In this document: one piece after another, positions 1-43,544 of the stretch
Layout: each line of letters begins with the position of its first letter
How positions within the stretch are numbered: the first letter of the stretch is position 1
Assembly (NCBI GenBank): GCA_964399605.1
Contig: CAYNRH010000001.1
Location: 1-43,544 of the forward strand
Reading direction: 5' to 3'
DNA: 43,544 nucleotides
Source of the DNA: an uncultured archaeon
Lineage (GTDB): Archaea; Aenigmatarchaeota; Aenigmatarchaeia; PWEA01; JAGHBM01
The notes under the pieces: generated by a model
Databases searched by the model: none
What the model was told of the DNA's origin: nothing
What the model saw: only the letters and a program-made list of their open reading frames with translations
Translations under genes and position numbers: made by a program

Positions 1-405
1 ATTGAAGTTGGAAATATAGATGATATTGCTTATTCCGATGAGGGAATTTTGAAAACCCGTGGACTTGACGGATGCACAGCTATCATGATTTACGGAGAAG
101 CACCTAAACACCACGGAATATTGGGGCATTACACACAAGCTTCTAATAATAAGTTCTTTTCTGATTTTGAAGATTTTGCTGAAGTATTTGACGGACATAA
201 AGACAGCGGGGTGATAATTTACTCACAGGATATGGATATTGAACTTCTGGATGAAGTGAAAGATTTTTTGAGTAATGAAATCCCAAATATAAAAATAAGT
301 GAATTTCCATATAACCACAAATACTCTGGTTCTGGAGAGGTTGTGTTGAATATAGACAGTGGGGAATGGAAAGCTTGGTTCAATAAAAAACCAAAAAGGT
401 TTTAA
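1..405 (+). CDS. hypothetical protein, 5' end outside window
   Basis: Frame 1 is open from base 1 (IEVGNIDDIAYSDEGIL precedes the track's TTG at 49), with a stop at 403-405. No family recognised. The GLDGCTAIMIYG...GILGH Cys/His pattern only loosely recalls CheD-type deamidases. Confidence 0.45.
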   Translation: MEVGNIDDIAYSDEGILKTRGLDGCTAIMIYGEAPKHHGILGHYTQASNNKFFSDFEDFAEVFDGHKDSGVIIYSQDMDIELLDEVKDFLSNEIPNIKISEFPYNHKYSGSGEVVLNIDSGEWKAWFNKKPKRF

Positions 406-428
406 TTTGAGTTAGTTAATTATTTATT

Positions 429-989
429 ATGCCAGATTTTAATAAGATAAAAAAGTATGTAGAGGAAGTCTTTAGGGAAGGCGACGAAATGGTTGCCAAT
501 TTTGAATGGTTCTACAAATATCATATTTCAATAGTTTACAAAATTGCAATAAAATTGGCAAAAAAATATAAGGCAAATGAAACTGTTGTTGGTCTAGCTG
601 CGATATTACATGACATAGGAATTACTGTAGATCCTAAACAACATGATATAGCAGGCGCCAAAGAAGCAGAAAGGATTTTAAAGAAATATGGATATGCGCC
701 TGAGATAATAAAACAAGTTTCTAATTGTATTGAGTCCCATATGTGCGAAGCAAAAAAACCCAACACATTAGAAGCTAAAATAGTAGCAACTGCCGATGCC
801 GTTTCAAAATTTAAGAGTCCATTCTTTTTTATAAAAGCATGCGCGGGAAAACAAACTCCAGAAGAATATTTTGAGTGGTTCCATAACAAAATTAAAAGAG
901 AGTATGAGAAAATATTTTTTGATGATGAGAAAAGGTTAGTGAAAAAAGAGTATGAAGTTCTTTCAGAGATGTGCAAATTTAGAGGTTAA
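429..989 (+). CDS. HD-domain metal-dependent phosphohydrolase
   Basis: LAAILHDIGI HD dyad, downstream ESHM and ATADAV helices; 186 aa, ATG start. Confidence 0.75.
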   Translation: MPDFNKIKKYVEEVFREGDEMVANFEWFYKYHISIVYKIAIKLAKKYKANETVVGLAAILHDIGITVDPKQHDIAGAKEAERILKKYGYAPEIIKQVSNCIESHMCEAKKPNTLEAKIVATADAVSKFKSPFFFIKACAGKQTPEEYFEWFHNKIKREYEKIFFDDEKRLVKKEYEVLSEMCKFRG

Positions 990-992
990 GTT

Positions 993-1667
993 ATGCCCAA
1001 AATACAGAAAACTCTCAAGCCAAACGGAAGAGTAATGATAGTTGCAGACAACCGTGAATTCAACTCAAAGGTTGTCAAAAATTTGGCGCGACTGGATTGT
1101 GTTGTGAAGCCAAACCAGCTTGAAGTCGGGGACTATATACTCAGTGAGAGAACTTGTGCAGAAAGAAAAACCACTTCGGATTTTTTGTCATCAATTTTTG
1201 ACCAGAGAATTTTCACCCAGCTAAAAAACCTTAAAAATAATTTTGAAAGGCCACTGCTTGTTATAGAGGGGAAGAACCTTTACTCCGAAAGGAATGTTCA
1301 CCCGAATGTAATACGTGGCGCCTTGGCATCAATAGCCCTTGATTATTTCATTCCAATAATATGGACTGAAAACGAGGAGGAAACCGCAGGAATACTTTAT
1401 TGGATAGCAAGAAGGGAGCAGCTTGATGAAGCAAGGGATGTATCAATAAGGGGTGAGAAAAAGGCACTTACATTAAAGGACCAGCAGGAATTTCTGGTGG
1501 CTGGCATGCCTAATGTGAATACGAAAATTGCAAAGCGACTTCTGGAGAAATTTAAAACTCCTGAAAAGGTTTTCAGGGCATCAGAAGAAAAATTAAAAAA
1601 AGTCCAGGGGATAGGCGACAAGCTGGCAAAAAATATAAGGAAGATATTGACAGAAAAATATGAATAG
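993..1667 (+). CDS. xpf: short-form XPF/ERCC4-type structure-specific endonuclease
   Basis: GDYILS...AERKTTSDFLSS matches the ERCC4 GDx(n)ERKx3D nuclease signature. C-terminal tandem helix-hairpin-helix (GMPNVNTKIAKRLL, VQGIGDKLAKNI). No helicase domain. SD GAGGT upstream of the ATG. Confidence 0.8.
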   Translation: MPKIQKTLKPNGRVMIVADNREFNSKVVKNLARLDCVVKPNQLEVGDYILSERTCAERKTTSDFLSSIFDQRIFTQLKNLKNNFERPLLVIEGKNLYSERNVHPNVIRGALASIALDYFIPIIWTENEEETAGILYWIARREQLDEARDVSIRGEKKALTLKDQQEFLVAGMPNVNTKIAKRLLEKFKTPEKVFRASEEKLKKVQGIGDKLAKNIRKILTEKYE

Positions 1668-1675
1668 GTGAGCTG

Positions 1676-2848
1676 TTGAAAAGAAAGAATATTCTTGTGG
1701 GAATAGACCCCGGGACAAAAACTGGCATAGCAGTTCTATCGTTAAGGGGAAAGGTCATATCAGTTGAAAGCATGAAAGACATGGGAAAAGACAAAGTAAT
1801 AAAGTACATATCATCTCTTGGATTTCCTACAATAATAGCTACTGACAAATCAAAACCGCCCTCCATGGTTGAGTCTGTTTCCAACAATTTTGGATCAGTT
1901 TTATTCCATCCAGAAAAGGACATAACCAAAAAAGATAAAGCATCTCTGACCAGAAAATATAATCCAAAAGATTCTCACCAAAGAGACGCCTTGGCTGCTG
2001 CATTCTATGCCTTTCGAGAATACAGGGATACCATAAGGAAAATAGAGAGAACAATAGACAACTTAAACCTGTGGAGATATGAAGATGACATAAAGGACCT
2101 CATCATAAGGAAAAAAGCAAGAAACATATCTGTAGCAATAGAAGCTGTTTTTTCAAAGAAAAAAAGAGCAGACAGATACTTAAAAGAGGACAGGAAGCTG
2201 ACACGTGGAGAAGCTGAGCAAATCTTAGAAAAGACCAGAAACCTGCTCAAAGAGAAGGAAAAAATAATTGGAATCCTGGAGAATTATTCGTCTAAACTGG
2301 AGAGAAGATTAAAGGAGGCCGAAGAAAAAAACCTTGAGCTCACCAAGAAATTAGAAAAAATTAAAAAATCCAAGATTCCAAAAAAGAAGGACTATGAAAA
2401 AGTCTCCCTGAGAGAAAGAATAAAAGGGAAAAACAATGAAATAAAAAAATTGCTTCAAAATATAAAAACACTAAAGGAAATTGAAAAAACCAGAAGCGAA
2501 GGACTTGTTCCGGTTAAAGTAATAAATAATTCCACTATTGATGAAATAACCAAGGCGGAAAAAGAGATTGGAATAAGAAATGATATACTTTACTTCAAGA
2601 GATATTCTGAGTTCTCAAAACAATTCATAAGAAAACTTAAGGAAAATAAGGTTGAAATGATAATAGGAAACTTTCCAGACAAAATAAAAAGCGAAATTGA
2701 AAAAAATGGAATAATAGTGCTAAGAAAAGATGACATAAAAATAAAAATATCTGATTCTGTTGGAAAATTATCAAAGGATGATTTAAAAAATCTAAAGAGG
2801 AAAGAGTTTCTCAATTGGCTGAAGAAATATAAAAAGAGGTTTGGTTAA
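1676..2848 (+). CDS. DUF460/COG2433-like protein (predicted RNase H-fold, RuvC/YqgF-like nuclease) with long coiled coil
   Basis: N-terminus ILVGIDPGTKTGIAVL resembles RuvC/YqgF starts. The central part is a K/E-rich coiled coil. TTG start lies 5 nt after GGTGA. Confidence 0.6.
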   Translation: MKRKNILVGIDPGTKTGIAVLSLRGKVISVESMKDMGKDKVIKYISSLGFPTIIATDKSKPPSMVESVSNNFGSVLFHPEKDITKKDKASLTRKYNPKDSHQRDALAAAFYAFREYRDTIRKIERTIDNLNLWRYEDDIKDLIIRKKARNISVAIEAVFSKKKRADRYLKEDRKLTRGEAEQILEKTRNLLKEKEKIIGILENYSSKLERRLKEAEEKNLELTKKLEKIKKSKIPKKKDYEKVSLRERIKGKNNEIKKLLQNIKTLKEIEKTRSEGLVPVKVINNSTIDEITKAEKEIGIRNDILYFKRYSEFSKQFIRKLKENKVEMIIGNFPDKIKSEIEKNGIIVLRKDDIKIKISDSVGKLSKDDLKNLKRKEFLNWLKKYKKRFG

Positions 2849-3350
2849 TTTGGATTTGATAAAAGACAAGAAGCTTAAAGAAACTTTAATATTTTTGGCT
2901 AAACTTGTTCTCCTTTCAATTCCTTTGTATATTGTAATATGGTTCAATATCAGTTTTGCTTTTGCCCAAGATTTTTTGGCCTACCACATATTTCACTTTC
3001 TAAATTTTTTTAACATTCAAGTTTCGAGAGATGGGTTTAACTTGATTTTTCAAAACTTCTCTATAATTATAAATAAGGATTGTATTGGCTGGAAGGGAAT
3101 ATTGTTTTTCTTTGCCCTTGTGCTGTCAACAAAAAGCACATGGAAAAAACGGTTCATAGGGCTGTTCATAGGCATCCCCGCTGTGTTTTCTGTGAATATT
3201 TTAAGAATTGTTTTTATGATTTGGGTCGGATTCAATATTCCAAATACTTTTTCAATATTTCATGACATACTATGGCAGGGTTCAATGATATTTTTGGTAT
3301 TGCTTTTATGGCTCATCTGGTGGAAGGCAACATATTTAATAAATCAATAA
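2841..3350 (+). CDS. minimal exosortase/archaeosortase-family membrane protein (candidate)
   Basis: Polytopic 169-aa protein with ordered Cys, Arg, His candidates in the spacing of the exosortase/archaeosortase triad: INKDCIGWKG, about 42 aa, NILRIVF, about 19 aa, FHDILWQG. Overlaps the upstream stop by 8 nt. Non-ATG start. Confidence 0.5.
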   Translation: MVNLDLIKDKKLKETLIFLAKLVLLSIPLYIVIWFNISFAFAQDFLAYHIFHFLNFFNIQVSRDGFNLIFQNFSIIINKDCIGWKGILFFFALVLSTKSTWKKRFIGLFIGIPAVFSVNILRIVFMIWVGFNIPNTFSIFHDILWQGSMIFLVLLLWLIWWKATYLINQ

Positions 3351-3370
3351 AGAATAATTAATGTGATATC

Positions 3371-4375
3371 ATGTTTGGATTCTTGAAGAAAAAATTAAAA
3401 GAGGGTATAGAAAAGATAACCAAGAAAGTGGAAAAAGAAGAGCAGGTTCAAGAGAGAACAAAGGAAAAATTGCAAAAACCAAAAAAAGTTGCAAAGGAGA
3501 AACCAAAGAAAGTAAAAAAAAGTTTGTTTAATATAGGAAAGAGAATTATAAGAGAGTCTGACATCAAGGATGTCTTATGGGACCTTCAAATATCCCTTTT
3601 AGAATCCGATGTCGCCCTTGAAACTGCAGAAAAAATATGCAACGACTTGAAGAAAAATCTAGTTGGAAAAGAGATAAAGAAAAAAGATATGGAGATTACA
3701 ATAAGAAACACCTTGAAAAACTCACTGAAGGAGATTCTTGATCAGAAGCAAATAGATATCTTGGCTGAAGTGAAGAAAAAAAAGCCGTTTCTTATATTGT
3801 TTTTAGGATTTAATGGCGCAGGAAAAACCACAGCCATAGCAAGGGTGGCATATCTCCTAAAAAGCAAGGGATTATCCGTGAATATGGCTGCCGGAGACAC
3901 ATGGAGAGCTGCAGCAATCAACCAGCTGGAAAAACATGGGGCAATCTTGAAGGTTCCTGTGATCAAGCATGACTACGGCGCAGATTCAGCCGCTGTTATT
4001 TACGATGCAGTTAAACATGCAAAGGCAAGGGAAATAGACGTGGTGCTTGCAGATACTGCAGGAAGGTCGCACACAAATAAAAATCTTATGAATGAGTTAG
4101 AAAAAATATGCAGGGTAAACAAGCCTGATATGAAGATATTGGTTGTTGACTCTTTGACTGGCAACGATTCAGTGGAACAGGCAAAGGCATTTGAGAGCAG
4201 TGTAGGAATAGACGGAGTCATAATGACCAAGATGGATGTAAATGAAAAGGGCGGCGCTGCCATTTCTGTTGCACATGCAATAAAAAAGCCCATTCTTTAT
4301 ATAGGAGTTGGCCAGGATTACAAGGACCTGGAAAAATTTGACGCTGATAAAATAATAAAAAATTTGCTGGAGTGA
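3371..4375 (+). CDS. ftsY: signal recognition particle receptor FtsY
   Basis: K/E-rich N-terminal region followed by the SRP-GTPase NG domain: GFNGAGKTT (G1), DTAGR (G3), TKMD (G4). Confidence 0.92.
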
Positions 4376-4379
4376 TATT

Positions 4380-5120
4380 ATGCTTTACCTAATAGGTCTT
4401 GGGTTGTATGATGAAAAGGACATAACACAGCGCGGGATTAACGCAATAAAAAATTGCGATAATCTTTACATAGAGTCATACACTTCCAAGTGGAACGGTT
4501 TGGAAAGCCTCAGGATGATGTTGGAAAAGGAAATTATTGAAGTTAAGAGGAGCGACCTTGAGGAAAACCAGAAAAAAATTCTGGATGAGGCAAAGAGCAA
4601 AAAAGTTGGCGTTTTAATTCCTGGAGATCCGCTTGTGGCTACAACGCACATAGACCTGCTGATACAGGCAAAGAAAAATGGAATAAAAACTGTTGTGATT
4701 CATGCACCGTCAATATATTCTGCTGTTGCTGAGACAGGCCTCTTTATCTACAAGTTTGGCAAGACGACAACAATTCCTTTTGTCCAAGAGGGTTATAAGC
4801 CAGAGAGCCCCTACGACACAATAAAACAGAACAGGGAAAATGGCTTGCACACGCTTTGCCTACTTGACATAAAGGAGAGACTGATGGCGCCAAGCGAAGG
4901 GTTAAAGTACCTATTAGAGATAGAAGGCAGGAGAAAAGAGATGGTTATTTCCGAAGATGATGAAGTTATTGTTTTTTCCATGAGAGAAAGAAGCTTTATA
5001 ATTTATGGCAAAGTAAACAATATATTAAACAGGGATTTCCCTACACCGGCCGTTCTTATAATACCCGGGGAGTTACACTCAATAGAGAAGGAGGCACTTT
5101 CATGTTGGAAAACGACTTAA
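4380..5120 (+). CDS. dph5: diphthine synthase
   Basis: MLYLIGLGLYDEKDIT start, GDPLVATTH motif, 246 aa, tetrapyrrole-methylase-type layout typical of archaeal Dph5. Confidence 0.9.
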   Translation: MLYLIGLGLYDEKDITQRGINAIKNCDNLYIESYTSKWNGLESLRMMLEKEIIEVKRSDLEENQKKILDEAKSKKVGVLIPGDPLVATTHIDLLIQAKKNGIKTVVIHAPSIYSAVAETGLFIYKFGKTTTIPFVQEGYKPESPYDTIKQNRENGLHTLCLLDIKERLMAPSEGLKYLLEIEGRRKEMVISEDDEVIVFSMRERSFIIYGKVNNILNRDFPTPAVLIIPGELHSIEKEALSCWKTT

Positions 5121-5344
5121 GAGATGAAATAAAGAAATGGTCTAAGAGGTTGGACAACTCTTTGAAAACTACAGTTGCAACAGGCAGGAATGGCGTTGAG
5201 TTCCTCACAAACATAAAGGCATACCAGTCGGATTCTCTCCACTTCTTGAACAAGGGAGACCTTATAAGAACATATGAAGCTTTAATATGGGCGTGGGCTT
5301 ACCTGGAAATAGGGAAACAAATAGGTATTCTAACACAAAAATAA
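5102..5344 (+). CDS. DUF357-like small protein
   Basis: 80 aa. AYQSDSLHFLNKGDLIRTYEALIWAWAYLEIG resembles the DUF357 helical-hairpin signature. GGAGG SD lies inside the dph5 3' end, with a 19-nt overlap. Confidence 0.55.
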   Translation: MLENDLRDEIKKWSKRLDNSLKTTVATGRNGVEFLTNIKAYQSDSLHFLNKGDLIRTYEALIWAWAYLEIGKQIGILTQK

Positions 5345-5447
5345 CCTAATCCCATCCCTATAAATCTTTTTATGAACATATTATTTACAGGATAAAGCAA
5401 AGCAGTGACATATGTGTTACCTTTATAAGGTGACAGCAAACCGAAAC

Positions 5448-5456
5448 TTTTATATA
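5448..5456 (+). promoter_or_regulatory. candidate TATA box for the 5495 gene
   Basis: TTTATATA preceded by AAAC, 39-47 nt upstream of the ATG. This would leave a roughly 15-nt leader carrying the GGTGAT SD. Confidence 0.35.
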
Positions 5457-5494
5457 CCAGTTATGGTATATATATTACTGTTAGGTGATTAAAA

Positions 5495-6154
5495 ATGGAC
5501 AATAGTTCCGCTGCACTTTCATATATTATAAAAAAACTGGATACTCTGGATAATAGATTGGTATATGTGGAGAGAGTTAATAAAGCTATTTACAAGGGTA
5601 GTGTTGCTAAATCTCAAAAACCAAAGGAAAACAATTCTAGTTTAGAATATACCCTTTATGGGCCACTCTTGAAAATGTCTGAGAATAGAAACATATGGCC
5701 TGATTTGGTATCAGGAGAGCCAAAATGGACAGAGATAACATCTATATACAAGGCATCTCGTATAGTAGGAGAAGAAGATTTCGTATCGCTTACTACGGAT
5801 ATTCCATTTGTACAGTACTTTATGGGTAGTTTAGGTGGCAACTCGATAGCAGATGTCTATGATTTTTATAAACCGTTAAGAGACGATGAAAACTTAATTA
5901 ATTCATTCGCAAAGGTAAACTATGGTATAGATTTAAGTGAAGACGGAAACACTGCAGAAGTATCATACAATGTAAAAAGTGAATTAGATGAATTAAAGAA
6001 GAAACTTGAAAAAACAAATAATACCATAGGAAAAGTAGTATATGAGATGAAACTTATTGAAGGAGAGTTTTCCCTAAATAACGCTGAAAAAATTTATCAT
6101 GGAATAAAAGAGCAAGGGGCCGAGACAGATACTGATGATATGGCTTACCAATAA
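5495..6154 (+). CDS. hypothetical acidic soluble protein
   Basis: 219-aa ORF with GGTGAT SD and an oligo-T tract after the stop. No motif recognised. C-terminal helical K/E segment and acidic tail. Confidence 0.6.
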   Translation: MDNSSAALSYIIKKLDTLDNRLVYVERVNKAIYKGSVAKSQKPKENNSSLEYTLYGPLLKMSENRNIWPDLVSGEPKWTEITSIYKASRIVGEEDFVSLTTDIPFVQYFMGSLGGNSIADVYDFYKPLRDDENLINSFAKVNYGIDLSEDGNTAEVSYNVKSELDELKKKLEKTNNTIGKVVYEMKLIEGEFSLNNAEKIYHGIKEQGAETDTDDMAYQ

Positions 6155-6160
6155 TTCCCC

Positions 6161-6175
6161 CTTTTTTCTATTTTG
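6161..6175 (+). terminator. oligo-T tract (archaeal-type terminator candidate)
   Basis: CTTTTTTCTATTTT lies immediately after the stop at 6154. Confidence 0.35.
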
Positions 6176-6317
6176 AAAAGAATTAATGTTATAATTATTT
6201 TAACTATAATTTGAAGTCCTTGACCTTAAAACACCCAGAATTAAGTTTTTTGGAAGAATGATAAGTTTAAATAATTTTCGTTACTAATATATAATAACAT
6301 AATAAAAATAAAGGGGG

Positions 6318-6785
6318 ATGAGAATGGTTTTAGAGAAATTAGGATATGTCAAAAAAAGAGATTACGACCAATTAAAAAGACAAATACAAGAATACAAAGA
6401 CAAAGCAGATAATTTTGAGAATGAACTAACAAGATTAAGAGAAGAACTGAGCGGAACTATTGCAGGAATGATACAATTTTTTGGTGAAAACGCTCTTCAG
6501 GCAGCAAGTCAATATAATCTTCAGCGTGTTAATACTACACAAGAAGAGAGAGCTGAAAGGGGGAACAATGATATATCAATTATACCACCAGAAGTGAGAC
6601 AAGAATTAGAATACGAAATGTTTTCAGGGACTAACCCATTTGCTGGATTAACTCTTAAGGCATTGGTTTACATGGCATTATGGGGAGAAAGAGAAGGAAA
6701 AGACAAGTTCAGAAGAGATTATCTATCAGGAAGACTTGGTTCAATCGATATTGGCATAGGAAATATTGTAACAGAAACACAGTAG
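6318..6785 (+). CDS. hypothetical coiled-coil protein
   Basis: 155 aa. N-terminal heptad-like segment (YDQLKRQIQEYKDKADNFENELTRLREEL) and a C-terminal amphipathic/hydrophobic helix (GLTLKALVYMALWG). AAGGGGGA SD. Confidence 0.6.
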   Translation: MRMVLEKLGYVKKRDYDQLKRQIQEYKDKADNFENELTRLREELSGTIAGMIQFFGENALQAASQYNLQRVNTTQEERAERGNNDISIIPPEVRQELEYEMFSGTNPFAGLTLKALVYMALWGEREGKDKFRRDYLSGRLGSIDIGIGNIVTETQ

Positions 6786-6791
6786 AAGAAT

Positions 6792-6810
6792 AGAGATATT
6801 TTTTATCTCT
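6792..6810 (+). terminator. hairpin with T-rich loop downstream of the 6318 gene
   Basis: AGAGATA-TTTTT-TATCTCT, a perfect 7-bp stem starting 7 nt after the stop. Confidence 0.35.
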
Positions 6811-6845
6811 CTAATTTTTATATATTAGTTAGTTTTTAATATTTA

Positions 6846-7433
6846 ATGATATACATGTCAATAATGCTTGCTCAGGCTATGAGTATAGGTGGCTTAAATA
6901 TTTATGATATAATATTCAAGACAATATTACAATTGCCAATGTGTATGGGAGGCTCTGGCTGGGGTTGTATTACAGGAGACATATCTCATGATTTTATATA
7001 TGGACTGTTTATACCTCACGTAGTACTTATCCTGTTTCTTTTTGTAGCCACCAGAGGATTAGGTCACAAAGGATTAGAAACTTTACTAGGAATTGGTGTT
7101 TATGTGTTTATAATTTATAGTGGGTTTTATCCATTCTTTGCAACACTAACGGTAATGTGGTTAGTTATATCTTTATTCATAGCAGGATTTTATTTCTTCT
7201 GGGGTAGAGTTATACATCCCACGAGAAGTAAAGAATTATTTAAATTAGGTTTTTTACAAGCAAAAAATAAAGCAGAAAGAAGAAAAACAGAACAGGCACT
7301 AAGAAGCGACATAAAGTATTTGAGAGAAGAATTGGAAAGAGCTAGAAAAGCAAAAGATAAGGAATCTATAAAGTCAATTTCAAATGCCTTGACTGAGAGA
7401 GAATTGCAATTAAGAGAATTGGAAAGAGGATAA
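6846..7433 (+). CDS. membrane protein with Cys-rich N-terminal motif and C-terminal coiled coil
   Basis: CMGGSGWGC motif, three clear hydrophobic segments, then the charged helix RKTEQALRSDIKYLREELERARKAKDKE...LQLRELERG. Start ambiguous (ATG at 6846, 6855 or 6864). Confidence 0.6.
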   Translation: MIYMSIMLAQAMSIGGLNIYDIIFKTILQLPMCMGGSGWGCITGDISHDFIYGLFIPHVVLILFLFVATRGLGHKGLETLLGIGVYVFIIYSGFYPFFATLTVMWLVISLFIAGFYFFWGRVIHPTRSKELFKLGFLQAKNKAERRKTEQALRSDIKYLREELERARKAKDKESIKSISNALTERELQLRELERG

Positions 7434-7435
7434 GC

Positions 7436-7942
7436 ATGACATACGATACAACAAGTTTTATTACTCAAATCAGTATGGATCCAACGCTTCAGCCATTTCT
7501 TCCATTTTTCTTTGTGCTTGCAATAGTGTATGGACTCTTGTCAATGGTTAACGTGTTTAAAGGCAAGAAGGCTGTAAATTTCATAATATCCCTCGTGTTT
7601 GCATTTTTTGCTGCGGGTTACCAGCCGTTTGTTAGTTTCTTTTTCGCAGAATTTGGATTGATTCTTTGGGCATTTGTAATAATATTTTTCATAGCCTTTA
7701 TTCTTGAGGCAATTGGCTTGAGAGGAAAGAAAAGATTAGCTGAACCAGGAAAGGAAGATTTGCCTATGGTATTTGGCGGTATATCTGTCCTTATACTGGT
7801 AACTATTGGATTCAATTACTTTTCAAACTTTGATATACCCATTATAGGAACTGAAAATCTGTTAATTTTAATTGGATTGTTTTTATTATTGATAATATTT
7901 TACTATGCCTATGAATTTGGCAAGAGTGGCGGACCACAATAA
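7436..7942 (+). CDS. multi-TM membrane protein, paralogue 1 of the tandem array (most divergent)
   Basis: Shares FFFVLAIVYGLL and ISLVFAFF with the next three ORFs. Starts 2 nt after the upstream stop. Confidence 0.65.
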   Translation: MTYDTTSFITQISMDPTLQPFLPFFFVLAIVYGLLSMVNVFKGKKAVNFIISLVFAFFAAGYQPFVSFFFAEFGLILWAFVIIFFIAFILEAIGLRGKKRLAEPGKEDLPMVFGGISVLILVTIGFNYFSNFDIPIIGTENLLILIGLFLLLIIFYYAYEFGKSGGPQ

Positions 7943-7988
7943 TTTAAATAGATAAAAAAACAAGTAAGTAATGAATAGGTGAGATGCA

Positions 7989-8468
7989 ATGGCTTTCGAT
8001 ATAATATCAAGCAACTTTTTTGTTTATTTGTTTCCATGGATGTTGACACTTGCGATAGTCTATGGGATATTGGAGCATTATAAAATACCCCAAAGCCAAA
8101 GTGCAAGGGGAGTCATATCTCTCGTAGCTGCTTTTTTGGTTTTGCCGCTGGCGCCAAGCCTTGCAGCATTTTTGACGGGTATGGTTAAAGGGCTTCTTGT
8201 TGTTGGAGTAGGCATTCTTGTAGCTTTGATTTTTGTTGAACTTCTTGGATACAAGGTTGGAAAAGGAGAAAACATATTTGAAAAATACCCAGTTGAATTT
8301 GGTATAGTCATGATAATAATAGCCATCCTTGTGTTTGTCAGTGCAGGTGGGTTAAAACTTTTGAACTTTAACATAGCCATAGGGGATGATGTTCTGGCAG
8401 CATTGTTCTTTTTGGGTGTCATGGCCTTGGGAGTATGGTGGATGACAGCAAAAGGCAGCGGGGATTAA
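7989..8468 (+). CDS. multi-TM membrane protein, paralogue 2
   Basis: FFVYLFPWMLTLAIVYGILEHYKIP..SARGVISLVAAF...AGGLKLLNFNI...WWM. SD-start cassette AGGTGAGATGCAATGGC. Confidence 0.7.
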   Translation: MAFDIISSNFFVYLFPWMLTLAIVYGILEHYKIPQSQSARGVISLVAAFLVLPLAPSLAAFLTGMVKGLLVVGVGILVALIFVELLGYKVGKGENIFEKYPVEFGIVMIIIAILVFVSAGGLKLLNFNIAIGDDVLAALFFLGVMALGVWWMTAKGSGD

Positions 8469-8518
8469 GAATAGAAAAGTTTTTATACTTAAAAACGTTA
8501 AAAATAAAGGTGAGATAA

Positions 8519-9031
8519 ATGGCATATGGTTTTGGATTGGAAAATATGATGCAAAACAGTTTCTTTGTAATCCTACTGCCATGGCTTTTAACTTTTGCTA
8601 TTGTTTATGGAATCCTACAACATTACAAAATACCAAAAAGCCCGTCAGCAAGGGCAATAATCTCAATAGTTTTTGCATTTTTCACAATACCGGTTGCCGA
8701 ACCATTGATGACAATAATAGGAAATATGGGTGCATCTCTGGTAATTGCTATTACAGGAATTTTGTTTTTGTTGATATTATTTGAGATTACTGGAACCAGA
8801 TATGTGCCAGAAGAACCGAAAAGTGAAGAAGAAATAAAACAAAGAATAACACAAAAATATTATAAGGAATTTACCTTTGGTGTTATAGTTTTAGCTATTT
8901 TGATTTTCATAGGAGCTGGAGGGTTGCAGCTTTTAGGCATAACAATACCATCCATAAATTATCCACTATTGTTTTTCTTTGCAGTAATGGTTATAGTAAT
9001 AATATGGATGGTGACGAGTGAGAAAAAATAG
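8519..9031 (+). CDS. multi-TM membrane protein, paralogue 3
   Basis: FFVILLPWLLTFAIVYGILQHYKIP..SARAIISIVFAF...AGGLQLLGITIP...IWM. SD-start cassette AGGTGAGATAAATGGC. Confidence 0.7.
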   Translation: MAYGFGLENMMQNSFFVILLPWLLTFAIVYGILQHYKIPKSPSARAIISIVFAFFTIPVAEPLMTIIGNMGASLVIAITGILFLLILFEITGTRYVPEEPKSEEEIKQRITQKYYKEFTFGVIVLAILIFIGAGGLQLLGITIPSINYPLLFFFAVMVIVIIWMVTSEKK

Positions 9032-9039
9032 GTGATAAT

Positions 9040-9594
9040 ATGGCTATACCAATTACAACAACTGGAATGGAGAGGGTTTTTGGCACTGAGTTCTTTATAT
9101 ATGTTTTGCCGTGGCTTTTTATTTTTGCAATTGTTTATGGTGTTTTAAGCCACGTTGGCAATAAGGGGGTTCCGGAAAGCAAACCGGCAAGGGCAATAAT
9201 TGGAATGGTGCTTGCGTTCATAGTTACACCTGTTTTGGCACCATGGGTTGGAAACTTGATGGAAATGACTGGAATATTCATGGTAATAATTGCAGTACTT
9301 TTGGTATTTATAGTGCTTTTGGAAATATTGGGAATAAAAACAACAAAAACAATTACTATAAAAGATAAGGATGGAAATAAAAAAGAAGCTCTTGTACCAG
9401 TTTCAATATTTGAAAAATATGGAGTTGCGTTTGCTATTTTATTTATAATAATAGCAGCACTGGTTTTCATGGCGGCAGGTGGTTTAGAAGCAATTGGAAT
9501 TACAATACCACCTATTGTGGCTTACAACTACCCGCTAATATTCTTCCTGATATTCATAGCACTTTTAATATGGTGGATGTCTTCAGAAAGTTAA
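9040..9594 (+). CDS. multi-TM membrane protein, paralogue 4
   Basis: FFIYVLPWLFIFAIVYGVLSH...PARAIIGMVLAF...AGGLEAIGITIPP...WWM. SD-start cassette AGGTGATAATATGGC. Confidence 0.7.
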   Translation: MAIPITTTGMERVFGTEFFIYVLPWLFIFAIVYGVLSHVGNKGVPESKPARAIIGMVLAFIVTPVLAPWVGNLMEMTGIFMVIIAVLLVFIVLLEILGIKTTKTITIKDKDGNKKEALVPVSIFEKYGVAFAILFIIIAALVFMAAGGLEAIGITIPPIVAYNYPLIFFLIFIALLIWWMSSES

Positions 9595-9599
9595 ATCCT

Positions 9600-11012
9600 T
9601 TATTTTTTTAGAATTTTCCATCTTGGTCCATTTGGGCTATCTTCTAAAGCGATATTATATTCTTTTTTGAGTTTATCTCTTATTCTATCAGCCCTATCAA
9701 AGCTTTTTTCCTTCCTCAGGCGTTCGCGCTCTTCTATGAGCTTTCTGGCTTCTTCTGGAAGCTCTTCTGTCTCCTTTTTAAGAATTCCAAGAACTTCGTC
9801 AAATTGTAGCATTGTATCATATATCATTTTGGCGTCATTGGTGCTAATCTCCATGGAATCGATGAGCTTGTTTACTTCCTTGACGAAAAGAAATATTGCA
9901 GCAAGAGCACCGGGGGTGTTCAAATTATCATCCATTTCTCTTTCAAACTTGGATTTAACATCTTCTATCAACGTTATTACTTTCTTATTGTCTGATGAAT
10001 TAGATTTCCAGCTCTTAAGCTTGTCCATGAAGTCAAAAAGGTTTTCAAGAGTTTCTTCTGCCTGCTCCAGGCTTTTTATTGTGAAGTTCATTTGAGTCCT
10101 GTAATGTGCTTTAAGATACAAAAAACGGAGAGCCTTAAGGTCAAATCCCTTTTCTTCTAAATCTTTCAAGGTGTAAAAGTTTCCCTTTGACTTTGACATT
10201 TTTGTTCTGTCAACCAGAAGATGCTCACCATGTATCCAATATCGAACAAATGTTTTGCCAGTTGCTCCCTCTGATTGTGCAATTTCATTTTCATGGTGTG
10301 GGAATATCAGGTCAACCCCTCCGATGTGAATGTCTATTGTTTCTCCCAGGTAATATGTGCTCATAGCAGAACATTCAATATGCCATCCTGGCCTTCCCTT
10401 TCCCCATGGGCTCTCAAAGTAAATGCCTCTTTTCAATTCTTCAGGAGTGCTTTTCTTCCATAGGGCAAAGTCACCGGGATTCTCCTTATCATATTCATCA
10501 ACATCAACACTCGCACCTGTTTTTACATTGCTCAAATCTATTTTCGACAGCTTGCCATAACCCTTAAATTTTGAAATATCGTAGTAAACACCATCTTTCT
10601 TCTCATAGGCAAATCCCTTCTCCTCCAGTCTCTTTATCAGCTCAATCATTTGTGGAATGGTTTCAGTTGCCCTGGGATAAAGAGTCGCCCTCTTTATGTT
10701 TAGTTTGTCCAGACCTTCAAAGAATATATTTGCATATTTTTCCGTAAAATCCTTCAAGGACAACCCTTCTTCTCCTGATCTCTTAATAGTCTTGTCATCT
10801 ATGTCTGTTATATTCATCACAAATTTTACCTTGTAACCTTTATAAAGAAGATATCTATAGATTATGTCAGCTAGGAAAAAGCTTCTGAAATTCCCTATGT
10901 GAGGATAATCGTAAACAGTGGGGCCGCAAGCATACATCTTGACCTCCTTGTCGTGTAGCGGCTTAAAAACTTCCTTTTTTCTTGTTAAAGTGTTGTAAAA
11001 TTTTAGAGTCAT
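9600..11012 (-). CDS. cysS: cysteinyl-tRNA synthetase
   Basis: Class I HIGN (YPHIGNFRS) and KMSKS motifs, 470 aa, end-to-end CysRS layout. Confidence 0.95.
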   Translation of the reverse strand: MTLKFYNTLTRKKEVFKPLHDKEVKMYACGPTVYDYPHIGNFRSFFLADIIYRYLLYKGYKVKFVMNITDIDDKTIKRSGEEGLSLKDFTEKYANIFFEGLDKLNIKRATLYPRATETIPQMIELIKRLEEKGFAYEKKDGVYYDISKFKGYGKLSKIDLSNVKTGASVDVDEYDKENPGDFALWKKSTPEELKRGIYFESPWGKGRPGWHIECSAMSTYYLGETIDIHIGGVDLIFPHHENEIAQSEGATGKTFVRYWIHGEHLLVDRTKMSKSKGNFYTLKDLEEKGFDLKALRFLYLKAHYRTQMNFTIKSLEQAEETLENLFDFMDKLKSWKSNSSDNKKVITLIEDVKSKFEREMDDNLNTPGALAAIFLFVKEVNKLIDSMEISTNDAKMIYDTMLQFDEVLGILKKETEELPEEARKLIEERERLRKEKSFDRADRIRDKLKKEYNIALEDSPNGPRWKILKK

Positions 11013-11269
11013 TTTTTCTTCCCCACTATATGGAACGTATATATGATTTCAAAGAGAACAACCAAAAGAATTCCCAAATTCAGAAAAAGAAAAACAGGAT
11101 CATTTTTTAAGAAAGAATAATAAATCAGCATTAATACACCTATAGATGTTATAATACTAAATCTCAATTCTATCAAATTTTTATGAGATTTTATCTCATC
11201 CCTTAAACCAAGTATCCAGGCAAGCAGAACTAATCCGCCACCGATGACTCCTATCAAAACTCCCAACAT
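11009..11269 (-). CDS. small 3-TM membrane protein
   Basis: The track ORF starts at a TTG (11278). ATG at 11269 follows GAGGTT. SIGVLMLIYYSFLKNDPVFLFLNLGILL resembles LAB_N/PQ-loop-like small membrane domains (speculative). 4-nt overlap with the cysS start. Confidence 0.5.
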   Translation of the reverse strand: MLGVLIGVIGGGLVLLAWILGLRDEIKSHKNLIELRFSIITSIGVLMLIYYSFLKNDPVFLFLNLGILLVVLFEIIYTFHIVGKKK

Positions 11270-11295
11270 ATTTAACAACCTCTTGAACTAAATTT

Positions 11296-11525
11296 TGGAG
11301 CGGGGTCTGGGATTTTCCAACCCCGAGGAAGGGGAAGTATCCCCTTCCTAAGGGATTACTATCCCCTCTAAATTGGCAAACCAAAGGTTTGCAAATAAAG
11401 GAAAGGTAGATATTCCCATAAGGAGGGAAACCTTGGTGTCCCTCCGTAGGGTTTTGAACCCAGGTCTTCCGCTCTGCAGGCGGATGCATGAACCATTTCA
11501 GCTGCAAAGTCTCTGCCAACCCCGC
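11296..11525 (-). tRNA. tRNA-Cys(GCA) with a 140-nt insertion in the T loop, a probable 14-nt insertion in the D loop, and encoded CCA
   Basis: Minus-strand read: GCGGGGT-TG-GCAG...ATGC-A-TCCGC-CTGCAGA-GCGGA-AGAC-CTGGG-TTCAAA[140 nt]T-CCCAG-ACCCCGC-T-CCA. Acceptor (7 bp), anticodon (5 bp) and T (5 bp) stems are perfect once 11313-11452 is removed. Anticodon GCA at 11475-11477. This is the only GC-rich island in the window. Confidence 0.75.
11313..11452 (-). other. putative non-canonical tRNA intron (T-loop position about 59/60)
   Basis: Removal restores CTGGG-TTCAAAT-CCCAG. The junction is ambiguous within the AAAA present at both borders. Contains perfect hairpins GGAGGGA/TCCCTCC, GCAAACC/GGTTTGC and GGAAGGGGA/TCCCCTTCC. 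ACCC (5' border) can pair with GGGT (3' border), as in a relaxed bulge-helix-bulge. Confidence 0.6.
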
Positions 11526-11549
11526 ATATTCAATAAATTGTTATATGAA

Positions 11550-11562
11550 CATTTAAATATAT
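11550..11562 (-). promoter_or_regulatory. candidate TATA box for tRNA-Cys
   Basis: Minus-strand ATATATTTAAAT centred about 30 nt upstream of the tRNA 5' end. Confidence 0.4.
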
Positions 11563-11588
11563 TTTTGTTTATTATACTAAATGATACT

Positions 11589-11786
11589 ATGGAGGCAAAA
11601 CCACTTTTATTTTGGATATTGGGAACTGTTTTTATACTGTTCGGGGCAATGATTGCAGGACAAGCAAGGGCAGATGTCCTTGGAGCAACAACATCATCGT
11701 TTGCCATATCCCTGATGTTATCGTTTATCCTCATATTGATTGGAGGGTTAATGTGGATAACAGTAGCAGGAGTAATCAGGGAATAG
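11589..11786 (+). CDS. small 2-TM membrane protein
   Basis: The track ORF 11373-11786 runs through the tRNA locus. The plausible product starts at ATG 11589 (MEAKPLLFWILGTVFILFGAMIAG...), 65 aa. Confidence 0.45.
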   Translation: MEAKPLLFWILGTVFILFGAMIAGQARADVLGATTSSFAISLMLSFILILIGGLMWITVAGVIRE

Positions 11787-11805
11787 AATTAGATTTTTTA
11801 ATAAA

Positions 11806-11958
11806 TTAAGCAAATTCGGGATGATAACCATTGTCCAGTTTTTCATCATTTGGACCTATTGCCTCTCTCAAGGCTCTTATTATTGCATCGGAGTATAGCC
11901 CTATGTCGGCATATCCCTCTCCAGAAAGAATAGATTTTTCCCCAAGATATTCTACCAT
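11806..11958 (-). CDS. unannotated 50-aa ORF (hypothetical)
   Basis: Below the track's length cut-off. MVEYLGEKSILSGEGYADIGLYSDAIIRALREAIGPNDEKLDNGYHPEFA, preceded by GAGAGGTGATTGGC-ATG, the same SD and spacing as bona fide genes here. Confidence 0.35.
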   Translation of the reverse strand: MVEYLGEKSILSGEGYADIGLYSDAIIRALREAIGPNDEKLDNGYHPEFA

Positions 11959-12087
11959 GCCAATCACCTCTCTTTTTAGATTCCATAAAAATTCAAAACT
12001 TAATTATGGAACTAAATGTCACCGAAGAAAACACACCCAGAACATTTAATAGTAGATGAAGCTCATATAAATAATTAACTTCGTTAT

Positions 12088-12642
12088 TTAACTGACTACT
12101 TCAATTTTTCTTACTTCAAATCTTCTTAGGGGATAAATTACATTTGCTTTTTTCCTTACTTCTTTTTGGAATTTGTCATACATTATAGAATTAATAATAT
12201 CATCAAAGTTCTTCTTGCCTGAAACATCTTTGATTATTTTTTCTATTTCTTTATGAAGCTCACTCTTTACAGTAGTTTTGGTTTTTCTGAGGGTTATTCC
12301 AATAGTTTTTATGATTAATTTTTTCTTGTCTTTTGTCTCTACTTCAATCCTGTTGTCAATCCTCATTGCACCTTTCCTGACCATTTGGGATATAAAGTCC
12401 CTCAGGCACGAATGGCCAGCATACTCCATTTTTATTTTATCTCCATCCAGCTCCTTGGCTCTAAATTTTACCTTTATATAATATTTTGATGGATGTCCTC
12501 CCAGTTCTGGTAATGACTTGAAAACAGTCCTTTTTATTACTTCGTCTGGATTTGTAACCAGTGTCTCCCCTATAACCTTATTGTTGAACAAAGGTGGCGC
12601 TACCAAAGTGTACCAGCTCTTTCCTTTTATTTTCTTGGCCAT
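12088..12642 (-). CDS. rps3ae: 30S ribosomal protein S3Ae (eS1)
   Basis: MAKKIKGKSWYTLVAPPLFNNKVIGETL start and length (184 aa) typical of eS1. Confidence 0.9.
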   Translation of the reverse strand: MAKKIKGKSWYTLVAPPLFNNKVIGETLVTNPDEVIKRTVFKSLPELGGHPSKYYIKVKFRAKELDGDKIKMEYAGHSCLRDFISQMVRKGAMRIDNRIEVETKDKKKLIIKTIGITLRKTKTTVKSELHKEIEKIIKDVSGKKNFDDIINSIMYDKFQKEVRKKANVIYPLRRFEVRKIEVVS

Positions 12643-12673
12643 TTAAATCACTTATATCTATTTTAATAAAAGA

Positions 12674-14038
12674 CTATTTAAGTTTATCTTCTAAATAATT
12701 TTCGCATGTATCTATAAATTCTTTTTCTTTTCCCATTGGTATGAAGGCCCCGGCAGCTGCGTGGTGGCCTCCCCCATAACTTCCATATTTTTTTGTTATC
12801 TCCTCAAATAAATCCTTGAGGCTAAGCCCCCTGTCCACCAGTTCTTTTGGTGCCCTGGCGCTTATCTTCACCTCTCCGCTTTCAGTATTGGCAAAGCCAA
12901 AAACCACTCTTCCGTTATTTAATATTGAAGACTTTTCGCATATTGACATTATCGTCCCTATGAAATTTTCGTGAATTTGGTCGCCAGCTATAACATAGTA
13001 AGCATTTTTTGTTTTCCTAATCTTCTCCTCATTTTCTTTTACCCATTTTATGTATTTGGTTATAATTTTTCTATATCCTGAAAGGACTCCATCAAGCCTT
13101 TCCAGCGCAGATTTTATTCCAAGTGCAGATAATATTCCCAGAGAATGCTGGCTCATCCTTCCACATGCGTTTAATGAAGTGGCCATTTCCCTTGCATCAA
13201 AATCACTTCCGTTAAACCTGATTGTGTAGTTCTCTCCAAAAATTTCCTCCGGGTCCGATTCTTTTTCCCTTATCCTCTCACATATAATAGCGCTTGCAAG
13301 TTTTTTCATTTCATCTTCTGAAAGGTCGTTCAGGGTTTTCCATTTACCGTCTCTTTTCAGCTCTATCCCAATGGTAGAGAGAAATTGTATTGCTGCAGAC
13401 TCGTTCCCGGTTATCCCCGGTATGTATGGGTCTGTGCTGTATTCCAATGCCTTGTGAACAGGCCTGTTCATCCTTCCAAAAAGCCTTATTCCATTTTCTT
13501 TTTTCAAGACACCAAATTCAATTGCCTCATTGGCTATTTCAGTGTTGAGACCTTTCATTTTCCATCCTTCATCCTGCATATCACCTATTGCGCCAACAAT
13601 TGCAAGGTATGACAAGTCAATGTTTCTTGGGTCAAGCTTTTTTGCCAGCAAATAAGCAACTCCTGCACCACTTATCTCATTTTCTTCTTTACCAATTAGA
13701 TGGGGATTTATGTGGATTATATTCGGGTACTCCCCTGGAGGAGACGGCAAGTGGTGGTCGGCCACAATTATTTTTTTTCCTGTTGATTTGTTGAGGTCAT
13801 CAAGCATATCTAAATATCCTGCACCCAAATCTGTGAATAAAAACAGGTCAGTATCTTCTTTTTTTAATGCCTCTATTATTTCTGGCTTAACCTGTCTTGC
13901 TATTGATATGTGTATTTTCTTGCCCAGCCTGGTTAGTGAAGATAAAACAACAGCTGCAGCTGAGATTCCATCAGCATCCAGGTGAGACACTACTGTTATT
14001 CTCTCTACGCTGTTTATTTCTTTGGCTGCATCATTCAA
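12674..14038 (-). CDS. RecJ/GAN-like DHH-DHHA1 phosphoesterase
   Basis: SHLDADGISAA, VADHH and C-terminal GGGHHAAAG (DHHA1). Sits in the conserved archaeal position between rps15 and rps3ae. Confidence 0.85.
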   Translation of the reverse strand: MNDAAKEINSVERITVVSHLDADGISAAAVVLSSLTRLGKKIHISIARQVKPEIIEALKKEDTDLFLFTDLGAGYLDMLDDLNKSTGKKIIVADHHLPSPPGEYPNIIHINPHLIGKEENEISGAGVAYLLAKKLDPRNIDLSYLAIVGAIGDMQDEGWKMKGLNTEIANEAIEFGVLKKENGIRLFGRMNRPVHKALEYSTDPYIPGITGNESAAIQFLSTIGIELKRDGKWKTLNDLSEDEMKKLASAIICERIREKESDPEEIFGENYTIRFNGSDFDAREMATSLNACGRMSQHSLGILSALGIKSALERLDGVLSGYRKIITKYIKWVKENEEKIRKTKNAYYVIAGDQIHENFIGTIMSICEKSSILNNGRVVFGFANTESGEVKISARAPKELVDRGLSLKDLFEEITKKYGSYGGGHHAAAGAFIPMGKEKEFIDTCENYLEDKLK

Positions 14039-14058
14039 TATATCAAACAGAGAATCAC

Positions 14059-14514
14059 CTATCCTGTTATCAATCTGAGCTTATTGGGGTCATACTTCCA
14101 ATCGTCTGGAAGAATCTCTTTTTTCTTGTAATATTTTCCGAGTCTTCTTATCTTGCTTTCAGTAAGTTCCAAACCCCTTATGGCAAACGGGTCGTGCTTG
14201 TGTACGGATAAATGCTCCCTTATCTTGAGTGCTTTTCTCATTAGGTTGAGCATATCCTCTGGATACCTTGGATATATTTTATTCTCTTTCATTATCTTGG
14301 TTATGCTTTTTCCAACAATTTCCTTAACGTTTGGTATCCCATACTGGTCCCTGAGAATTATTCCTATCTGAGAAGAAGACTTTTCCTCTTTTGCAAACTT
14401 TATAACAAGTTTCTCAACTTCATCCTTCTTGTATCTTATCCATTTTGGAGCCTTTGTTCTCAAAGGCCTTTTAGAGCCGGATTTACCATGTTTTCTTGAA
14501 TACATTCTTGACAT
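14059..14514 (-). CDS. rps15: 30S ribosomal protein S15 (uS15/S13e type)
   Basis: MSRMYSRKHGKSGSKRP start, 151 aa, C-terminal S15 helical domain (HKHDPFAIRGLELTESKIRRL). Confidence 0.9.
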   Translation of the reverse strand: MSRMYSRKHGKSGSKRPLRTKAPKWIRYKKDEVEKLVIKFAKEEKSSSQIGIILRDQYGIPNVKEIVGKSITKIMKENKIYPRYPEDMLNLMRKALKIREHLSVHKHDPFAIRGLELTESKIRRLGKYYKKKEILPDDWKYDPNKLRLITG

Positions 14515-14531
14515 TCACAAATCACCTCGAC

Positions 14532-14556
14532 TTAAGCCCGCTTAAAGCCAGCTTAA
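14532..14556 (-). promoter_or_regulatory. stem-loop/triple TTAAG repeat in the rps15 leader
   Basis: RNA UUAAGC-UGGCUUUAAGCGG-GCUUAA (6-bp perfect stem) lies directly 5' of GAGGUGAU-N6-AUG. TTTAAATA box at 14587-14594 implies a leader of about 45-50 nt. Confidence 0.25.
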
Positions 14557-14599
14557 TCTTTGAATATGATTATTTCTAATCAAACATATTTAAATGTTT

Positions 14600-15178
14600 T
14601 TAGGAAAAGCATTCTTTTATTTTCTTAGGCAAGTCCTTCTTTATTGATAGTTCTGTTTTAGAATCATTAGTAAAATCTTGCAAGGCTTCAGTAAGCTCCT
14701 CCTCACTCACTAAATAAAAATGAGCCGCCTTCTTCAAAATTTCATCTAAAACACCATCGCTCAATTCATCGTAATATTTTTTTATTGTCATAGCAGGAAG
14801 ATTTACTCTGTTGAAAAGAACATTTTCATCTCCAATTCTTCCAGCAAAACAATCAATCTTGTGTTCGTTGTATAGTCTTTTAATGTTTTCTCTGCCTATC
14901 TCTGGAAAAACTTCTTTCGCAATTACATCGGCTCGCCTCTGTGCATATTCTGAAATCATCGTGGTATCTCCTTTATCATCATTTTCAATTATTACGAAGC
15001 TCCTGTAAGATATTCCGTCAATTGCAACTTCTATTAAAACATTCCTAACAGAGAAGAACAAAGTATTTTCTCCTTTTGCATATTTCAAACCTTTATATTT
15101 TTTCAATAATTCCTCGTTAAATTCCGGGATAGCGTTGCCATTATTAACCTCTGAATAATCATTAATATCATTAATCAT
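14600..15178 (-). CDS. hypothetical protein
   Basis: 192-aa ORF with ATG start in a tight same-strand context. No motif recognised. Confidence 0.5.
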   Translation of the reverse strand: MINDINDYSEVNNGNAIPEFNEELLKKYKGLKYAKGENTLFFSVRNVLIEVAIDGISYRSFVIIENDDKGDTTMISEYAQRRADVIAKEVFPEIGRENIKRLYNEHKIDCFAGRIGDENVLFNRVNLPAMTIKKYYDELSDGVLDEILKKAAHFYLVSEEELTEALQDFTNDSKTELSIKKDLPKKIKECFS

Positions 15179-15209
15179 ATTTCATTTATAAGTAGTAAAT
15201 TATTTAAGC

Positions 15210-15440
15210 TTATTTCTTTTTCTCAAAAACCCTTAGTATTTCTGATGCGATGTAAATCACTATACCCACTAAAACAAGGAAAGCACCAACTATAGCCATA
15301 ACGACTGGAATACCGGGAATGAATGTCCCAACAGAAATTCCAACAACCGTAAGTATGGCAGCAATTATCAAGATTATGAATGATATGCTTTCAGTCTTGT
15401 CTGCCTTTGTATCCCATTTGAATGATTCCTTGAATTTCAT
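15210..15440 (-). CDS. small 2-TM membrane protein
   Basis: 76 aa. Two long hydrophobic helices flanked by K-rich ends. Confidence 0.5.
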   Translation of the reverse strand: MKFKESFKWDTKADKTESISFIILIIAAILTVVGISVGTFIPGIPVVMAIVGAFLVLVGIVIYIASEILRVFEKKK

Positions 15441-15472
15441 AATAAGAATAGAGAAAATTTATATTTAAAAGT

Positions 15473-16084
15473 TTATCTCTTGGAGTATCTTCCCCTCTTT
15501 CTTATCTGTTCCAATCTTTTCAAAACAGGCTCCCATTTGTCAAACGTCTTTTTGTATCCCTTTATGGTGTTAGACCAAAGCTTTTCCAAATATTTGAAAT
15601 GAGTGCTTTGGTATGCCTGATGAAGAAGATGCAAGTCTATGGCTTGGTTTTCAACAGAAGAAGAATGATAAGCCAGGCCAAAATCTATCAGATAAATTTT
15701 ATTGTCCTTCAAAATCATGTTTGAGGTTGTCAGGTCCCCATGAATTATCCCCGACGAATGCAATCTCCCCACAATTTTCCCGATTTCTTCTGCCAAATAA
15801 TTCCTGGGACTCGTCTTGTTGAGCAGTTCTTTAAGTCTCTCACCATCAATGAATTCCATAAATATTTTGTAATCCCCTGTTTTGAAAACTGTGGGAGTGT
15901 TAACACCAATTCTCTTAGCCCTTATCAGGATTCTGGACTCCAGTCTGGTTCTTCTTTTTCTAAGTAATTCGTCAATCTCCTTTATCCTGTACCTTTTTTT
16001 TATTCTTTCCTTTACCAGCTTTCCCGAATCATCCAGATAAAGAACAGCCTCGGCTCCCCTTCCTATGACATTTGTGGTGTTCAT
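15473..16084 (-). CDS. bud32: KEOPS kinase/ATPase Bud32
   Basis: GRGAEA glycine loop, IIHGDLTTSNM catalytic loop, IDFGL; about 200 aa minimal RIO-like kinase. Confidence 0.85.
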   Translation of the reverse strand: MNTTNVIGRGAEAVLYLDDSGKLVKERIKKRYRIKEIDELLRKRRTRLESRILIRAKRIGVNTPTVFKTGDYKIFMEFIDGERLKELLNKTSPRNYLAEEIGKIVGRLHSSGIIHGDLTTSNMILKDNKIYLIDFGLAYHSSSVENQAIDLHLLHQAYQSTHFKYLEKLWSNTIKGYKKTFDKWEPVLKRLEQIRKRGRYSKR

Positions 16085-16121
16085 ATAAATTATTTAAAAA
16101 AAGGAATTAATAAATAATCAC

Positions 16122-16538
16122 ATGAAGAAATTTTTTGCAATTGCATTGGCAATACTGGTAGTCTTTGCCAGTGGATGCGTCAGCAGTGGACTCAAATTCA
16201 AGGAGTGCAAACTACAGCACCCAAAGATAAGGGAAGACCAGATGACAAGCCTCTGGATAAATGTAGAGAATAATGAAAACGATGCAAAAAATGTCCAACT
16301 GGTATTCGTTTATCCAGATGATGTCACAGTTGAAAGAAATGGAGAAAAAATAAAATCCTTTAATATTACTTTAGAGCCAAATGGGGCAACTTCAGGCAGG
16401 AAAGAGTTTTCAGTTTACGGCGACTATATAGAGGGCCAACCTTCAACTCCATGGGACATTGTTGTCCAGATGTACAGTGATGGGGAGCTAATAAAAGAAT
16501 GCAAACAAACAATAACAATTATGCCAAAAACACAGTAA
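16122..16538 (+). CDS. predicted secreted lipoprotein, beta-sandwich-like
   Basis: Signal peptide with lipobox-like FASGC. The remainder is strand-rich (WINVENNENDAKNVQLVFVYP), CARDB-like in flavour. Confidence 0.55.
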   Translation: MKKFFAIALAILVVFASGCVSSGLKFKECKLQHPKIREDQMTSLWINVENNENDAKNVQLVFVYPDDVTVERNGEKIKSFNITLEPNGATSGRKEFSVYGDYIEGQPSTPWDIVVQMYSDGELIKECKQTITIMPKTQ

Positions 16539-16542
16539 GAAG

Positions 16543-17517
16543 TTACATCCACTTTACTTCAACTTCGTCGGTTCTCCATCTTGAAATTGGCTTCAATTCC
16601 TTGATTCTTTCCCCAGACTTGTATGCAAGTATGCCGGCCCATGCAATCATGGCACCATTGTCACCAGAATATTCCATAGGAACCGCATAGAATTTTGCTT
16701 CTCTCTCCCTGCACATAGTGTTCAGCATTTCTATTAGCCTCTTGTTTGCCGCAACTCCACCTGTCAGAAGAGCTTCTTTTTTTCCGGTGTGTGCCATCGC
16801 CCTCTCGGTAACCTCAACAAGCATTGCAAAGCAGGTTTCCTGCAACGAAAAACAAACATCCTCTATTTTTTCCCCGTTTTTGAAGAGTTTTTCAGCTGCC
16901 GTAATTATTCCTGAAAAGGACAAGTCCATTCCCTTAACAACATAAGGCAGCTCTATGTATTTTCCTTTTTTTGCAAGCTTCTCTATCTCAGGACCTCCGG
17001 GATACGGAATTCCAACTTTTCTTGCAAATGTGTCCAGAGCATTTCCTATTGCTATGTCCTCTGTCTCCCCAAAAACTCTATATCTACCTCCAGAGAGGGC
17101 AATAATTTGTGTGTTTCCGCCTGAAACATAAATAACCACAGGGTCTTTTGCGCCCGTGGTCAGTTTTCCTATTTCTATGTGCCCTATTGGATGATTAACA
17201 CCTATGAGTGGTATCTTATTTTCCTCAGATATTTTTTTGGCAAACTCCAGTCCGGTCCATAAACATGGCGGCAATCCAGGGCCCTGGCTGAATGAAACTA
17301 AATCAATTTCTTTTAAGCTTAGTCCAGACTCCTTGAGAACATTCTCAAGGATTTTATCCTTGACTTCTTCATGATGCTGCTTGGCTTCTTGGGGAATTAT
17401 ACCCGAACCTTTCTTAGGTTTGTATACATCTTTAACATTTGAAAAAATCTCTCCATTATCAGAAACAATACCAATCCCAAAAGTATGCGCTGTTGATTCG
17501 ATTCCTAAACAAATCAT
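16543..17517 (-). CDS. kae1: tRNA N6-adenosine threonylcarbamoyltransferase Kae1
   Basis: GIESTAHT, NHPIGHIEIG metal-binding His pair, VSGGNTQ, SGDNGAMIA. Confidence 0.95.
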   Translation of the reverse strand: MICLGIESTAHTFGIGIVSDNGEIFSNVKDVYKPKKGSGIIPQEAKQHHEEVKDKILENVLKESGLSLKEIDLVSFSQGPGLPPCLWTGLEFAKKISEENKIPLIGVNHPIGHIEIGKLTTGAKDPVVIYVSGGNTQIIALSGGRYRVFGETEDIAIGNALDTFARKVGIPYPGGPEIEKLAKKGKYIELPYVVKGMDLSFSGIITAAEKLFKNGEKIEDVCFSLQETCFAMLVEVTERAMAHTGKKEALLTGGVAANKRLIEMLNTMCREREAKFYAVPMEYSGDNGAMIAWAGILAYKSGERIKELKPISRWRTDEVEVKWM

Positions 17518-17539
17518 AGAATAATAAAGAACAACTGTT

Positions 17540-17767
17540 TTATTTATTATTTTGTATTATTTCGCTGTAGCCGCACTTGCCGCATGTTTTCCTGTTTTTG
17601 TGAATTGCCAAAAATGTTCCGCTGCCACACCTTGGGCAATGTTCTCCCTTTCTTTTGACCTGAGAACCGGAAACCTCATATTTTTTCCATATTTGCACCT
17701 TCTTATGTTTTGACTTGCTTTTTGGCCTTTTTCCTTTCTTCTCACCTGCGGATTTCTTTTTTCCCAT
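17540..17767 (-). CDS. rps27ae: 30S ribosomal protein S27ae (eS31)
   Basis: C4 zinc ribbon CPRCG...CGKCG after a basic N-terminus. TAATG stop/start overlap with rps24e. Confidence 0.9.
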
Positions 17768-18174
17768 TACTTTTCACCTTCTTTTTTCTCTTCAGCTTTC
17801 TTTTCTGTTTTTTCCTCAACCTTTTTTTCTTCCTTTTTCCCTTCCTCTGTTGCTTCCTCTTTCTTTTCTTCCTTTTTGGGCTCTTCTGCACTTTCTTCTT
17901 TTTTCTCTACCTTTTCCTCGGCTTTCTTTTCCTCTATTATTGGAACTTCTTTCTCTTTCCACACATAAGCAAGAATCCTTGATTGGGTGTTTCCAACTCC
18001 GGAAATTATTCTCTTGACTTCTATGTGTTTTGGCTTTATTTTTTTCTCCTTTGCCAAATATGCCTGAACAGAAGCTTTTGAAGGAGTAGACATTCCATTA
18101 TGCTCTATAATGCCAATTATCTCATTCCTCTTAAGAAGAGGATTCTCCCTTATCTCAATTATATTTATTTTCAT
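17767..18174 (-). CDS. rps24e: 30S ribosomal protein S24e with Lys/Glu-rich C-terminal extension
   Basis: [19 protein letters not shown]...[10 protein letters not shown] core, then about 50 aa of EEKK/KKEE low complexity. Confidence 0.9.
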
Positions 18175-18188
18175 TGAACTTCACCTAT
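18167..18188. repeat. 22-nt perfect direct repeat, copy 1 (rps24e SD plus start codon)
   Basis: ATTTTCATTGAACTTCACCTAT (minus strand: ATAGGTGAAGTTCAATGAAAAT). Identical to 18296-18317. Confidence 0.85.
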
Positions 18189-18295
18189 ATCCTCAATGAA
18201 AAGTTCAAAATCTCTTTTTTGATCTTGAGATTTTGTTTGACTTTCAAAACATATCACCAACTTTTGTTTTGAGAGGTTGGAACGGAGTTCCTTTG

Positions 18296-18317
18296 ATTTT
18301 CATTGAACTTCACCTAT
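18296..18317. repeat. 22-nt perfect direct repeat, copy 2 (overlaps the spt4 stop, heads a 19-codon mini-ORF)
   Basis: Same 22-mer, 129 nt upstream (minus sense) of copy 1. Its ATG (18301-18303) opens MKIKGTPFQPLKTKVGDMF, with a stop at 18244-18246. Confidence 0.85.
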
Positions 18318-18498
18318 TAATCGATATAGCATATTTTCCAGGAACAGTTATATTCATAGCTCTTGCTATTTCGCTGTCCGGATCTATAACGATAACTATA
18401 CCCTGCCAGTTTCTTGTAAGCTTTGATGTCTTGCACGCCGGGCACACCTCGCCCATAACAAATCTTTTGCACTCAGAACACACCTTTTCCCTAACCAT
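18310..18498 (-). CDS. spt4: transcription elongation factor Spt4 (RpoE'')
   Basis: 62 aa, zinc ribbon CSECK...CPACK followed by the NGN-binding segment. Conserved position after rpoE'. Confidence 0.85.
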   Translation of the reverse strand: MVREKVCSECKRFVMGEVCPACKTSKLTRNWQGIVIVIDPDSEIARAMNITVPGKYAISINR

Positions 18499-18502
18499 AA
18501 AA

Positions 18503-19090
18503 TCACTTCTTCTTTTTAACTTCCTTTTTCCCTTCTTTTTTCTTCTTTGGAGTTTTTTTCTTTTCTGCTTCAGTCATCCAGTGCAAAGCACCCAATCCGG
18601 GCTGCCTCATTGTCAATCCAACTTTGTTCTCTTTCGTAAAAGATATGGAGATTATTCTTGCCCTGACAGTATCCCCTTCCTTGAGTATTTTCTTGCTGTC
18701 CCTTCCAACAAGGACAGAATTCTTTTTGTCATAACTTACATAATCGTCCATTATCTGTGAAATATGCGTCATTGCATCAATGGGACCTATCCTTATGAAA
18801 GCGCCAAATTCTGTTATGTCAACAACTTCCCCTATTGTAACCTCATGCTCCTCTGGGTAGTATATCAACAGCTTGAATTTCGCCGGAAAGAAAACTGCGC
18901 CATCCCCTGGTATAATCTCGCCTTCGCCAATTTCCTCAATGCTCTCCAGGTTAAGCACTATGCCCAAATCAGTATTGAAAACGCCTTCATACCTCTCCTG
19001 GACACTTTCCGATATGGCAACCTCTAAATCTTTTTCAAGCTTTTCGGGAGGCACCCTCACCGAATCCTCAACTTCTACGATTTTATACAT
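18503..19090 (-). CDS. rpoE: DNA-directed RNA polymerase subunit E' (Rpo7) with Lys-rich tail
   Basis: Rpb7-like N-domain, S1 domain (GEVVDITEFGAFIRIGPIDAMTH), and tail EAEKKKTPKKKKEGKKEVKKKK. Confidence 0.9.
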   Translation of the reverse strand: MYKIVEVEDSVRVPPEKLEKDLEVAISESVQERYEGVFNTDLGIVLNLESIEEIGEGEIIPGDGAVFFPAKFKLLIYYPEEHEVTIGEVVDITEFGAFIRIGPIDAMTHISQIMDDYVSYDKKNSVLVGRDSKKILKEGDTVRARIISISFTKENKVGLTMRQPGLGALHWMTEAEKKKTPKKKKEGKKEVKKKK

Positions 19091-19485
19091 TATATCCCCA
19101 TTGCTAAATACTTTTTGTTTCTCAAATATATTACTTTGACTCCTATCTTTTTTAATTTTCTCTTAAGCTCCTTGTCAAGAGTTGCTACAGCACACTCTTC
19201 GGATTTTCTGAGAAATTTTTCAGAAAGGCTAACTATTGCCTTGTCAGCTGTATTTTCTTTAGTTTTTGTTACTTTTATACTTTTCGCTTCCAAAAATTTG
19301 AGCCCAAACCTGGCTGCCCTTGCATCTCTGCTGTTGCCCATGGAAAGTTTTTTCAATTCTCTGACAACTGGCTCGATTGTAACCAGCTCGTATTTTTCAT
19401 CTATCAGCCTGTCAAACTCCTCAAATATGTCTACCTTGAACTTCTCTGGAACCAAAAAGATGTTCGTATCCAAAATAATTTTCAT
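19090..19485 (-). CDS. PIN-domain protein (Fcf1/COG1412-like)
   Basis: ILDTNIF acidic start, 131 aa. Shares 1 nt with the rpoE' start, the conserved archaeal PIN-rpoE'-spt4 arrangement. Confidence 0.8.
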   Translation of the reverse strand: MKIILDTNIFLVPEKFKVDIFEEFDRLIDEKYELVTIEPVVRELKKLSMGNSRDARAARFGLKFLEAKSIKVTKTKENTADKAIVSLSEKFLRKSEECAVATLDKELKRKLKKIGVKVIYLRNKKYLAMGI

Positions 19486-19580
19486 AAGAAGAATTAGTCT
19501 TCTGTTTATTAAAATGCTTCATTTAAGAATTAAAATACAAATCTAAAAGTATTTAAAACTTTATTTAAAAAGTATAACTC

Positions 19581-20060
19581 ATGGGAAATAAACAATTAGA
19601 TACATATCTATTTGCTCTCGTGAAAACTGGATATAAATACCTGAAGAACGAAGAAAAGCATATAGAGCCTGAGAATATAGCAATCCACGAATATATTGAA
19701 TTGAGGGTCTATTTTATTGATAAATTGAAAAAAAGAGGAATCATAAAGGAATCTGAAGATTATATTTCAAATGTGGAAAATCTTCCAGAAAAAATCAACG
19801 ATTATGCTTATAAAAACAAATTACCTGGAATTGATGTTTCTAAATTTGAAAAGGAAGAAACTTTAATATTAAAAGAGAAAAAAATGAACTGGAGTGACCT
19901 AATAGAATTTGATAATAAACTCGAAAAAAAATACAGAAAAATGTTTGATTTTAGTGGTATAAATGGAGATTTTGGAATGTGGCGGGCATTTGGAGTTTCT
20001 TCAGAAATTGATGGTTTGGAACTAAAAGAAAAACTAATCGAAGAGTTAAAAACTTTGTAA
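19581..20060 (+). CDS. hypothetical protein
   Basis: 159-aa ORF with ATG start. No motif recognised. Confidence 0.5.
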   Translation: MGNKQLDTYLFALVKTGYKYLKNEEKHIEPENIAIHEYIELRVYFIDKLKKRGIIKESEDYISNVENLPEKINDYAYKNKLPGIDVSKFEKEETLILKEKKMNWSDLIEFDNKLEKKYRKMFDFSGINGDFGMWRAFGVSSEIDGLELKEKLIEELKTL

Positions 20061-20254
20061 ATTTCACTGTCAATGTTTTCTGGCCATTATAATAATTTTT
20101 ATATAAAATTCAAAAATTCTTGTAAAAGAAAATTGCGTACTTCTGCACGCCCAAACCCGAATATTGTCTTTTTTTCTCCGTTATAATTTTTCTTGTAATA
20201 CTATATTTCATTTTTAGAAGTGCTTAAGTAGGTTTTTGACATCCTTTTAAAGAG

Positions 20255-21655
20255 GTGATATGTATGAATACTTATGTCTTTGTGGATGGTTTTGGTAAAT
20301 TTGGTAGTCAAACTTTTTCCTCTCTTGTAAGGGCAATAGAGGATATGGCAACCGATGGAAAGAATATACAACTATATGGAATTCAAGACCCATCTAAAGA
20401 AGCTAGAAAAAATGCAGAAAAAAAGGCAAAAGAACTGGGCGTATCACCAAAGATTTATGATACAGATGAAAAAATGAATGAAGATATTTCAATGCTTCAA
20501 AAAAATGGTCATGCTATTTGGGTTTATAATGTATCTCCGTCACAAAATCATTTTAGAAGTAATGAACATTATACAAAAAAACACGTAAGAGTATTATCAG
20601 AAAAACCTCTTGTTCTAACAATAGAAGAAAAAGAAAAATTGATGAGAACATGGGATACGTATAGAACACAAATAGACCATGCAAAGGTCGAAACTGAAAA
20701 CCCAGCATTTATAGGCGCCAAACTTCTTTTAGACGAATATAAAATACATGTTGAAGACATAAAGCTGCTAAGAGCAAACAGTATAGGAATTCTGAAGGCG
20801 GTTTCCAATTCAATGAAGGAAGAAAAAAGGATTGGAGTAGAGGGTGGCTCTAGATTAGATAAAGATCACGACAGAGCTTATATCACTCTTCTTTTGAAAG
20901 ATTATATTAAAGGTATAAACATTGAAAAATCTGAAATTGAGGTTTTCAATCCATATGATTTAAAATCTGAATCATTTTTGGATGTATGGGGCAAAGAAAC
21001 AAAGAAAATTGATACAAATACTGCCGATGGTTCATTAACATCTGAAGAAAAAATAATCACAAAAAACGGCAACATTAGTTTAGAAGTTTATACAGGTTGG
21101 TTGGGTGTAAAAGATGAACATATGAAAACAATAAAGAAAATTAAAAACGAGACAAAAAAAATTGGTATACCACTTCTACCATACGCTTCAAATACAAATA
21201 TTGTAGATATAGGAGAAGATAAAGTTCAGTTTGATTATGAAGAAATAAGAATGTTTCATCTAAGTGGATATGAAGATGGAGGAAGAAGTGTAGAAATAAT
21301 AGGAAACATGATTCCACCAAGAAACAATTGGGATGTACCCGGAAGTGCTAATTTCTTAATGTCTATATGGGATGAAGAGGTGACAATTAACTTAATTAGT
21401 GAAGAAAATAGAATAAAAGCCCTTACAGATGATGTAAAGAAAGTAGAAAAAATGAGTGGCGACCAAATGACAAGATTATTTAAAAAATCTATTCTGGGAA
21501 CTTATCCAATAACTGGGGAATTAGCATTCAGAGATATAGGATTGACTCTAGAAAGCAAGAATAAAGGAATTGAAAAAGCGATTCAAGAATCATCTTTTGA
21601 AAAGGAACTTAAGAAAGCTGAAAAATGGATAAGAAAGAAAGTAAAGATTATGTGA
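20255..21655 (+). CDS. Gfo/Idh/MocA-family NAD(P)-dependent oxidoreductase, long form (paralogue A)
   Basis: N-terminal dinucleotide-fold start (VFVDGFGKFG), VLSEKPL (EKP motif), GGSRLDKDHDRAY. 466 aa versus about 330-350 typical. The track start is a GTG inside the SD; the likely start is the ATG 9 nt downstream (about 20264). Paralogous to 28601-29815 (EVYTGWLGVKDE versus GIHTGWLGVPDL). Confidence 0.65.
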   Translation: MICMNTYVFVDGFGKFGSQTFSSLVRAIEDMATDGKNIQLYGIQDPSKEARKNAEKKAKELGVSPKIYDTDEKMNEDISMLQKNGHAIWVYNVSPSQNHFRSNEHYTKKHVRVLSEKPLVLTIEEKEKLMRTWDTYRTQIDHAKVETENPAFIGAKLLLDEYKIHVEDIKLLRANSIGILKAVSNSMKEEKRIGVEGGSRLDKDHDRAYITLLLKDYIKGINIEKSEIEVFNPYDLKSESFLDVWGKETKKIDTNTADGSLTSEEKIITKNGNISLEVYTGWLGVKDEHMKTIKKIKNETKKIGIPLLPYASNTNIVDIGEDKVQFDYEEIRMFHLSGYEDGGRSVEIIGNMIPPRNNWDVPGSANFLMSIWDEEVTINLISEENRIKALTDDVKKVEKMSGDQMTRLFKKSILGTYPITGELAFRDIGLTLESKNKGIEKAIQESSFEKELKKAEKWIRKKVKIM

Positions 21656-21660
21656 TTAAA

Positions 21661-22428
21661 ATGCCGAAAGCAATATTTATAGACCCACACGGAGACGACC
21701 CTATAATAGCCGTTGGTGGAACTCAGATTCAATTACTGGACAGTGGATGGGAAATAAAACAAATTCAAATGACAGACGGAAGGCATGGTAGTAATATAAT
21801 GGACCCCGAGACAACCAAAATAGTTAGAGAAAAAGAGGGCAAAAAGGTTAGGGAACACCTTGGCATAAAAGACTTTTATAATTTTGGTGTTGAAGATGGT
21901 AAGCTGGATTCTTTAGACCCTGAAAAGAGGGGGGAAGTTATAGAAGAGTTGAAAAGACAAATAGAAGATTACAAAGCGGATGTAGTTTTTATTCCAGGAA
22001 GGGCCGAAGGCCATCCCGACCACAAGGCAACTTATAAAATATGCCATAAAGCAATTGAAATGTCAGAAAATAAGCCATTGGAAGTTCATTATTTAGTGTG
22101 GTTGTTTCCATTTCACAGACATGACCCAGGTAAGTTAGAAAAAGTCTTAAAAGTAAACATAGATGGAGAATTTAATAAAAAAATAGAAGCCATAAGAATG
22201 AATGAGTCGCAGGAGCGAGAAGGCAGGTATTCAGAAATAGTAAAACATATTAACGGTTATTTCTCTTTGATATATTCTGCTTATAGGGATTTGGAGGAAA
22301 AAACATGCGAGATAATTGCTCTCCCAAAAATAAATGAAAAATATGATACTTTTGTTAAAGGTCTCAGGAGCTGGGATGATGTTACAGAAGTGTTCCATGG
22401 TAGAAAAGAGGAGAAAATTAAGGCATAA
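21661..22428 (+). CDS. PIG-L/LmbE-family N-acetylglucosaminyl deacetylase
   Basis: DPHGDDPII (AHPDD-type motif) and GHPDHKAT (HPDH motif). The track start 21625 overlaps the upstream gene; ATG 21661 follows GTGAT and is preferred. Confidence 0.8.
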   Translation: MPKAIFIDPHGDDPIIAVGGTQIQLLDSGWEIKQIQMTDGRHGSNIMDPETTKIVREKEGKKVREHLGIKDFYNFGVEDGKLDSLDPEKRGEVIEELKRQIEDYKADVVFIPGRAEGHPDHKATYKICHKAIEMSENKPLEVHYLVWLFPFHRHDPGKLEKVLKVNIDGEFNKKIEAIRMNESQEREGRYSEIVKHINGYFSLIYSAYRDLEEKTCEIIALPKINEKYDTFVKGLRSWDDVTEVFHGRKEEKIKA

Positions 22429-22439
22429 GGTGATTGTTT

Positions 22440-23162
22440 ATGAATGAAAAGGTATCTGAAAGAAAATTTGATGAAGAGTATTTCAATACAAATGAGTTTT
22501 TTAAGAAAGATCCATGGGGATTTGGGAGGTCTCCATATGAATTAAACAAATATAAAAGACAAATCGATTTGATAAAAGCATTGATATCTCCAAAACCTGA
22601 AGTGGAAAATATTCTGGAGGTGGGATGTGCGGAGGGTATTTTTACAGAAATGCTACTTAAAGAATTTCCAAATTCAAAGATTACCGGCATAGAGTTTTCT
22701 AAAAATGCCTTTAAAAGAGCTAAAAAAAGACTTGAATCATATGGCGAAAGAGTAGAACTAATTCAAGGTGACATAGTTGAAAAGGCCAAAGAATTGCCAG
22801 AAATGAATTTCGATATAGCTACAATGAGTGAAGTGATACTTTATATAGGAAACGATTTTAGTTTTACGACAATAAATGATAGTGTTTTTTATCCTGTGGC
22901 AAAATCACTCGAACTCGGAGGAGGTTTAGTTATAGCACAAATAGTTGAACAAAAGGGGTATCCAGAAGGACCATTAACCAAAAAACCAATCATACATTCA
23001 TACAAAACTATGCTTGCTGAACAGCATATTCTAAAAAAGGTTTATGATGAATCATTTTTGGAATATAAAGACGAAGAAAATCAGGTTTTCAACTATGAAA
23101 TTTGGGGTTTCAGAAGAGTTGATGAAAAGAAAGAGCCACACTGGAGATGGAGAAAAGTATGA
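22440..23162 (+). CDS. NodS-like class I SAM-dependent methyltransferase
   Basis: KKDPWGFGRSPYELNKYKRQ box, then motif I ILEVGCAEGIFTEML and post-II SEVILYIG. I associate this combination with NodS-type (PF05401-like) methyltransferases. ATG after AAGGTGAT. Confidence 0.75.
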   Translation: MNEKVSERKFDEEYFNTNEFFKKDPWGFGRSPYELNKYKRQIDLIKALISPKPEVENILEVGCAEGIFTEMLLKEFPNSKITGIEFSKNAFKRAKKRLESYGERVELIQGDIVEKAKELPEMNFDIATMSEVILYIGNDFSFTTINDSVFYPVAKSLELGGGLVIAQIVEQKGYPEGPLTKKPIIHSYKTMLAEQHILKKVYDESFLEYKDEENQVFNYEIWGFRRVDEKKEPHWRWRKV

Positions 23163-23350
23163 GGGGTATTGACTTAATTGTTGAAACAATGAGAAAGGCT
23201 GGTAGACTTGCAGCCAATGTAGTTTTGGAAGAGTACAGAAATGGTACACCCTTCTTCCACATAGAGACATCGCAGACAAAAAATAGATACTTGAAACTAT
23301 AGACATGGAATCTCTACAAGAAATATATAATTACGGGGTGGTTTGATGAC
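23159..23350 (+). pseudogene. possible remnant of an inositol-monophosphatase/FBPase-family gene
   Basis: 46-codon ORF MRGIDLIVETMRKAGRLAANVVLEEYRNGTP... resembles IMPase N-termini. After a stop, a shifted frame reads ADKK*ILETIDMESLQEIYNYGVV, recalling the following (T)xD...E..I...L segment. No full-length ORF exists. Confidence 0.3.
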
Positions 23351-23372
23351 AAAATTATCCGAAGATAATCTA

Positions 23373-24062
23373 CTACATTAGCTTGAAGACTTTATCAATT
23401 TCCTTTATATTCTTTATCCAGTAGTCTGGTTTTCCTTCTTTTTTCTCGTTGAGTAGGACTGTTTTCATCCCGATTTTTTTGGCTAATTCCAAATCCCTTT
23501 CCCAAGAATCGCCAACAAAAACAATTTCTTTGGGTTTAACGCCATCCAATTTTTTTAGTATAATTTCATAATACCTCTCAGATGGCTTGAGCTCGCCTGT
23601 ATCGTCGGGAGAAATCAAAAATCTAAAATATTCTCTCCAGTCATCAAAAACCTTGTTTAATTTTTTTATTAGGCTTTTCCTATATTCATTGCTCGCAACT
23701 CCAAGAATGTATTTATCCTTTAAATTTTTTATTAACTCCTTCGTTCCATCTTCAAACTGAAGTCTTTCTGTTATATTTTTCCAAAATATTTGCAATGCCT
23801 CATTCGTTAATTTTTCTGCTTCTTTTTCTTCTATTCCTAAATCAACAAGAAGTTTTTTTGTGCTGTATTCCCTGCTCCTCATGCGAGCATCATTTATTCC
23901 ATCGTCTAACACATCCTTTACTATCTTCCACCATTTTTCACTGAGCTTACTTGCATCTATTCCCGTCTTTTTCTCTAAAAAAAGAAATTTTTCCCTGTAT
24001 GCGCTTTCTCTCTCAGGACTTTTATACAAGGTATTGTCTGCATCAAATATTATTGCCTTCAT
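23373..24062 (-). CDS. HAD-superfamily hydrolase (subfamily IA-like phosphatase)
   Basis: Motif I IFDADNTLY (DxDxT), motif IV VGDSWERD, capped helical insert. Confidence 0.8.
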   Translation of the reverse strand: MKAIIFDADNTLYKSPERESAYREKFLFLEKKTGIDASKLSEKWWKIVKDVLDDGINDARMRSREYSTKKLLVDLGIEEKEAEKLTNEALQIFWKNITERLQFEDGTKELIKNLKDKYILGVASNEYRKSLIKKLNKVFDDWREYFRFLISPDDTGELKPSERYYEIILKKLDGVKPKEIVFVGDSWERDLELAKKIGMKTVLLNEKKEGKPDYWIKNIKEIDKVFKLM

Positions 24063-24068
24063 TCAGAA

Positions 24069-25316
24069 TCACTTTTTCTTCTTTTTAACTTCTTGAAATT
24101 TGGTGTAGAGCAACGTGTTTGACTCCAAATTTTCCATAACCACTGTATTTGGCCCTATTGTACAGTTGGACCCCACCAAAACACCTGGCATAAATCTAAC
24201 CGAAATACCGGTTCTTGTGTTGTTACCCATAATTACACCAAGCGATTTTCTTCCTGTTTCAACTCTCTTTCCCTTGACAACTGAATTGACTATTCCACGG
24301 TCAATTCTTACATCTGCTGTTATTGTTCCTGCACCCACCCTGCAGTCTTCCCCGATTATAGAATCTCCAAAGAATCCTGAGTGAGTGTGAGTACCTCTTT
24401 GAACTATTGTTCTTGTAACCTCCGCCCCCATTCCTATCATGACATCATCTTCCAGGTTTGTGTAATCCCTTATGAGGGTGTTGTTTCCTATTATCACGTT
24501 GTTGCCGATATAGCATGGCCCATTTATTGTTGCGCCTCTGAAAATCCTTGTGTTTTCACCTATGTATACGTCTCCATTTATGACAACGGATGGGTCTATT
24601 TTGGCAGAATCTGCTATGAAAGAACCCATATTTTTCATAAGTCTTTTAACTACATCAAGCATATGCCATGGGTATTTCAGAGATACAGTATCCTTTTCTG
24701 TTACAAATACAGGTACGTCGTTTTTCTTCATATAAAGGTCCAATGCCTCTTCATAATTGTAATGGTGTTGAGGCACTTTGTCCAAGTAGTCAAAGAATTC
24801 AGGATGTAGAAGATACATGGACACGGCTTTTATATTTGATGGCTCTTTACCTCTCTCAGGCTTTTCTATTATTCCTTTTGCAAAATTATTTTTTACATTC
24901 AAAATACCATATATCCACGGTGTATCAGTTTCTCTTCCCAAAAGTGTTATCGGTGCACTATTCTCTTTCGATGTATTCATCATTGGAGTTATGAATTCCG
25001 ATGCATCTACATGGTGTGCCCCCAAAACAAAAAACTGCCTTTTTAAAAGATTCCTTGCCTGGGAAAGAGCATTACCCATTCCCTTTGGCTCTTTCTGAAC
25101 AACAAACTTTACATCCGGGTCATTAATAACCTTCTCTATTTCTCTCCCGGGCCCCTGAATAATTATTATATCCTTTATCCCAGCAGATTTTATGCTATCT
25201 ATGGTATGCTGTATTAACGGTTTCCCCATGATATTGTTCAAAGACTTATGCCTCCCCTCTGAAAGAGGCCAGAATCTTGAAGATTCCCCTGCAGCAAGTA
25301 TCACAGCCTGTGTCAT
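24069..25316 (-). CDS. glmU: bifunctional sugar-1-phosphate nucleotidyltransferase/acetyltransferase (archaeal GlmU-like)
   Basis: ILAAGESSRFWPL nucleotide-binding loop and a C-terminal left-handed beta-helix with hexapeptide repeats (IGNNVIIGNNTLI, IGEDCRVGAGT). Confidence 0.8.
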   Translation of the reverse strand: MTQAVILAAGESSRFWPLSEGRHKSLNNIMGKPLIQHTIDSIKSAGIKDIIIIQGPGREIEKVINDPDVKFVVQKEPKGMGNALSQARNLLKRQFFVLGAHHVDASEFITPMMNTSKENSAPITLLGRETDTPWIYGILNVKNNFAKGIIEKPERGKEPSNIKAVSMYLLHPEFFDYLDKVPQHHYNYEEALDLYMKKNDVPVFVTEKDTVSLKYPWHMLDVVKRLMKNMGSFIADSAKIDPSVVINGDVYIGENTRIFRGATINGPCYIGNNVIIGNNTLIRDYTNLEDDVMIGMGAEVTRTIVQRGTHTHSGFFGDSIIGEDCRVGAGTITADVRIDRGIVNSVVKGKRVETGRKSLGVIMGNNTRTGISVRFMPGVLVGSNCTIGPNTVVMENLESNTLLYTKFQEVKKKKK

Positions 25317-26626
25317 TCAACCACCCCCATAATTTCTTCCAAAGCTTTTTGAGACTCCTTCTCGTCTTTGCTTTCAACCACAGCCCTGATTACATTTGAT
25401 GTTCCTGAAGGCCTTATCAGAGCATTGGCGTTACCAATCTTGAATTTAACTCCATCCAAATCAGAAATAATCTCATACTTCTGCTTTATTTTTTTCCCTA
25501 TAAGATTCATTTTGTTTATTTTTTCTTCTTGGCTTTCAAGCTTGATTTTGTGTTTCTTCACGAAATAAGTTGGAAATTTACTCCTTATTTCATTTAGGTT
25601 CTGTAAGTAAGCAAGAATCAAGCTTCCAAAAGTTCCAGAGTTATACCAGCAGAATTTGGGAAAAGCATAGTGGCCATTTGGCTCTCCACAAAACTCTGCC
25701 CCTATTTCTATTGCTTTTTTTGAAACAAAAATATCCCCTACTCTGGTATAGACAATATTTGAGCCAGAAACCTCATTGAGCATATGCGATGTATCCAATG
25801 AAGCAGAAATGTTGCTTGGTTTTATAACACTGGCAAAAATGGCAAACATCTCGTCTCCAGATATCCATCCGTTCCTATCAAAAGCAAAAATTCTGTCTGC
25901 ATCCGGGTCAGTGCCAACTACCAAATCCGCATTTTCTTTTTTCATCAGCCCAAAAAGATATAGCCTGGTTTCCTCCTCTGGTTCAGGATCCAAATTACAA
26001 TCAGGTGTAGTACTGCAATTAACTTCAATTACACTTGCACCCAATTTCTTTAATAGTTTTGGCAAATGTAAAGAAGCTCCACCATTTGCACAGTCAACAA
26101 TGATCTTTTTTCCATTGAGAGATTTTATTTCTCCCATGTATTCTTTTAGGGCATTCAATGCTGCTTCCTCATAAATCCTTGAAAATTCTTCAAATTTATC
26201 CGACAATTGACCGGCTTCTTCAGATGTTTTAAATTTTTCATCAAGAAATATCTCTTTTATTTTTGCCATTTCCTCATTGCTGAATCCGTTCCCCTTTTGG
26301 TAGAAAAATTTGAAGCCATTCATCTCCCAGGGATTATGAGAAGCTGTGATTATTATTGAAAAATCTGCTTTGTAATAACTGCCGGCAAGGGCAACCTTAT
26401 CAGATGTGCTAATTCCAATGTCAATAACACTCACACCCGTAGATAAAATACCTCTTATGAGAGCTTTTTTCAAGGATGGAGAACTTTTTCTGGTATCACA
26501 CCCAACAACTATTAATTTTTTTCCATATGTCCCTGCAGTTTTTCCTAACTTTTCCGAAAAATTTTCATCAAGCTCTTCCGGATAATAACCTCTTATATCA
26601 TATCTCATGAATACTTTCGGTACCAT
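25313..26626 (-). CDS. glmM: phosphoglucosamine mutase / phosphohexomutase
   Basis: TASHNPWEMNGFK phosphoserine loop, GTDPDADR metal loop, GEPNGH sugar loop. 4-nt overlap with glmU. Confidence 0.85.
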   Translation of the reverse strand: MVPKVFMRYDIRGYYPEELDENFSEKLGKTAGTYGKKLIVVGCDTRKSSPSLKKALIRGILSTGVSVIDIGISTSDKVALAGSYYKADFSIIITASHNPWEMNGFKFFYQKGNGFSNEEMAKIKEIFLDEKFKTSEEAGQLSDKFEEFSRIYEEAALNALKEYMGEIKSLNGKKIIVDCANGGASLHLPKLLKKLGASVIEVNCSTTPDCNLDPEPEEETRLYLFGLMKKENADLVVGTDPDADRIFAFDRNGWISGDEMFAIFASVIKPSNISASLDTSHMLNEVSGSNIVYTRVGDIFVSKKAIEIGAEFCGEPNGHYAFPKFCWYNSGTFGSLILAYLQNLNEIRSKFPTYFVKKHKIKLESQEEKINKMNLIGKKIKQKYEIISDLDGVKFKIGNANALIRPSGTSNVIRAVVESKDEKESQKALEEIMGVVE

Positions 26627-26636
26627 TTTAACACCC

Positions 26637-28400
26637 CTATTTTACAACAACGCTTTTAGCTAAATTCCTTGGCTTGTCCGGATCATATCCTCTTAAAACA
26701 GCCAACTGATATCCAAGAATTTGCATTGGAATAACATGAGTAATTGGGTCTGCTACATCAACCTCTGGAACCCTTATCCAATAATCAAAAACCTCATTGT
26801 TTTCGGGTCCCACACCAATTATATAACCACCACGGCTCTTTATTTCAATGGCATTGGAAATTATGTCCTTCTCTGTATCCTTTGAAACAAAAACTATCGT
26901 TGGCGTATCATTTTCTATTAAGGCAATGGAGCCATGCTTTAAATCCCCGCCAGCAAAACCCTCTGTGTGTATGTACGATACCTCTTTGAGCTTCAGGGCA
27001 GCCTCCAAAGCAGTGGGGTACATGAGCCCCCTGCCTATCGTAAATATGTGCTTTTTGTTTTTCAGTATTTCAGCGAGCTTCTTCAAATGTTTCCTTGTAC
27101 TCAATGCAGTTAAATTGTAAACAAGGCTATGAAGATTTTTTAGTTTATTTTTTCCCTCCTCTAAATTATCAGCAACACCATAAGCCAAGAGCAAGAGCAA
27201 CGCAACCTGGGATGTGTATGCCTTTGTTGAAACAACACATATTTCAGGACCATTTTTTATATAAAGCGACTTATCGGATTCCCTGTCAAGAGAAGACCCT
27301 TTGACATTTAAAATTGAAAATACTTTTCCGCCTGCCTTCTTTGCAGCCCTCACTGCCTCCAGAGTGTCTGCAGTTTCACCAGACTGGGAAACAGCAATAA
27401 CCAGACTGTTTTCATTTAATAAATGCTTGAAATTGGAAAATTCAGAACCAGAAAAAGCATGAATGTATTTGTTGGAAATTTTTGAAAACAAATAACTTCC
27501 CAAGAGACAAGCATAATATGCAGTCCCACACCCAACAAAAAAAACATCTCTGGCATTTCTTATATCGCTGACAATTTCTTTTATCTTCTCTTCATCCTGC
27601 TCAATCGCTTTCTGAATCGTTTCCGCCTGCTCCATTATCTCCTTGAGCATATAATGGTCAAATTCACCCTTTTCTGCCTGCTCGACACGCCAATCCACGC
27701 TTGATATTTCCTTTTTTACTTCTTTGCCTTTATCTATGTTGAAAATCTTTATGCTTCCATTCAATACAGCCATGTCACCATCAGACATGTATATAACATT
27801 TTTTGTATGGTCAAGAAATGCGGGTATGTCCGAAGCTGGAAAGTACTCCCCATCGCCAACACCAATAACAAGCGGTGCTTTCCTTCTTGCAGCAATCATC
27901 TTTTTTTCATTTTTGTTGAATATTAACAAGGCATACTGCCCTTCAAGCTTTTTCAAGGCTGATTTTGTTGCCTCCACGAAATCCTTGCCGCTTTTCATTT
28001 CTTCTCCTATGAGATGCGCTATTATCTCCGTGTCCGTCTCTGATTTTAAATTATGACCCACCAGAGATTTTCTAAGTTCCTGGTAGTTCTCTATTATTCC
28101 ATTGTGGACTAAAACTATGTCACCAGAACAGCCTGTATGGGGATGTGCATTTTCCTTGGTTACACCGCCATGTGTTGCCCATCTCGTATGGCCAATGCCA
28201 ATAGAACCGGGTAAATCTGTTAAGTTGAGTTTTTTATGTATCTCATCAATTTTTCCAGCATCTTTCTTTAGGTGTATTTTCCCATTATGGAACGTGGCTA
28301 TTCCAGCAGAATCATAACCCCTGTATTCAAGATTCTTCAGCCCCTGAAATATTATGGGAGCTGCCTGCTTATTTCCAACATAACCTATTATTCCACACAT
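26637..28400 (-). CDS. glmS: glutamine--fructose-6-phosphate aminotransferase
   Basis: MCGIIGY Ntn-Cys start, two SIS domains, C-terminal DKPRNLAKSVVVK. Confidence 0.95.
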   Translation of the reverse strand: MCGIIGYVGNKQAAPIIFQGLKNLEYRGYDSAGIATFHNGKIHLKKDAGKIDEIHKKLNLTDLPGSIGIGHTRWATHGGVTKENAHPHTGCSGDIVLVHNGIIENYQELRKSLVGHNLKSETDTEIIAHLIGEEMKSGKDFVEATKSALKKLEGQYALLIFNKNEKKMIAARRKAPLVIGVGDGEYFPASDIPAFLDHTKNVIYMSDGDMAVLNGSIKIFNIDKGKEVKKEISSVDWRVEQAEKGEFDHYMLKEIMEQAETIQKAIEQDEEKIKEIVSDIRNARDVFFVGCGTAYYACLLGSYLFSKISNKYIHAFSGSEFSNFKHLLNENSLVIAVSQSGETADTLEAVRAAKKAGGKVFSILNVKGSSLDRESDKSLYIKNGPEICVVSTKAYTSQVALLLLLAYGVADNLEEGKNKLKNLHSLVYNLTALSTRKHLKKLAEILKNKKHIFTIGRGLMYPTALEAALKLKEVSYIHTEGFAGGDLKHGSIALIENDTPTIVFVSKDTEKDIISNAIEIKSRGGYIIGVGPENNEVFDYWIRVPEVDVADPITHVIPMQILGYQLAVLRGYDPDKPRNLAKSVVVK

Positions 28401-28429
28401 CTCTAATCAAAGACAATTTTCTCATGGGG

Positions 28430-28439
28430 TATATAAAAA
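28430..28439 (-). promoter_or_regulatory. candidate TATA box for the glmS operon
   Basis: Minus-strand TTTTTATATA, 30-39 nt upstream of the glmS ATG. Confidence 0.35.
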
Positions 28440-28600
28440 GCCCCCTAACAAAAAATTGATAATTTCTAAAAATTCAAATTTTAACACCTAAAGCACCTGA
28501 AAATTAAAAATTCGCCGTTTTTAAGTGTTTCAGCTTTTGTAACCATTTAACAGTTGCAAGAAAAAGTTTTTTGTATATAAAAAAGTCATTATTAAAAAAA

Positions 28601-29815
28601 TTATAATAATTTTTTCATAATATACTCCCTGGTTTTTTCTGCCTCTTTTTCCGGATTTATTGGATTCTCAAGGGATTTATCTCTTGCCTCGAACAAAAAC
28701 ATGGAAAACGAATCTATTCTTTCTCTATCTATAAAGAACTTTTCTTTTCCTGCAGCGGTGTATACTGCATTTCTTAAAACAATGTATAACTGGTCATTCT
28801 TTTCTAAAGTAATCTCCTTCCATTTATCGCCCTTCAAAAAAAACTGAAAGTGCTTCATGTCGCCATACATTTCTATCGGCTTTCCATCTTTTTCTCCTTT
28901 TATTACAAAAATTCTTAGCTCCTCATCAAGGAATTTCTTGCCATTTATTTCAGTTTCCTTGGAAAACTTAATTTTTTTGCCTGTATTTTTTTCAATTTCC
29001 CTTACAATATCCAAATCTGGCACTCCAAGCCACCCCGTATGTATCCCTATAGGATCCTTTCCAGCCAGCCCATTGATGTTGGACTGCGCCGTAGCTGGAT
29101 TTTTACCACCAAAAATTTTAAGCCTTATGTCAACAAGTTTGGGGTTCTCTATAGAATTTATCATAAAAAAATCTACTTTTGAATCAGTAAGCTTCATATT
29201 AGTGGAATCAAAAAAATCAAGGAGATAAATCTCGTGGATAGCTTTGTCTAAAATATCACCGCCCTGGACACCATACCTGTGATCTCCATGAAGTATTTTC
29301 TTCAAACCAATTGAGTTATACCTGAAAGTTTCCACGGATAAAACGTTTATTCTCTCCTCTTTCAAAAATCTTTTTGCAAACAGAACCGCAGGATTAAAAT
29401 ATTCAATGGCATCAAAGCCCCAATTTCCATCCTGTTTTTCCACCATTTCTTCATCTTCCTTTGTAAGATAAGGTGGTTTTTCGGCAAGATGAAAGAATTT
29501 ATATTCTATGCTCTTTAGAACGTGTGACGTATGAAGCTCTCCTGGACTGGCGTCATATATCAAAACATTGCTCATTCCTGATGCATGATTGTACATATCC
29601 TGTGTGTATGAAAATATTTTTGTTTTTAACTTTTCCTTTTCCATTATTTTCTCCAAATCTGCCCTGGCTTTTGGGTCTATATCGCAAATCCCTTCCAGTA
29701 TTAGGTTAACATCTCTTAACTCCTTTGAAAGCTGTACAAACTTCTTAAAGGCAATCTTACCCCATTTTCCATAACCTATCTGAAAGACATGAACAACTGG
29801 CTTTAATGAACTCAT
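28601..29815 (-). CDS. Gfo/Idh/MocA-family oxidoreductase, long form (paralogue B)
   Basis: VFQIGYGKWGK (GxGxxG), HLAEKPP (EKP), GGDILDKAIHEIY; 404 aa. Clear similarity to 20255-21655. Confidence 0.65.
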   Translation of the reverse strand: MSSLKPVVHVFQIGYGKWGKIAFKKFVQLSKELRDVNLILEGICDIDPKARADLEKIMEKEKLKTKIFSYTQDMYNHASGMSNVLIYDASPGELHTSHVLKSIEYKFFHLAEKPPYLTKEDEEMVEKQDGNWGFDAIEYFNPAVLFAKRFLKEERINVLSVETFRYNSIGLKKILHGDHRYGVQGGDILDKAIHEIYLLDFFDSTNMKLTDSKVDFFMINSIENPKLVDIRLKIFGGKNPATAQSNINGLAGKDPIGIHTGWLGVPDLDIVREIEKNTGKKIKFSKETEINGKKFLDEELRIFVIKGEKDGKPIEMYGDMKHFQFFLKGDKWKEITLEKNDQLYIVLRNAVYTAAGKEKFFIDRERIDSFSMFLFEARDKSLENPINPEKEAEKTREYIMKKLL

Positions 29816-29868
29816 AATTTGAATTAATGCAGGAGAAATATATATATAATTTCAATTACAAAAACCTT

Positions 29869-30639
29869 TTAACCATTATTCTCACCATATATTTCTGAGA
29901 TTATCACATCCATAGCCAAATCATGAAAAGGTTTATACTTCTCCATAGCATTTACAAAATCTTCTAATAATTTTCCCTCTGACCAAAACTTTACACTTTT
30001 TTTCAGTGCATTATACCTTTTTTTGTAAGCTTCGATCTCCATCTCTCTTGATTCCTTTAGATAGTTTTTGAGATCTTCCGAGTTTGAAAATCTTCCTTTC
30101 ACTACTTCGGAAAATTCCTTTTCTATAATTTCTGGATCATGCTTTCCGTACCCATACTTAGATTCTACCATTTCCGCAGTTTCTTCAATCAGATCGTCCA
30201 TTAATTTAGTTTTCTTTAAAACACAATCTTTTGTTTCTTCAAATACCTTGGCAATGTCTTCTTTACCAGCCAGATTTAATGTTCTACACGACGTTTCTAC
30301 ATTAAATTCTTGACATTCATAATTCGTGTTCCCGAAAAAACTGTCTTCCAAAAACTCACCAATTAAAGCTTTTCGTTTCTCCGGATCCTTTAACGATTTG
30401 TATATCTTTAATTTTCTAGCAACAAGGTGTAGGGGAACAGGGTATAGAGGTCGGCTTCCAAGCTCTATATCCAAATGACTAATTTCCAGAGGTTTTTCAA
30501 AGTAGTATAGAGATTCCAAAAGTTCTCCACCAGAATCACGAATTTCCGGATATTTTTCAAATGCTTCATTAAGTTCATTTGTATAATACTCTAACAAAGC
30601 TTCTCTTACGTCCGAACTATAATACGAACCATCATACAT
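29869..30639 (-). CDS. hypothetical acidic helical protein
   Basis: 256-aa ORF with ATG start. No motif recognised. Confidence 0.5.
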   Translation of the reverse strand: MYDGSYYSSDVREALLEYYTNELNEAFEKYPEIRDSGGELLESLYYFEKPLEISHLDIELGSRPLYPVPLHLVARKLKIYKSLKDPEKRKALIGEFLEDSFFGNTNYECQEFNVETSCRTLNLAGKEDIAKVFEETKDCVLKKTKLMDDLIEETAEMVESKYGYGKHDPEIIEKEFSEVVKGRFSNSEDLKNYLKESREMEIEAYKKRYNALKKSVKFWSEGKLLEDFVNAMEKYKPFHDLAMDVIISEIYGENNG

Positions 30640-30759
30640 CTATATCACCACCAACTCTTTAATTTTAAATGAGAAACTATTTAAACTTTATTAATAATTG
30701 TTAAATACCATTACAAAAATATTTATATACTTTATGGTGTATAATAATAAGTGATAATC

Positions 30760-31698
30760 ATGGAAAAGAAAAACCTTTTGTTCAAGGGAAGTGATGGAAA
30801 ATATTATTCTAAAAATATAGTGATATTTGACCATCCCAAAAAGCTGGCTCCGGCATCAAGTGATATGGCATGGAGAATCTTACAGTCGCTGAATGAAAAG
30901 CCGACATATCCAAATGAACTTGCAAAAAAATTAAAAATTCATGAGCAGAAGATATATTACCATATAAACAAGATGATGAATTCTGGACTGATAGAAGTTG
31001 TAAGGGAAGAGGGCAGGCATGGTGCAACCTGTAAGTTCTTTGCACCAACGGCAAAGGCATTCGGATTTGAATTTCCTGACGGAGAAACTGAAGTTAAGAC
31101 AACAAATAAGGACATAAATCCACATTTAAAGGATTTTTTTTATGAATTCATAAAAAATGGCATTTTTGACGGCTCAATAGTCGTTGGCTCCCCAATTCCG
31201 CATGGGCCGTACCTGACAGCAGCAAGAGATGGCCATTTTTCAACCCAGTTGGGAATCTTTCTCGGCAGCTTTTGCTCATTGAAAAACAGGTTTGTCATAA
31301 AACTGGATACAGAAGTAAAGGCTGAAAATGCCCAGAACAGGAACATGATACTCATAGGCGGTCCAATAACAAACATGATATTTTCAGAATTGAACGAAAG
31401 ATTAAAGGTAAATTTCAAGTGGAACAGGTCGTGGATAATAAGCTCAGGAGAAAACGAATATATAGGGGAACTCGACGGCGTCATAGCAAAAATAACAAAC
31501 CCGTGGGATGAGACAAAGAAAATAGTTATATTTGCAGGGGCACATGCAGAAGGTACAAAAACGTGTATTTTGGCTCTAACGCAGCACTACGAAAAAATAT
31601 TGAAAGACTATAATAAAAACAAGGATTTTTACAAAATTATAAGGGGTTTGGATAAAGACGGAGATGGAAAAGTAGACGATATAGAAATTTTAGAGTGA
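30760..31698 (+). CDS. winged-helix (ArsR-like) DNA-binding protein with a large uncharacterised C-terminal domain
   Basis: MAWRILQSLNEKPTYPNELAKKLKIHEQKIYYHINKMMNSGLIEV is a wHTH. About 200 further aa (GSPIPHGPY, ILIGGPITN, VIFAGAHAEGT) are of unknown family. The track's GTG start lies in the SD; ATG at 30760. Confidence 0.6.
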   Translation: MEKKNLLFKGSDGKYYSKNIVIFDHPKKLAPASSDMAWRILQSLNEKPTYPNELAKKLKIHEQKIYYHINKMMNSGLIEVVREEGRHGATCKFFAPTAKAFGFEFPDGETEVKTTNKDINPHLKDFFYEFIKNGIFDGSIVVGSPIPHGPYLTAARDGHFSTQLGIFLGSFCSLKNRFVIKLDTEVKAENAQNRNMILIGGPITNMIFSELNERLKVNFKWNRSWIISSGENEYIGELDGVIAKITNPWDETKKIVIFAGAHAEGTKTCILALTQHYEKILKDYNKNKDFYKIIRGLDKDGDGKVDDIEILE

Positions 31699-32931
31699 TT
31701 TAATAATACCATATCCAATTAATCTCCATCTACCACCAATCTGGCGGAATAATGCTACTTTATCACCAATTTCAGCGCAAATAGGTGTTTTTAACTTTAT
31801 CTCTATTTCTTTGGTTCTTCCGGATGTCACCAAACCAACGGTTCTCCCTGTCCCAGACGTTATCATTAGGGCTTCATTCGTGTTTATTCCTGAAACTTCA
31901 TATTTCTCCTTTTCCCCTATAACATTTTCAAACAAATTCACATCCAAAAGCAGTTTTTCCCAGACAGGGGGAACTTTTCCCTCCAGCCCGGCTAGGTTTC
32001 CTGTCAAAAAATCGCTTTTTGTCAAGGAGGGATCCAACCTTGTGCCAACACCAATTAATCCACCAGGGCCAGCTTTTTTAACACTTTTTCCAAACTTATG
32101 AAGCGTGGTTATCTCGGTTATAAGTGGTTTAAATTCTCCCTTTATTGAAATTCCGGGCCTTAGTTCAATCTTGTCTCCAACCTTAAATTCTCCCTTTACA
32201 AGAGAGCCGCCAACCACTCCCCCAACAATTTTATCTATGGGCGTACCCGGTTTATTGACATCAAAACTTCTTGCCACAAACATTTTTGGCTCTGCTTTTA
32301 AATCCCTTTTTGGAGTCGGTATGTTTTCCTCAATCGCCTCTATGAGAGCATCTATATTCACCCTCTGTATGGCAGATATTGGTATTATCGGCGCATTTTC
32401 GGCAACAGTTCCCTTGACAAACTCTTTTATTTGTTTGTAGTTTTCCAGAACTTCTTCTTCCGTAACCAAATCTATCTTGTTCTGGACTATAATTATGTTT
32501 TTTATTCCCACTATGTTCAGCGCCATGAGATGCTCTGCGGTTTGGGGTTGTGGACATTCCTCATTTGCTGATATTATAAGCAATGCCCCGTCTATAAGTG
32601 CAGCACCAGAAAGCACGGTAGCCATCAAAGCGTTGTGTCCTGGAGCATCCACAAATGATATTATTCTTTGTGGTTCTGTATCACCAAAACATGTTGGGCA
32701 CTTTGAACTTGTTGAGTAGCAGTTCGGCTTCTTACATTTTGGGCATTTATAAACAGTTATGTCAGCATAACCAAGCCTTATTGTTATGCCCCTTTTCATT
32801 TCTTCGCTGTGAACATCGGCCCACTTTCCGGTCAGTGCCTCAACTATAGTGGTCTTGCCGTGGTCCACATGCCCAAATAATCCTATATTAACCCCTTCCA
32901 GCTCTTTTGTAGTTTTCTTAGATTTAGGCAT
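31690..32931 (-). CDS. eif2g: translation initiation factor aIF2 gamma
   Basis: GHVDHGKTT, zinc ribbon CPKCK...CPTCFG, DAPGH, QNKID. ATG at 32931 after AGTGAT. Confidence 0.95.
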   Translation of the reverse strand: MPKSKKTTKELEGVNIGLFGHVDHGKTTIVEALTGKWADVHSEEMKRGITIRLGYADITVYKCPKCKKPNCYSTSSKCPTCFGDTEPQRIISFVDAPGHNALMATVLSGAALIDGALLIISANEECPQPQTAEHLMALNIVGIKNIIIVQNKIDLVTEEEVLENYKQIKEFVKGTVAENAPIIPISAIQRVNIDALIEAIEENIPTPKRDLKAEPKMFVARSFDVNKPGTPIDKIVGGVVGGSLVKGEFKVGDKIELRPGISIKGEFKPLITEITTLHKFGKSVKKAGPGGLIGVGTRLDPSLTKSDFLTGNLAGLEGKVPPVWEKLLLDVNLFENVIGEKEKYEVSGINTNEALMITSGTGRTVGLVTSGRTKEIEIKLKTPICAEIGDKVALFRQIGGRWRLIGYGIIKSL

Positions 32932-32981
32932 AACTATCACTTTATTTAATAAATTTTTTTAATATTTAAAAGAATTAAAAA

Positions 32982-33596
32982 TTATTCCTTTCCTGTCTTT
33001 TCCTTTGTTTTCTCATCTTCCTTTGGCTTTTTCTCTTCTTTAGGCTCTTCCTTTTTATCTCCCTTTTCTTCTTCTTTTTCCTCAGCTTTTTTCGCTTCCT
33101 CAACCTTTTCTTCTTGTTTTTTCTCTTCTTTTTTAGGCTCTTCCTTCTTCTCCTTCTCAACACTCTCGTTCTTTGGTTCTACTTTTTCTGGTTCTTTTTT
33201 TGTTTCTTCCTTCGCTTCTTCCTCTTTTTTCACGCCAAGTATATCCTCTATCTTCTTTGCATCTTTCTTCTTTTCAACAACTTTAACGTTAACCTGAACT
33301 ATGTCTTCGCCTATTCTGTTGCCCCGCACGGTTTTCCTTTTCTTAACTCCTTTTTTCTTGGATTTGTATCCAACACCGCCTGTCAAGAGAGCTTTTCTTC
33401 TTATCATTCCGTCAAGGTCTCTTCTCATTGGAAACCCTTCCTTGTCGCTGCCACCAGTCAACTGAAGCTTATAACCAGTTAGTCCTACTAATGAGCCGTC
33501 AAAATCCTGGCCAATACGCATACCTATGAATGTTGGCACATCTTTTTCTATCTGATAGGCTTTTCCGTTTTTATCTGATATAACTATCTTGAACAT
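32982..33596 (-). CDS. rps6e: 30S ribosomal protein S6e with an approximately 80-aa Lys/Glu-rich C-terminal extension
   Basis: MFKIVISDKNGKAYQIE...GFPMRRD...RKTVRGN core. Start taken at ATG 33596 (after GGTGGA) rather than the track's 33626. Tail [17 protein letters not shown]...KEKTGKE. Confidence 0.9.
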   Translation of the reverse strand: MFKIVISDKNGKAYQIEKDVPTFIGMRIGQDFDGSLVGLTGYKLQLTGGSDKEGFPMRRDLDGMIRRKALLTGGVGYKSKKKGVKKRKTVRGNRIGEDIVQVNVKVVEKKKDAKKIEDILGVKKEEEAKEETKKEPEKVEPKNESVEKEKKEEPKKEEKKQEEKVEEAKKAEEKEEEKGDKKEEPKEEKKPKEDEKTKEKTGKE

Positions 33597-33811
33597 CCAA
33601 TCCACCAATTTATCTAGGTTATTCATTTAATTAATAAAAATATATATTTAAAGATTTTATTCTAAAACCTTATCTCAAATCAAAGGTTGAAATTGTTTTC
33701 CTGCCTGAATCTTTCTTCATATTACGTTATTCATATATGACTACCTTTAGATAACAATTAACTTTATATAATAGTTTAACCAATATATTTACTATTAAAA
33801 GGTGACAACTT

Positions 33812-33934
33812 ATGGGAGAAATATATCCAACAGGAAAAATAAATACAAATGATGTATATAGAAATGGTTTGGAACTACCAAAAGACATTTTTGACAGATT
33901 TGGTATAAATCCATTGAGTCCATCTCAAGACTAA
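33812..33934 (+). CDS. unannotated 40-aa ORF, AbrB/SpoVT-like fragment (hypothetical)
   Basis: MGEIYPTGKINTNDVYRNGLELPKDIFDRFGINPLSPSQD. LELPKDIFDRFGINP recalls the AbrB/MazE swapped-hairpin motif. AAAGGTGA SD 7 nt upstream, and a long T-run (about 33946-33958) downstream. Confidence 0.3.
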   Translation: MGEIYPTGKINTNDVYRNGLELPKDIFDRFGINPLSPSQD

Positions 33935-34045
33935 TTTCCCCCACTTTTCTTTTTTTTATTAAACCTTCTAAAAACAGCTTCTTGATGCTTAAAAACACAA
34001 AGTTTATATATTTGTTTTGATTTATTATTATAGAGTTGTGATGAT

Positions 34046-34435
34046 ATGTGCAGAGCAATTGCTAAATGGAGAGCCAGAAAAAGTCAGATGAAAATAACAA
34101 TAGAAACACACGATTCAGAAATTGCTAGTAATATAGAAAAAGAAGCCGGCAAGAGAGGAATTGTAAAACCAGTGAAAAAATATGGAGACATTTACAGTAT
34201 TGAATTGAATGAGAGTGGGTATCTGAACGCTAGAGCAAACATAGATGGATTTGATATTTTTCCGCATCCAGATGAAATGAGAAAAGGAGATGAATACAAA
34301 ATCAGGCTTGAAGAATACGCAAACAACGAAAAAATAAGGAGAATAGGAATTGGAAATAGCGTTTTAAGAGAAGAACTTAGTGAAAGGGAAATAACCGACA
34401 TAATGAAAGAATCTAGCATATATCCAAGATTTTAA
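34046..34435 (+). CDS. hypothetical protein
   Basis: 129-aa ORF. ATG preceded by TGTGATGAT. No motif recognised. Its stop overlaps the infB stop by 4 nt (convergent). Confidence 0.5.
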   Translation: MCRAIAKWRARKSQMKITIETHDSEIASNIEKEAGKRGIVKPVKKYGDIYSIELNESGYLNARANIDGFDIFPHPDEMRKGDEYKIRLEEYANNEKIRRIGIGNSVLREELSEREITDIMKESSIYPRF

Positions 34436-36168
34436 ACTTCCATCTTTTTCTTTTTTATTATATCTTTTATCTCTTCCAATGTATCTATTTCGCTCTTTGA
34501 CAGCAAATCTCTCATTTCCTCAAGCTTTCTTATATTTTCCTTGCCCATTGCCGTGAACAGCTCGTCGCCCTCCTTTATCTGGCGCCCCACTGTTGCCCCG
34601 GAAATGGAAACAGCAAGCTTATCACCATACTTTGCTTCTGAGACATTGGAACCTTCCTTCTGAATTTGCTCTATCTTTCCTATGATCTTATCCCCTTTGA
34701 CAAGAGAGTATCCGGGCTTTACAACTCCTCCTGTAACTTCAACGCCAACAATTGCAGGATGGGATGCCCTGAAAACATATCCAGGAAGAATTTTCATCTT
34801 GCCTGGCCTTATAACTTCATCCAATTTTTCTCTTTTTATGTTGTTTTCTTCCTCTTCTTTCCATTTTTCATAGTCCTCTATAAGCTTGTAAATAACTGGG
34901 CTCTGAAATATTTTGACATCTTTTATCTCAAGCGCTTCTGGGAGAACCTGTACATTGAAAGCAAAAACAACCCTTTTCAATGTGTCGGATATGCAGCTCA
35001 TTTCCATGACATCTGCTCTTGTGACATTTCCTATCTTTGCTTTTTTTATTGGGATGTTGTTGTCTTGAAGAATCTTTATCATTCCTTCAAGGGAGCCAAG
35101 TGTATCTGCCTTTATCATAACTCCCTCCGCATCCTTATCAATTTCCACTGACTCCACTTCCTTTTTCAGTTCCTTCTTAAGCTTTTCCACATCTTCCTGT
35201 TTCCTGCACGTCCTGAAAGGCGAGCCCGCTACAACATCTTCCAGATTTGGAGCAGATATTTTTATCCCGGCTGCAGCGGAAACTTCATCAACAGTAGAGA
35301 ACTTCTTTTCAACCCTTATGTCGCCCAATTCTCTTGGTTTCAGTATGGACCTGACATTTGTAACTATTGGGGTTTCTCCGCCTATTATCAAATAATCTCC
35401 CTTACTTACGCTTCCGTCATAAAGAATTGCATCTATGGTTGTGCCCATTCCTTTGACTTCCTTGACTTCTAAAACAGTGCCAAAACCATTTTTCTCTTTT
35501 ATCTCCAACTTTTCACTTAAAAACTGCTGTGAAAGCCCAATCAAAACCATGAGGAGTTCCCCTATGCCCTCGCCGGTTATTCCGGAAACTGGAACTATGG
35601 CCACTGTATTCTTAAAATCAGTTACCCTGTCAAACCTTTCCGAGTTGTATCCCCTCTCACCCAAAGCGCCAACCATCTCGTATATTTTCGTGTCCAGCTC
35701 TCTTTTTACACTCTCGTTTTGTTTTTTAAAAGATTCCATAAAGGATTTTGTCTCTTGCCTTGCCCAGCCATTTATTCTATCTATCTTGTTTGCTGCAACA
35801 ACAAATGGCGTCTTAAATTCTTTAAGAAACGTTAGGCTTTCATCGGTCTGTGGCTGAAAATTTTCGTTTATATCAACAACCAAAATAGCCAAATCAGCTA
35901 TACTTCCGCCCCTTTTTCTAAGAGTTGTAAAAGCAGCGTGGCCGGGAGTATCTATGAAAAGCAGGCCGGGAATTTTTATTTTCTCTTCCTTAATCAAAGA
36001 ACCGCATATTTTTTTTATAACATCCCCTGAAACTTCGGTGGCCCCTATGTGCTGGGTTATGCCCCCGGCTTCACCTGCAGCCACTGTACTCTTTCTTATG
36101 CTATCCAGTATCGTGGTCTTGCCGTGGTCCACATGCCCCAAAACAGATATTATCGGCTGGCGAATCAT
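34432..36168 (-). CDS. infB: translation initiation factor aIF5B
   Basis: GHVDHGKTT, DTPGH, ANKID and the four-domain length (578 aa). Confidence 0.95.
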   Translation of the reverse strand: MIRQPIISVLGHVDHGKTTILDSIRKSTVAAGEAGGITQHIGATEVSGDVIKKICGSLIKEEKIKIPGLLFIDTPGHAAFTTLRKRGGSIADLAILVVDINENFQPQTDESLTFLKEFKTPFVVAANKIDRINGWARQETKSFMESFKKQNESVKRELDTKIYEMVGALGERGYNSERFDRVTDFKNTVAIVPVSGITGEGIGELLMVLIGLSQQFLSEKLEIKEKNGFGTVLEVKEVKGMGTTIDAILYDGSVSKGDYLIIGGETPIVTNVRSILKPRELGDIRVEKKFSTVDEVSAAAGIKISAPNLEDVVAGSPFRTCRKQEDVEKLKKELKKEVESVEIDKDAEGVMIKADTLGSLEGMIKILQDNNIPIKKAKIGNVTRADVMEMSCISDTLKRVVFAFNVQVLPEALEIKDVKIFQSPVIYKLIEDYEKWKEEEENNIKREKLDEVIRPGKMKILPGYVFRASHPAIVGVEVTGGVVKPGYSLVKGDKIIGKIEQIQKEGSNVSEAKYGDKLAVSISGATVGRQIKEGDELFTAMGKENIRKLEEMRDLLSKSEIDTLEEIKDIIKKKKMEV

Positions 36169-36218
36169 AAAAACACCTCTAATAGAATTGGTTCATATAT
36201 TATTTAAAAATTGAATGA

Positions 36219-36413
36219 CTATCCCCTATACAAAAAATGCTTCCAGAAGTATCTGAACCATGCAACGAGAAAGCCGGCAAATATTCCAATGAAAAAACAC
36301 ACAACGGATACTATTATTAAAAGCTGGTTTCCTGTTACAAAATTATGCAAGAAACTGAAAAAATCTGACAATGTTTTCAAAATATATACAAAAGCAAAAT
36401 AAAATGGATTCAT
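36219..36413 (-). CDS. small membrane protein (tandem paralogue b)
   Basis: 64 aa. GIFAGFLVAWFRYFWKHF parallels GFLIGFLLGWAKYFMKHW of the upstream ORF. Confidence 0.45.
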   Translation of the reverse strand: MNPFYFAFVYILKTLSDFFSFLHNFVTGNQLLIIVSVVCFFIGIFAGFLVAWFRYFWKHFLYRG

Positions 36414-36598
36414 TGTTTCTTACCCTCCTTATAAACCTCATCTTCCAGAATTCTCACAACTTTCCAATGCTTCATGAAATATTTGGCCCATCCCAGCAAA
36501 AACCCTATTAAAAATCCTGTAGTAAAGAAGACAGTAGCAAAAACAATAAACCAAAAGCTTGTTTCTATAACACTTAACAACTGGCTTTCTATAATCAT
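36410..36598 (-). CDS. small membrane protein (tandem paralogue a)
   Basis: 62 aa. 4-nt ATGA overlap with the next ORF, and a shared C-terminal aromatic/basic motif. Confidence 0.45.
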   Translation of the reverse strand: MIIESQLLSVIETSFWFIVFATVFFTTGFLIGFLLGWAKYFMKHWKVVRILEDEVYKEGKKQ

Positions 36599-36632
36599 CT
36601 AATAATATTATAATTCTACTTATAAAAAAAGT

Positions 36633-37301
36633 TTACTTGTTTTCAAAGTTTTTTATTGCTTCCATTATTTTTGAAAGCATAATCTCTAATGGCATATCTA
36701 TATAACCTTCGGGTATCTCATCCTTAGTGAATCCTATTTCAATTAGAATACCTCTGTTTTTGTAGTAATCTATTAAAGGCCCTACTCTCTTTTCATATTC
36801 TTCAAATCTTTTTTTAATTGTTTCTGGCTTGTCGTCTTCTCTCTGATACAGCTCTCCGCCACATTTGTCGCATATTCCATCAACCTTTGGTTTTAGAGTT
36901 CTTATGTTGTATATTGCCCCACACTTTTTGCAAACCCTTCTTGTTGACAGCCTCTCAATAATTATGTCCTCTGAAACAGAAAGATTGATGGCGATATCTA
37001 TTTTAGCAATTTTGTCAATTGCCTCTGCCTGCTCCCTGTTGTACGGCGAATCAAGTACAAACCCATCTTTACAGTCTGGTTGGGAAATTCTCTCTATTAT
37101 GGCTTTTGTGGAAATTTCATTTGGTATTGGTTTTCCTTCATTGTAATATTTTTCTGCCTCTATTCCCACTGGAGTTTTCTCTGCTATGGCTTTTCTTATT
37201 ATATCCCCGGTTCCTATGTGAGGTATCCCGAGCTTTGGTGCAACTCTTGAAGCATAAGTACCCTTTCCAGAACCAGGCGGACCCAAAAACACTAACCTCA
37301 T
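36633..37301 (-). CDS. adk: adenylate kinase, long-lid (bacterial-type) with zinc-binding lid
   Basis: GPPGSGKGT P-loop, lid CKKCG...CDKCGG...QREDD; 222 aa. Confidence 0.9.
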   Translation of the reverse strand: MRLVFLGPPGSGKGTYASRVAPKLGIPHIGTGDIIRKAIAEKTPVGIEAEKYYNEGKPIPNEISTKAIIERISQPDCKDGFVLDSPYNREQAEAIDKIAKIDIAINLSVSEDIIIERLSTRRVCKKCGAIYNIRTLKPKVDGICDKCGGELYQREDDKPETIKKRFEEYEKRVGPLIDYYKNRGILIEIGFTKDEIPEGYIDMPLEIMLSKIMEAIKNFENK

Positions 37302-37480
37302 TCTTCCTTACCTCTCAACTTTCTGCTCACCCTTGTCCACTTTCTCTTTCTTGGGTCTCTCTTCATCATGAAATTTTTTTCGCATTTTGAAGAGCAAAAG
37401 CTGTATATCGTTCCATCTTTCTTAACGAAAAGCCTTGCCCTTCCTTCTAAAATATCCCCACCACAATAAGAACATTTCAT
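37298..37480 (-). CDS. rpl24e: 50S ribosomal protein L24e
   Basis: MKCSYCGGDI...FCSSKCEKNF zinc-binding eL24 fold, 60 aa. Confidence 0.9.
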   Translation of the reverse strand: MKCSYCGGDILEGRARLFVKKDGTIYSFCSSKCEKNFMMKRDPRKRKWTRVSRKLRGKEE

Positions 37481-37485
37481 ATTTA

Positions 37486-37710
37486 TTACCTGCCGAATTT
37501 TCCAGAGCTTTCCATTTCAGTCTCTCTTAACATTAGAACATCACCTTCCCTCACGGGACCCATGACATTCCTTTGAAGAATTTTTCCTTTATCCCTTCCA
37601 TCAAGAACTCTACATCTGACTACGGATACTCCCTTTACCCCGCTTCTGCCCAAAATCTTGACGATTTCTGCTGGAACGGCATCACTAGCTTTTTCAGTTT
37701 CCTTTGGCAT
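37486..37710 (-). CDS. rps28e: 30S ribosomal protein S28e
   Basis: [52 protein letters not shown] is a typical eS28 OB fold. Confidence 0.9.
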
Positions 37711-37723
37711 AAACTACACCCAT

Positions 37724-38272
37724 TTATTTTTTGGATTCAGAAGACTCTTTCTTGGATGCTTCCTTTGATTCCTTCTTGGATTTTTCTTTTGGTTCTGTTT
37801 TCTTGGCCACTTTTTTTGGTTTCTCTACATCCTCTTCCTTTTTGGTTTCCTCTTTTGCCTCTTTCTCCTTCTCTTCCCTTTTCTCTTCTTTTTCGGGTTC
37901 TTTTTTCTCTACCTTTTCCTCAGCTTTCTTTTTCTCTTCTTTTCCTTTTCCAAGTATTTCATCCAATATTTTCTTAGCATCTCCGGATTTAACAATAGCA
38001 ACAGAAGCGCATCTTACATCTATGCCTGCTGCCCTTCCAAGCTCATCTTTGTTCTTTGTGTAAACATATGGTATGTTTTTTTCTTCACAAAGAGGGGGAA
38101 GGTGCATAACAACTTCAGGCGGGTCAACATCTTTTGCTATGACAACTAATTCTGCGTCGCCCTTCTCTATTGCTTTTGTGGTTTCATTTGTTCCCTTTCT
38201 AACATATCCTGTTGCTCTTGCGGTCTCCACTGCTTCCAAAATTTTGTTGTTGAGTTCATCGGATATTTCCAT
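37724..38272 (-). CDS. rpl7ae: 50S ribosomal protein L7Ae with an approximately 70-aa Lys/Glu-rich C-terminal extension
   Basis: [48 protein letters not shown] core. ATG at 38272 (the track's GTG lies inside GAGGTGA). Tail [28 protein letters not shown]... Confidence 0.9.
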
Positions 38273-38414
38273 ATTTTTCACCTCTTAAAGTATGAATTAA
38301 TTTGTATATATATTTGCAACCTATTTAAAAGTTTTGCTTCCTATTTAAATAGACTATATGCTCTTAATTTTTTCATAATAGTCTTTTTATAGCTTTGTTT
38401 TTTTTATATATTCT

Positions 38415-38811
38415 ATGCCAGAAACTGATGTCCTGCATTTTTTAGAAAACGAAGAAAAAAACATAAAATTTGTCAACATTCTTTTCCCTGATATTATTGG
38501 TGAATTAAGGGGATTTTCAATACCTTCTTCTGAGGTGGAGTCTGCATTCAAGGATGGAAAGGGGTTTGATGGCTCTTCCATAAACGGCCTTGTAAGGATT
38601 GAAGAAAGCGATTTAGTGGCAAGGCCAGACCCAAATACTTTTAAGGTTTTTCCTTGGGAGTTTGGTAAGAAAAACTTTGGGTGAACATATTTTCCAAAAA
38701 TTTGTAGAAAACAAAAAATTAGAAACAAAAATTTACAGAAGGGAAGTAGGTCAAAAATATGACAAAAGCGTAAGCCCATTTGAAATAAAAAATTATTTAC
38801 CAAGGCTTTAG
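38415..38811 (+). pseudogene. glnA: glutamine synthetase remnant with internal deletion of the catalytic core
   Basis: An 89-codon ORF equals the GS N-terminal beta-grasp domain (NIKFVNILFPDIIG...FDGSSINGLVRIEESDLVARPDPNTFKVFPW). After a +1 shift at about 38670-38685, the reading KTLGEHIFQKFVENKKLETKIYRREVGQKYDKSVSPFEIKNYLPRL* equals the extreme GS C-terminus. About 330 codons between are absent. Confidence 0.8.
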
Positions 38812-38843
38812 TTTATTTATTTGGCTTTTTACATAATTTTTTC

Positions 38844-40295
38844 ATGAAAAAAGTTCTCCTTATAGTTTTAGATGGCTGGGGATTAAGAAATTGCAAGAAA
38901 GGAAATGCCGTCAAACTTGCAAAGACGCCAAACTTTGATTATTTCTGGAAAAATTATCCACACACAAAATTAAACGCATCGGGAGAATCTGTCGGCCTGC
39001 CAAAAAAAACACTTGGTGGAAGCGAAGTTGGGCACCTGCACATAGGCGCAGGAAGAATAGTAAAGCAGATGCTGACAAGGATAAATGAAAGCATATGTGA
39101 TGGAAGTTTTTTCAAAAAGGAAAAACTAAGAAAAAGCATTTTAAGGTGCAAAAAAGAGAAATCGTCTCTTCACTTGATGGGACTTCTCTCAGACGCTGGC
39201 GTCCATTCACACATAAACCATCTCTTTGCTCTTTTAAAGGCAGCAAAAAAATACGGGCTGAAAAAAAACCAAGTTAAAATTCATTGCTTCTTAGATGGGA
39301 GAGACACCCCACCAAAAAGTGCCAAGATATATCTGAATCTCCTAAAAAAAGAAATTAAAAAAATCGGCGTTGGAGAAATAGCAACCATATCAGGCAGGTA
39401 TTATGCAATGGACAGGGACAAGAGATGGGACAGAACAAAAAAAGCATTTAACGCTATACTTGGAAAAGGTCCAAGAGCAAAAAATCCGGAGGAAGCCTTA
39501 AAAAAATCATACAAAAGAGGAGAAGCAGACGAGTTTGTAAAGCCTATTGTAATTGAAAATTACAATGGATTAAACAAAAAAGATTCCCTTATTCTTTTCA
39601 ACTTCCGTTCAGACAGGATGAAACAGCTGACATCCCTTCTCATAAAGGTAAACAGCAATGTGCTTACAATGGTCAATTATTCCAAAACGTTAAAAGCAGT
39701 ATATCTGTTCAAGGAAGAAATTGTAAAAGACTCGCTGGGTGAAGTGATAAGCAAAAAAGGTTTGAAACAGTTGAGGATAGCAGAAAGTGAAAAGGGTCCC
39801 CATGTGACCTATTTCTTCAGCGGTGAAAGGGAAAAGCCATTTCCTGGAGAAAAAAGAATAATAATACCATCTCCAAAAGTTGCCACTTATGACTTAAAGC
39901 CTGAGATGAGCGCCTACAAAATAACAAAAGAATTGTTGAAAAACCTCAGATACGACTTCATTCTTTTAAACTTCGCAAACGGCGACATGGTGGGGCACAC
40001 AGGAAATTTAAAGGCGACCATAAAAGGTGTGGAAGATGTAGATGAGTGCCTGGGAAAAATTTACAGCGCAGCCAAAGATTATACAATAATCATAACAGCT
40101 GACCATGGGAACTGCGAGGACATGATAGGGAAATCAAAGACAGCACACACACTTAACAAAGTTCCATTCATTCTTGTGGACGGGAGATACAAAAGCAAAA
40201 AATTAAAAGAAGGTTCTTTGTTTAACATAGCGCCAACCATTTTAAAAATAATGGGAATAAAAAAACCAGTGGTCATGAATAAAGACTTATTCTAA
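38844..40295 (+). CDS. gpmI: 2,3-bisphosphoglycerate-independent phosphoglycerate mutase (GpmI type)
   Basis: LIVLDGWG, GGSEVGHLHIGAGR, SGRYYAMDRDKRWDR, ITADHGNCE. Confidence 0.9.
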   Translation: MKKVLLIVLDGWGLRNCKKGNAVKLAKTPNFDYFWKNYPHTKLNASGESVGLPKKTLGGSEVGHLHIGAGRIVKQMLTRINESICDGSFFKKEKLRKSILRCKKEKSSLHLMGLLSDAGVHSHINHLFALLKAAKKYGLKKNQVKIHCFLDGRDTPPKSAKIYLNLLKKEIKKIGVGEIATISGRYYAMDRDKRWDRTKKAFNAILGKGPRAKNPEEALKKSYKRGEADEFVKPIVIENYNGLNKKDSLILFNFRSDRMKQLTSLLIKVNSNVLTMVNYSKTLKAVYLFKEEIVKDSLGEVISKKGLKQLRIAESEKGPHVTYFFSGEREKPFPGEKRIIIPSPKVATYDLKPEMSAYKITKELLKNLRYDFILLNFANGDMVGHTGNLKATIKGVEDVDECLGKIYSAAKDYTIIITADHGNCEDMIGKSKTAHTLNKVPFILVDGRYKSKKLKEGSLFNIAPTILKIMGIKKPVVMNKDLF

Positions 40296-41951
40296 CTGTT
40301 CCAGTATCTCTCTAACCCTTTCCTTTCCCACTGCCAGAATAAATTGTGCTGCCCTTGGACCGCTCCCCTTTCCTATTAATATCCTGTAAAAGTATTCAAA
40401 AAACTTTCTTACATCACCAGATGCTTTGGCTATATCATAAATTTTGTTTTGAAGCTCCTCATATGTCCAATCCTTCTTGAGCTCTTTAGACAACTTTAAG
40501 AATGCTTCCCTTTGTTCTTCTGGAATCTTTTGCTTTATTTCTTTGGGTAATTTATTTTGGATTTGAATTTTCATATTATCCTGCGCATACCTCTTTACCC
40601 ATTCCTTTGCCGTCAAAAGCCTGCCTCTTATTCTTTCCTCATCCTCCTTTGATATGCCATTCTTTATGTGCCCCGTGTTTTTTAACAAGTCAATTATTTT
40701 TTCCATAGATTTGTCTAAATTGTATATCTGACTCAAAAAAACTGCAAATGAAAATGGCAGCTGCACCGGAAGTTTCTCCGGAATTTTCCCTATCTCAACC
40801 ATCTCATAAAGTCTTTTTAAATGAGCTTTCTCTTTTTCATTTTCCACTTTTTCCGCACCAAAATAAATCCGCTGTAATTTGTCGTACTCATCCACATAAT
40901 CGGGTATTTTCTGATAAGAAAAGTCCCTCACTTTCCTGAGCTTCTTTAAAAATATTAGCCTGAGAATCTGCGGAGGCGCGAATTTTGGCCAGTCCCAAGT
41001 CGAGACAACATTTCCAACTGAAGCAGACATCTTTTTTCCGTCTATTGTCAGGTACTCGTATGGTTGCAAAGGATTTTCAGATGGATGCGGCTCGGGCCAC
41101 CCTAGAATTTTTTCGGCAATTTCTCCAGCTGTCCAGAATGAACCGGTGGGCATAAAATGCTCTTTTCCTGCACCTTCAAAAGATATTTTCCATGCAGCCC
41201 ATTCCACTGCCCACTCTGCCCTCCATAAAAGTTTGCCGTTTCCATCCTTGAACTTGCTTTCTCCTTCATATCCGCAGCCTGGAACCTTTGTATAGGCATC
41301 TTTTCCATACTCCTTAAACTCGTAGTCCTGACAAACGTACCTCACTCCATTCTCATCATAATCCTTAACAACAGTCGTCATTATTCTCCCACAATTTTCA
41401 CAGACAGGCTTCCATGGCGTCCACTTTTCTGGAAGTGGTGTTTCTCTGGATTTATTCCATATCTCTCTCACCAAATCAAGATTCTTCATAATTTTTTTAA
41501 TATAAGGATTAAATTCCCCAGAACGATAAGCCTTGTCAGTACTCTTGAATATTAAGTCCACCCCAAAATTTTCCTTGAGGCTTTTCACAAAAAGATTTGA
41601 GAAATGCTCGGTATAACTTCCACAGCAGTTTTCAGGGCACGGTATATCTGCTACTGGCATTCCAAGATATTTTTTAAATTCTTTTGGTATTCCCACCGGA
41701 ACTTTCCTCAGGGCATCCATGTTCTCGGCAACCCAGTAAAGAACAACTTCCTTTCCCATATCCTTTAAGGCCCTGAATAATGCGTCATGTCTTATAACAT
41801 CGGATGCGTTGCCTATATGTGGAACCCCCGATATGGAAGTAGAACTCTTTATGAAATATTTGCTTACTTGTGGCACTTCTTTATCTACATAGTTAAATTT
41901 TTTTCTATTTACTATATCTTTTGCCAGAGTATCAGCCCAATATACAGACAT
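40287..41951 (-). CDS. lysK: lysyl-tRNA synthetase, class I
   Basis: Class I HIGN (GVPHIGNASD) and KMSAS (KMSKS variant); 554 aa with the class I LysRS layout. Confidence 0.9.
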   Translation of the reverse strand: MSVYWADTLAKDIVNRKKFNYVDKEVPQVSKYFIKSSTSISGVPHIGNASDVIRHDALFRALKDMGKEVVLYWVAENMDALRKVPVGIPKEFKKYLGMPVADIPCPENCCGSYTEHFSNLFVKSLKENFGVDLIFKSTDKAYRSGEFNPYIKKIMKNLDLVREIWNKSRETPLPEKWTPWKPVCENCGRIMTTVVKDYDENGVRYVCQDYEFKEYGKDAYTKVPGCGYEGESKFKDGNGKLLWRAEWAVEWAAWKISFEGAGKEHFMPTGSFWTAGEIAEKILGWPEPHPSENPLQPYEYLTIDGKKMSASVGNVVSTWDWPKFAPPQILRLIFLKKLRKVRDFSYQKIPDYVDEYDKLQRIYFGAEKVENEKEKAHLKRLYEMVEIGKIPEKLPVQLPFSFAVFLSQIYNLDKSMEKIIDLLKNTGHIKNGISKEDEERIRGRLLTAKEWVKRYAQDNMKIQIQNKLPKEIKQKIPEEQREAFLKLSKELKKDWTYEELQNKIYDIAKASGDVRKFFEYFYRILIGKGSGPRAAQFILAVGKERVREILEQLE

Positions 41952-41989
41952 ACTTTAACTATTTAAATGAGAATTAATAAATCTTTGGC

Positions 41990-43180
41990 ATGGATTGGTA
42001 CTTAATTTCATTTTTTGTTTTTATTGGAATTGTTGCTATTCTCATTTATAAAAACAGAAAGAAAATCACGCAAAAATACTACATCTTTTACAGGTATGAC
42101 ACCGAAAAGGGTAAGAAATTAATTGACAGGATTGCAAAGTGGAATCCAAAATTCTGGAGAATTTTTGGCTCCATTGGTGTTTTCGTGGGTTTTTGTGGCA
42201 TGCTCTTTGCAATTTTATACATCTCAAACTCTTACATAATTTATTTAACAAGGCCAGAACTCTTTGTCCCAAGTGTGAGCCTTGTAATACCAATACCATT
42301 TGAAAACATAGCATTCGTCCCTGGTTTTTTAGGAGTTCCGTTCTGGTACTGGATAATACCCATAGCCATTTTAATTTTCTTCCACGAAGGAATGCACGGG
42401 ATAATGGCAAGATTAGAAGGAATAAGAATAAAAACTCTGGGGTTGTTTCTACTTGCCTTCATTCCGGGAGCATTTGTTGAGCCGGATGAAAAACAAGTGA
42501 AAAAAGCAAACTGGAAAGCAAAATTGAGAATTTTTGCAGCCGGGAGTTATGCCAACATTTTGATCGGCTTGGCATTTTTGATAATTTTAAATACTGTCTA
42601 TCTGCCTGCATTCTATCAGGATACTGTCGGCTTTAGCGGTTACACTGTTTTGGAGAATGGAACAGAACTTCCAGCCCAGTTAAACAACCTTACAGGAGCG
42701 TTATATTCTATAAACGGGGAGAGGATTCAATCAGTGCAGGACCTTGCCTTGGTGATGAATAAAACCAAGCCGGGAGAAACTTTGCACATAAAAACAGTTA
42801 AAGGAAGTTTGCTTGCCCCTGTTATAGACAAAATAATTATGAAAAACACAGAATTCAAAGACTACGAAATCAAAACTGCTGACATTGGTGGAAGACCTGT
42901 TATTGGCATTTCACATTTTTCAGACGTTAAAATTTTAAAAAATGATGTCACCAATCCAGAATTAATCAACTTCCTAACAGGGATATTGGCATGGATATGC
43001 ATACTTAACATCGGAGTTGGAATAGTTAATATGTTGCCTATAAAGCCGTTGGATGGTGGGCTTATGATAGAAACGCTTGCCGAGAGATTTGCTCCTAAAT
43101 ATAAAAGGGTTTTAACAAGAATTATAAGTGCATTCTTCTTAGTGCTTTTGTTAGGAAACTTTTTGATAGGGTTCCTGTAA
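41990..43180 (+). CDS. site-2 protease (peptidase M50) with PDZ-like insert
   Basis: HEGMHG (HExxH) in a TM helix, NMLPIKPLDGG (NxxPxxxLDG), and a soluble insert between them. Confidence 0.85.
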   Translation: MDWYLISFFVFIGIVAILIYKNRKKITQKYYIFYRYDTEKGKKLIDRIAKWNPKFWRIFGSIGVFVGFCGMLFAILYISNSYIIYLTRPELFVPSVSLVIPIPFENIAFVPGFLGVPFWYWIIPIAILIFFHEGMHGIMARLEGIRIKTLGLFLLAFIPGAFVEPDEKQVKKANWKAKLRIFAAGSYANILIGLAFLIILNTVYLPAFYQDTVGFSGYTVLENGTELPAQLNNLTGALYSINGERIQSVQDLALVMNKTKPGETLHIKTVKGSLLAPVIDKIIMKNTEFKDYEIKTADIGGRPVIGISHFSDVKILKNDVTNPELINFLTGILAWICILNIGVGIVNMLPIKPLDGGLMIETLAERFAPKYKRVLTRIISAFFLVLLLGNFLIGFL

Positions 43181-43184
43181 AAAT

Positions 43185-43544
43185 TTAAACAGGTGCACAA
43201 TTACTTATTCTAATATCAACCGTGTGCATGGTTCCCCTTGCAATTTCTTCTGGTGGCGTGAATTTGAATTTTATTTTACAACTTCCTCCAACAGGTATTT
43301 GAACATTTTTTGCATCTTTAAATGTCATTCCACTCATGATGTTAGTCCATTCATCTAAGTTATCACAGTTCACATTCTCAAATGAATAATCCCAGTCTTT
43401 ATAGTCAAGCTTGTTGTCAACAAAAACATTTACCGAGTAAATATCTGGATTGGTGTTTTCCAAAGTTAACTCAATTGTATTTTCCTCACCCGGTTTTGCT
43501 GTAACAAATTCTTGGGCAGAAATATCTATACTCTCACATCCTGG
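43185..43544 (-). CDS. hypothetical beta-rich (CARDB-like?) protein, N-terminus outside window
   Basis: The reading frame stays open from 43463 to the window edge (…PGCESIDISAQEFVTAKPGEENTIELTLENTNPDIYSV…). Stop at 43185. Confidence 0.45.
   Translation of the reverse strand, partial: PGCESIDISAQEFVTAKPGEENTIELTLENTNPDIYSVNVFVDNKLDYKDWDYSFENVNCDNLDEWTNIMSGMTFKDAKNVQIPVGGSCKIKFKFTPPEEIARGTMHTVDIRISNCAPV

Follow-up and report, generated by a model that had tools for sequence, protein, structure and literature searches.

Five conserved membrane-protein genes of Aenigmatarchaeota, encoded in most relatives beside a type IV filament locus

Layout and expression signals of the array

The window, meaning the whole 43,544-nt stretch of DNA analysed (43.5 kb), belongs to a small-genome DPANN archaeon of the Aenigmatarchaeota, in keeping with the minimal genome that had been supposed for it; a relative carrying the same array is complete at 833 kb. 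Five membrane-protein genes, here A to E, lie co-directionally in the window (Table 1). All five open reading frames of the original prediction are present, as is the 2-nt gap separating A and B, and a CysRS gene is convergent with E, its end lying 5 nt downstream of E. Scanning the window against Rfam at gathering thresholds and for tRNAs gave no hits, thus no structured RNA element was found within the array.

Table 1. Genes and expression signals of the array, with positions in the window
Feature	Position	Strand	Description
Hairpin	6792..6810	+	AGAGATA-ttttt-TATCTCT followed by a T-run; read from sequence
TATA-like box	6815..6826	+	TTTTTATATATT; centre some 25 nt before the start codon (ATG) of A
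Gene A	6846..7433	+	195 aa; N-terminal Cys-pair segment, three TM helices and cytoplasmic charged coiled coil (predicted)
Gene B	7436..7942	+	168 aa; five TM helices (predicted); first position after A
Gene C	7989..8468	+	159 aa; five TM helices (predicted); shortest TM3-TM4 loop; second position
Gene D	8519..9031	+	170 aa; five TM helices (predicted)
Gene E	9040..9594	+	184 aa; five TM helices (predicted); longest TM3-TM4 loop; last in the putative operon
SD of C	7977-7982	+	AGGTGA
SD of D	8508-8513	+	AGGTGA
SD of E	9030-9035	+	AGGTGA; within the end of D

The hairpin separates gene A from the coiled-coil gene upstream, whose stop codon is at 6783-6785, and its terminator-like form suggests a transcription-unit boundary at which termination would occur. 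Downstream of it, the TATA-like box is a candidate promoter, and a matching TTTTTATATATA element is found upstream of A in four related loci (L007, L001, L010 and L015). As A has no SD, it is probably the first, leaderless or near-leaderless gene of the operon; to judge from the MS[VIL]MLAQ start of its orthologues, translation may actually begin at the ATG at 6855. The five genes would be transcribed as one operon from the TATA box of A; A would be translated leaderless, and C, D and E by way of ordinary SD sites.

It had been proposed that the SD-start cassettes of C, D and E were duplicated together with the genes. The distance from AGGTGA to the ATG is unequal (6 nt in C, 5 nt in D, 4 nt in E), so the pattern AGGTGA[GT]A..ATGGC quoted for all three is exact for E only. 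Co-duplication was rejected because (A/T)AGGTGA-type motifs are the generic SD of this genome, standing also before unrelated genes of the window (1676, 5495, 14059, 17767 and 22434), because orthologues of C, D and E in related genomes carry other SD variants (GAGGTA, GGAGG, GGTG) or none, and because the DNA upstream of the three genes is alignable at the SD alone.

Sequence features and predicted topology

The protein encoded by A carries the Cys pair that had been pointed out (CMGGSGWGC) within its N-terminal ~45 aa, a segment predicted to be extracellular, which is followed by three TM helices and a predicted 70-aa cytoplasmic charged coiled coil. The AF2 model agrees with such a charged helical C-terminal tail, placing helices at residues 125-194 with pLDDT of 78-88. 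Residues C41, H74, the Y91-S92-G93 motif, R121 and P125 are invariant in A homologues, which were found only in Aenigmatarchaeota, and A is unrelated to B, C, D and E by both BLASTP and hhalign. That the Cys of A might lie in an archaeal lipobox was considered and rejected, as positions -3 to -1 read LPM, LPE or LHQ in the alignment of A and violate the rule [LVI][ASTVI][GAS]C given in PMC12462473.

B to E had been described as four tandem paralogues. The relationship is clear for C, D and E in BLASTP (C/D 42% identity, E 8e-36; D/E 37%, E 8e-32; C/E 36%, E 1.5e-26), while B is a distant member only, matching the others at 1e-5 to 1e-6. AIVYG[ILV]L is found in all four, and the motifs [SP]AR..I[SG].V.AF, AGGL and WWM/IWM read as they had been written; LPW, attributed to three copies, does not, since C has FPW instead. 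The shared core is glycine/alanine-rich, with FAIVYG in TM1 and AGG in TM4, and one invariant Glu is located at the cytoplasmic end of TM3.

Five TM helices are predicted in each of B to E, as expected from their hydrophobic segments, with the N-terminus probably outside and the C-terminus inside. The loop between TM3 and TM4 varies freely in length (13-38 aa) and sequence, and the three loops quoted earlier were confirmed. Its K+R count averages 5.5, whereas the N-terminus, loop 2 and loop 4 average 0 to 0.4, and by the positive-inside rule it is therefore predicted to be cytoplasmic. The predicted external segments are only 3-14 aa long and nearly uncharged, so that hardly anything would protrude outside the membrane. 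AF2 monomer models are moderate only (pLDDT 73 and 63), the mean for D being 73.

Age, conservation and selection

Positional orthologues in the order A-B-C-D-E are found repeatedly across Aenigmatarchaeota, and Nanohaloarchaea have related arrays. A heads the array in 29 loci, followed almost always by B and then by two to three copies of the C/D/E type. With orthogroup HMMs, the assignment of B and C agrees consistently with their position, and D and E are resolved as orthologues in nearer clades. Judged from these assignments, B is an old orthogroup of its own, always first after A, and C another old one that occupies the second position. The suggestion of a gene amplified four-fold in this lineage consequently falls away; such fixed positions and old orthogroups point to a fixed set of subunits and not to an expansion. 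In all, 670 clusters at 50% identity, with members of about 160-260 aa, match the family profile at E<=1e-3, the named members being from Aenigmatarchaeota and Nanohaloarchaeota. B to E thereby define a sizeable protein family for which Pfam has no model.

Comparison with a ~95%-identical contig (L007) gave dN/dS values of 0.13-0.37 across A to E (A 0.21, B 0.13, C 0.14, D 0.29); the genes are real and under purifying selection. Practically no credence can be given to the array being an artefact, whether of spurious reading frames or of a collapsed or expanded assembly repeat. Nothing was found in its favour, and it is refuted by the selection on the genes, by the recurrence of the five-gene order in independent assemblies, including the closed 833-kb genome, and by the divergence of the paralogues, whose DNA is 60-80% identical over short motif patches only, which likewise speaks against a recent duplication.

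Divergence along the array is uneven. Between the window and L007, D and E are 87% identical and A, B and C 96-98%; the differences in D fall mainly in loop 3 and the C-terminal half, and the TM3-TM4 loop is a hot spot with indels. A conserved TM core with a fast-evolving loop, as anticipated, is thus supported. The earlier interpretation of this pattern as an envelope, transport or host-contact module can be carried further, to a surface module whose loop would be displayed outside the cell and diversify to match hosts, with amplification supplying the variants. The variability of the loop, its indels and the faster divergence of D and E would all suit this; yet the loop is K/R-rich and flanked like a cytoplasmic one, its predicted cytoplasmic location speaks against host contact, the predicted external segments are short and nearly uncharged, copy number and order are old and fixed instead of lineage-specific, and dN/dS stays below 0.4, leaving this interpretation very improbable.

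Searches for a known family

That A to E stand outside known families was borne out: neither they nor the two proteins encoded upstream had a match above threshold in Pfam, NCBIfam or PADLOC. The lack of any match of A to E to a PADLOC model applies to anti-phage defence in particular, and the lack of a Pfam match includes T2SSF (PF00482). Matches to known transporter families (MFS, MarC, TauE, SMR) were all sub-threshold, with E of 1e-3 to 1e-2 and 16-18 bits. A sequence profile search of the PDB gave phosphatidylserine synthase as its best match at E 0.02 (0.023), which was treated as chance. Foldseek searches with AF2 models of D (against PDB and BFVD) and of A (against PDB) returned no match with E<0.9, and a best E of 4.3 was obtained against PDB. 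With no match to a characterised family and an array that is widely conserved, neither of the findings named beforehand as fatal to the original prediction was made.

Components of type IV filament (TFF) machines were considered as well, and no sequence or structural similarity of A to E to any of them was found. Profiles of B to E and of A aligned to the c4 TadC-like platform alignment in hhalign with a probability of <=1.3%. B to E are also not type IV pilins or archaellins, which would be recognized by a class III signal peptide ([KR]-[GA] before a single hydrophobic helix) and a globular domain following it; the N-termini of B to E lack K/R-G, each protein has five predicted TM helices, and a globular domain is absent.

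The nearest approach to a named family is DUF2070 (PF09843), comprising archaeal predicted membrane proteins. Seven of 52 diverse family members match this profile at E<=0.1 (best 1.5e-4), the next commonest family being matched by only three, and the three matches that were examined are co-linear and nearly full length, covering profile positions ~30-195 of 561. B to E might accordingly represent the N-terminal membrane module of DUF2070 in stand-alone form, sharing the function of that family, but this is improbable, as all seven matches score at most about 21 bits, those examined 17-21 bits, where the gathering threshold is 30, the proteins of the window have no PF09843 match at all and do not qualify as members, and TM-rich proteins yield compositional false matches. 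DUF2070 proteins are moreover about 560 aa long and single-copy, in contrast to the tandem proteins of 159-184 aa in the array. As DUF2070 is itself uncharacterised, this reading offers no mechanism and could hold alongside the other explanations.

Genomic neighbourhood

Thirty-six loci allowed the neighbourhood to be judged, and in 24 of them c2/c5 coiled-coil genes, T2SSE and a TadC-like gene lie within 6 kb of the array, the neighbours comprising two coiled-coil proteins, a FlaI/CpaF-like ATPase, a TadC-like platform and pilin-like genes. Nine loci, all from the one clade to which the window belongs, are of the CysRS type, and the remaining three have neither neighbour. The neighbouring locus gives matches to T2SSE (E 3e-12) and T2SSF (E 3.5e-5), and in relatives the proteins downstream of the platform gene start with class III signal peptides (KG followed by a hydrophobic stretch); on these sequence features, it is a true TFF system. 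The association was also seen when sampling was anchored on the ATPase, with all five loci (L047-L051) having a family member, array or remnant within 7 kb, and it is kept in Nanohaloarchaeota QJJ-9 and in two loci despite rearrangement (L042 and L043).

A TFF plus coiled-coil locus has been documented for cluster-2 DPANN archaea, including Aenigmarchaeota, and was proposed to mediate DPANN-host interaction (PMC11291902). The original view of an envelope or host-contact module thus draws support, broadly taken, from the TFF neighbourhood in most relatives, and is not supported in its two specific elements, the exposed loop and the amplification.

The window itself contains no TFF genes. The genomes of its clade may keep a TFF locus elsewhere; of more than 3,469 TFF ATPase homologues, the 120 best-scoring include none on the 833-kb, 92-kb or 64-kb contigs. 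The position beside CysRS in nine related loci indicates that the array can persist without TFF adjacency. Further, the array is never in one transcription unit with the ATPase, two opposite-strand genes lying between them, and the housekeeping genes Dph5 and DUF357 are likewise syntenic with the array, so that the linkage could partly be gene order inherited within one phylum. A possible, if doubtful, alternative is that A to E form an autonomous complex unrelated to the pilus, whether a channel or transporter for ions or small solutes or a factor in envelope or lipid biogenesis, and that gene order inherited in DPANN genomes is all that places it near the TFF locus. In its favour, purifying selection maintains the operon in the clade of the window although 43 kb of sequence hold no TFF gene, Dph5 and DUF357 are equally syntenic, an ion or solute path would be suited by the invariant Glu ending TM3 and by a total of 23 TM helices, and the weak matches to MFS, MarC, TauE and SMR-like folds point the same way. 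Against it, the linkage to the ATPase and coiled-coil genes spans two phyla, local rearrangements and all five ATPase-anchored samples, where gene order otherwise decays at such distance; no transporter family reaches threshold, and the operon has neither an ATPase nor a substrate-binding partner.

Proposed role and comparison with known systems

As the array lies beside a type IV pilus-like machine in most relatives, A to E are probably undescribed membrane parts of that machine. More specifically, and with about an even chance of being right, they may form a hetero-oligomeric membrane sub-complex serving as an accessory module of the DPANN type IV filament machine, a function read from gene context. 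The five proteins would be subunits of one complex in the cytoplasmic membrane, in which the anciently diverged paralogues B to E probably sit side by side as a pseudo-symmetric membrane body and A would contribute three further TM helices, together with a cytoplasmic coiled coil as a possible docking site for soluble partners. The partner machine would consist of the FlaI/CpaF-like ATPase, the TadC/FlaJ-like platform, the two cytoplasmic coiled-coil proteins and the class III pilin-like proteins, with the module acting as a stator, scaffold, alignment element or conduit and not as the filament. In the clade of the window, the operon would have moved from the TFF locus to CysRS while remaining under purifying selection.

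The TFF + CCP loci of cluster-2 DPANN archaea (Hamm et al. 2024, Nat Commun, PMC11291902) provide the same neighbourhood as in most array relatives, sharing a ~750-aa CpaF/FlaI-like ATPase, a ~700-aa TadC-like platform and two coiled-coil proteins in Nanohaloarchaeota and Aenigmarchaeota. The main text of that work and the supplements consulted make no mention of the A to E array, and the window differs from the loci described in that its array is detached from the TFF locus. Literature searches found no description of the array. DPANN archaea depend on contact with a host cell, and the TFF plus coiled-coil locus is the leading candidate for the contact machinery; its known parts (ATPase, platform, coiled-coil and pilin-like proteins) leave the anchoring and any membrane-crossing cargo unexplained. 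Four to five polytopic proteins in fixed order beside this locus in two DPANN phyla are thus candidates for the missing membrane core.

Among known filament and secretion systems, ArlX/FlaX, FlaF/FlaG, PilN/PilO and GspL/M are likewise small, membrane-anchored and encoded beside an ATPase and platform, some with cytoplasmic coiled coils (compare A), and they too serve as scaffold, stator or alignment elements instead of the filament. These proteins are single-pass with soluble domains, whereas B to E have five predicted TM helices and almost no soluble part, and no sequence or fold similarity of A to E to them was found. No TFF system is known to have polytopic five-TM paralogues as subunits.

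A bolder and rather unlikely version of the proposal is that A to E are unrecognised core TFF subunits, in which the four five-TM paralogues and the coiled-coil anchor would surround the TadC-like platform as a pseudo-symmetric hetero-oligomer and serve as a stator or a trans-membrane conduit where symbiont and host make contact, with the TM3 Glu taking part in ion coupling or gating. If true, this would be a part without precedent in described bacterial or archaeal TFF systems. An architectural analogy may be drawn with FliP/FliQ/FliR of the type III secretion export gate, small hydrophobic and structurally related subunits encoded in fixed tandem order that make up one hetero-oligomeric membrane body; the machine is unrelated and homology is not implied. 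Tandem five-TM paralogues are also known from Gram-positive bacteria, another domain of life, as the TIGR01218 'tandem five-TM protein' family, which B alone matches, at chance level (E 0.023, 14.5 bits against a cutoff of 35). Within the archaea, the array is retained even in genomes of ~0.8 Mb.

Gene Content and Family of the Array

A–E are five tandem membrane-protein genes (the array), of which B–E make up a five-TM family; all five ORFs were found on the plus strand at exactly the positions of the original prediction. By pairwise BLASTP, C, D and E are unambiguously paralogous to one another, with identities of 42% for C/D (E 8e-36), 37% for D/E (E 8e-32) and 36% for C/E (E 1.5e-26). B is a distant member of the family (31–49% identity to C/D/E over parts, E 1e-5 to 1e-6), and A shows no relationship to B–E by BLASTP or hhalign. 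The protein motifs first described are correct except for one detail, C having FPW and not LPW. At the DNA level the copies hold 60–80% identity, confined to short motif patches; there is no sign that they arose by recent duplication or through misassembly. Around the array, the window (~36% G+C) contains archaeal housekeeping genes: Hef/ERCC4, DUF460, an archaeosortase-like protein, FtsY, diphthine synthase, CysRS and ribosomal protein S3Ae.

Coordinates of genes A–E and other features in the window
Feature	Position	Strand
Archaeosortase/exosortase-family protein, 169 aa	2841-3350	
Soluble protein 5' of A	5495-6154	
Soluble protein 5' of A	6318-6785	
Hairpin and T-run	6792-6810	
TATA-like box	6815-6826	
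Gene A	6846-7433	+
14-nt direct repeat in A	7328-7341, 7415-7428	
Gene B	7436-7942	+
Gene C	7989-8468	+
Gene D	8519-9031	+
Gene E	9040-9594	+
Divergence hot spots	8572-9021, 9172-9621	
89-aa TM protein	11009-11278	-
Intergenic RNA candidate	11301-11525	-

A word-indexed search with D returned 38 proteins, all hypothetical and every named one from Aenigmatarchaeota, and 12 proteins of the same phylum were found with A. Exhaustive profile searching over 1.84 billion representatives gave 670 clusters at E<=1e-3 and 147 at E<=1e-10; among the 150 matches listed, lengths range from 96 to 257 aa, with full-length members at ~160–260 aa, and one distant member carries a Nanohaloarchaeota annotation. 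No match to A–E is present in Pfam, NCBIfam or PADLOC, nor in the PDB, whether by sequence or by fold. The sole recurrent weak signal is DUF2070 (PF09843), seen in 7 of 52 diverse members at E<=0.1; the three matches examined are co-linear to profile positions ~30–195 of 561 and score 17–21 bits against a threshold of 30. As the DUF2070 family is itself uncharacterised, this weak resemblance is a lead and not an assignment.

Conservation and Operon Structure

The order A-B-C-D-E is identical in the closed 833-kb genome CP070662.1, two ~95-kb contigs and L007 (a 92-kb contig ~95% identical to the window), and orthologues correspond one-to-one by position across them. Scanning GTDB species representatives yielded 38 loci, nearly all Aenigmatarchaeota; by HMM annotation, almost all loci with enough flank carry A, then B, then two to three C/D/E-type copies. 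Using orthogroup HMMs built from the window's clade, the first position after A matches B and the second C throughout, with D and E separable in nearer clades. Between the window and L007, dN/dS for A–E is 0.13–0.37. A–E form an operon that is old and under selection, its integral membrane proteins belonging to an undescribed family, and what had been proposed as a four-fold amplification is an old set of fixed copy number and order. Distinct paralogues held constant in a constant order would be expected of the subunits of one hetero-oligomer, not of an expanding variant family.

Amino-acid identity to L007 is 96–98% for A, B and C and 87% for D and E, where the differences, indels included, cluster in the TM3–TM4 loop and the C-terminal halves. 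In each of D and E, a hot spot spanning loop 3 and the C-terminal half falls to 83–86% nucleotide identity with 13–15 gap positions, the remainder of the alignment being 94–99% identical. Synonymous divergence rises along the array, from a dS of 0.04 in A to 0.26 in D; recombination, besides relaxed constraint, may account for both patterns.

The idea that Shine-Dalgarno (SD) start cassettes were duplicated with the genes is not borne out, as (A/T)AGGTGA is the general SD sequence of this genome. Motifs of this type precede 13 of the 47 plausible window genes, including unrelated ones at 1676, 5495, 14059, 17767 and 22434. The AGGTGA-to-ATG spacing is unequal (6 nt in C, 5 nt in D, 4 nt in E), and the upstream regions of the three show no alignment beyond the SD itself. 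Orthologues in related genomes are preceded by GAGGTA, GGAGG, GGTG or no SD, and the orthogroup HMMs place the C/D/E duplications before the lineages that show these variants. The Met-Ala start is a conserved property of the protein family and not of a DNA cassette. Gene A lacks an SD; upstream of it lie a hairpin with a T-run and a TATA-like box conserved in the closest relatives. The simplest reading is that of one operon with a leaderless first gene and SD-bearing internal genes.

Predicted Structure and Topology

An AF2 model of D displays five helices (mean pLDDT 73). Over 28 homologues, mean K+R is 2.0 in loop 1, 5.5 in loop 3 and 1.2 at the C-terminus, with 0.4 at the N-terminus, 0.0 in loop 2 and 0.1 in loop 4; under the positive-inside rule, B–E are therefore predicted to have the N-terminus outside and the C-terminus and variable loop in the cytoplasm. 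The parts predicted to be external comprise 3–14 aa. This topology, along with the fixed copy number, disfavours the exposed variable loop of a host-contact module as originally envisaged. Invariant positions (A27, G31, I48, F54, E89 and G134 in D) are small packing residues and a lone Glu where TM3 ends on the cytoplasmic side, none of them catalytic-looking. A has three TM helices, a Cys-bearing N-terminal segment predicted outside and a charged helical tail (residues 125–194) that is well predicted by AF2. Within this coiled-coil tail the exact direct repeat AGAATTGGAAAGAG encodes a repeated ELER motif, probably mere heptad-like repetition.

Association with the Type IV Filament Locus

Clustering of all ORFs across loci reveals a canonical layout. 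Dph5, DUF357, one to three poorly conserved acidic coiled-coil soluble proteins, A, B, C, D and sometimes E lie on the plus strand, followed on the opposite strand by the coiled-coil proteins c2 (~258 aa) and c5 (~132 aa), and then on the plus strand by a T2SSE ATPase of ~750 aa and a ~700-aa polytopic protein. The latter is, judging by its near-threshold T2SSF matches (E 3.5e-5), a TadC/FlaJ-like platform, and genes 3' of it start with class III signal peptides (e.g., MIDEKG|SSFLFIIVV). This ATPase/TadC/coiled-coil locus of a type IV filament (TFF) machine has been reported as conserved in cluster-2 DPANN, with a proposed role in host interaction (Hamm et al. 2024, PMC11291902); A–E are not mentioned there. 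The TFF locus itself has been described before; for the five-gene membrane set next to it, no description was found in the literature searched.

Viewed from the array, linkage to the c2/c5-ATPase-platform block is seen in 24 of the 36 loci that could be judged; it is kept despite rearrangement in L042 and L043 and is also present in Nanohaloarchaeota QJJ-9. Viewed from the ATPase, family sequence lies within 7 kb in each of the five loci sampled: the array in L048 (Nanohaloarchaea) and L051, nearby member(s) in L049 and L050, and a 68-aa TM4–TM5 remnant in L047. By gene context, the best-supported role for A–E, at about even odds, is that of an accessory sub-complex in the membrane belonging to the DPANN type IV filament machine. 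Such a sub-complex could serve as a scaffold, a stator or a conduit, and A might use its coiled coil to dock the ATPase or the cytoplasmic coiled-coil proteins. The main rival, an autonomous channel- or transporter-like complex merely syntenic with the TFF locus, is rather doubtful; it draws on the housekeeping genes co-syntenic with the array and on the detachment of the window's clade, since nine of the 36 loci, this one included, form one clade with CysRS in place of the TFF block, and no TFF genes lie within the 43.5-kb window. Three further loci have neither. As putative parts of the filament machine, A–E are concrete candidates for the membrane core of an apparatus thought to underlie DPANN symbiosis.

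Additional Observations

The 68-aa ORF of L047 (7468-7674; CP070801.1, a 1.05-Mb Aenigmatarchaeota genome) matches the family at E 6e-9 and directly adjoins the coiled-coil genes and T2SSE ATPase; it appears to be left over from an array whose place was taken by an 1821-aa gene of the opposite strand. Some DPANN TFF ATPase copies are far longer, at 912–1778 aa (L026 4218-9554, P0246, P0299, P0315). The last three carry PF14890, with PF14528 additionally in P0315 (intein/homing-endonuclease families), and by domain content are ATPase genes interrupted by inteins. One of the two soluble proteins 5' of A is coiled-coil, and in relatives this position holds one to three proteins that are highly acidic, rich in coiled coil and poorly conserved; the protein at 5495 has a dN/dS of 0.76 against L007, from few changes.

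The ~225-nt GC-rich RNA candidate (MFE -103 kcal/mol, z = -5.8) has a closing stem GCGGGGUU/GACCCCGC followed by UCCA, reminiscent of the acceptor end of a tRNA whose CCA is encoded. Its Rfam tRNA match (11442-11509) is sub-threshold at 22.3 bits vs 29, ARAGORN finds no tRNA in the window, and L007 is 100% identical over 80 nt (11451-11530). One possibility is a tRNA that is atypical or bears an intron, perhaps with CAG as its anticodon. The 89-aa protein, with two to three TM segments, lies directly downstream of CysRS, overlaps the CysRS start, has a weak LAB_N match (PF07578, E 3e-4) and keeps its position in five related loci. The small archaeosortase-family protein passes the family signature TIGR04178 (53 bits) but none of the specific cutoffs for ArtB, ArtE and pacearchaeosortase, and is kept upstream of FtsY in relatives.

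Follow-up and report, generated by a model that had tools for sequence, protein, structure and literature searches.

The minus strand of the window, by which we mean the whole stretch of 43,544 nucleotides that was analysed, contains all parts of a tRNA-Cys(GCA) gene between positions 11525 and 11296. Read directly from the sequence, these are the acceptor stem (GCGGGGT/ACCCCGC), the anticodon arm (TCCGC-CTGCAGA-GCGGA), the discriminator base U73 and a CCA end that is encoded in the gene. The T arm (CTGGG-TTCAAAT-CCCAG) is formed only with 11313-11452 excised, and a second, smaller insertion lies in the D loop. The gene and its surroundings comprise the following features:

11551..11565, minus strand: TATA-like A/T-rich element AAAAATATATTTAAAT, with its centre some 31 nt before tRNA position 1 (conserved box, putative promoter)
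11511..11525, minus strand: exon 1, tRNA positions 1-15, with the acceptor 5' strand, U8 and G9, the D-stem 5' strand, A14 and G15 (sequence, ARAGORN; the acceptor stem covaries with exon 3)
11496..11510, minus strand: D-loop intron between positions 15 and 16, with a most likely length of 15 nt (ACTTTGCAGCTGAAA) (ortholog D loops, G15:C48, bulge-helix-bulge scoring)
11453..11495, minus strand: exon 2, positions 16-59, with the remaining D arm, the anticodon arm with GCA, the variable loop, the T-stem 5' strand and the T loop TTCAAA (sequence, ARAGORN)
11313..11452, minus strand: T-loop intron, 140 nt, between positions 59 and 60 (ARAGORN after excision, orthologs, fold, junction table)
11296..11312, minus strand: exon 3, positions 60-76, with T60, the T-stem 3' strand, the acceptor 3' strand, U73 and CCA (sequence, ARAGORN, covariation)
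11269 or 11278 (start) to 11009 (end), minus strand: gene for a small membrane protein of about 86-89 aa, downstream (Pfam, gene order)
11012-9600, minus strand: cysS, cysteinyl-tRNA synthetase, downstream (Pfam)

In the unmodified window, ARAGORN identified no tRNA and Rfam returned no match at the gathering score. A permissive Rfam search at the locus gave a sub-threshold tRNA match of 22.3 bits at 11442-11509, which arises because the first CCC of the intron mimics the T-stem 3' strand; the same permissive search of the whole window did not find other hidden tRNAs. After deletion of the two segments proposed in the initial annotation, ARAGORN called a tRNA-Cys(GCA) of 76 nt, in agreement with the identity given there. 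The perfect acceptor stem, anticodon arm and encoded 3' end described in that annotation read the same on the minus strand, and its claim that 140 nt must be removed at 59/60 for the T arm to form is borne out by both the sequence and ARAGORN. As expected for introns of the bulge-helix-bulge (BHB) class, excision also yielded a complete canonical cloverleaf in four orthologous tRNA-Cys genes and five other tRNAs (ARAGORN). The locus had further been described as the sole GC-rich island of the window, but it is only the longest GC-rich cluster, with several coding stretches also reaching 0.56-0.61 in 70-nt windows; the GC content of the organism is about 36%.

The upstream neighbours of the tRNA gene encode S3Ae, a RecJ/DHH protein and S15, and genes for aIF2-gamma, aIF5B, class I LysRS, Kae1, L7Ae (37724-38281), S6e and S24e were identified with Pfam elsewhere in the window. 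This gene content (S3Ae, S15, aIF2-gamma, aIF5B, class I LysRS and others) shows that the host is an archaeon. The CysRS of the window shares 78% identity with that of the Aenigmatarchaeota MAG AUK200 and 45% with its counterpart in MAG AUK256. The order of tRNA, membrane protein and cysS genes is kept in L081, L082, L085-L088 and L098, and the orthologs L081, L082, L087 and L098 keep the TATTTAAATGT box at an unchanged distance within otherwise diverged sequence. This conserved TATA-like box about 30 nt upstream would drive transcription of the precursor. No oligo-T run separates the tRNA from the first open reading frame, and the tRNA and the downstream genes are probably co-transcribed.

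We consider that the locus is very probably an expressed tRNA-Cys(GCA) gene of an archaeon of the Aenigmatarchaeota (DPANN), with two protein-spliced introns of the BHB class. The splicing endonuclease EndA would cut both introns, presumably at the phosphates that flank the exons as listed above, and an RtcB-type ligase would then join the exons into a 75-nt tRNA including CCA. A Pfam scan of all sizeable open reading frames found no EndA or RtcB genes in the window.

Orthologous genes and covariation

Relatives were collected by a pattern search with exon 2 in species genomes, a profile of the membrane protein combined with contig look-ups, and a metagenome scan. The membrane-protein profile detected just two loci in the species genomes, both of which had been found earlier. 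CysRS was a poor marker when used as a probe, the best 80 matches listed being mostly from bacteria and Bathyarchaeia at 44-59% identity. In total, orthologous tRNA-Cys genes were found on 10 related contigs (L081, L082, L085, L087, L088, L090, L092, L094, L098 and L099), and an eleventh (L093) contains only the 3' end of the gene. Most of the 10 contigs have a T-loop insertion at 59/60, with sizes from 45 to 151 nt, and for L081, L082, L090 and L094 removal of this insert alone was sufficient for ARAGORN to call a tRNA-Cys.

In L098, both the D-loop insert and the 140-nt T-loop intron (type A) are the same as in the window. In L099, the flanks and the first 103 nt of the intron resemble the window, while the 3' end is different and lacks the 9-bp hairpin. 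In L087 and L085/L086, the exons and the D insert are 100% identical to those of the window, but the T-loop intron is of another type (B) with no detectable similarity to that of the window. The 200 nt upstream of the gene in L087 are 98% identical to the window, and the downstream 1.5 kb are about 93.5% identical in both L087 and L085, so that the intron alleles have been replaced at one and the same locus. L085 contains an additional insert of about 45 nt that forms two hairpins; nested BHB introns were considered as their source and rejected, as a hand check of the boundaries revealed no motif. L081/L091 have a type B T-loop intron and no D insert, and the D insert is likewise missing from L082/L092/L093 (MAG AUK256), where the 5' part of the T-loop intron is unrelated to that of the window. 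The tRNA-Cys of L088/L089 has no intron, with gene order unchanged, and those of L090 (the complete genome CP070662.1) and L094 have T-loop introns of 48 and 45 nt, respectively.

Exon 2 is 100% identical in L085, L087, L098 and L099, and the D insert has the same sequence in the window, L098, L099, L085/86 and L087, and is absent from L081, L082, L088, L090 and L094. Taken together, the D insert and the exons are identical in five independent assemblies with flanks that differ by up to 7%. The comparison with the tRNA-Cys loci of relatives, which the initial annotation had proposed, thus shows that the split architecture recurs in independent assemblies and is not due to chance.

We aligned six distinct tRNA-Cys sequences, either spliced or intron-less. 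Pairing was observed in 120 of the 120 stem cells (100%), and both sides had changed in five pairs, of which three are located in the acceptor stem (2:71, 3:70 and 7:66) and two in the T stem. All five belong to helices with strands on opposite sides of the T-loop intron. In slid controls, 32-53% of the cells were paired and there were no compensatory pairs. This covariation of the acceptor and T stems across the split halves indicates a functional gene rather than a pseudogene.

The possibility that the locus is a decaying pseudogene of a tRNA, broken up by insertions and out of use, had been put forward as an alternative in the initial annotation. It would account for the raw sequence not being called by ARAGORN or Rfam, for a junction in the window that is of the relaxed BHB type only, and for an insert that is twice the size of the tRNA. 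It is refuted by the five compensatory pairs that span the intron across the orthologs, as compared to none in the slid controls, and it is further at odds with helices that are all perfect after removal of the inserts, with exons that have stayed identical while the flanks diverged, and with the conserved promoter box and gene order. Also, scans of the genome and metagenome collections did not reveal any intron-less copy of this exon sequence. Decay of the gene is thereby highly improbable. BLAST searches with the intron modules against the window gave no further copies, and no second disrupted tRNA is hence visible within the 43.5 kb.

Predicted splice junctions of the two introns

Three parts of the T-loop intron are referred to below:

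11422..11452, minus strand: intron 5' module, consisting of ACCCTAC and a 7-bp hairpin (GGAGGGA...TCCCTCC) (MFE fold)
11322..11381, minus strand: intron 3' module, with the hairpins AGGGGAT-AGTA-ATCCCTT (11367-11350) and AGGAAGGGG-ATACTT-CCCCTTCCT (11349-11326) (identity to AUK256 introns)
11313..11317, minus strand: intron 3' end GAAAA, in which GAA is predicted to pair with T54 T55 C56 (helix H) and AA to form, with T60, a 3-nt bulge with the 3' splice site (MFE fold)

In the canonical archaeal motif, the 5' bulge consists of the last two exon bases and the first intron base, the four exon bases before it form the central helix with L-5 to L-2 of the intron, and the 3' bulge consists of the last two intron bases and the first base of the 3' exon (PMC4090602). 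It follows from this geometry that p-6 pairs with p+2, which for p = 59 corresponds to 53:61, the pair that closes the T stem. The T-loop site would then be the T-arm equivalent of the canonical site at 37/38, with 53:61 in the place of 31:39. In both cases, next to the stem-closing pair there is a 3-nt bulge, together with a helix in which loop bases pair with the 3' end of the intron. The window differs from canonical 37/38 introns in that the site is located in the T loop, the central helix has three Watson-Crick pairs and a mismatch, and the 5' site has no clean 3-nt bulge. As for the exact position, the run of A in the window makes 56/57 to 59/60 equivalent, while the ambiguity in L082 and L090 extends from 59/60 to 60/61; 59/60 was chosen because it is the only position common to the window and the ortholog junctions.

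We compared the junctions of 13 T-loop introns. In nine of these, all four positions of T54-R57 are paired with L-2 to L-5; the consensus end is U-G-A-R-N-N/T60 (the slash marks the splice site), and the ending G-A-R-N-N/T60 was observed in 11 of the 13. In the window, three of the four pairs of the central helix H are formed (UUC:GAA), followed by an A57xG mismatch, so that the strict hBHBh' motif is not present, in contrast to the ortholog L090, where H comprises 4 bp, both bulges are 3 nt and h' extends over 11 bp. The type B introns can be accommodated only after a shift of register, which gives a helix of 3 bp and bulges of 4 nt; for relaxed motifs, bulge sizes of 1-4 nt have been reported (PMC3239211).

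The MFE fold of the window consists of the T stem, a 3-nt bulge (A-A-U60), UUC:GAA, a 2x1 loop and a 6-bp helix h' (AACCCU:GGGGUU), for which the 5' module provides ACCC(T) and the segment at 11319-11324 provides GGGGTT. The pair probabilities at the junction are 0.53-0.86 (0.53-0.58 for the GAA helix H) and the bulge is unpaired with a probability of about 0.9 at 37 C; for 70 C, H is predicted with a lower probability of about 0.2. The 3' splice site is located in the A-A-U60 bulge between the T stem and UUC:GAA, as in relaxed hBH/HBh' motifs, whereas the 5' splice site borders on helix h', within an internal loop (2x1 or 3x2) instead of a clean 3-nt bulge. The T-loop junction of the window is accordingly modelled as a relaxed hBH site with a well-formed 3' site and a loose 5' site, in line with the suggestion in the initial annotation that the borders of the 140-nt segment could form a relaxed BHB and with its proposal to fold the exon-intron junctions. 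The GAA-AA end of the intron would thus pair with the universal T54-T55-C56 and place the 3' splice site beside the T stem, while its first bases, (A)ACCC(U), would close the intron by pairing with GGGGUU just upstream of the 3' end. The predicted spliced junction is ...GGGTTCAAA/TCCCAG...

Positions 59/60 of a tRNA point outwards from the T-loop core, and it could be argued on these general grounds that the inserts are retained as expansion segments at the elbow of the mature tRNA. The probability of such an arrangement appears almost negligible: among the orthologs, the insert is freely exchanged for other sequences or is missing, the pairing of the endonuclease site is kept at the intron ends, a strict BHB is formed in L090, and we know of no tRNA with a retained elbow expansion of this kind.

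A second small insertion in the D loop is present, as the initial annotation had noted, but 11496-11510 (15 nt) is a better choice for its boundaries than 11499-11512 (14 nt). Removal of the 15 nt leaves the D loop AGTGGTTC, and the D loops of the insert-free orthologs are AGTGGTTT and AGTGGCTC. The 15-nt model keeps G15 opposite C48, and relatives with A48 have A15. On these grounds of homology, since the ortholog D loops are restored and G15 is kept together with C48, the D-loop intron is most likely, with moderate confidence, 15 nt at 15/16. It would fold into a minimal HBh'-like motif. In a hand-built fold, helix H is formed by C11:G, A12:U and G13:C, followed by a 5' bulge (A14 G15 A), a 2-bp h' (C:G and U:A) and the loop UUGC. 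The 5' site is thus in the bulge between CAG:CUG and h', as in relaxed motifs, and the 3' site has no outer helix. This fold is not the MFE structure (-27.2 vs -35.4 kcal/mol).

Exhaustive BHB scoring of D-loop excisions did not give a single solution. The top-scoring excision (9 nt) was rejected, as it would leave a 14-nt D loop and uses bases of the acceptor stem. The 15-nt model scored the same (H 3/4, h' 2) as a model in which the intron is 14 nt in the 12/13 register (GAGACTTTGCAGCT), equivalent to AGACTTTGCAGCTG at 13/14. This shorter intron, which would leave the D loop AAATGGTTC and a 76-nt tRNA, is rather unlikely even though ARAGORN accepts the 76-nt product. The D loops of L081 and L082, which have no insert, start with AGTGG, a sequence that the 15-nt model restores exactly and the 14-nt model only with extra base changes; C48 goes together with G15 in the clade of the window, and helix H of the 14-nt model takes U7 from the acceptor stem. 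The mature length, given earlier as 76 nt, is 75 nt in the favoured 15-nt model. The two models differ in their predicted junctions, which would be ...GGCAGAG/TGGTTC... for 15 nt and ...GGCAG/AAATGG... for 14 nt, and the mature sequence expected from the latter is GGCAGAAATGGTTC, whereas GGCAGAGTGGTTC would be incompatible with it.

Modules and turnover of the T-loop intron

The three perfect hairpins of 7, 7 and 9 bp reported in the initial annotation are located at 11445-11422, 11392-11376 and 11349-11326. The MFE of the 140-nt insert is -64.1 kcal/mol, as compared to a mean of -43.2 for shuffled sequences (z = -5.4), none of the 200 shuffles being as stable. Over 20 nt, the 5' module shares 95% identity with the T-loop intron in a tRNA gene of MAG AUK256 that has three introns (L102 7614-7844). 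The 3' module, which starts within the 3' strand of the GCAAACC hairpin, was used to scan the species genomes, and all four copies recovered were in tRNA T loops of the same MAG; it was not found in viral contigs. Nucleotides 72-131 of the window intron are 93% identical to the intron of a tRNA-Gly(TCC) (L101) and 92% identical to that of another tRNA (L102a), and the 48 nt from 84 to 131 are 96% identical to the intron of a tRNA-Gly(CCC) (L103) and 94% identical to that of the AUK256 tRNA-Cys (L082).

In AUK256, removal of the 59/60 insert alone enabled ARAGORN to call eight tRNA genes, including Cys and, as read, Gly(TCC), Gly(CCC), Val, Glu and Trp; one further gene, with three introns, was assigned to Val by ARAGORN and is read here as His(GTG). 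A T-loop insert was present in 9 of the 10 tRNA genes or gene fragments in the loci examined. Further modules are common to the introns of Val, Glu, His and Thr and are shared among T-loop, D-loop and canonical introns, and all module copies that we found are inside tRNA genes. The 13 T-loop introns that were compared range from 44 to 218 nt, most of them being longer than 100 nt. The window intron is thus a member of a family with near-identical introns in different tRNAs, as in the Thermoproteales. Judged by these identities, it appears to be a mosaic of hairpin modules drawn from a family of long T-loop introns that reside in most of the tRNA genes seen in related Aenigmatarchaeota, and it seems to turn over fast, being replaced, extended or lost between close relatives.

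The initial annotation had suggested that an intron of this size and structure may host another RNA or a regulatory element. It could be kept for a functional RNA or a protein-binding element that acts after release or in cis, such as a nested box C/D RNA or an element for processing or regulation of the cysS operon. The intron of archaeal tRNA-Trp is a case in point, since it nests a box C/D guide RNA, and it resembles the window intron in being long and structured. The strong predicted structure is consistent with this proposal, as is the location of the tRNA directly upstream of cysS without a clear terminator, and the 3' module (nt 72-131) is far better conserved than the flanking genes, being 92-96% identical to introns of other tRNAs in a lineage where CysRS is just 45% identical. 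Selection on an unrecognised function could explain such identity across distant lineages. However, the stems of the conserved module show near-identity and no compensatory changes, which fits a recent spread as well as selection.

Unlike the tRNA-Trp intron, which is also at a different position, the window intron has no C or D boxes. In agreement with the initial annotation, neither TGATGA nor CTGA occurs in 11313-11452 on direct reading, and there was no snoRNA match above chance. The Rfam search that had been proposed for the intron identified no fitting family, the best matches of 16.7 and 15.7 bits (E 0.09-3.3) being well under the gathering scores, and no match to group I/II introns or small ribozymes beyond chance level was obtained at E <= 10 for the locus and the whole window. 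K-turn and H/ACA readings of the conserved hairpins were rejected by eye, since the defining motifs are absent. Moreover, a completely different intron is found between identical exons in the sister strains L087 and L085, the 9-bp hairpin is missing from L099, and L088 has the same gene order without any intron. A hosted function is for these reasons distinctly unlikely. The sharing of modules and the wholesale replacement favour a rapidly turning-over and possibly mobile intron family over an essential hosted RNA.

Similar systems have been described in other archaea. The closest precedent is the pre-tRNA-Cys(GCA) of ARMAN-2 (Candidatus Micrarchaeum), which has a 59/60 intron with an hBH motif and was the non-canonical substrate assayed in a study where the epsilon2 EndA of ARMAN-2 cleaved canonical and non-canonical BHB motifs in vitro (Fujishima et al., 2011, PMC3239211). 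It has the tRNA species, the DPANN superphylum, the 59/60 site and the relaxed hBH junction in common with the window, which differs by its 140-nt intron with several hairpin modules, its second intron in the D loop and its lineage, the Aenigmatarchaeota. Many disrupted tRNA genes are known from DPANN lineages with the L3 loop in EndA (PMC5829648); our literature search found no paper on tRNA introns in Aenigmatarchaeota.

In the Thermoproteales, tRNAs contain multiple introns, up to three per tRNA at non-canonical positions, and similar introns in different tRNAs of one genome imply that these have spread, with large-scale intron transposition (Sugahara et al., 2008; Fujishima et al., 2010; reviewed in PMC4090602 and PMC4033280). 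MAG AUK256 displays the same pattern of introns shared among tRNAs. The size range of archaeal tRNA introns given in the review consulted is 11-129 nt, with medians of 12-25 nt. Unlike those of the Thermoproteales, the introns described here are 44-218 nt, are concentrated at 59/60, are mosaics of hairpin modules and, at one locus, vary even among strains that are nearly identical. Population heterogeneity has also been observed for the tRNA-Thr introns of Caldiarchaeum subterraneum, where it is linked to a 1.8-kb element that encodes a recombinase (Sugahara et al., 2012, PMC3293823). Different intron states of one tRNA locus thus coexist in natural populations in both cases, but no recombinase-encoding element was found here, and the change is a clean swap for an unrelated intron at the same junction. 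The intron is hence of a known kind, unusual in its length, modularity and exchangeability.

Tentatively, we suggest that the long T-loop introns of the Aenigmatarchaeota might be an actively mobile, non-autonomous family of elements, which we see as a real possibility though somewhat short of an even chance. The conserved U-G-A-R-N-N end would pair with the universal T54-T55-C56-R57 of any tRNA, such that each copy builds its own splice site at 59/60, and the introns would grow by the addition of hairpin modules and move between tRNA genes and lineages. If this is true, the window represents a recent replacement of the type B intron, kept in L087, L085 and L081, by a mosaic of modules from other tRNA genes.

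This locus provides a natural experiment on the gain of protein-spliced archaeal introns and on their spread in the absence of an encoded mobility function, with identical exons and nearly identical flanks around unrelated introns at the same junction, and with an intron-less close relative. Furthermore, standard tRNA finders miss genes of this type, so that the tRNA complements of Aenigmatarchaeota genomes are likely to be underestimated, as are the inferences on completeness or codon usage that are based on them.

The cysteine gene cluster and its neighbours

The gene order tRNA-Cys, small membrane protein and cysS, the latter encoding cysteinyl-tRNA synthetase (CysRS), is kept in all close relatives, and the following features were located in this region:

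Window 9600-11525, minus strand: "cysteine" gene cluster of tRNA-Cys, small membrane protein and cysS; also at 1294-4170 in the sister strain L085 and at 1-925 in L088, a related contig
Window 8519-9594, plus strand: two tandem paralogous membrane proteins of 170 and 184 aa, convergent with cysS

The small membrane protein of the cluster gave a weak LAB_N-like match. A PALP-family gene is located immediately upstream of tRNA-Cys in the sister strains L085/L086, and the reading frame upstream of tRNA-Cys in L088 has a C-terminus similar to that of this gene; the common C-terminus looks putatively cysteine-synthase-like. Co-transcription of tRNA-Cys with the ORFs of the cluster is possible, since no oligo-T terminator was found between them.

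Among the matches listed from beyond its own clade, those nearest to the CysRS (window 9600-11012, minus strand) were Bathyarchaeia and many bacterial sequences, with 44-59% identity, which suggests horizontal transfer in the history of cysS. The tandem membrane proteins of 170 and 184 aa had no Pfam match, and the gene of this pair also adjoins cysS in L081, L082, L085 and L087.

Strand-composition skew

Window 17700-18000, 33000-33300 and 37800-38100: strong purine/pyrimidine skew

In two of these three stretches the plus strand shows T and C runs, inside the minus-strand genes for the ribosomal proteins S24e and S6e, where they are predicted to encode Lys/Glu-rich C-terminal tails. The third, as placed by the composition profile only, lies in the L7Ae gene.

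Inserts in tRNA genes

Two further intron-bearing tRNA genes were identified in MAG AUK256, a distant relative:

L101, minus strand (reverse-complement indices 4443-4768): tRNA-Trp(CCA) gene of about 325 nt
L102 7614-7844: tRNA with one insert in each of the D, anticodon and T loops

Box C/D sRNAs nested in archaeal tRNA-Trp introns are known, and the GGATGATGG and CTGA motifs within the canonical 37/38 intron of the AUK256 tRNA-Trp are consistent with such an sRNA. A second intron of 158 nt is located in its T loop. The anticodon of the L102 tRNA was read by eye as GTG (His); with the T-loop insert alone removed, it was mis-called as Val by ARAGORN.

The first bases of the T-loop intron in the window tRNA-Cys contribute to a pseudo T arm, CUGGG-UUCAAAA-CCCUA. 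Because of this arm and a false acceptor stem, CUUUG/CGGAG, a sub-threshold Rfam match to an "inner tRNA" was obtained (window 11442-11509, minus strand; 22.3 bits), which is probably a chance mimic.

We also compared the type B T-loop introns of two sister strains:

L085 2306-2457, versus L087 335-444: type B T-loop intron

Relative to L087, the L085 intron has about 45 extra nt, which comprise two perfect hairpins placed in the loop of the first hairpin, and no BHB motif was seen at the boundaries of this insert. On this sequence comparison, introns seem to grow through the addition of hairpin modules.

Follow-up and report, generated by a model that had tools for sequence, protein, structure and literature searches.

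A PIG-L/LmbE-family deacetylase gene beside a NodS-family methyltransferase gene in the hexosamine island of a DPANN archaeon

In rhizobial Nod-factor synthesis, the de-N-acetylase NodB exposes the amine of a glucosamine residue, and NodS can methylate this amine. The diacetylchitobiose deacetylases (Dac) of Pyrococcus and Thermococcus (3WE7, 4XM0, 8BGN) deacetylate the non-reducing GlcNAc of chitobiose, the same position as NodB. A third point of reference is a bacterial cassette of genes for an acyl-CoA-dehydrogenase-like (ACAD-like) protein, a PIG-L deacetylase, a NodS-like methyltransferase and a glycosyltransferase, with overlapping reading frames, which is found in Novosphingobium, Deinococcus, Acinetobacter and one metagenome. 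The cassette is itself uncharacterised; in A. baumannii (ACICU_02432-02435), the four genes shift expression jointly, by 31- to 62-fold (PMC5660220). Here, we describe a locus within a 43,544-nt stretch of DNA (GCA_964399605.1, CAYNRH010000001.1:1-43544; hereafter, the window) from a tiny, symbiotic-type DPANN archaeon related to Aenigmarchaeota, and compare it with these systems.

Gene content of the hexosamine island

The locus is a variable 'hexosamine island', with housekeeping genes on one side and a convergent HAD-GlmU-GlmM-GlmS operon on the other. It contains three intact, tightly spaced open reading frames on the plus strand, g1 (20264-21655, 463 aa), g2 (21661-22428, 255 aa) and g3 (22440-23162, 240 aa), each with an ATG start and a GGTGAT-like Shine-Dalgarno sequence. 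With these starts, which agree with those of independently called homologues (P0001, 463 aa; P0002, 240 aa) and with the 'MPKAIF/MPRAIF' starts in the related loci L001 and L003, the intergenic gaps are 5 nt (g1-g2) and 11 nt (g2-g3), just as an earlier, sequence-only reading of this DNA had it, and the three genes probably form one transcript. About 200 nt upstream of g1, a plus-strand gene (19581-20060) encodes a conserved hypothetical protein of 159 aa with no match in Pfam or NCBIfam, the orthologues of which keep their position in L002, L005 and L006, even with another gene replacing g1.

The same reading had placed a UDP-GlcNAc supply operon next door. The adjacency holds, but the operon is convergent, on the minus strand (23373-28400). 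Its first gene (23373-24062, minus strand) encodes a HAD-family hydrolase (Pfam Hydrolase and HAD_2); a HAD gene also lies beside GlmU in L001 and L005, and precomputed Pfam annotation places a HAD-family gene there in L009. The other minus-strand genes encode an archaeal bifunctional GlmU, a sugar-1-phosphate nucleotidylyltransferase/acetyltransferase (24069-25316; TIGR03992, 296.7 bits, cut-off 292.1), a GlmM-like phosphoglucosamine mutase (25313-26626), with its best match, TIGR03990 Arch_GlmM, at 324.8 bits and below the cut-off of 439, and GlmS, the glutamine--fructose-6-phosphate transaminase (26637-28400; TIGR01135, 694.7 bits, cut-off 418). The operon is predicted to make UDP-GlcNAc.

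The predicted product of g1 is a Gfo/Idh/MocA-like NAD(P) oxidoreductase, a lineage-specific divergent paralogue within a family confined to DPANN archaea. The family assignment made at first reading is supported by a match to GFO_IDH_MocA (PF01408, 32.8 bits, cut-off 24) and by the GxGxxG (GFGKFG) and EKP (SEKP) motifs of the Rossmann domain. The match covers the N-terminal domain only; beyond residue 133, no Pfam model matches, the C-terminal PF02894 domain included, and AF2 predicts a beta-alpha-beta fold with confidence for residues 1-112 alone, pLDDT being <50 over residues 113-463. Two further features required correction. The protein is longer than usual, but by ~40-60 aa over its own family (A4; 404-425 aa, 24-28% identical to g1) rather than by ~120 aa, owing to two insertions. 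The GG/D/H region is present, whereas its spacing departs from GG..D...H: in GGSRLDKDHD, the histidine comes one residue early (D-x2-H) and an aspartate occupies its position, whereas all five g1 paralogues compared carry LDKxxHE, that is, the canonical D-x3-H. Because of this altered catalytic motif, the activity of g1 is uncertain. The sole close homologue is the copy in a related strain, with a 99% identical protein.

A regular, 404-aa copy of the same family is encoded just past glmS (28601-29815, minus strand; phmmer 3e-51 to the L011 orthologue) and retains the canonical GGDILDKAIHE. At 19 of the 21 loci, a gene of this family immediately precedes one for a GlmU-like protein. Similarity to characterised members of the superfamily is low: the g1 family profile matches the inositol dehydrogenases 4MKX/4N54 very weakly (E 9e-8) and only to about position 205, and the archaeal UDP-GlcNAc 3-dehydrogenase model NF040723 scores 21.5-34.7 bits against the two copies, the upper value being the best NCBIfam match of the regular copy, with a cut-off of 450.

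For g2, we predict a zinc-dependent de-N-acetylase of the PIG-L/LmbE family (PF02585, 84.2 bits, cut-off 28.2), in agreement with the sequence-only reading, which had recognized both zinc motifs, PHGDD (residues 9-13; H-x-D-D) and HPDH (118-121; H-x-x-H). H10, D12, D13, H118, D120 and H121 are invariant among 34 members of the subfamily (alignment A3), which occurs in DPANN, Patescibacteria and Chloroflexi and has its own conserved C-terminal half. In a Foldseek search of the PDB with the AF2 model (pLDDT 93.4), the closest folds are the Pyrococcus diacetylchitobiose deacetylases (E 2e-14, TM 0.65-0.69), and the top 42 matches all belong to the LmbE-fold family, including Dac, TT1542, BC1534, BshB, teicoplanin deacetylases, MshB and the hydratase GalB. 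By sequence too, the best solved relative is a Dac enzyme (8bgn, 7.8e-13), which is likewise archaeal and cytoplasmic and has the same HxDD and HxxH motifs. Unlike Dac, to which it is only 23-26% identical, g2 falls in a separate subfamily and is coupled to a methyltransferase and biosynthetic GlmS/M/U genes in a locus devoid of chitinase, glucosaminidase (GlmA) and GlmD. Comparison with the L003 lineage yields a dN/dS of 0.14 for g2 and of 0.16 for g3; both genes are under purifying selection.

The g3 product is a predicted class I SAM-dependent methyltransferase of the NodS family. It matches NodS (PF05401) with 39.6 bits (cut-off 24), with the generic Methyltransf_31/12/25 models scoring slightly above NodS on the single sequence; PF05401 is matched by all 27 family members, and, among solved structures, the family profile (A2) matches NodS 3OFJ by far the best (2.5e-23, spanning positions 9-201 of 218), with phosphoethanolamine N-methyltransferases coming next. 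The protein contains DPWGFGRSPYELNKY at residue 24, as well as LEVGCAEGIFT. An N-terminal DPW...(Y/F)E..(K/R)(Y/H) box is common to g3 and three annotated NodS proteins, aligns to NodS 3OFJ in the profile comparison and is absent from 10 of 10 generic methyltransferase matches examined; in a tree, boxed and generic methyltransferases are split with 82% bootstrap. The proposed likeness to NodS thus withstands the condition that the sequence-only reading had set against it, namely, clustering with generic methyltransferases devoid of the box. Orthology is a separate matter: g3 reaches only 50.8 bits against the NCBIfam NodS model (NF041650; equivalog cut-off, 300) and, in a neighbour-joining tree, lies outside the clade uniting NodS with bacterial deacetylase-linked methyltransferases, which rules out g3 as a NodS orthologue. 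Annotated nodS genes were recovered with g3 by tblastn at 26-31% identity.

Pairing of deacetylase and methyltransferase genes

At least six DPANN lineages have PIG-L and methyltransferase genes side by side. Besides the window, the pair is present in L001/L015 (complete 833-kb genome), L002-L004 (with an SDR gene between the two), L009/L010/L016, L017 and the nanohaloarchaeal L018 and L024, overlapping by 4 nt in the latter; over these loci, PIG-L identity drops from 78% to 40%. In two metagenomic proteins (P0174 and P0196), PIG-L and a NodS-like domain are fused, and in the proteins P0110 and P0112, the methyltransferase is fused to a CE4 deacetylase. A Rhizobium protein combines glycosyltransferase, methyltransferase and CE4 domains, and GT2-methyltransferase and MurJ-methyltransferase fusions also occur. 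In Rubrobacter, an unrelated, NodB-type CE4 deacetylase stands in for PIG-L beside the methyltransferase. The adjacency in DPANN, the fusions and the bacterial cassette with either PIG-L or CE4 give good support to a functional connection between the two enzymes.

The archaeal pair resembles the bacterial cassette in gene order, PIG-L followed by a NodS-family methyltransferase in overlapping or near-touching frames, and in that the pair is also found fused. It differs in the absence of the ACAD-like and glycosyltransferase genes, in its association with Gfo-like oxidoreductase and UDP-GlcNAc genes, and in the methyltransferase, which branches as a grade of its own. With NodB-NodS, it shares the combination of a deacetylase and a methyltransferase whose family has NodS (3OFJ/3OFK) as its best solved relative. 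However, g2 has the LmbE/PIG-L rather than the CE4 fold of NodB, g3 and true NodS share only 24-31% identity, and the host is a DPANN archaeon; true nodS genes adjoin nodA and nodU, whereas no nodA, nodB or nodC was found in the window or related loci.

The association is not obligatory. PIG-L can do without the methyltransferase, since it occurs alone in L005/L006 and in several DPANN and Patescibacteria loci (L007, L011, L021 and L022), and since the Chloroflexi members of its subfamily, which form a clade, are never accompanied by the methyltransferase. Conversely, PIG-L is found within 8 kb at only ~11 of 78 methyltransferase-family loci, and is missing from that range in most of those outside DPANN (Methanothrix, Haloferax, Chloroflexi and most Nonomuraea).

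A deletion derivative of a longer operon

The sequence-only reading had named a lack of co-conservation of the three genes in related genomes as grounds for refuting its proposal. The trio is indeed not co-conserved: in a strain with 97% identity (L005/L006), g1 and PIG-L are retained and an SDR gene stands instead of the methyltransferase gene; other lineages carry a different first gene, g1 being lineage-specific. The L005 strain has five extra genes; genes for an SDR, an IMPase-like protein, a 371-aa protein, a GATase and a SIS protein occur in it and are absent from the window.

Traces of two of these genes are preserved in the 210-nt 'spacer' following g3 (23163-23372). The 5' end of the inositol-monophosphatase-like gene (23159-23275, plus strand), with an ATG that overlaps the g3 stop codon, is identical at 29 of 33 positions to residues 6-38 of the 318-aa L005 protein (blastx), and window 23176-23265 corresponds to L005 12999-13088 (blastn). 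Its 3' end (23281-23346, plus strand), in another frame, is identical at 19 of 21 positions to residues 298-318, with window 23280-23367 corresponding to L005 13875-13962; ~780 bp of the gene interior have been deleted. Of the 371-aa gene, the beginning is left (MTKLSED...; 23346-23381, plus strand; read from the sequence and blastx), broken off where ~3.7 kb of sister-strain sequence is missing: at window position 23367, homology leaps from L005 13962 to 17700. The arrangement in the window derives by deletion, with pieces of pseudogenes remaining, and the trio, specific to this strain, is a remainder of a longer, mosaic operon of tailoring genes, a different subset of which is retained in each related lineage. 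The full operon would encode PIG-L, SDR, the methyltransferase, the IMPase-like and 371-aa proteins and a split GlmS paralogue.

A possible route and its alternatives

The analysis establishes that the genes are intact, to which families and folds they belong, their synteny and fusions, and that purifying selection acts on g2 and g3. The best hypothesis is hexosamine de-N-acetylation followed by N-methylation, to which we assign a probability of about 0.45; we infer the substrate, the sequence of the two reactions and that nitrogen is the methylated atom. The putative zinc hydrolase g2, of the LmbE fold and cytoplasmic, would de-N-acetylate a GlcNAc-type substrate, with nucleotide sugars, sugar phosphates, chitobiose-like glycosides and lipid-linked GlcNAc as candidates, and g3 would then use SAM to methylate the freed 2-amino group. 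The pair would follow the NodB-NodS logic, with an unrelated deacetylase fold in the role of NodB. The extra, diverged copy of the oxidoreductase that usually accompanies nucleotide-sugar genes, g1, would probably oxidise or reduce the same hexosamine scaffold. Alternatively, g3 may catalyse O-methylation or act on a non-sugar acceptor. The methyltransferase-free sister strain, the other loci in which one gene of the pair occurs without the other, the position of g3 outside the NodS clade, the generic methyltransferase models that score as high as NodS on g3 and the decay of the cluster in this strain weigh against the route.

The main rival, less probable but still a serious contender, is salvage of GlcNAc or chitobiose, whereby g2 would be the deacetylase of an amino-sugar scavenging route and the imported sugar would be deacetylated, phosphorylated and fed to GlmM/GlmU for UDP-GlcNAc synthesis, and also to fructose-6-phosphate via GlmS-type isomerase chemistry, the methyltransferase and g1 being unrelated or optional passengers. 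In most DPANN loci and one Patescibacteria locus, PIG-L indeed neighbours GlmU, GlmM, GlmS or a YvcK-like CofD homologue, with or without the methyltransferase; ROK sugar kinases and MFS/EamA transporters are encoded near the locus in L001, L011 and L024; and the closest solved relatives of g2 are the catabolic diacetylchitobiose/GlcNAc deacetylases of Thermococcales. The sister strain manages without the methyltransferase, and a cultivated nanohaloarchaeon has been proposed to use imported GlcNAc for energy and glycosylation (PMC7443923). However, the window encodes no glucosaminidase, chitinase, ROK kinase or obvious sugar transporter, g2 resembles Dac only moderately in structure (TM about 0.66), and salvage leaves the adjacency of PIG-L and methyltransferase genes, their fusions and the PIG-L/CE4 swap beside the same methyltransferase family unaccounted for. 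Salvage and deacetylation-methylation are not mutually exclusive.

The remnants directly 3' of g3, the genes missing relative to the sister strain, the lineage-specific subsets of operon genes and the shifted catalytic histidine of g1 are also consistent with a decaying accessory locus, in which the trio would be a leftover without a working pathway and the tight spacing a product of deletion history rather than of selection for a three-enzyme unit. We consider this improbable, given that none of the three reading frames is interrupted, that catalytic and SAM-binding motifs are conserved, that the dN/dS values of g2 and g3 are low (0.14-0.16), that the g1 protein is nearly identical between strains, and that a bare PIG-L-methyltransferase pair is the arrangement of several other lineages. 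Least plausible is the synthesis of a bacillithiol- or mycothiol-like thiol or of a GPI-like GlcN-inositol lipid, with g2 as an orthologue of BshB, MshB or PIG-L. BshB1 and BshB2 top the NCBIfam matches of g2, inositol dehydrogenases are the nearest solved relatives of the Gfo family, and the ancestral cluster includes an inositol-monophosphatase-like gene, but the BshB1, BshB2 and MshB scores (55.6, 46.1 and 15.1 bits) are far below the respective cut-offs (182.5, 195 and 224), and the window encodes no BshA/MshA-type glycosyltransferase, BshC/MshC ligase, inositol-phosphate synthase or PIG-A homologue; nor were such partner genes seen among the labelled genes of related loci. To our knowledge, DPANN archaea generally lack lipid biosynthesis, which also counts against this explanation.

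Returning to deacetylation coupled with methylation, the pairing of a PIG-L deacetylase with a NodS-family methyltransferase recurs widely and would represent a variant of the known NodB-NodS logic.

The three genes and their genomic setting

The three plus-strand genes singled out by the sequence-only reading, encoding a Gfo/Idh/MocA-like oxidoreductase (g1, 20264-21655), a PIG-L/LmbE deacetylase (g2, 21661-22428) and a NodS-family methyltransferase (g3, hereafter MT; 22440-23162), are all present and separated by gaps of 5 and 11 nt, as described. Each begins with an ATG following a GGTGAT-like motif, and the three starts match independent gene calls as well as the N-termini of orthologues. 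The proposed family assignments were confirmed by Pfam matches of g1 to Gfo/Idh/MocA (32.8 bits, N-terminal domain only), g2 to PIG-L (84.2 bits) and g3 to NodS (39.6 bits, above the threshold). The motifs on which these assignments had been based were all found in the translations, although the catalytic His of g1 is shifted relative to its family (DKDHD versus DKxxHE). All three families are known and automatically annotated.

The closest named homologues of the three proteins come from Aenigmarchaeota MAGs, and the window, with a low GC content (~36%), encodes typical archaeal housekeeping proteins (Kae1/TsaD, RIO kinase, S24e, S27ae, Spt4, Rpo7, eIF2-gamma, aIF5B, S6e and class I LysRS), which together place the source organism among the DPANN archaea. 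At the S24e/Spt4/Rpo7 junction (18086-18585), identity to the corresponding contig of a 97%-identical sister strain (L005) falls locally to 87.6%, compared to 95-99% in the surroundings. The claimed UDP-GlcNAc neighbourhood also holds, as minus-strand genes for a HAD hydrolase, GlmU, a GlmM-like mutase and GlmS adjoin the trio, with the archaeal GlmU and GlmS both scoring above their own NCBIfam cut-offs. A 159-aa protein without a family match (19581-20060, plus strand) is encoded between a PIN-domain gene and the island, and keeps this position even in a lineage in which an MBL-fold gene replaces g1. On the other side, a plus-strand gene (30751-31698) encodes a winged-helix (ArsR/HTH_20) protein whose C-terminal domain is S-layer-like; its homologues adjoin the Gfo-like/GlmU cluster in many loci of Nanohaloarchaea and Aenigmarchaeota, which makes it a candidate for regulating the hexosamine genes. 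The tRNA and Rfam scans of the window returned no matches, and the sigma-70 promoter/terminator scan employed a bacterial model that is not meaningful for archaeal DNA.

There are essentially no close relatives of g1 beyond its 99%-identical copy in the sister strain. More distantly, g1 is 24-28% identical to a family of 404-425 aa proteins restricted to DPANN archaea, of which a regular member (404 aa, no Pfam hit) is encoded on the minus strand just past glmS (28601-29815). The g1 gene is a divergent duplicate of this regular member, and its product differs from the family by two insertions of ~12 and 30 aa. An AF2 model of g1, built on a 3-sequence alignment, has a mean pLDDT of 38 and is confident for the first 112 residues only (Rossmann domain). 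In 19 of 21 loci, the gene of the DPANN family immediately precedes one for a GlmU-like nucleotidyltransferase paralogue, with GlmU and GlmM genes usually coming next, which marks these proteins as nucleotide-sugar-pathway enzymes; their best named relatives, inositol dehydrogenases (9e-8) and the archaeal UDP-GlcNAc 3-dehydrogenase (34.7 bits), are weak matches.

The deacetylase g2 is a member of a separate PIG-L subfamily (~250-258 aa) found in Aenigmarchaeota, Nanohaloarchaea, one Patescibacteria MAG and Chloroflexi/Dehalococcoidia. Across the alignment of this subfamily, the zinc motifs are invariant and conservation is also strong in the C-terminal half. For g2, AF2 gave a confident model (pLDDT 93), and the top matches in both structure and sequence are the diacetylchitobiose deacetylases of Pyrococcus, followed by TT1542, BC1534 and BshB. 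The scores of g2 are far under the BshB and MshB equivalog cut-offs of NCBIfam.

A NodS-like methyltransferase paired with sugar deacetylases

An exhaustive profile search yielded 928 relatives of the MT, including 60 with E-values below 1e-10. When 27 full-length relatives, all of which match PF05401, were aligned, they defined a family of ~210-240 aa characterised by the N-terminal box F...DPW.F..S.YE..KY.RQ and by the motif YEIW.F in the C-terminal part. By far the best solved structure for the profile of this alignment is NodS (3OFJ; 2.5e-23, 85.8 bits), with the match spanning positions 9-201 of 218, box included; phosphoethanolamine N-methyltransferases follow. When the window MT was searched against plasmids with tblastn, annotated nodS genes were recovered at 26-31% identity. 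A regular expression for the box matched three annotated NodS, the window MT and the majority of DPANN orthologues, as well as the MTs of bacterial cassettes and fusion proteins, but none of ten generic methyltransferase hits. In a neighbour-joining tree (200 columns), box-bearing and generic sequences are split with 82% bootstrap support, and true NodS cluster with bacterial deacetylase-linked MTs (72%), whereas the window MT falls outside this clade, in a poorly resolved archaeal grade. Because the box is shared with NodS and absent from the generic set, from which the tree separates its bearers, the NodS-likeness put forward for g3 stands, and clustering with generic, box-less methyltransferases was not observed. 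Orthology is not supported, given the position outside the NodS clade and a score of 50.8 bits against the NodS equivalog of NCBIfam, which requires 300; generic class I methyltransferase models of Pfam match g3 with 50-52 bits. Hence, judged by its sequence, the MT is truly NodS-like, but not NodS.

PIG-L and MT genes are adjacent in the window and in several further sets of DPANN loci (L001/L015, L002-L004, L009/L010/L016, L017, L018 and L024), across which PIG-L identity drops from 78% to 40%. Among the MT relatives, the two domains are also fused in single proteins (P0174 and P0196). Other fusions join the MT to a CE4 (NodB-type) deacetylase (P0110 and P0112), to a glycosyltransferase and CE4 (Rhizobium leguminosarum pSK03), to GT2 or to a MurJ-like domain. 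Furthermore, bacteria repeatedly carry a cassette of ACAD-like, PIG-L, NodS-like MT and glycosyltransferase genes, which was found on replicons from Novosphingobium, Deinococcus and Acinetobacter and in a metagenome, with a CE4 deacetylase replacing PIG-L in the Rubrobacter version; these loci, on plasmids and one metagenome contig, include L126, L127, L129, L133 and L047. Two unrelated sugar de-N-acetylase folds share the same slot beside the MT family, and no other observation argues as strongly for the MT acting on the product of the deacetylase. Amino-sugar N-oxygenases such as KijD3 and ORF36 have the ACAD fold, so that the ACAD-like cassette gene would fit a chemistry centred on the sugar amine. 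In A. baumannii, the four cassette genes shift expression together (PMC5660220). Matches in the phage collection were confined to two Acinetobacter records, again with LmbE adjoining MT. The bacterial cassette is often found near stress genes, namely, otsA/otsB in Acinetobacter, catalase in Novosphingobium, and BON and MscS in Deinococcus.

The argument for a coupled action has limits: at most MT-family loci outside DPANN, there is no PIG-L within 8 kb, and several PIG-L loci have no MT. A general link of the MT to GlmS-like SIS proteins was considered and dropped: the neighbourhoods in Haloferax and Methanothrix are uninformative, with pentapeptide repeats, an FAD oxidoreductase, an NrS-1-like polymerase and an RHH+SIS protein that resembles GlmS only remotely. 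In Haloferax gibbonsii ATCC 33959 (L056, 6512-8621), a family member with 38% identity directly follows the RHH+SIS-domain protein in a possible mobile element, a region that also encodes an NrS-1-like polymerase and pentapeptide-repeat proteins. Haloferax species are cultivable, and this homologue could make the family experimentally accessible in an archaeon.

A mosaic, strain-variable island

The 92-kb contig of the sister strain is collinear with the window through the end of the PIG-L gene, after which an SDR gene occupies the place of the MT. It continues with genes for an IMPase-like protein (318 aa), a 371-aa protein and a split GlmS paralogue, and homology to the window resumes at the HAD gene. 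The split GlmS (L005, 15058-17719) consists of a 265-aa GATase and a separate 626-aa protein, in which an extra, weakly HAD-like extension of ~280 residues precedes two SIS domains; split GlmS is also encoded in L053 and L142. Besides retaining gene fragments, the window lacks ~3.7 kb of the sister-strain sequence after the MT. The apparent spacer that remains (23159-23381) contains three remnants of two genes, both intact in the sister strain. The IMPase-like gene has left its first ~38 codons, with the ATG overlapping the stop codon of the MT, and, in a different frame, its final 21 codons, ~780 bp of its interior having been deleted; only the initial codons are left of the gene for the 371-aa protein.

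The 371-aa protein has no relative in Pfam, NCBIfam or PDB, and is conserved in L005 (13941-15056), L003 (3616-4731) and L053 (6745-7938); in several DPANN lineages, its gene adjoins methyltransferase or CofD/YvcK-like genes. Its FDMNGP and GDKPGD motifs are vaguely HAD-like. Other lineages carry different gene sets: MBL-fold protein, PIG-L, SDR, MT, 371-aa protein and GATase in L002-L004, and a second PIG-L, DUF218 protein, PIG-L, MT, IMPase-like protein and a second MT in L001. Given that the sister strain has an SDR instead of the MT and that lineages keep differing subsets, the trio does not form a conserved unit, and the proposed co-conservation of the three genes was not upheld. The simplest explanation is an ancestral order of PIG-L, SDR, MT, IMPase-like, 371-aa and split GlmS genes, with lineage-specific losses; the trio as such is an accident of gene loss. 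Recent exchange between the strains at g1 and PIG-L was also considered, but the difference in identity between these genes (99%) and their flanks (95-99%) is too small to claim it.

Proposed function and its significance

We consider the best reading, with a probability of roughly 45%, to be the cytoplasmic tailoring of a hexosamine by de-N-acetylation and subsequent N-methylation, as the sequence-only reading had suggested. The hexosamine would either come from the GlmS-GlmM-GlmU operon next door or be imported, g2 would remove its N-acetyl group and g3 would methylate the freed amine, with g1 possibly catalysing an accessory redox step for which its competence is uncertain. Membrane-anchored, GT2-fused and flippase-fused forms among the MT relatives hint at glycan or lipid-linked substrates.

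Salvage of GlcNAc or chitobiose is a less probable function of the locus. It would account for the constant PIG-L/GlmU/GlmM/YvcK-like context and for the ROK kinases and transporters nearby in other lineages, and nanohaloarchaea have been proposed to live on imported GlcNAc (PMC7443923), but it leaves the coupling to the MT unexplained; salvage and methylation are compatible and can coexist. That the trio is a decaying remnant appears improbable, considering that the motifs are intact and that dN/dS is 0.14-0.16 for MT and PIG-L. Roles in thiol-cofactor or GPI-like biosynthesis, which we rejected, are very improbable, as the equivalog scores fail and the partner genes are missing from the window and from the labelled genes of the related loci.

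Paired de-N-acetylation and N-methylation is a well-grounded and directly testable hypothesis. Our literature searches found no paper connecting PIG-L/LmbE with NodS or describing the function of the bacterial ACAD-like/PIG-L/MT/GT cassette, and nothing relevant on N-methylglucosamine in archaea or on LmbE in DPANN. The proposed logic is similar to that of rhizobial NodB/NodS, but involves an LmbE-fold deacetylase, a DPANN host and a strain-variable island. More tentatively, PIG-L and the NodS-family MT might constitute a widespread two-enzyme module for making N-methyl-glucosamine residues, which DPANN archaea and several bacterial phyla encode and which also exists as single fused proteins. 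In host-dependent archaea, surface glycans or scavenged lipids might carry the product, an N-methylated hexosamine not previously described, with strains toggling the module by gain and loss of tailoring genes in a mosaic island beside the UDP-GlcNAc operon.

Given that the same module is present in tractable Acinetobacter, Deinococcus and Novosphingobium, these predictions can be tested without cultivating the archaeon. If they are true, archaeal glycobiology would gain a new sugar modification, and the rhizobial NodB/NodS chemistry would become one case of a far broader module with at least two evolutionary origins, based on unrelated deacetylase folds. The surface glycans of DPANN archaea, which live attached to hosts, are the likely interface, and a strain-variable island of tailoring genes that adjoins those for UDP-GlcNAc would be a candidate for determining specificity towards hosts or viruses.
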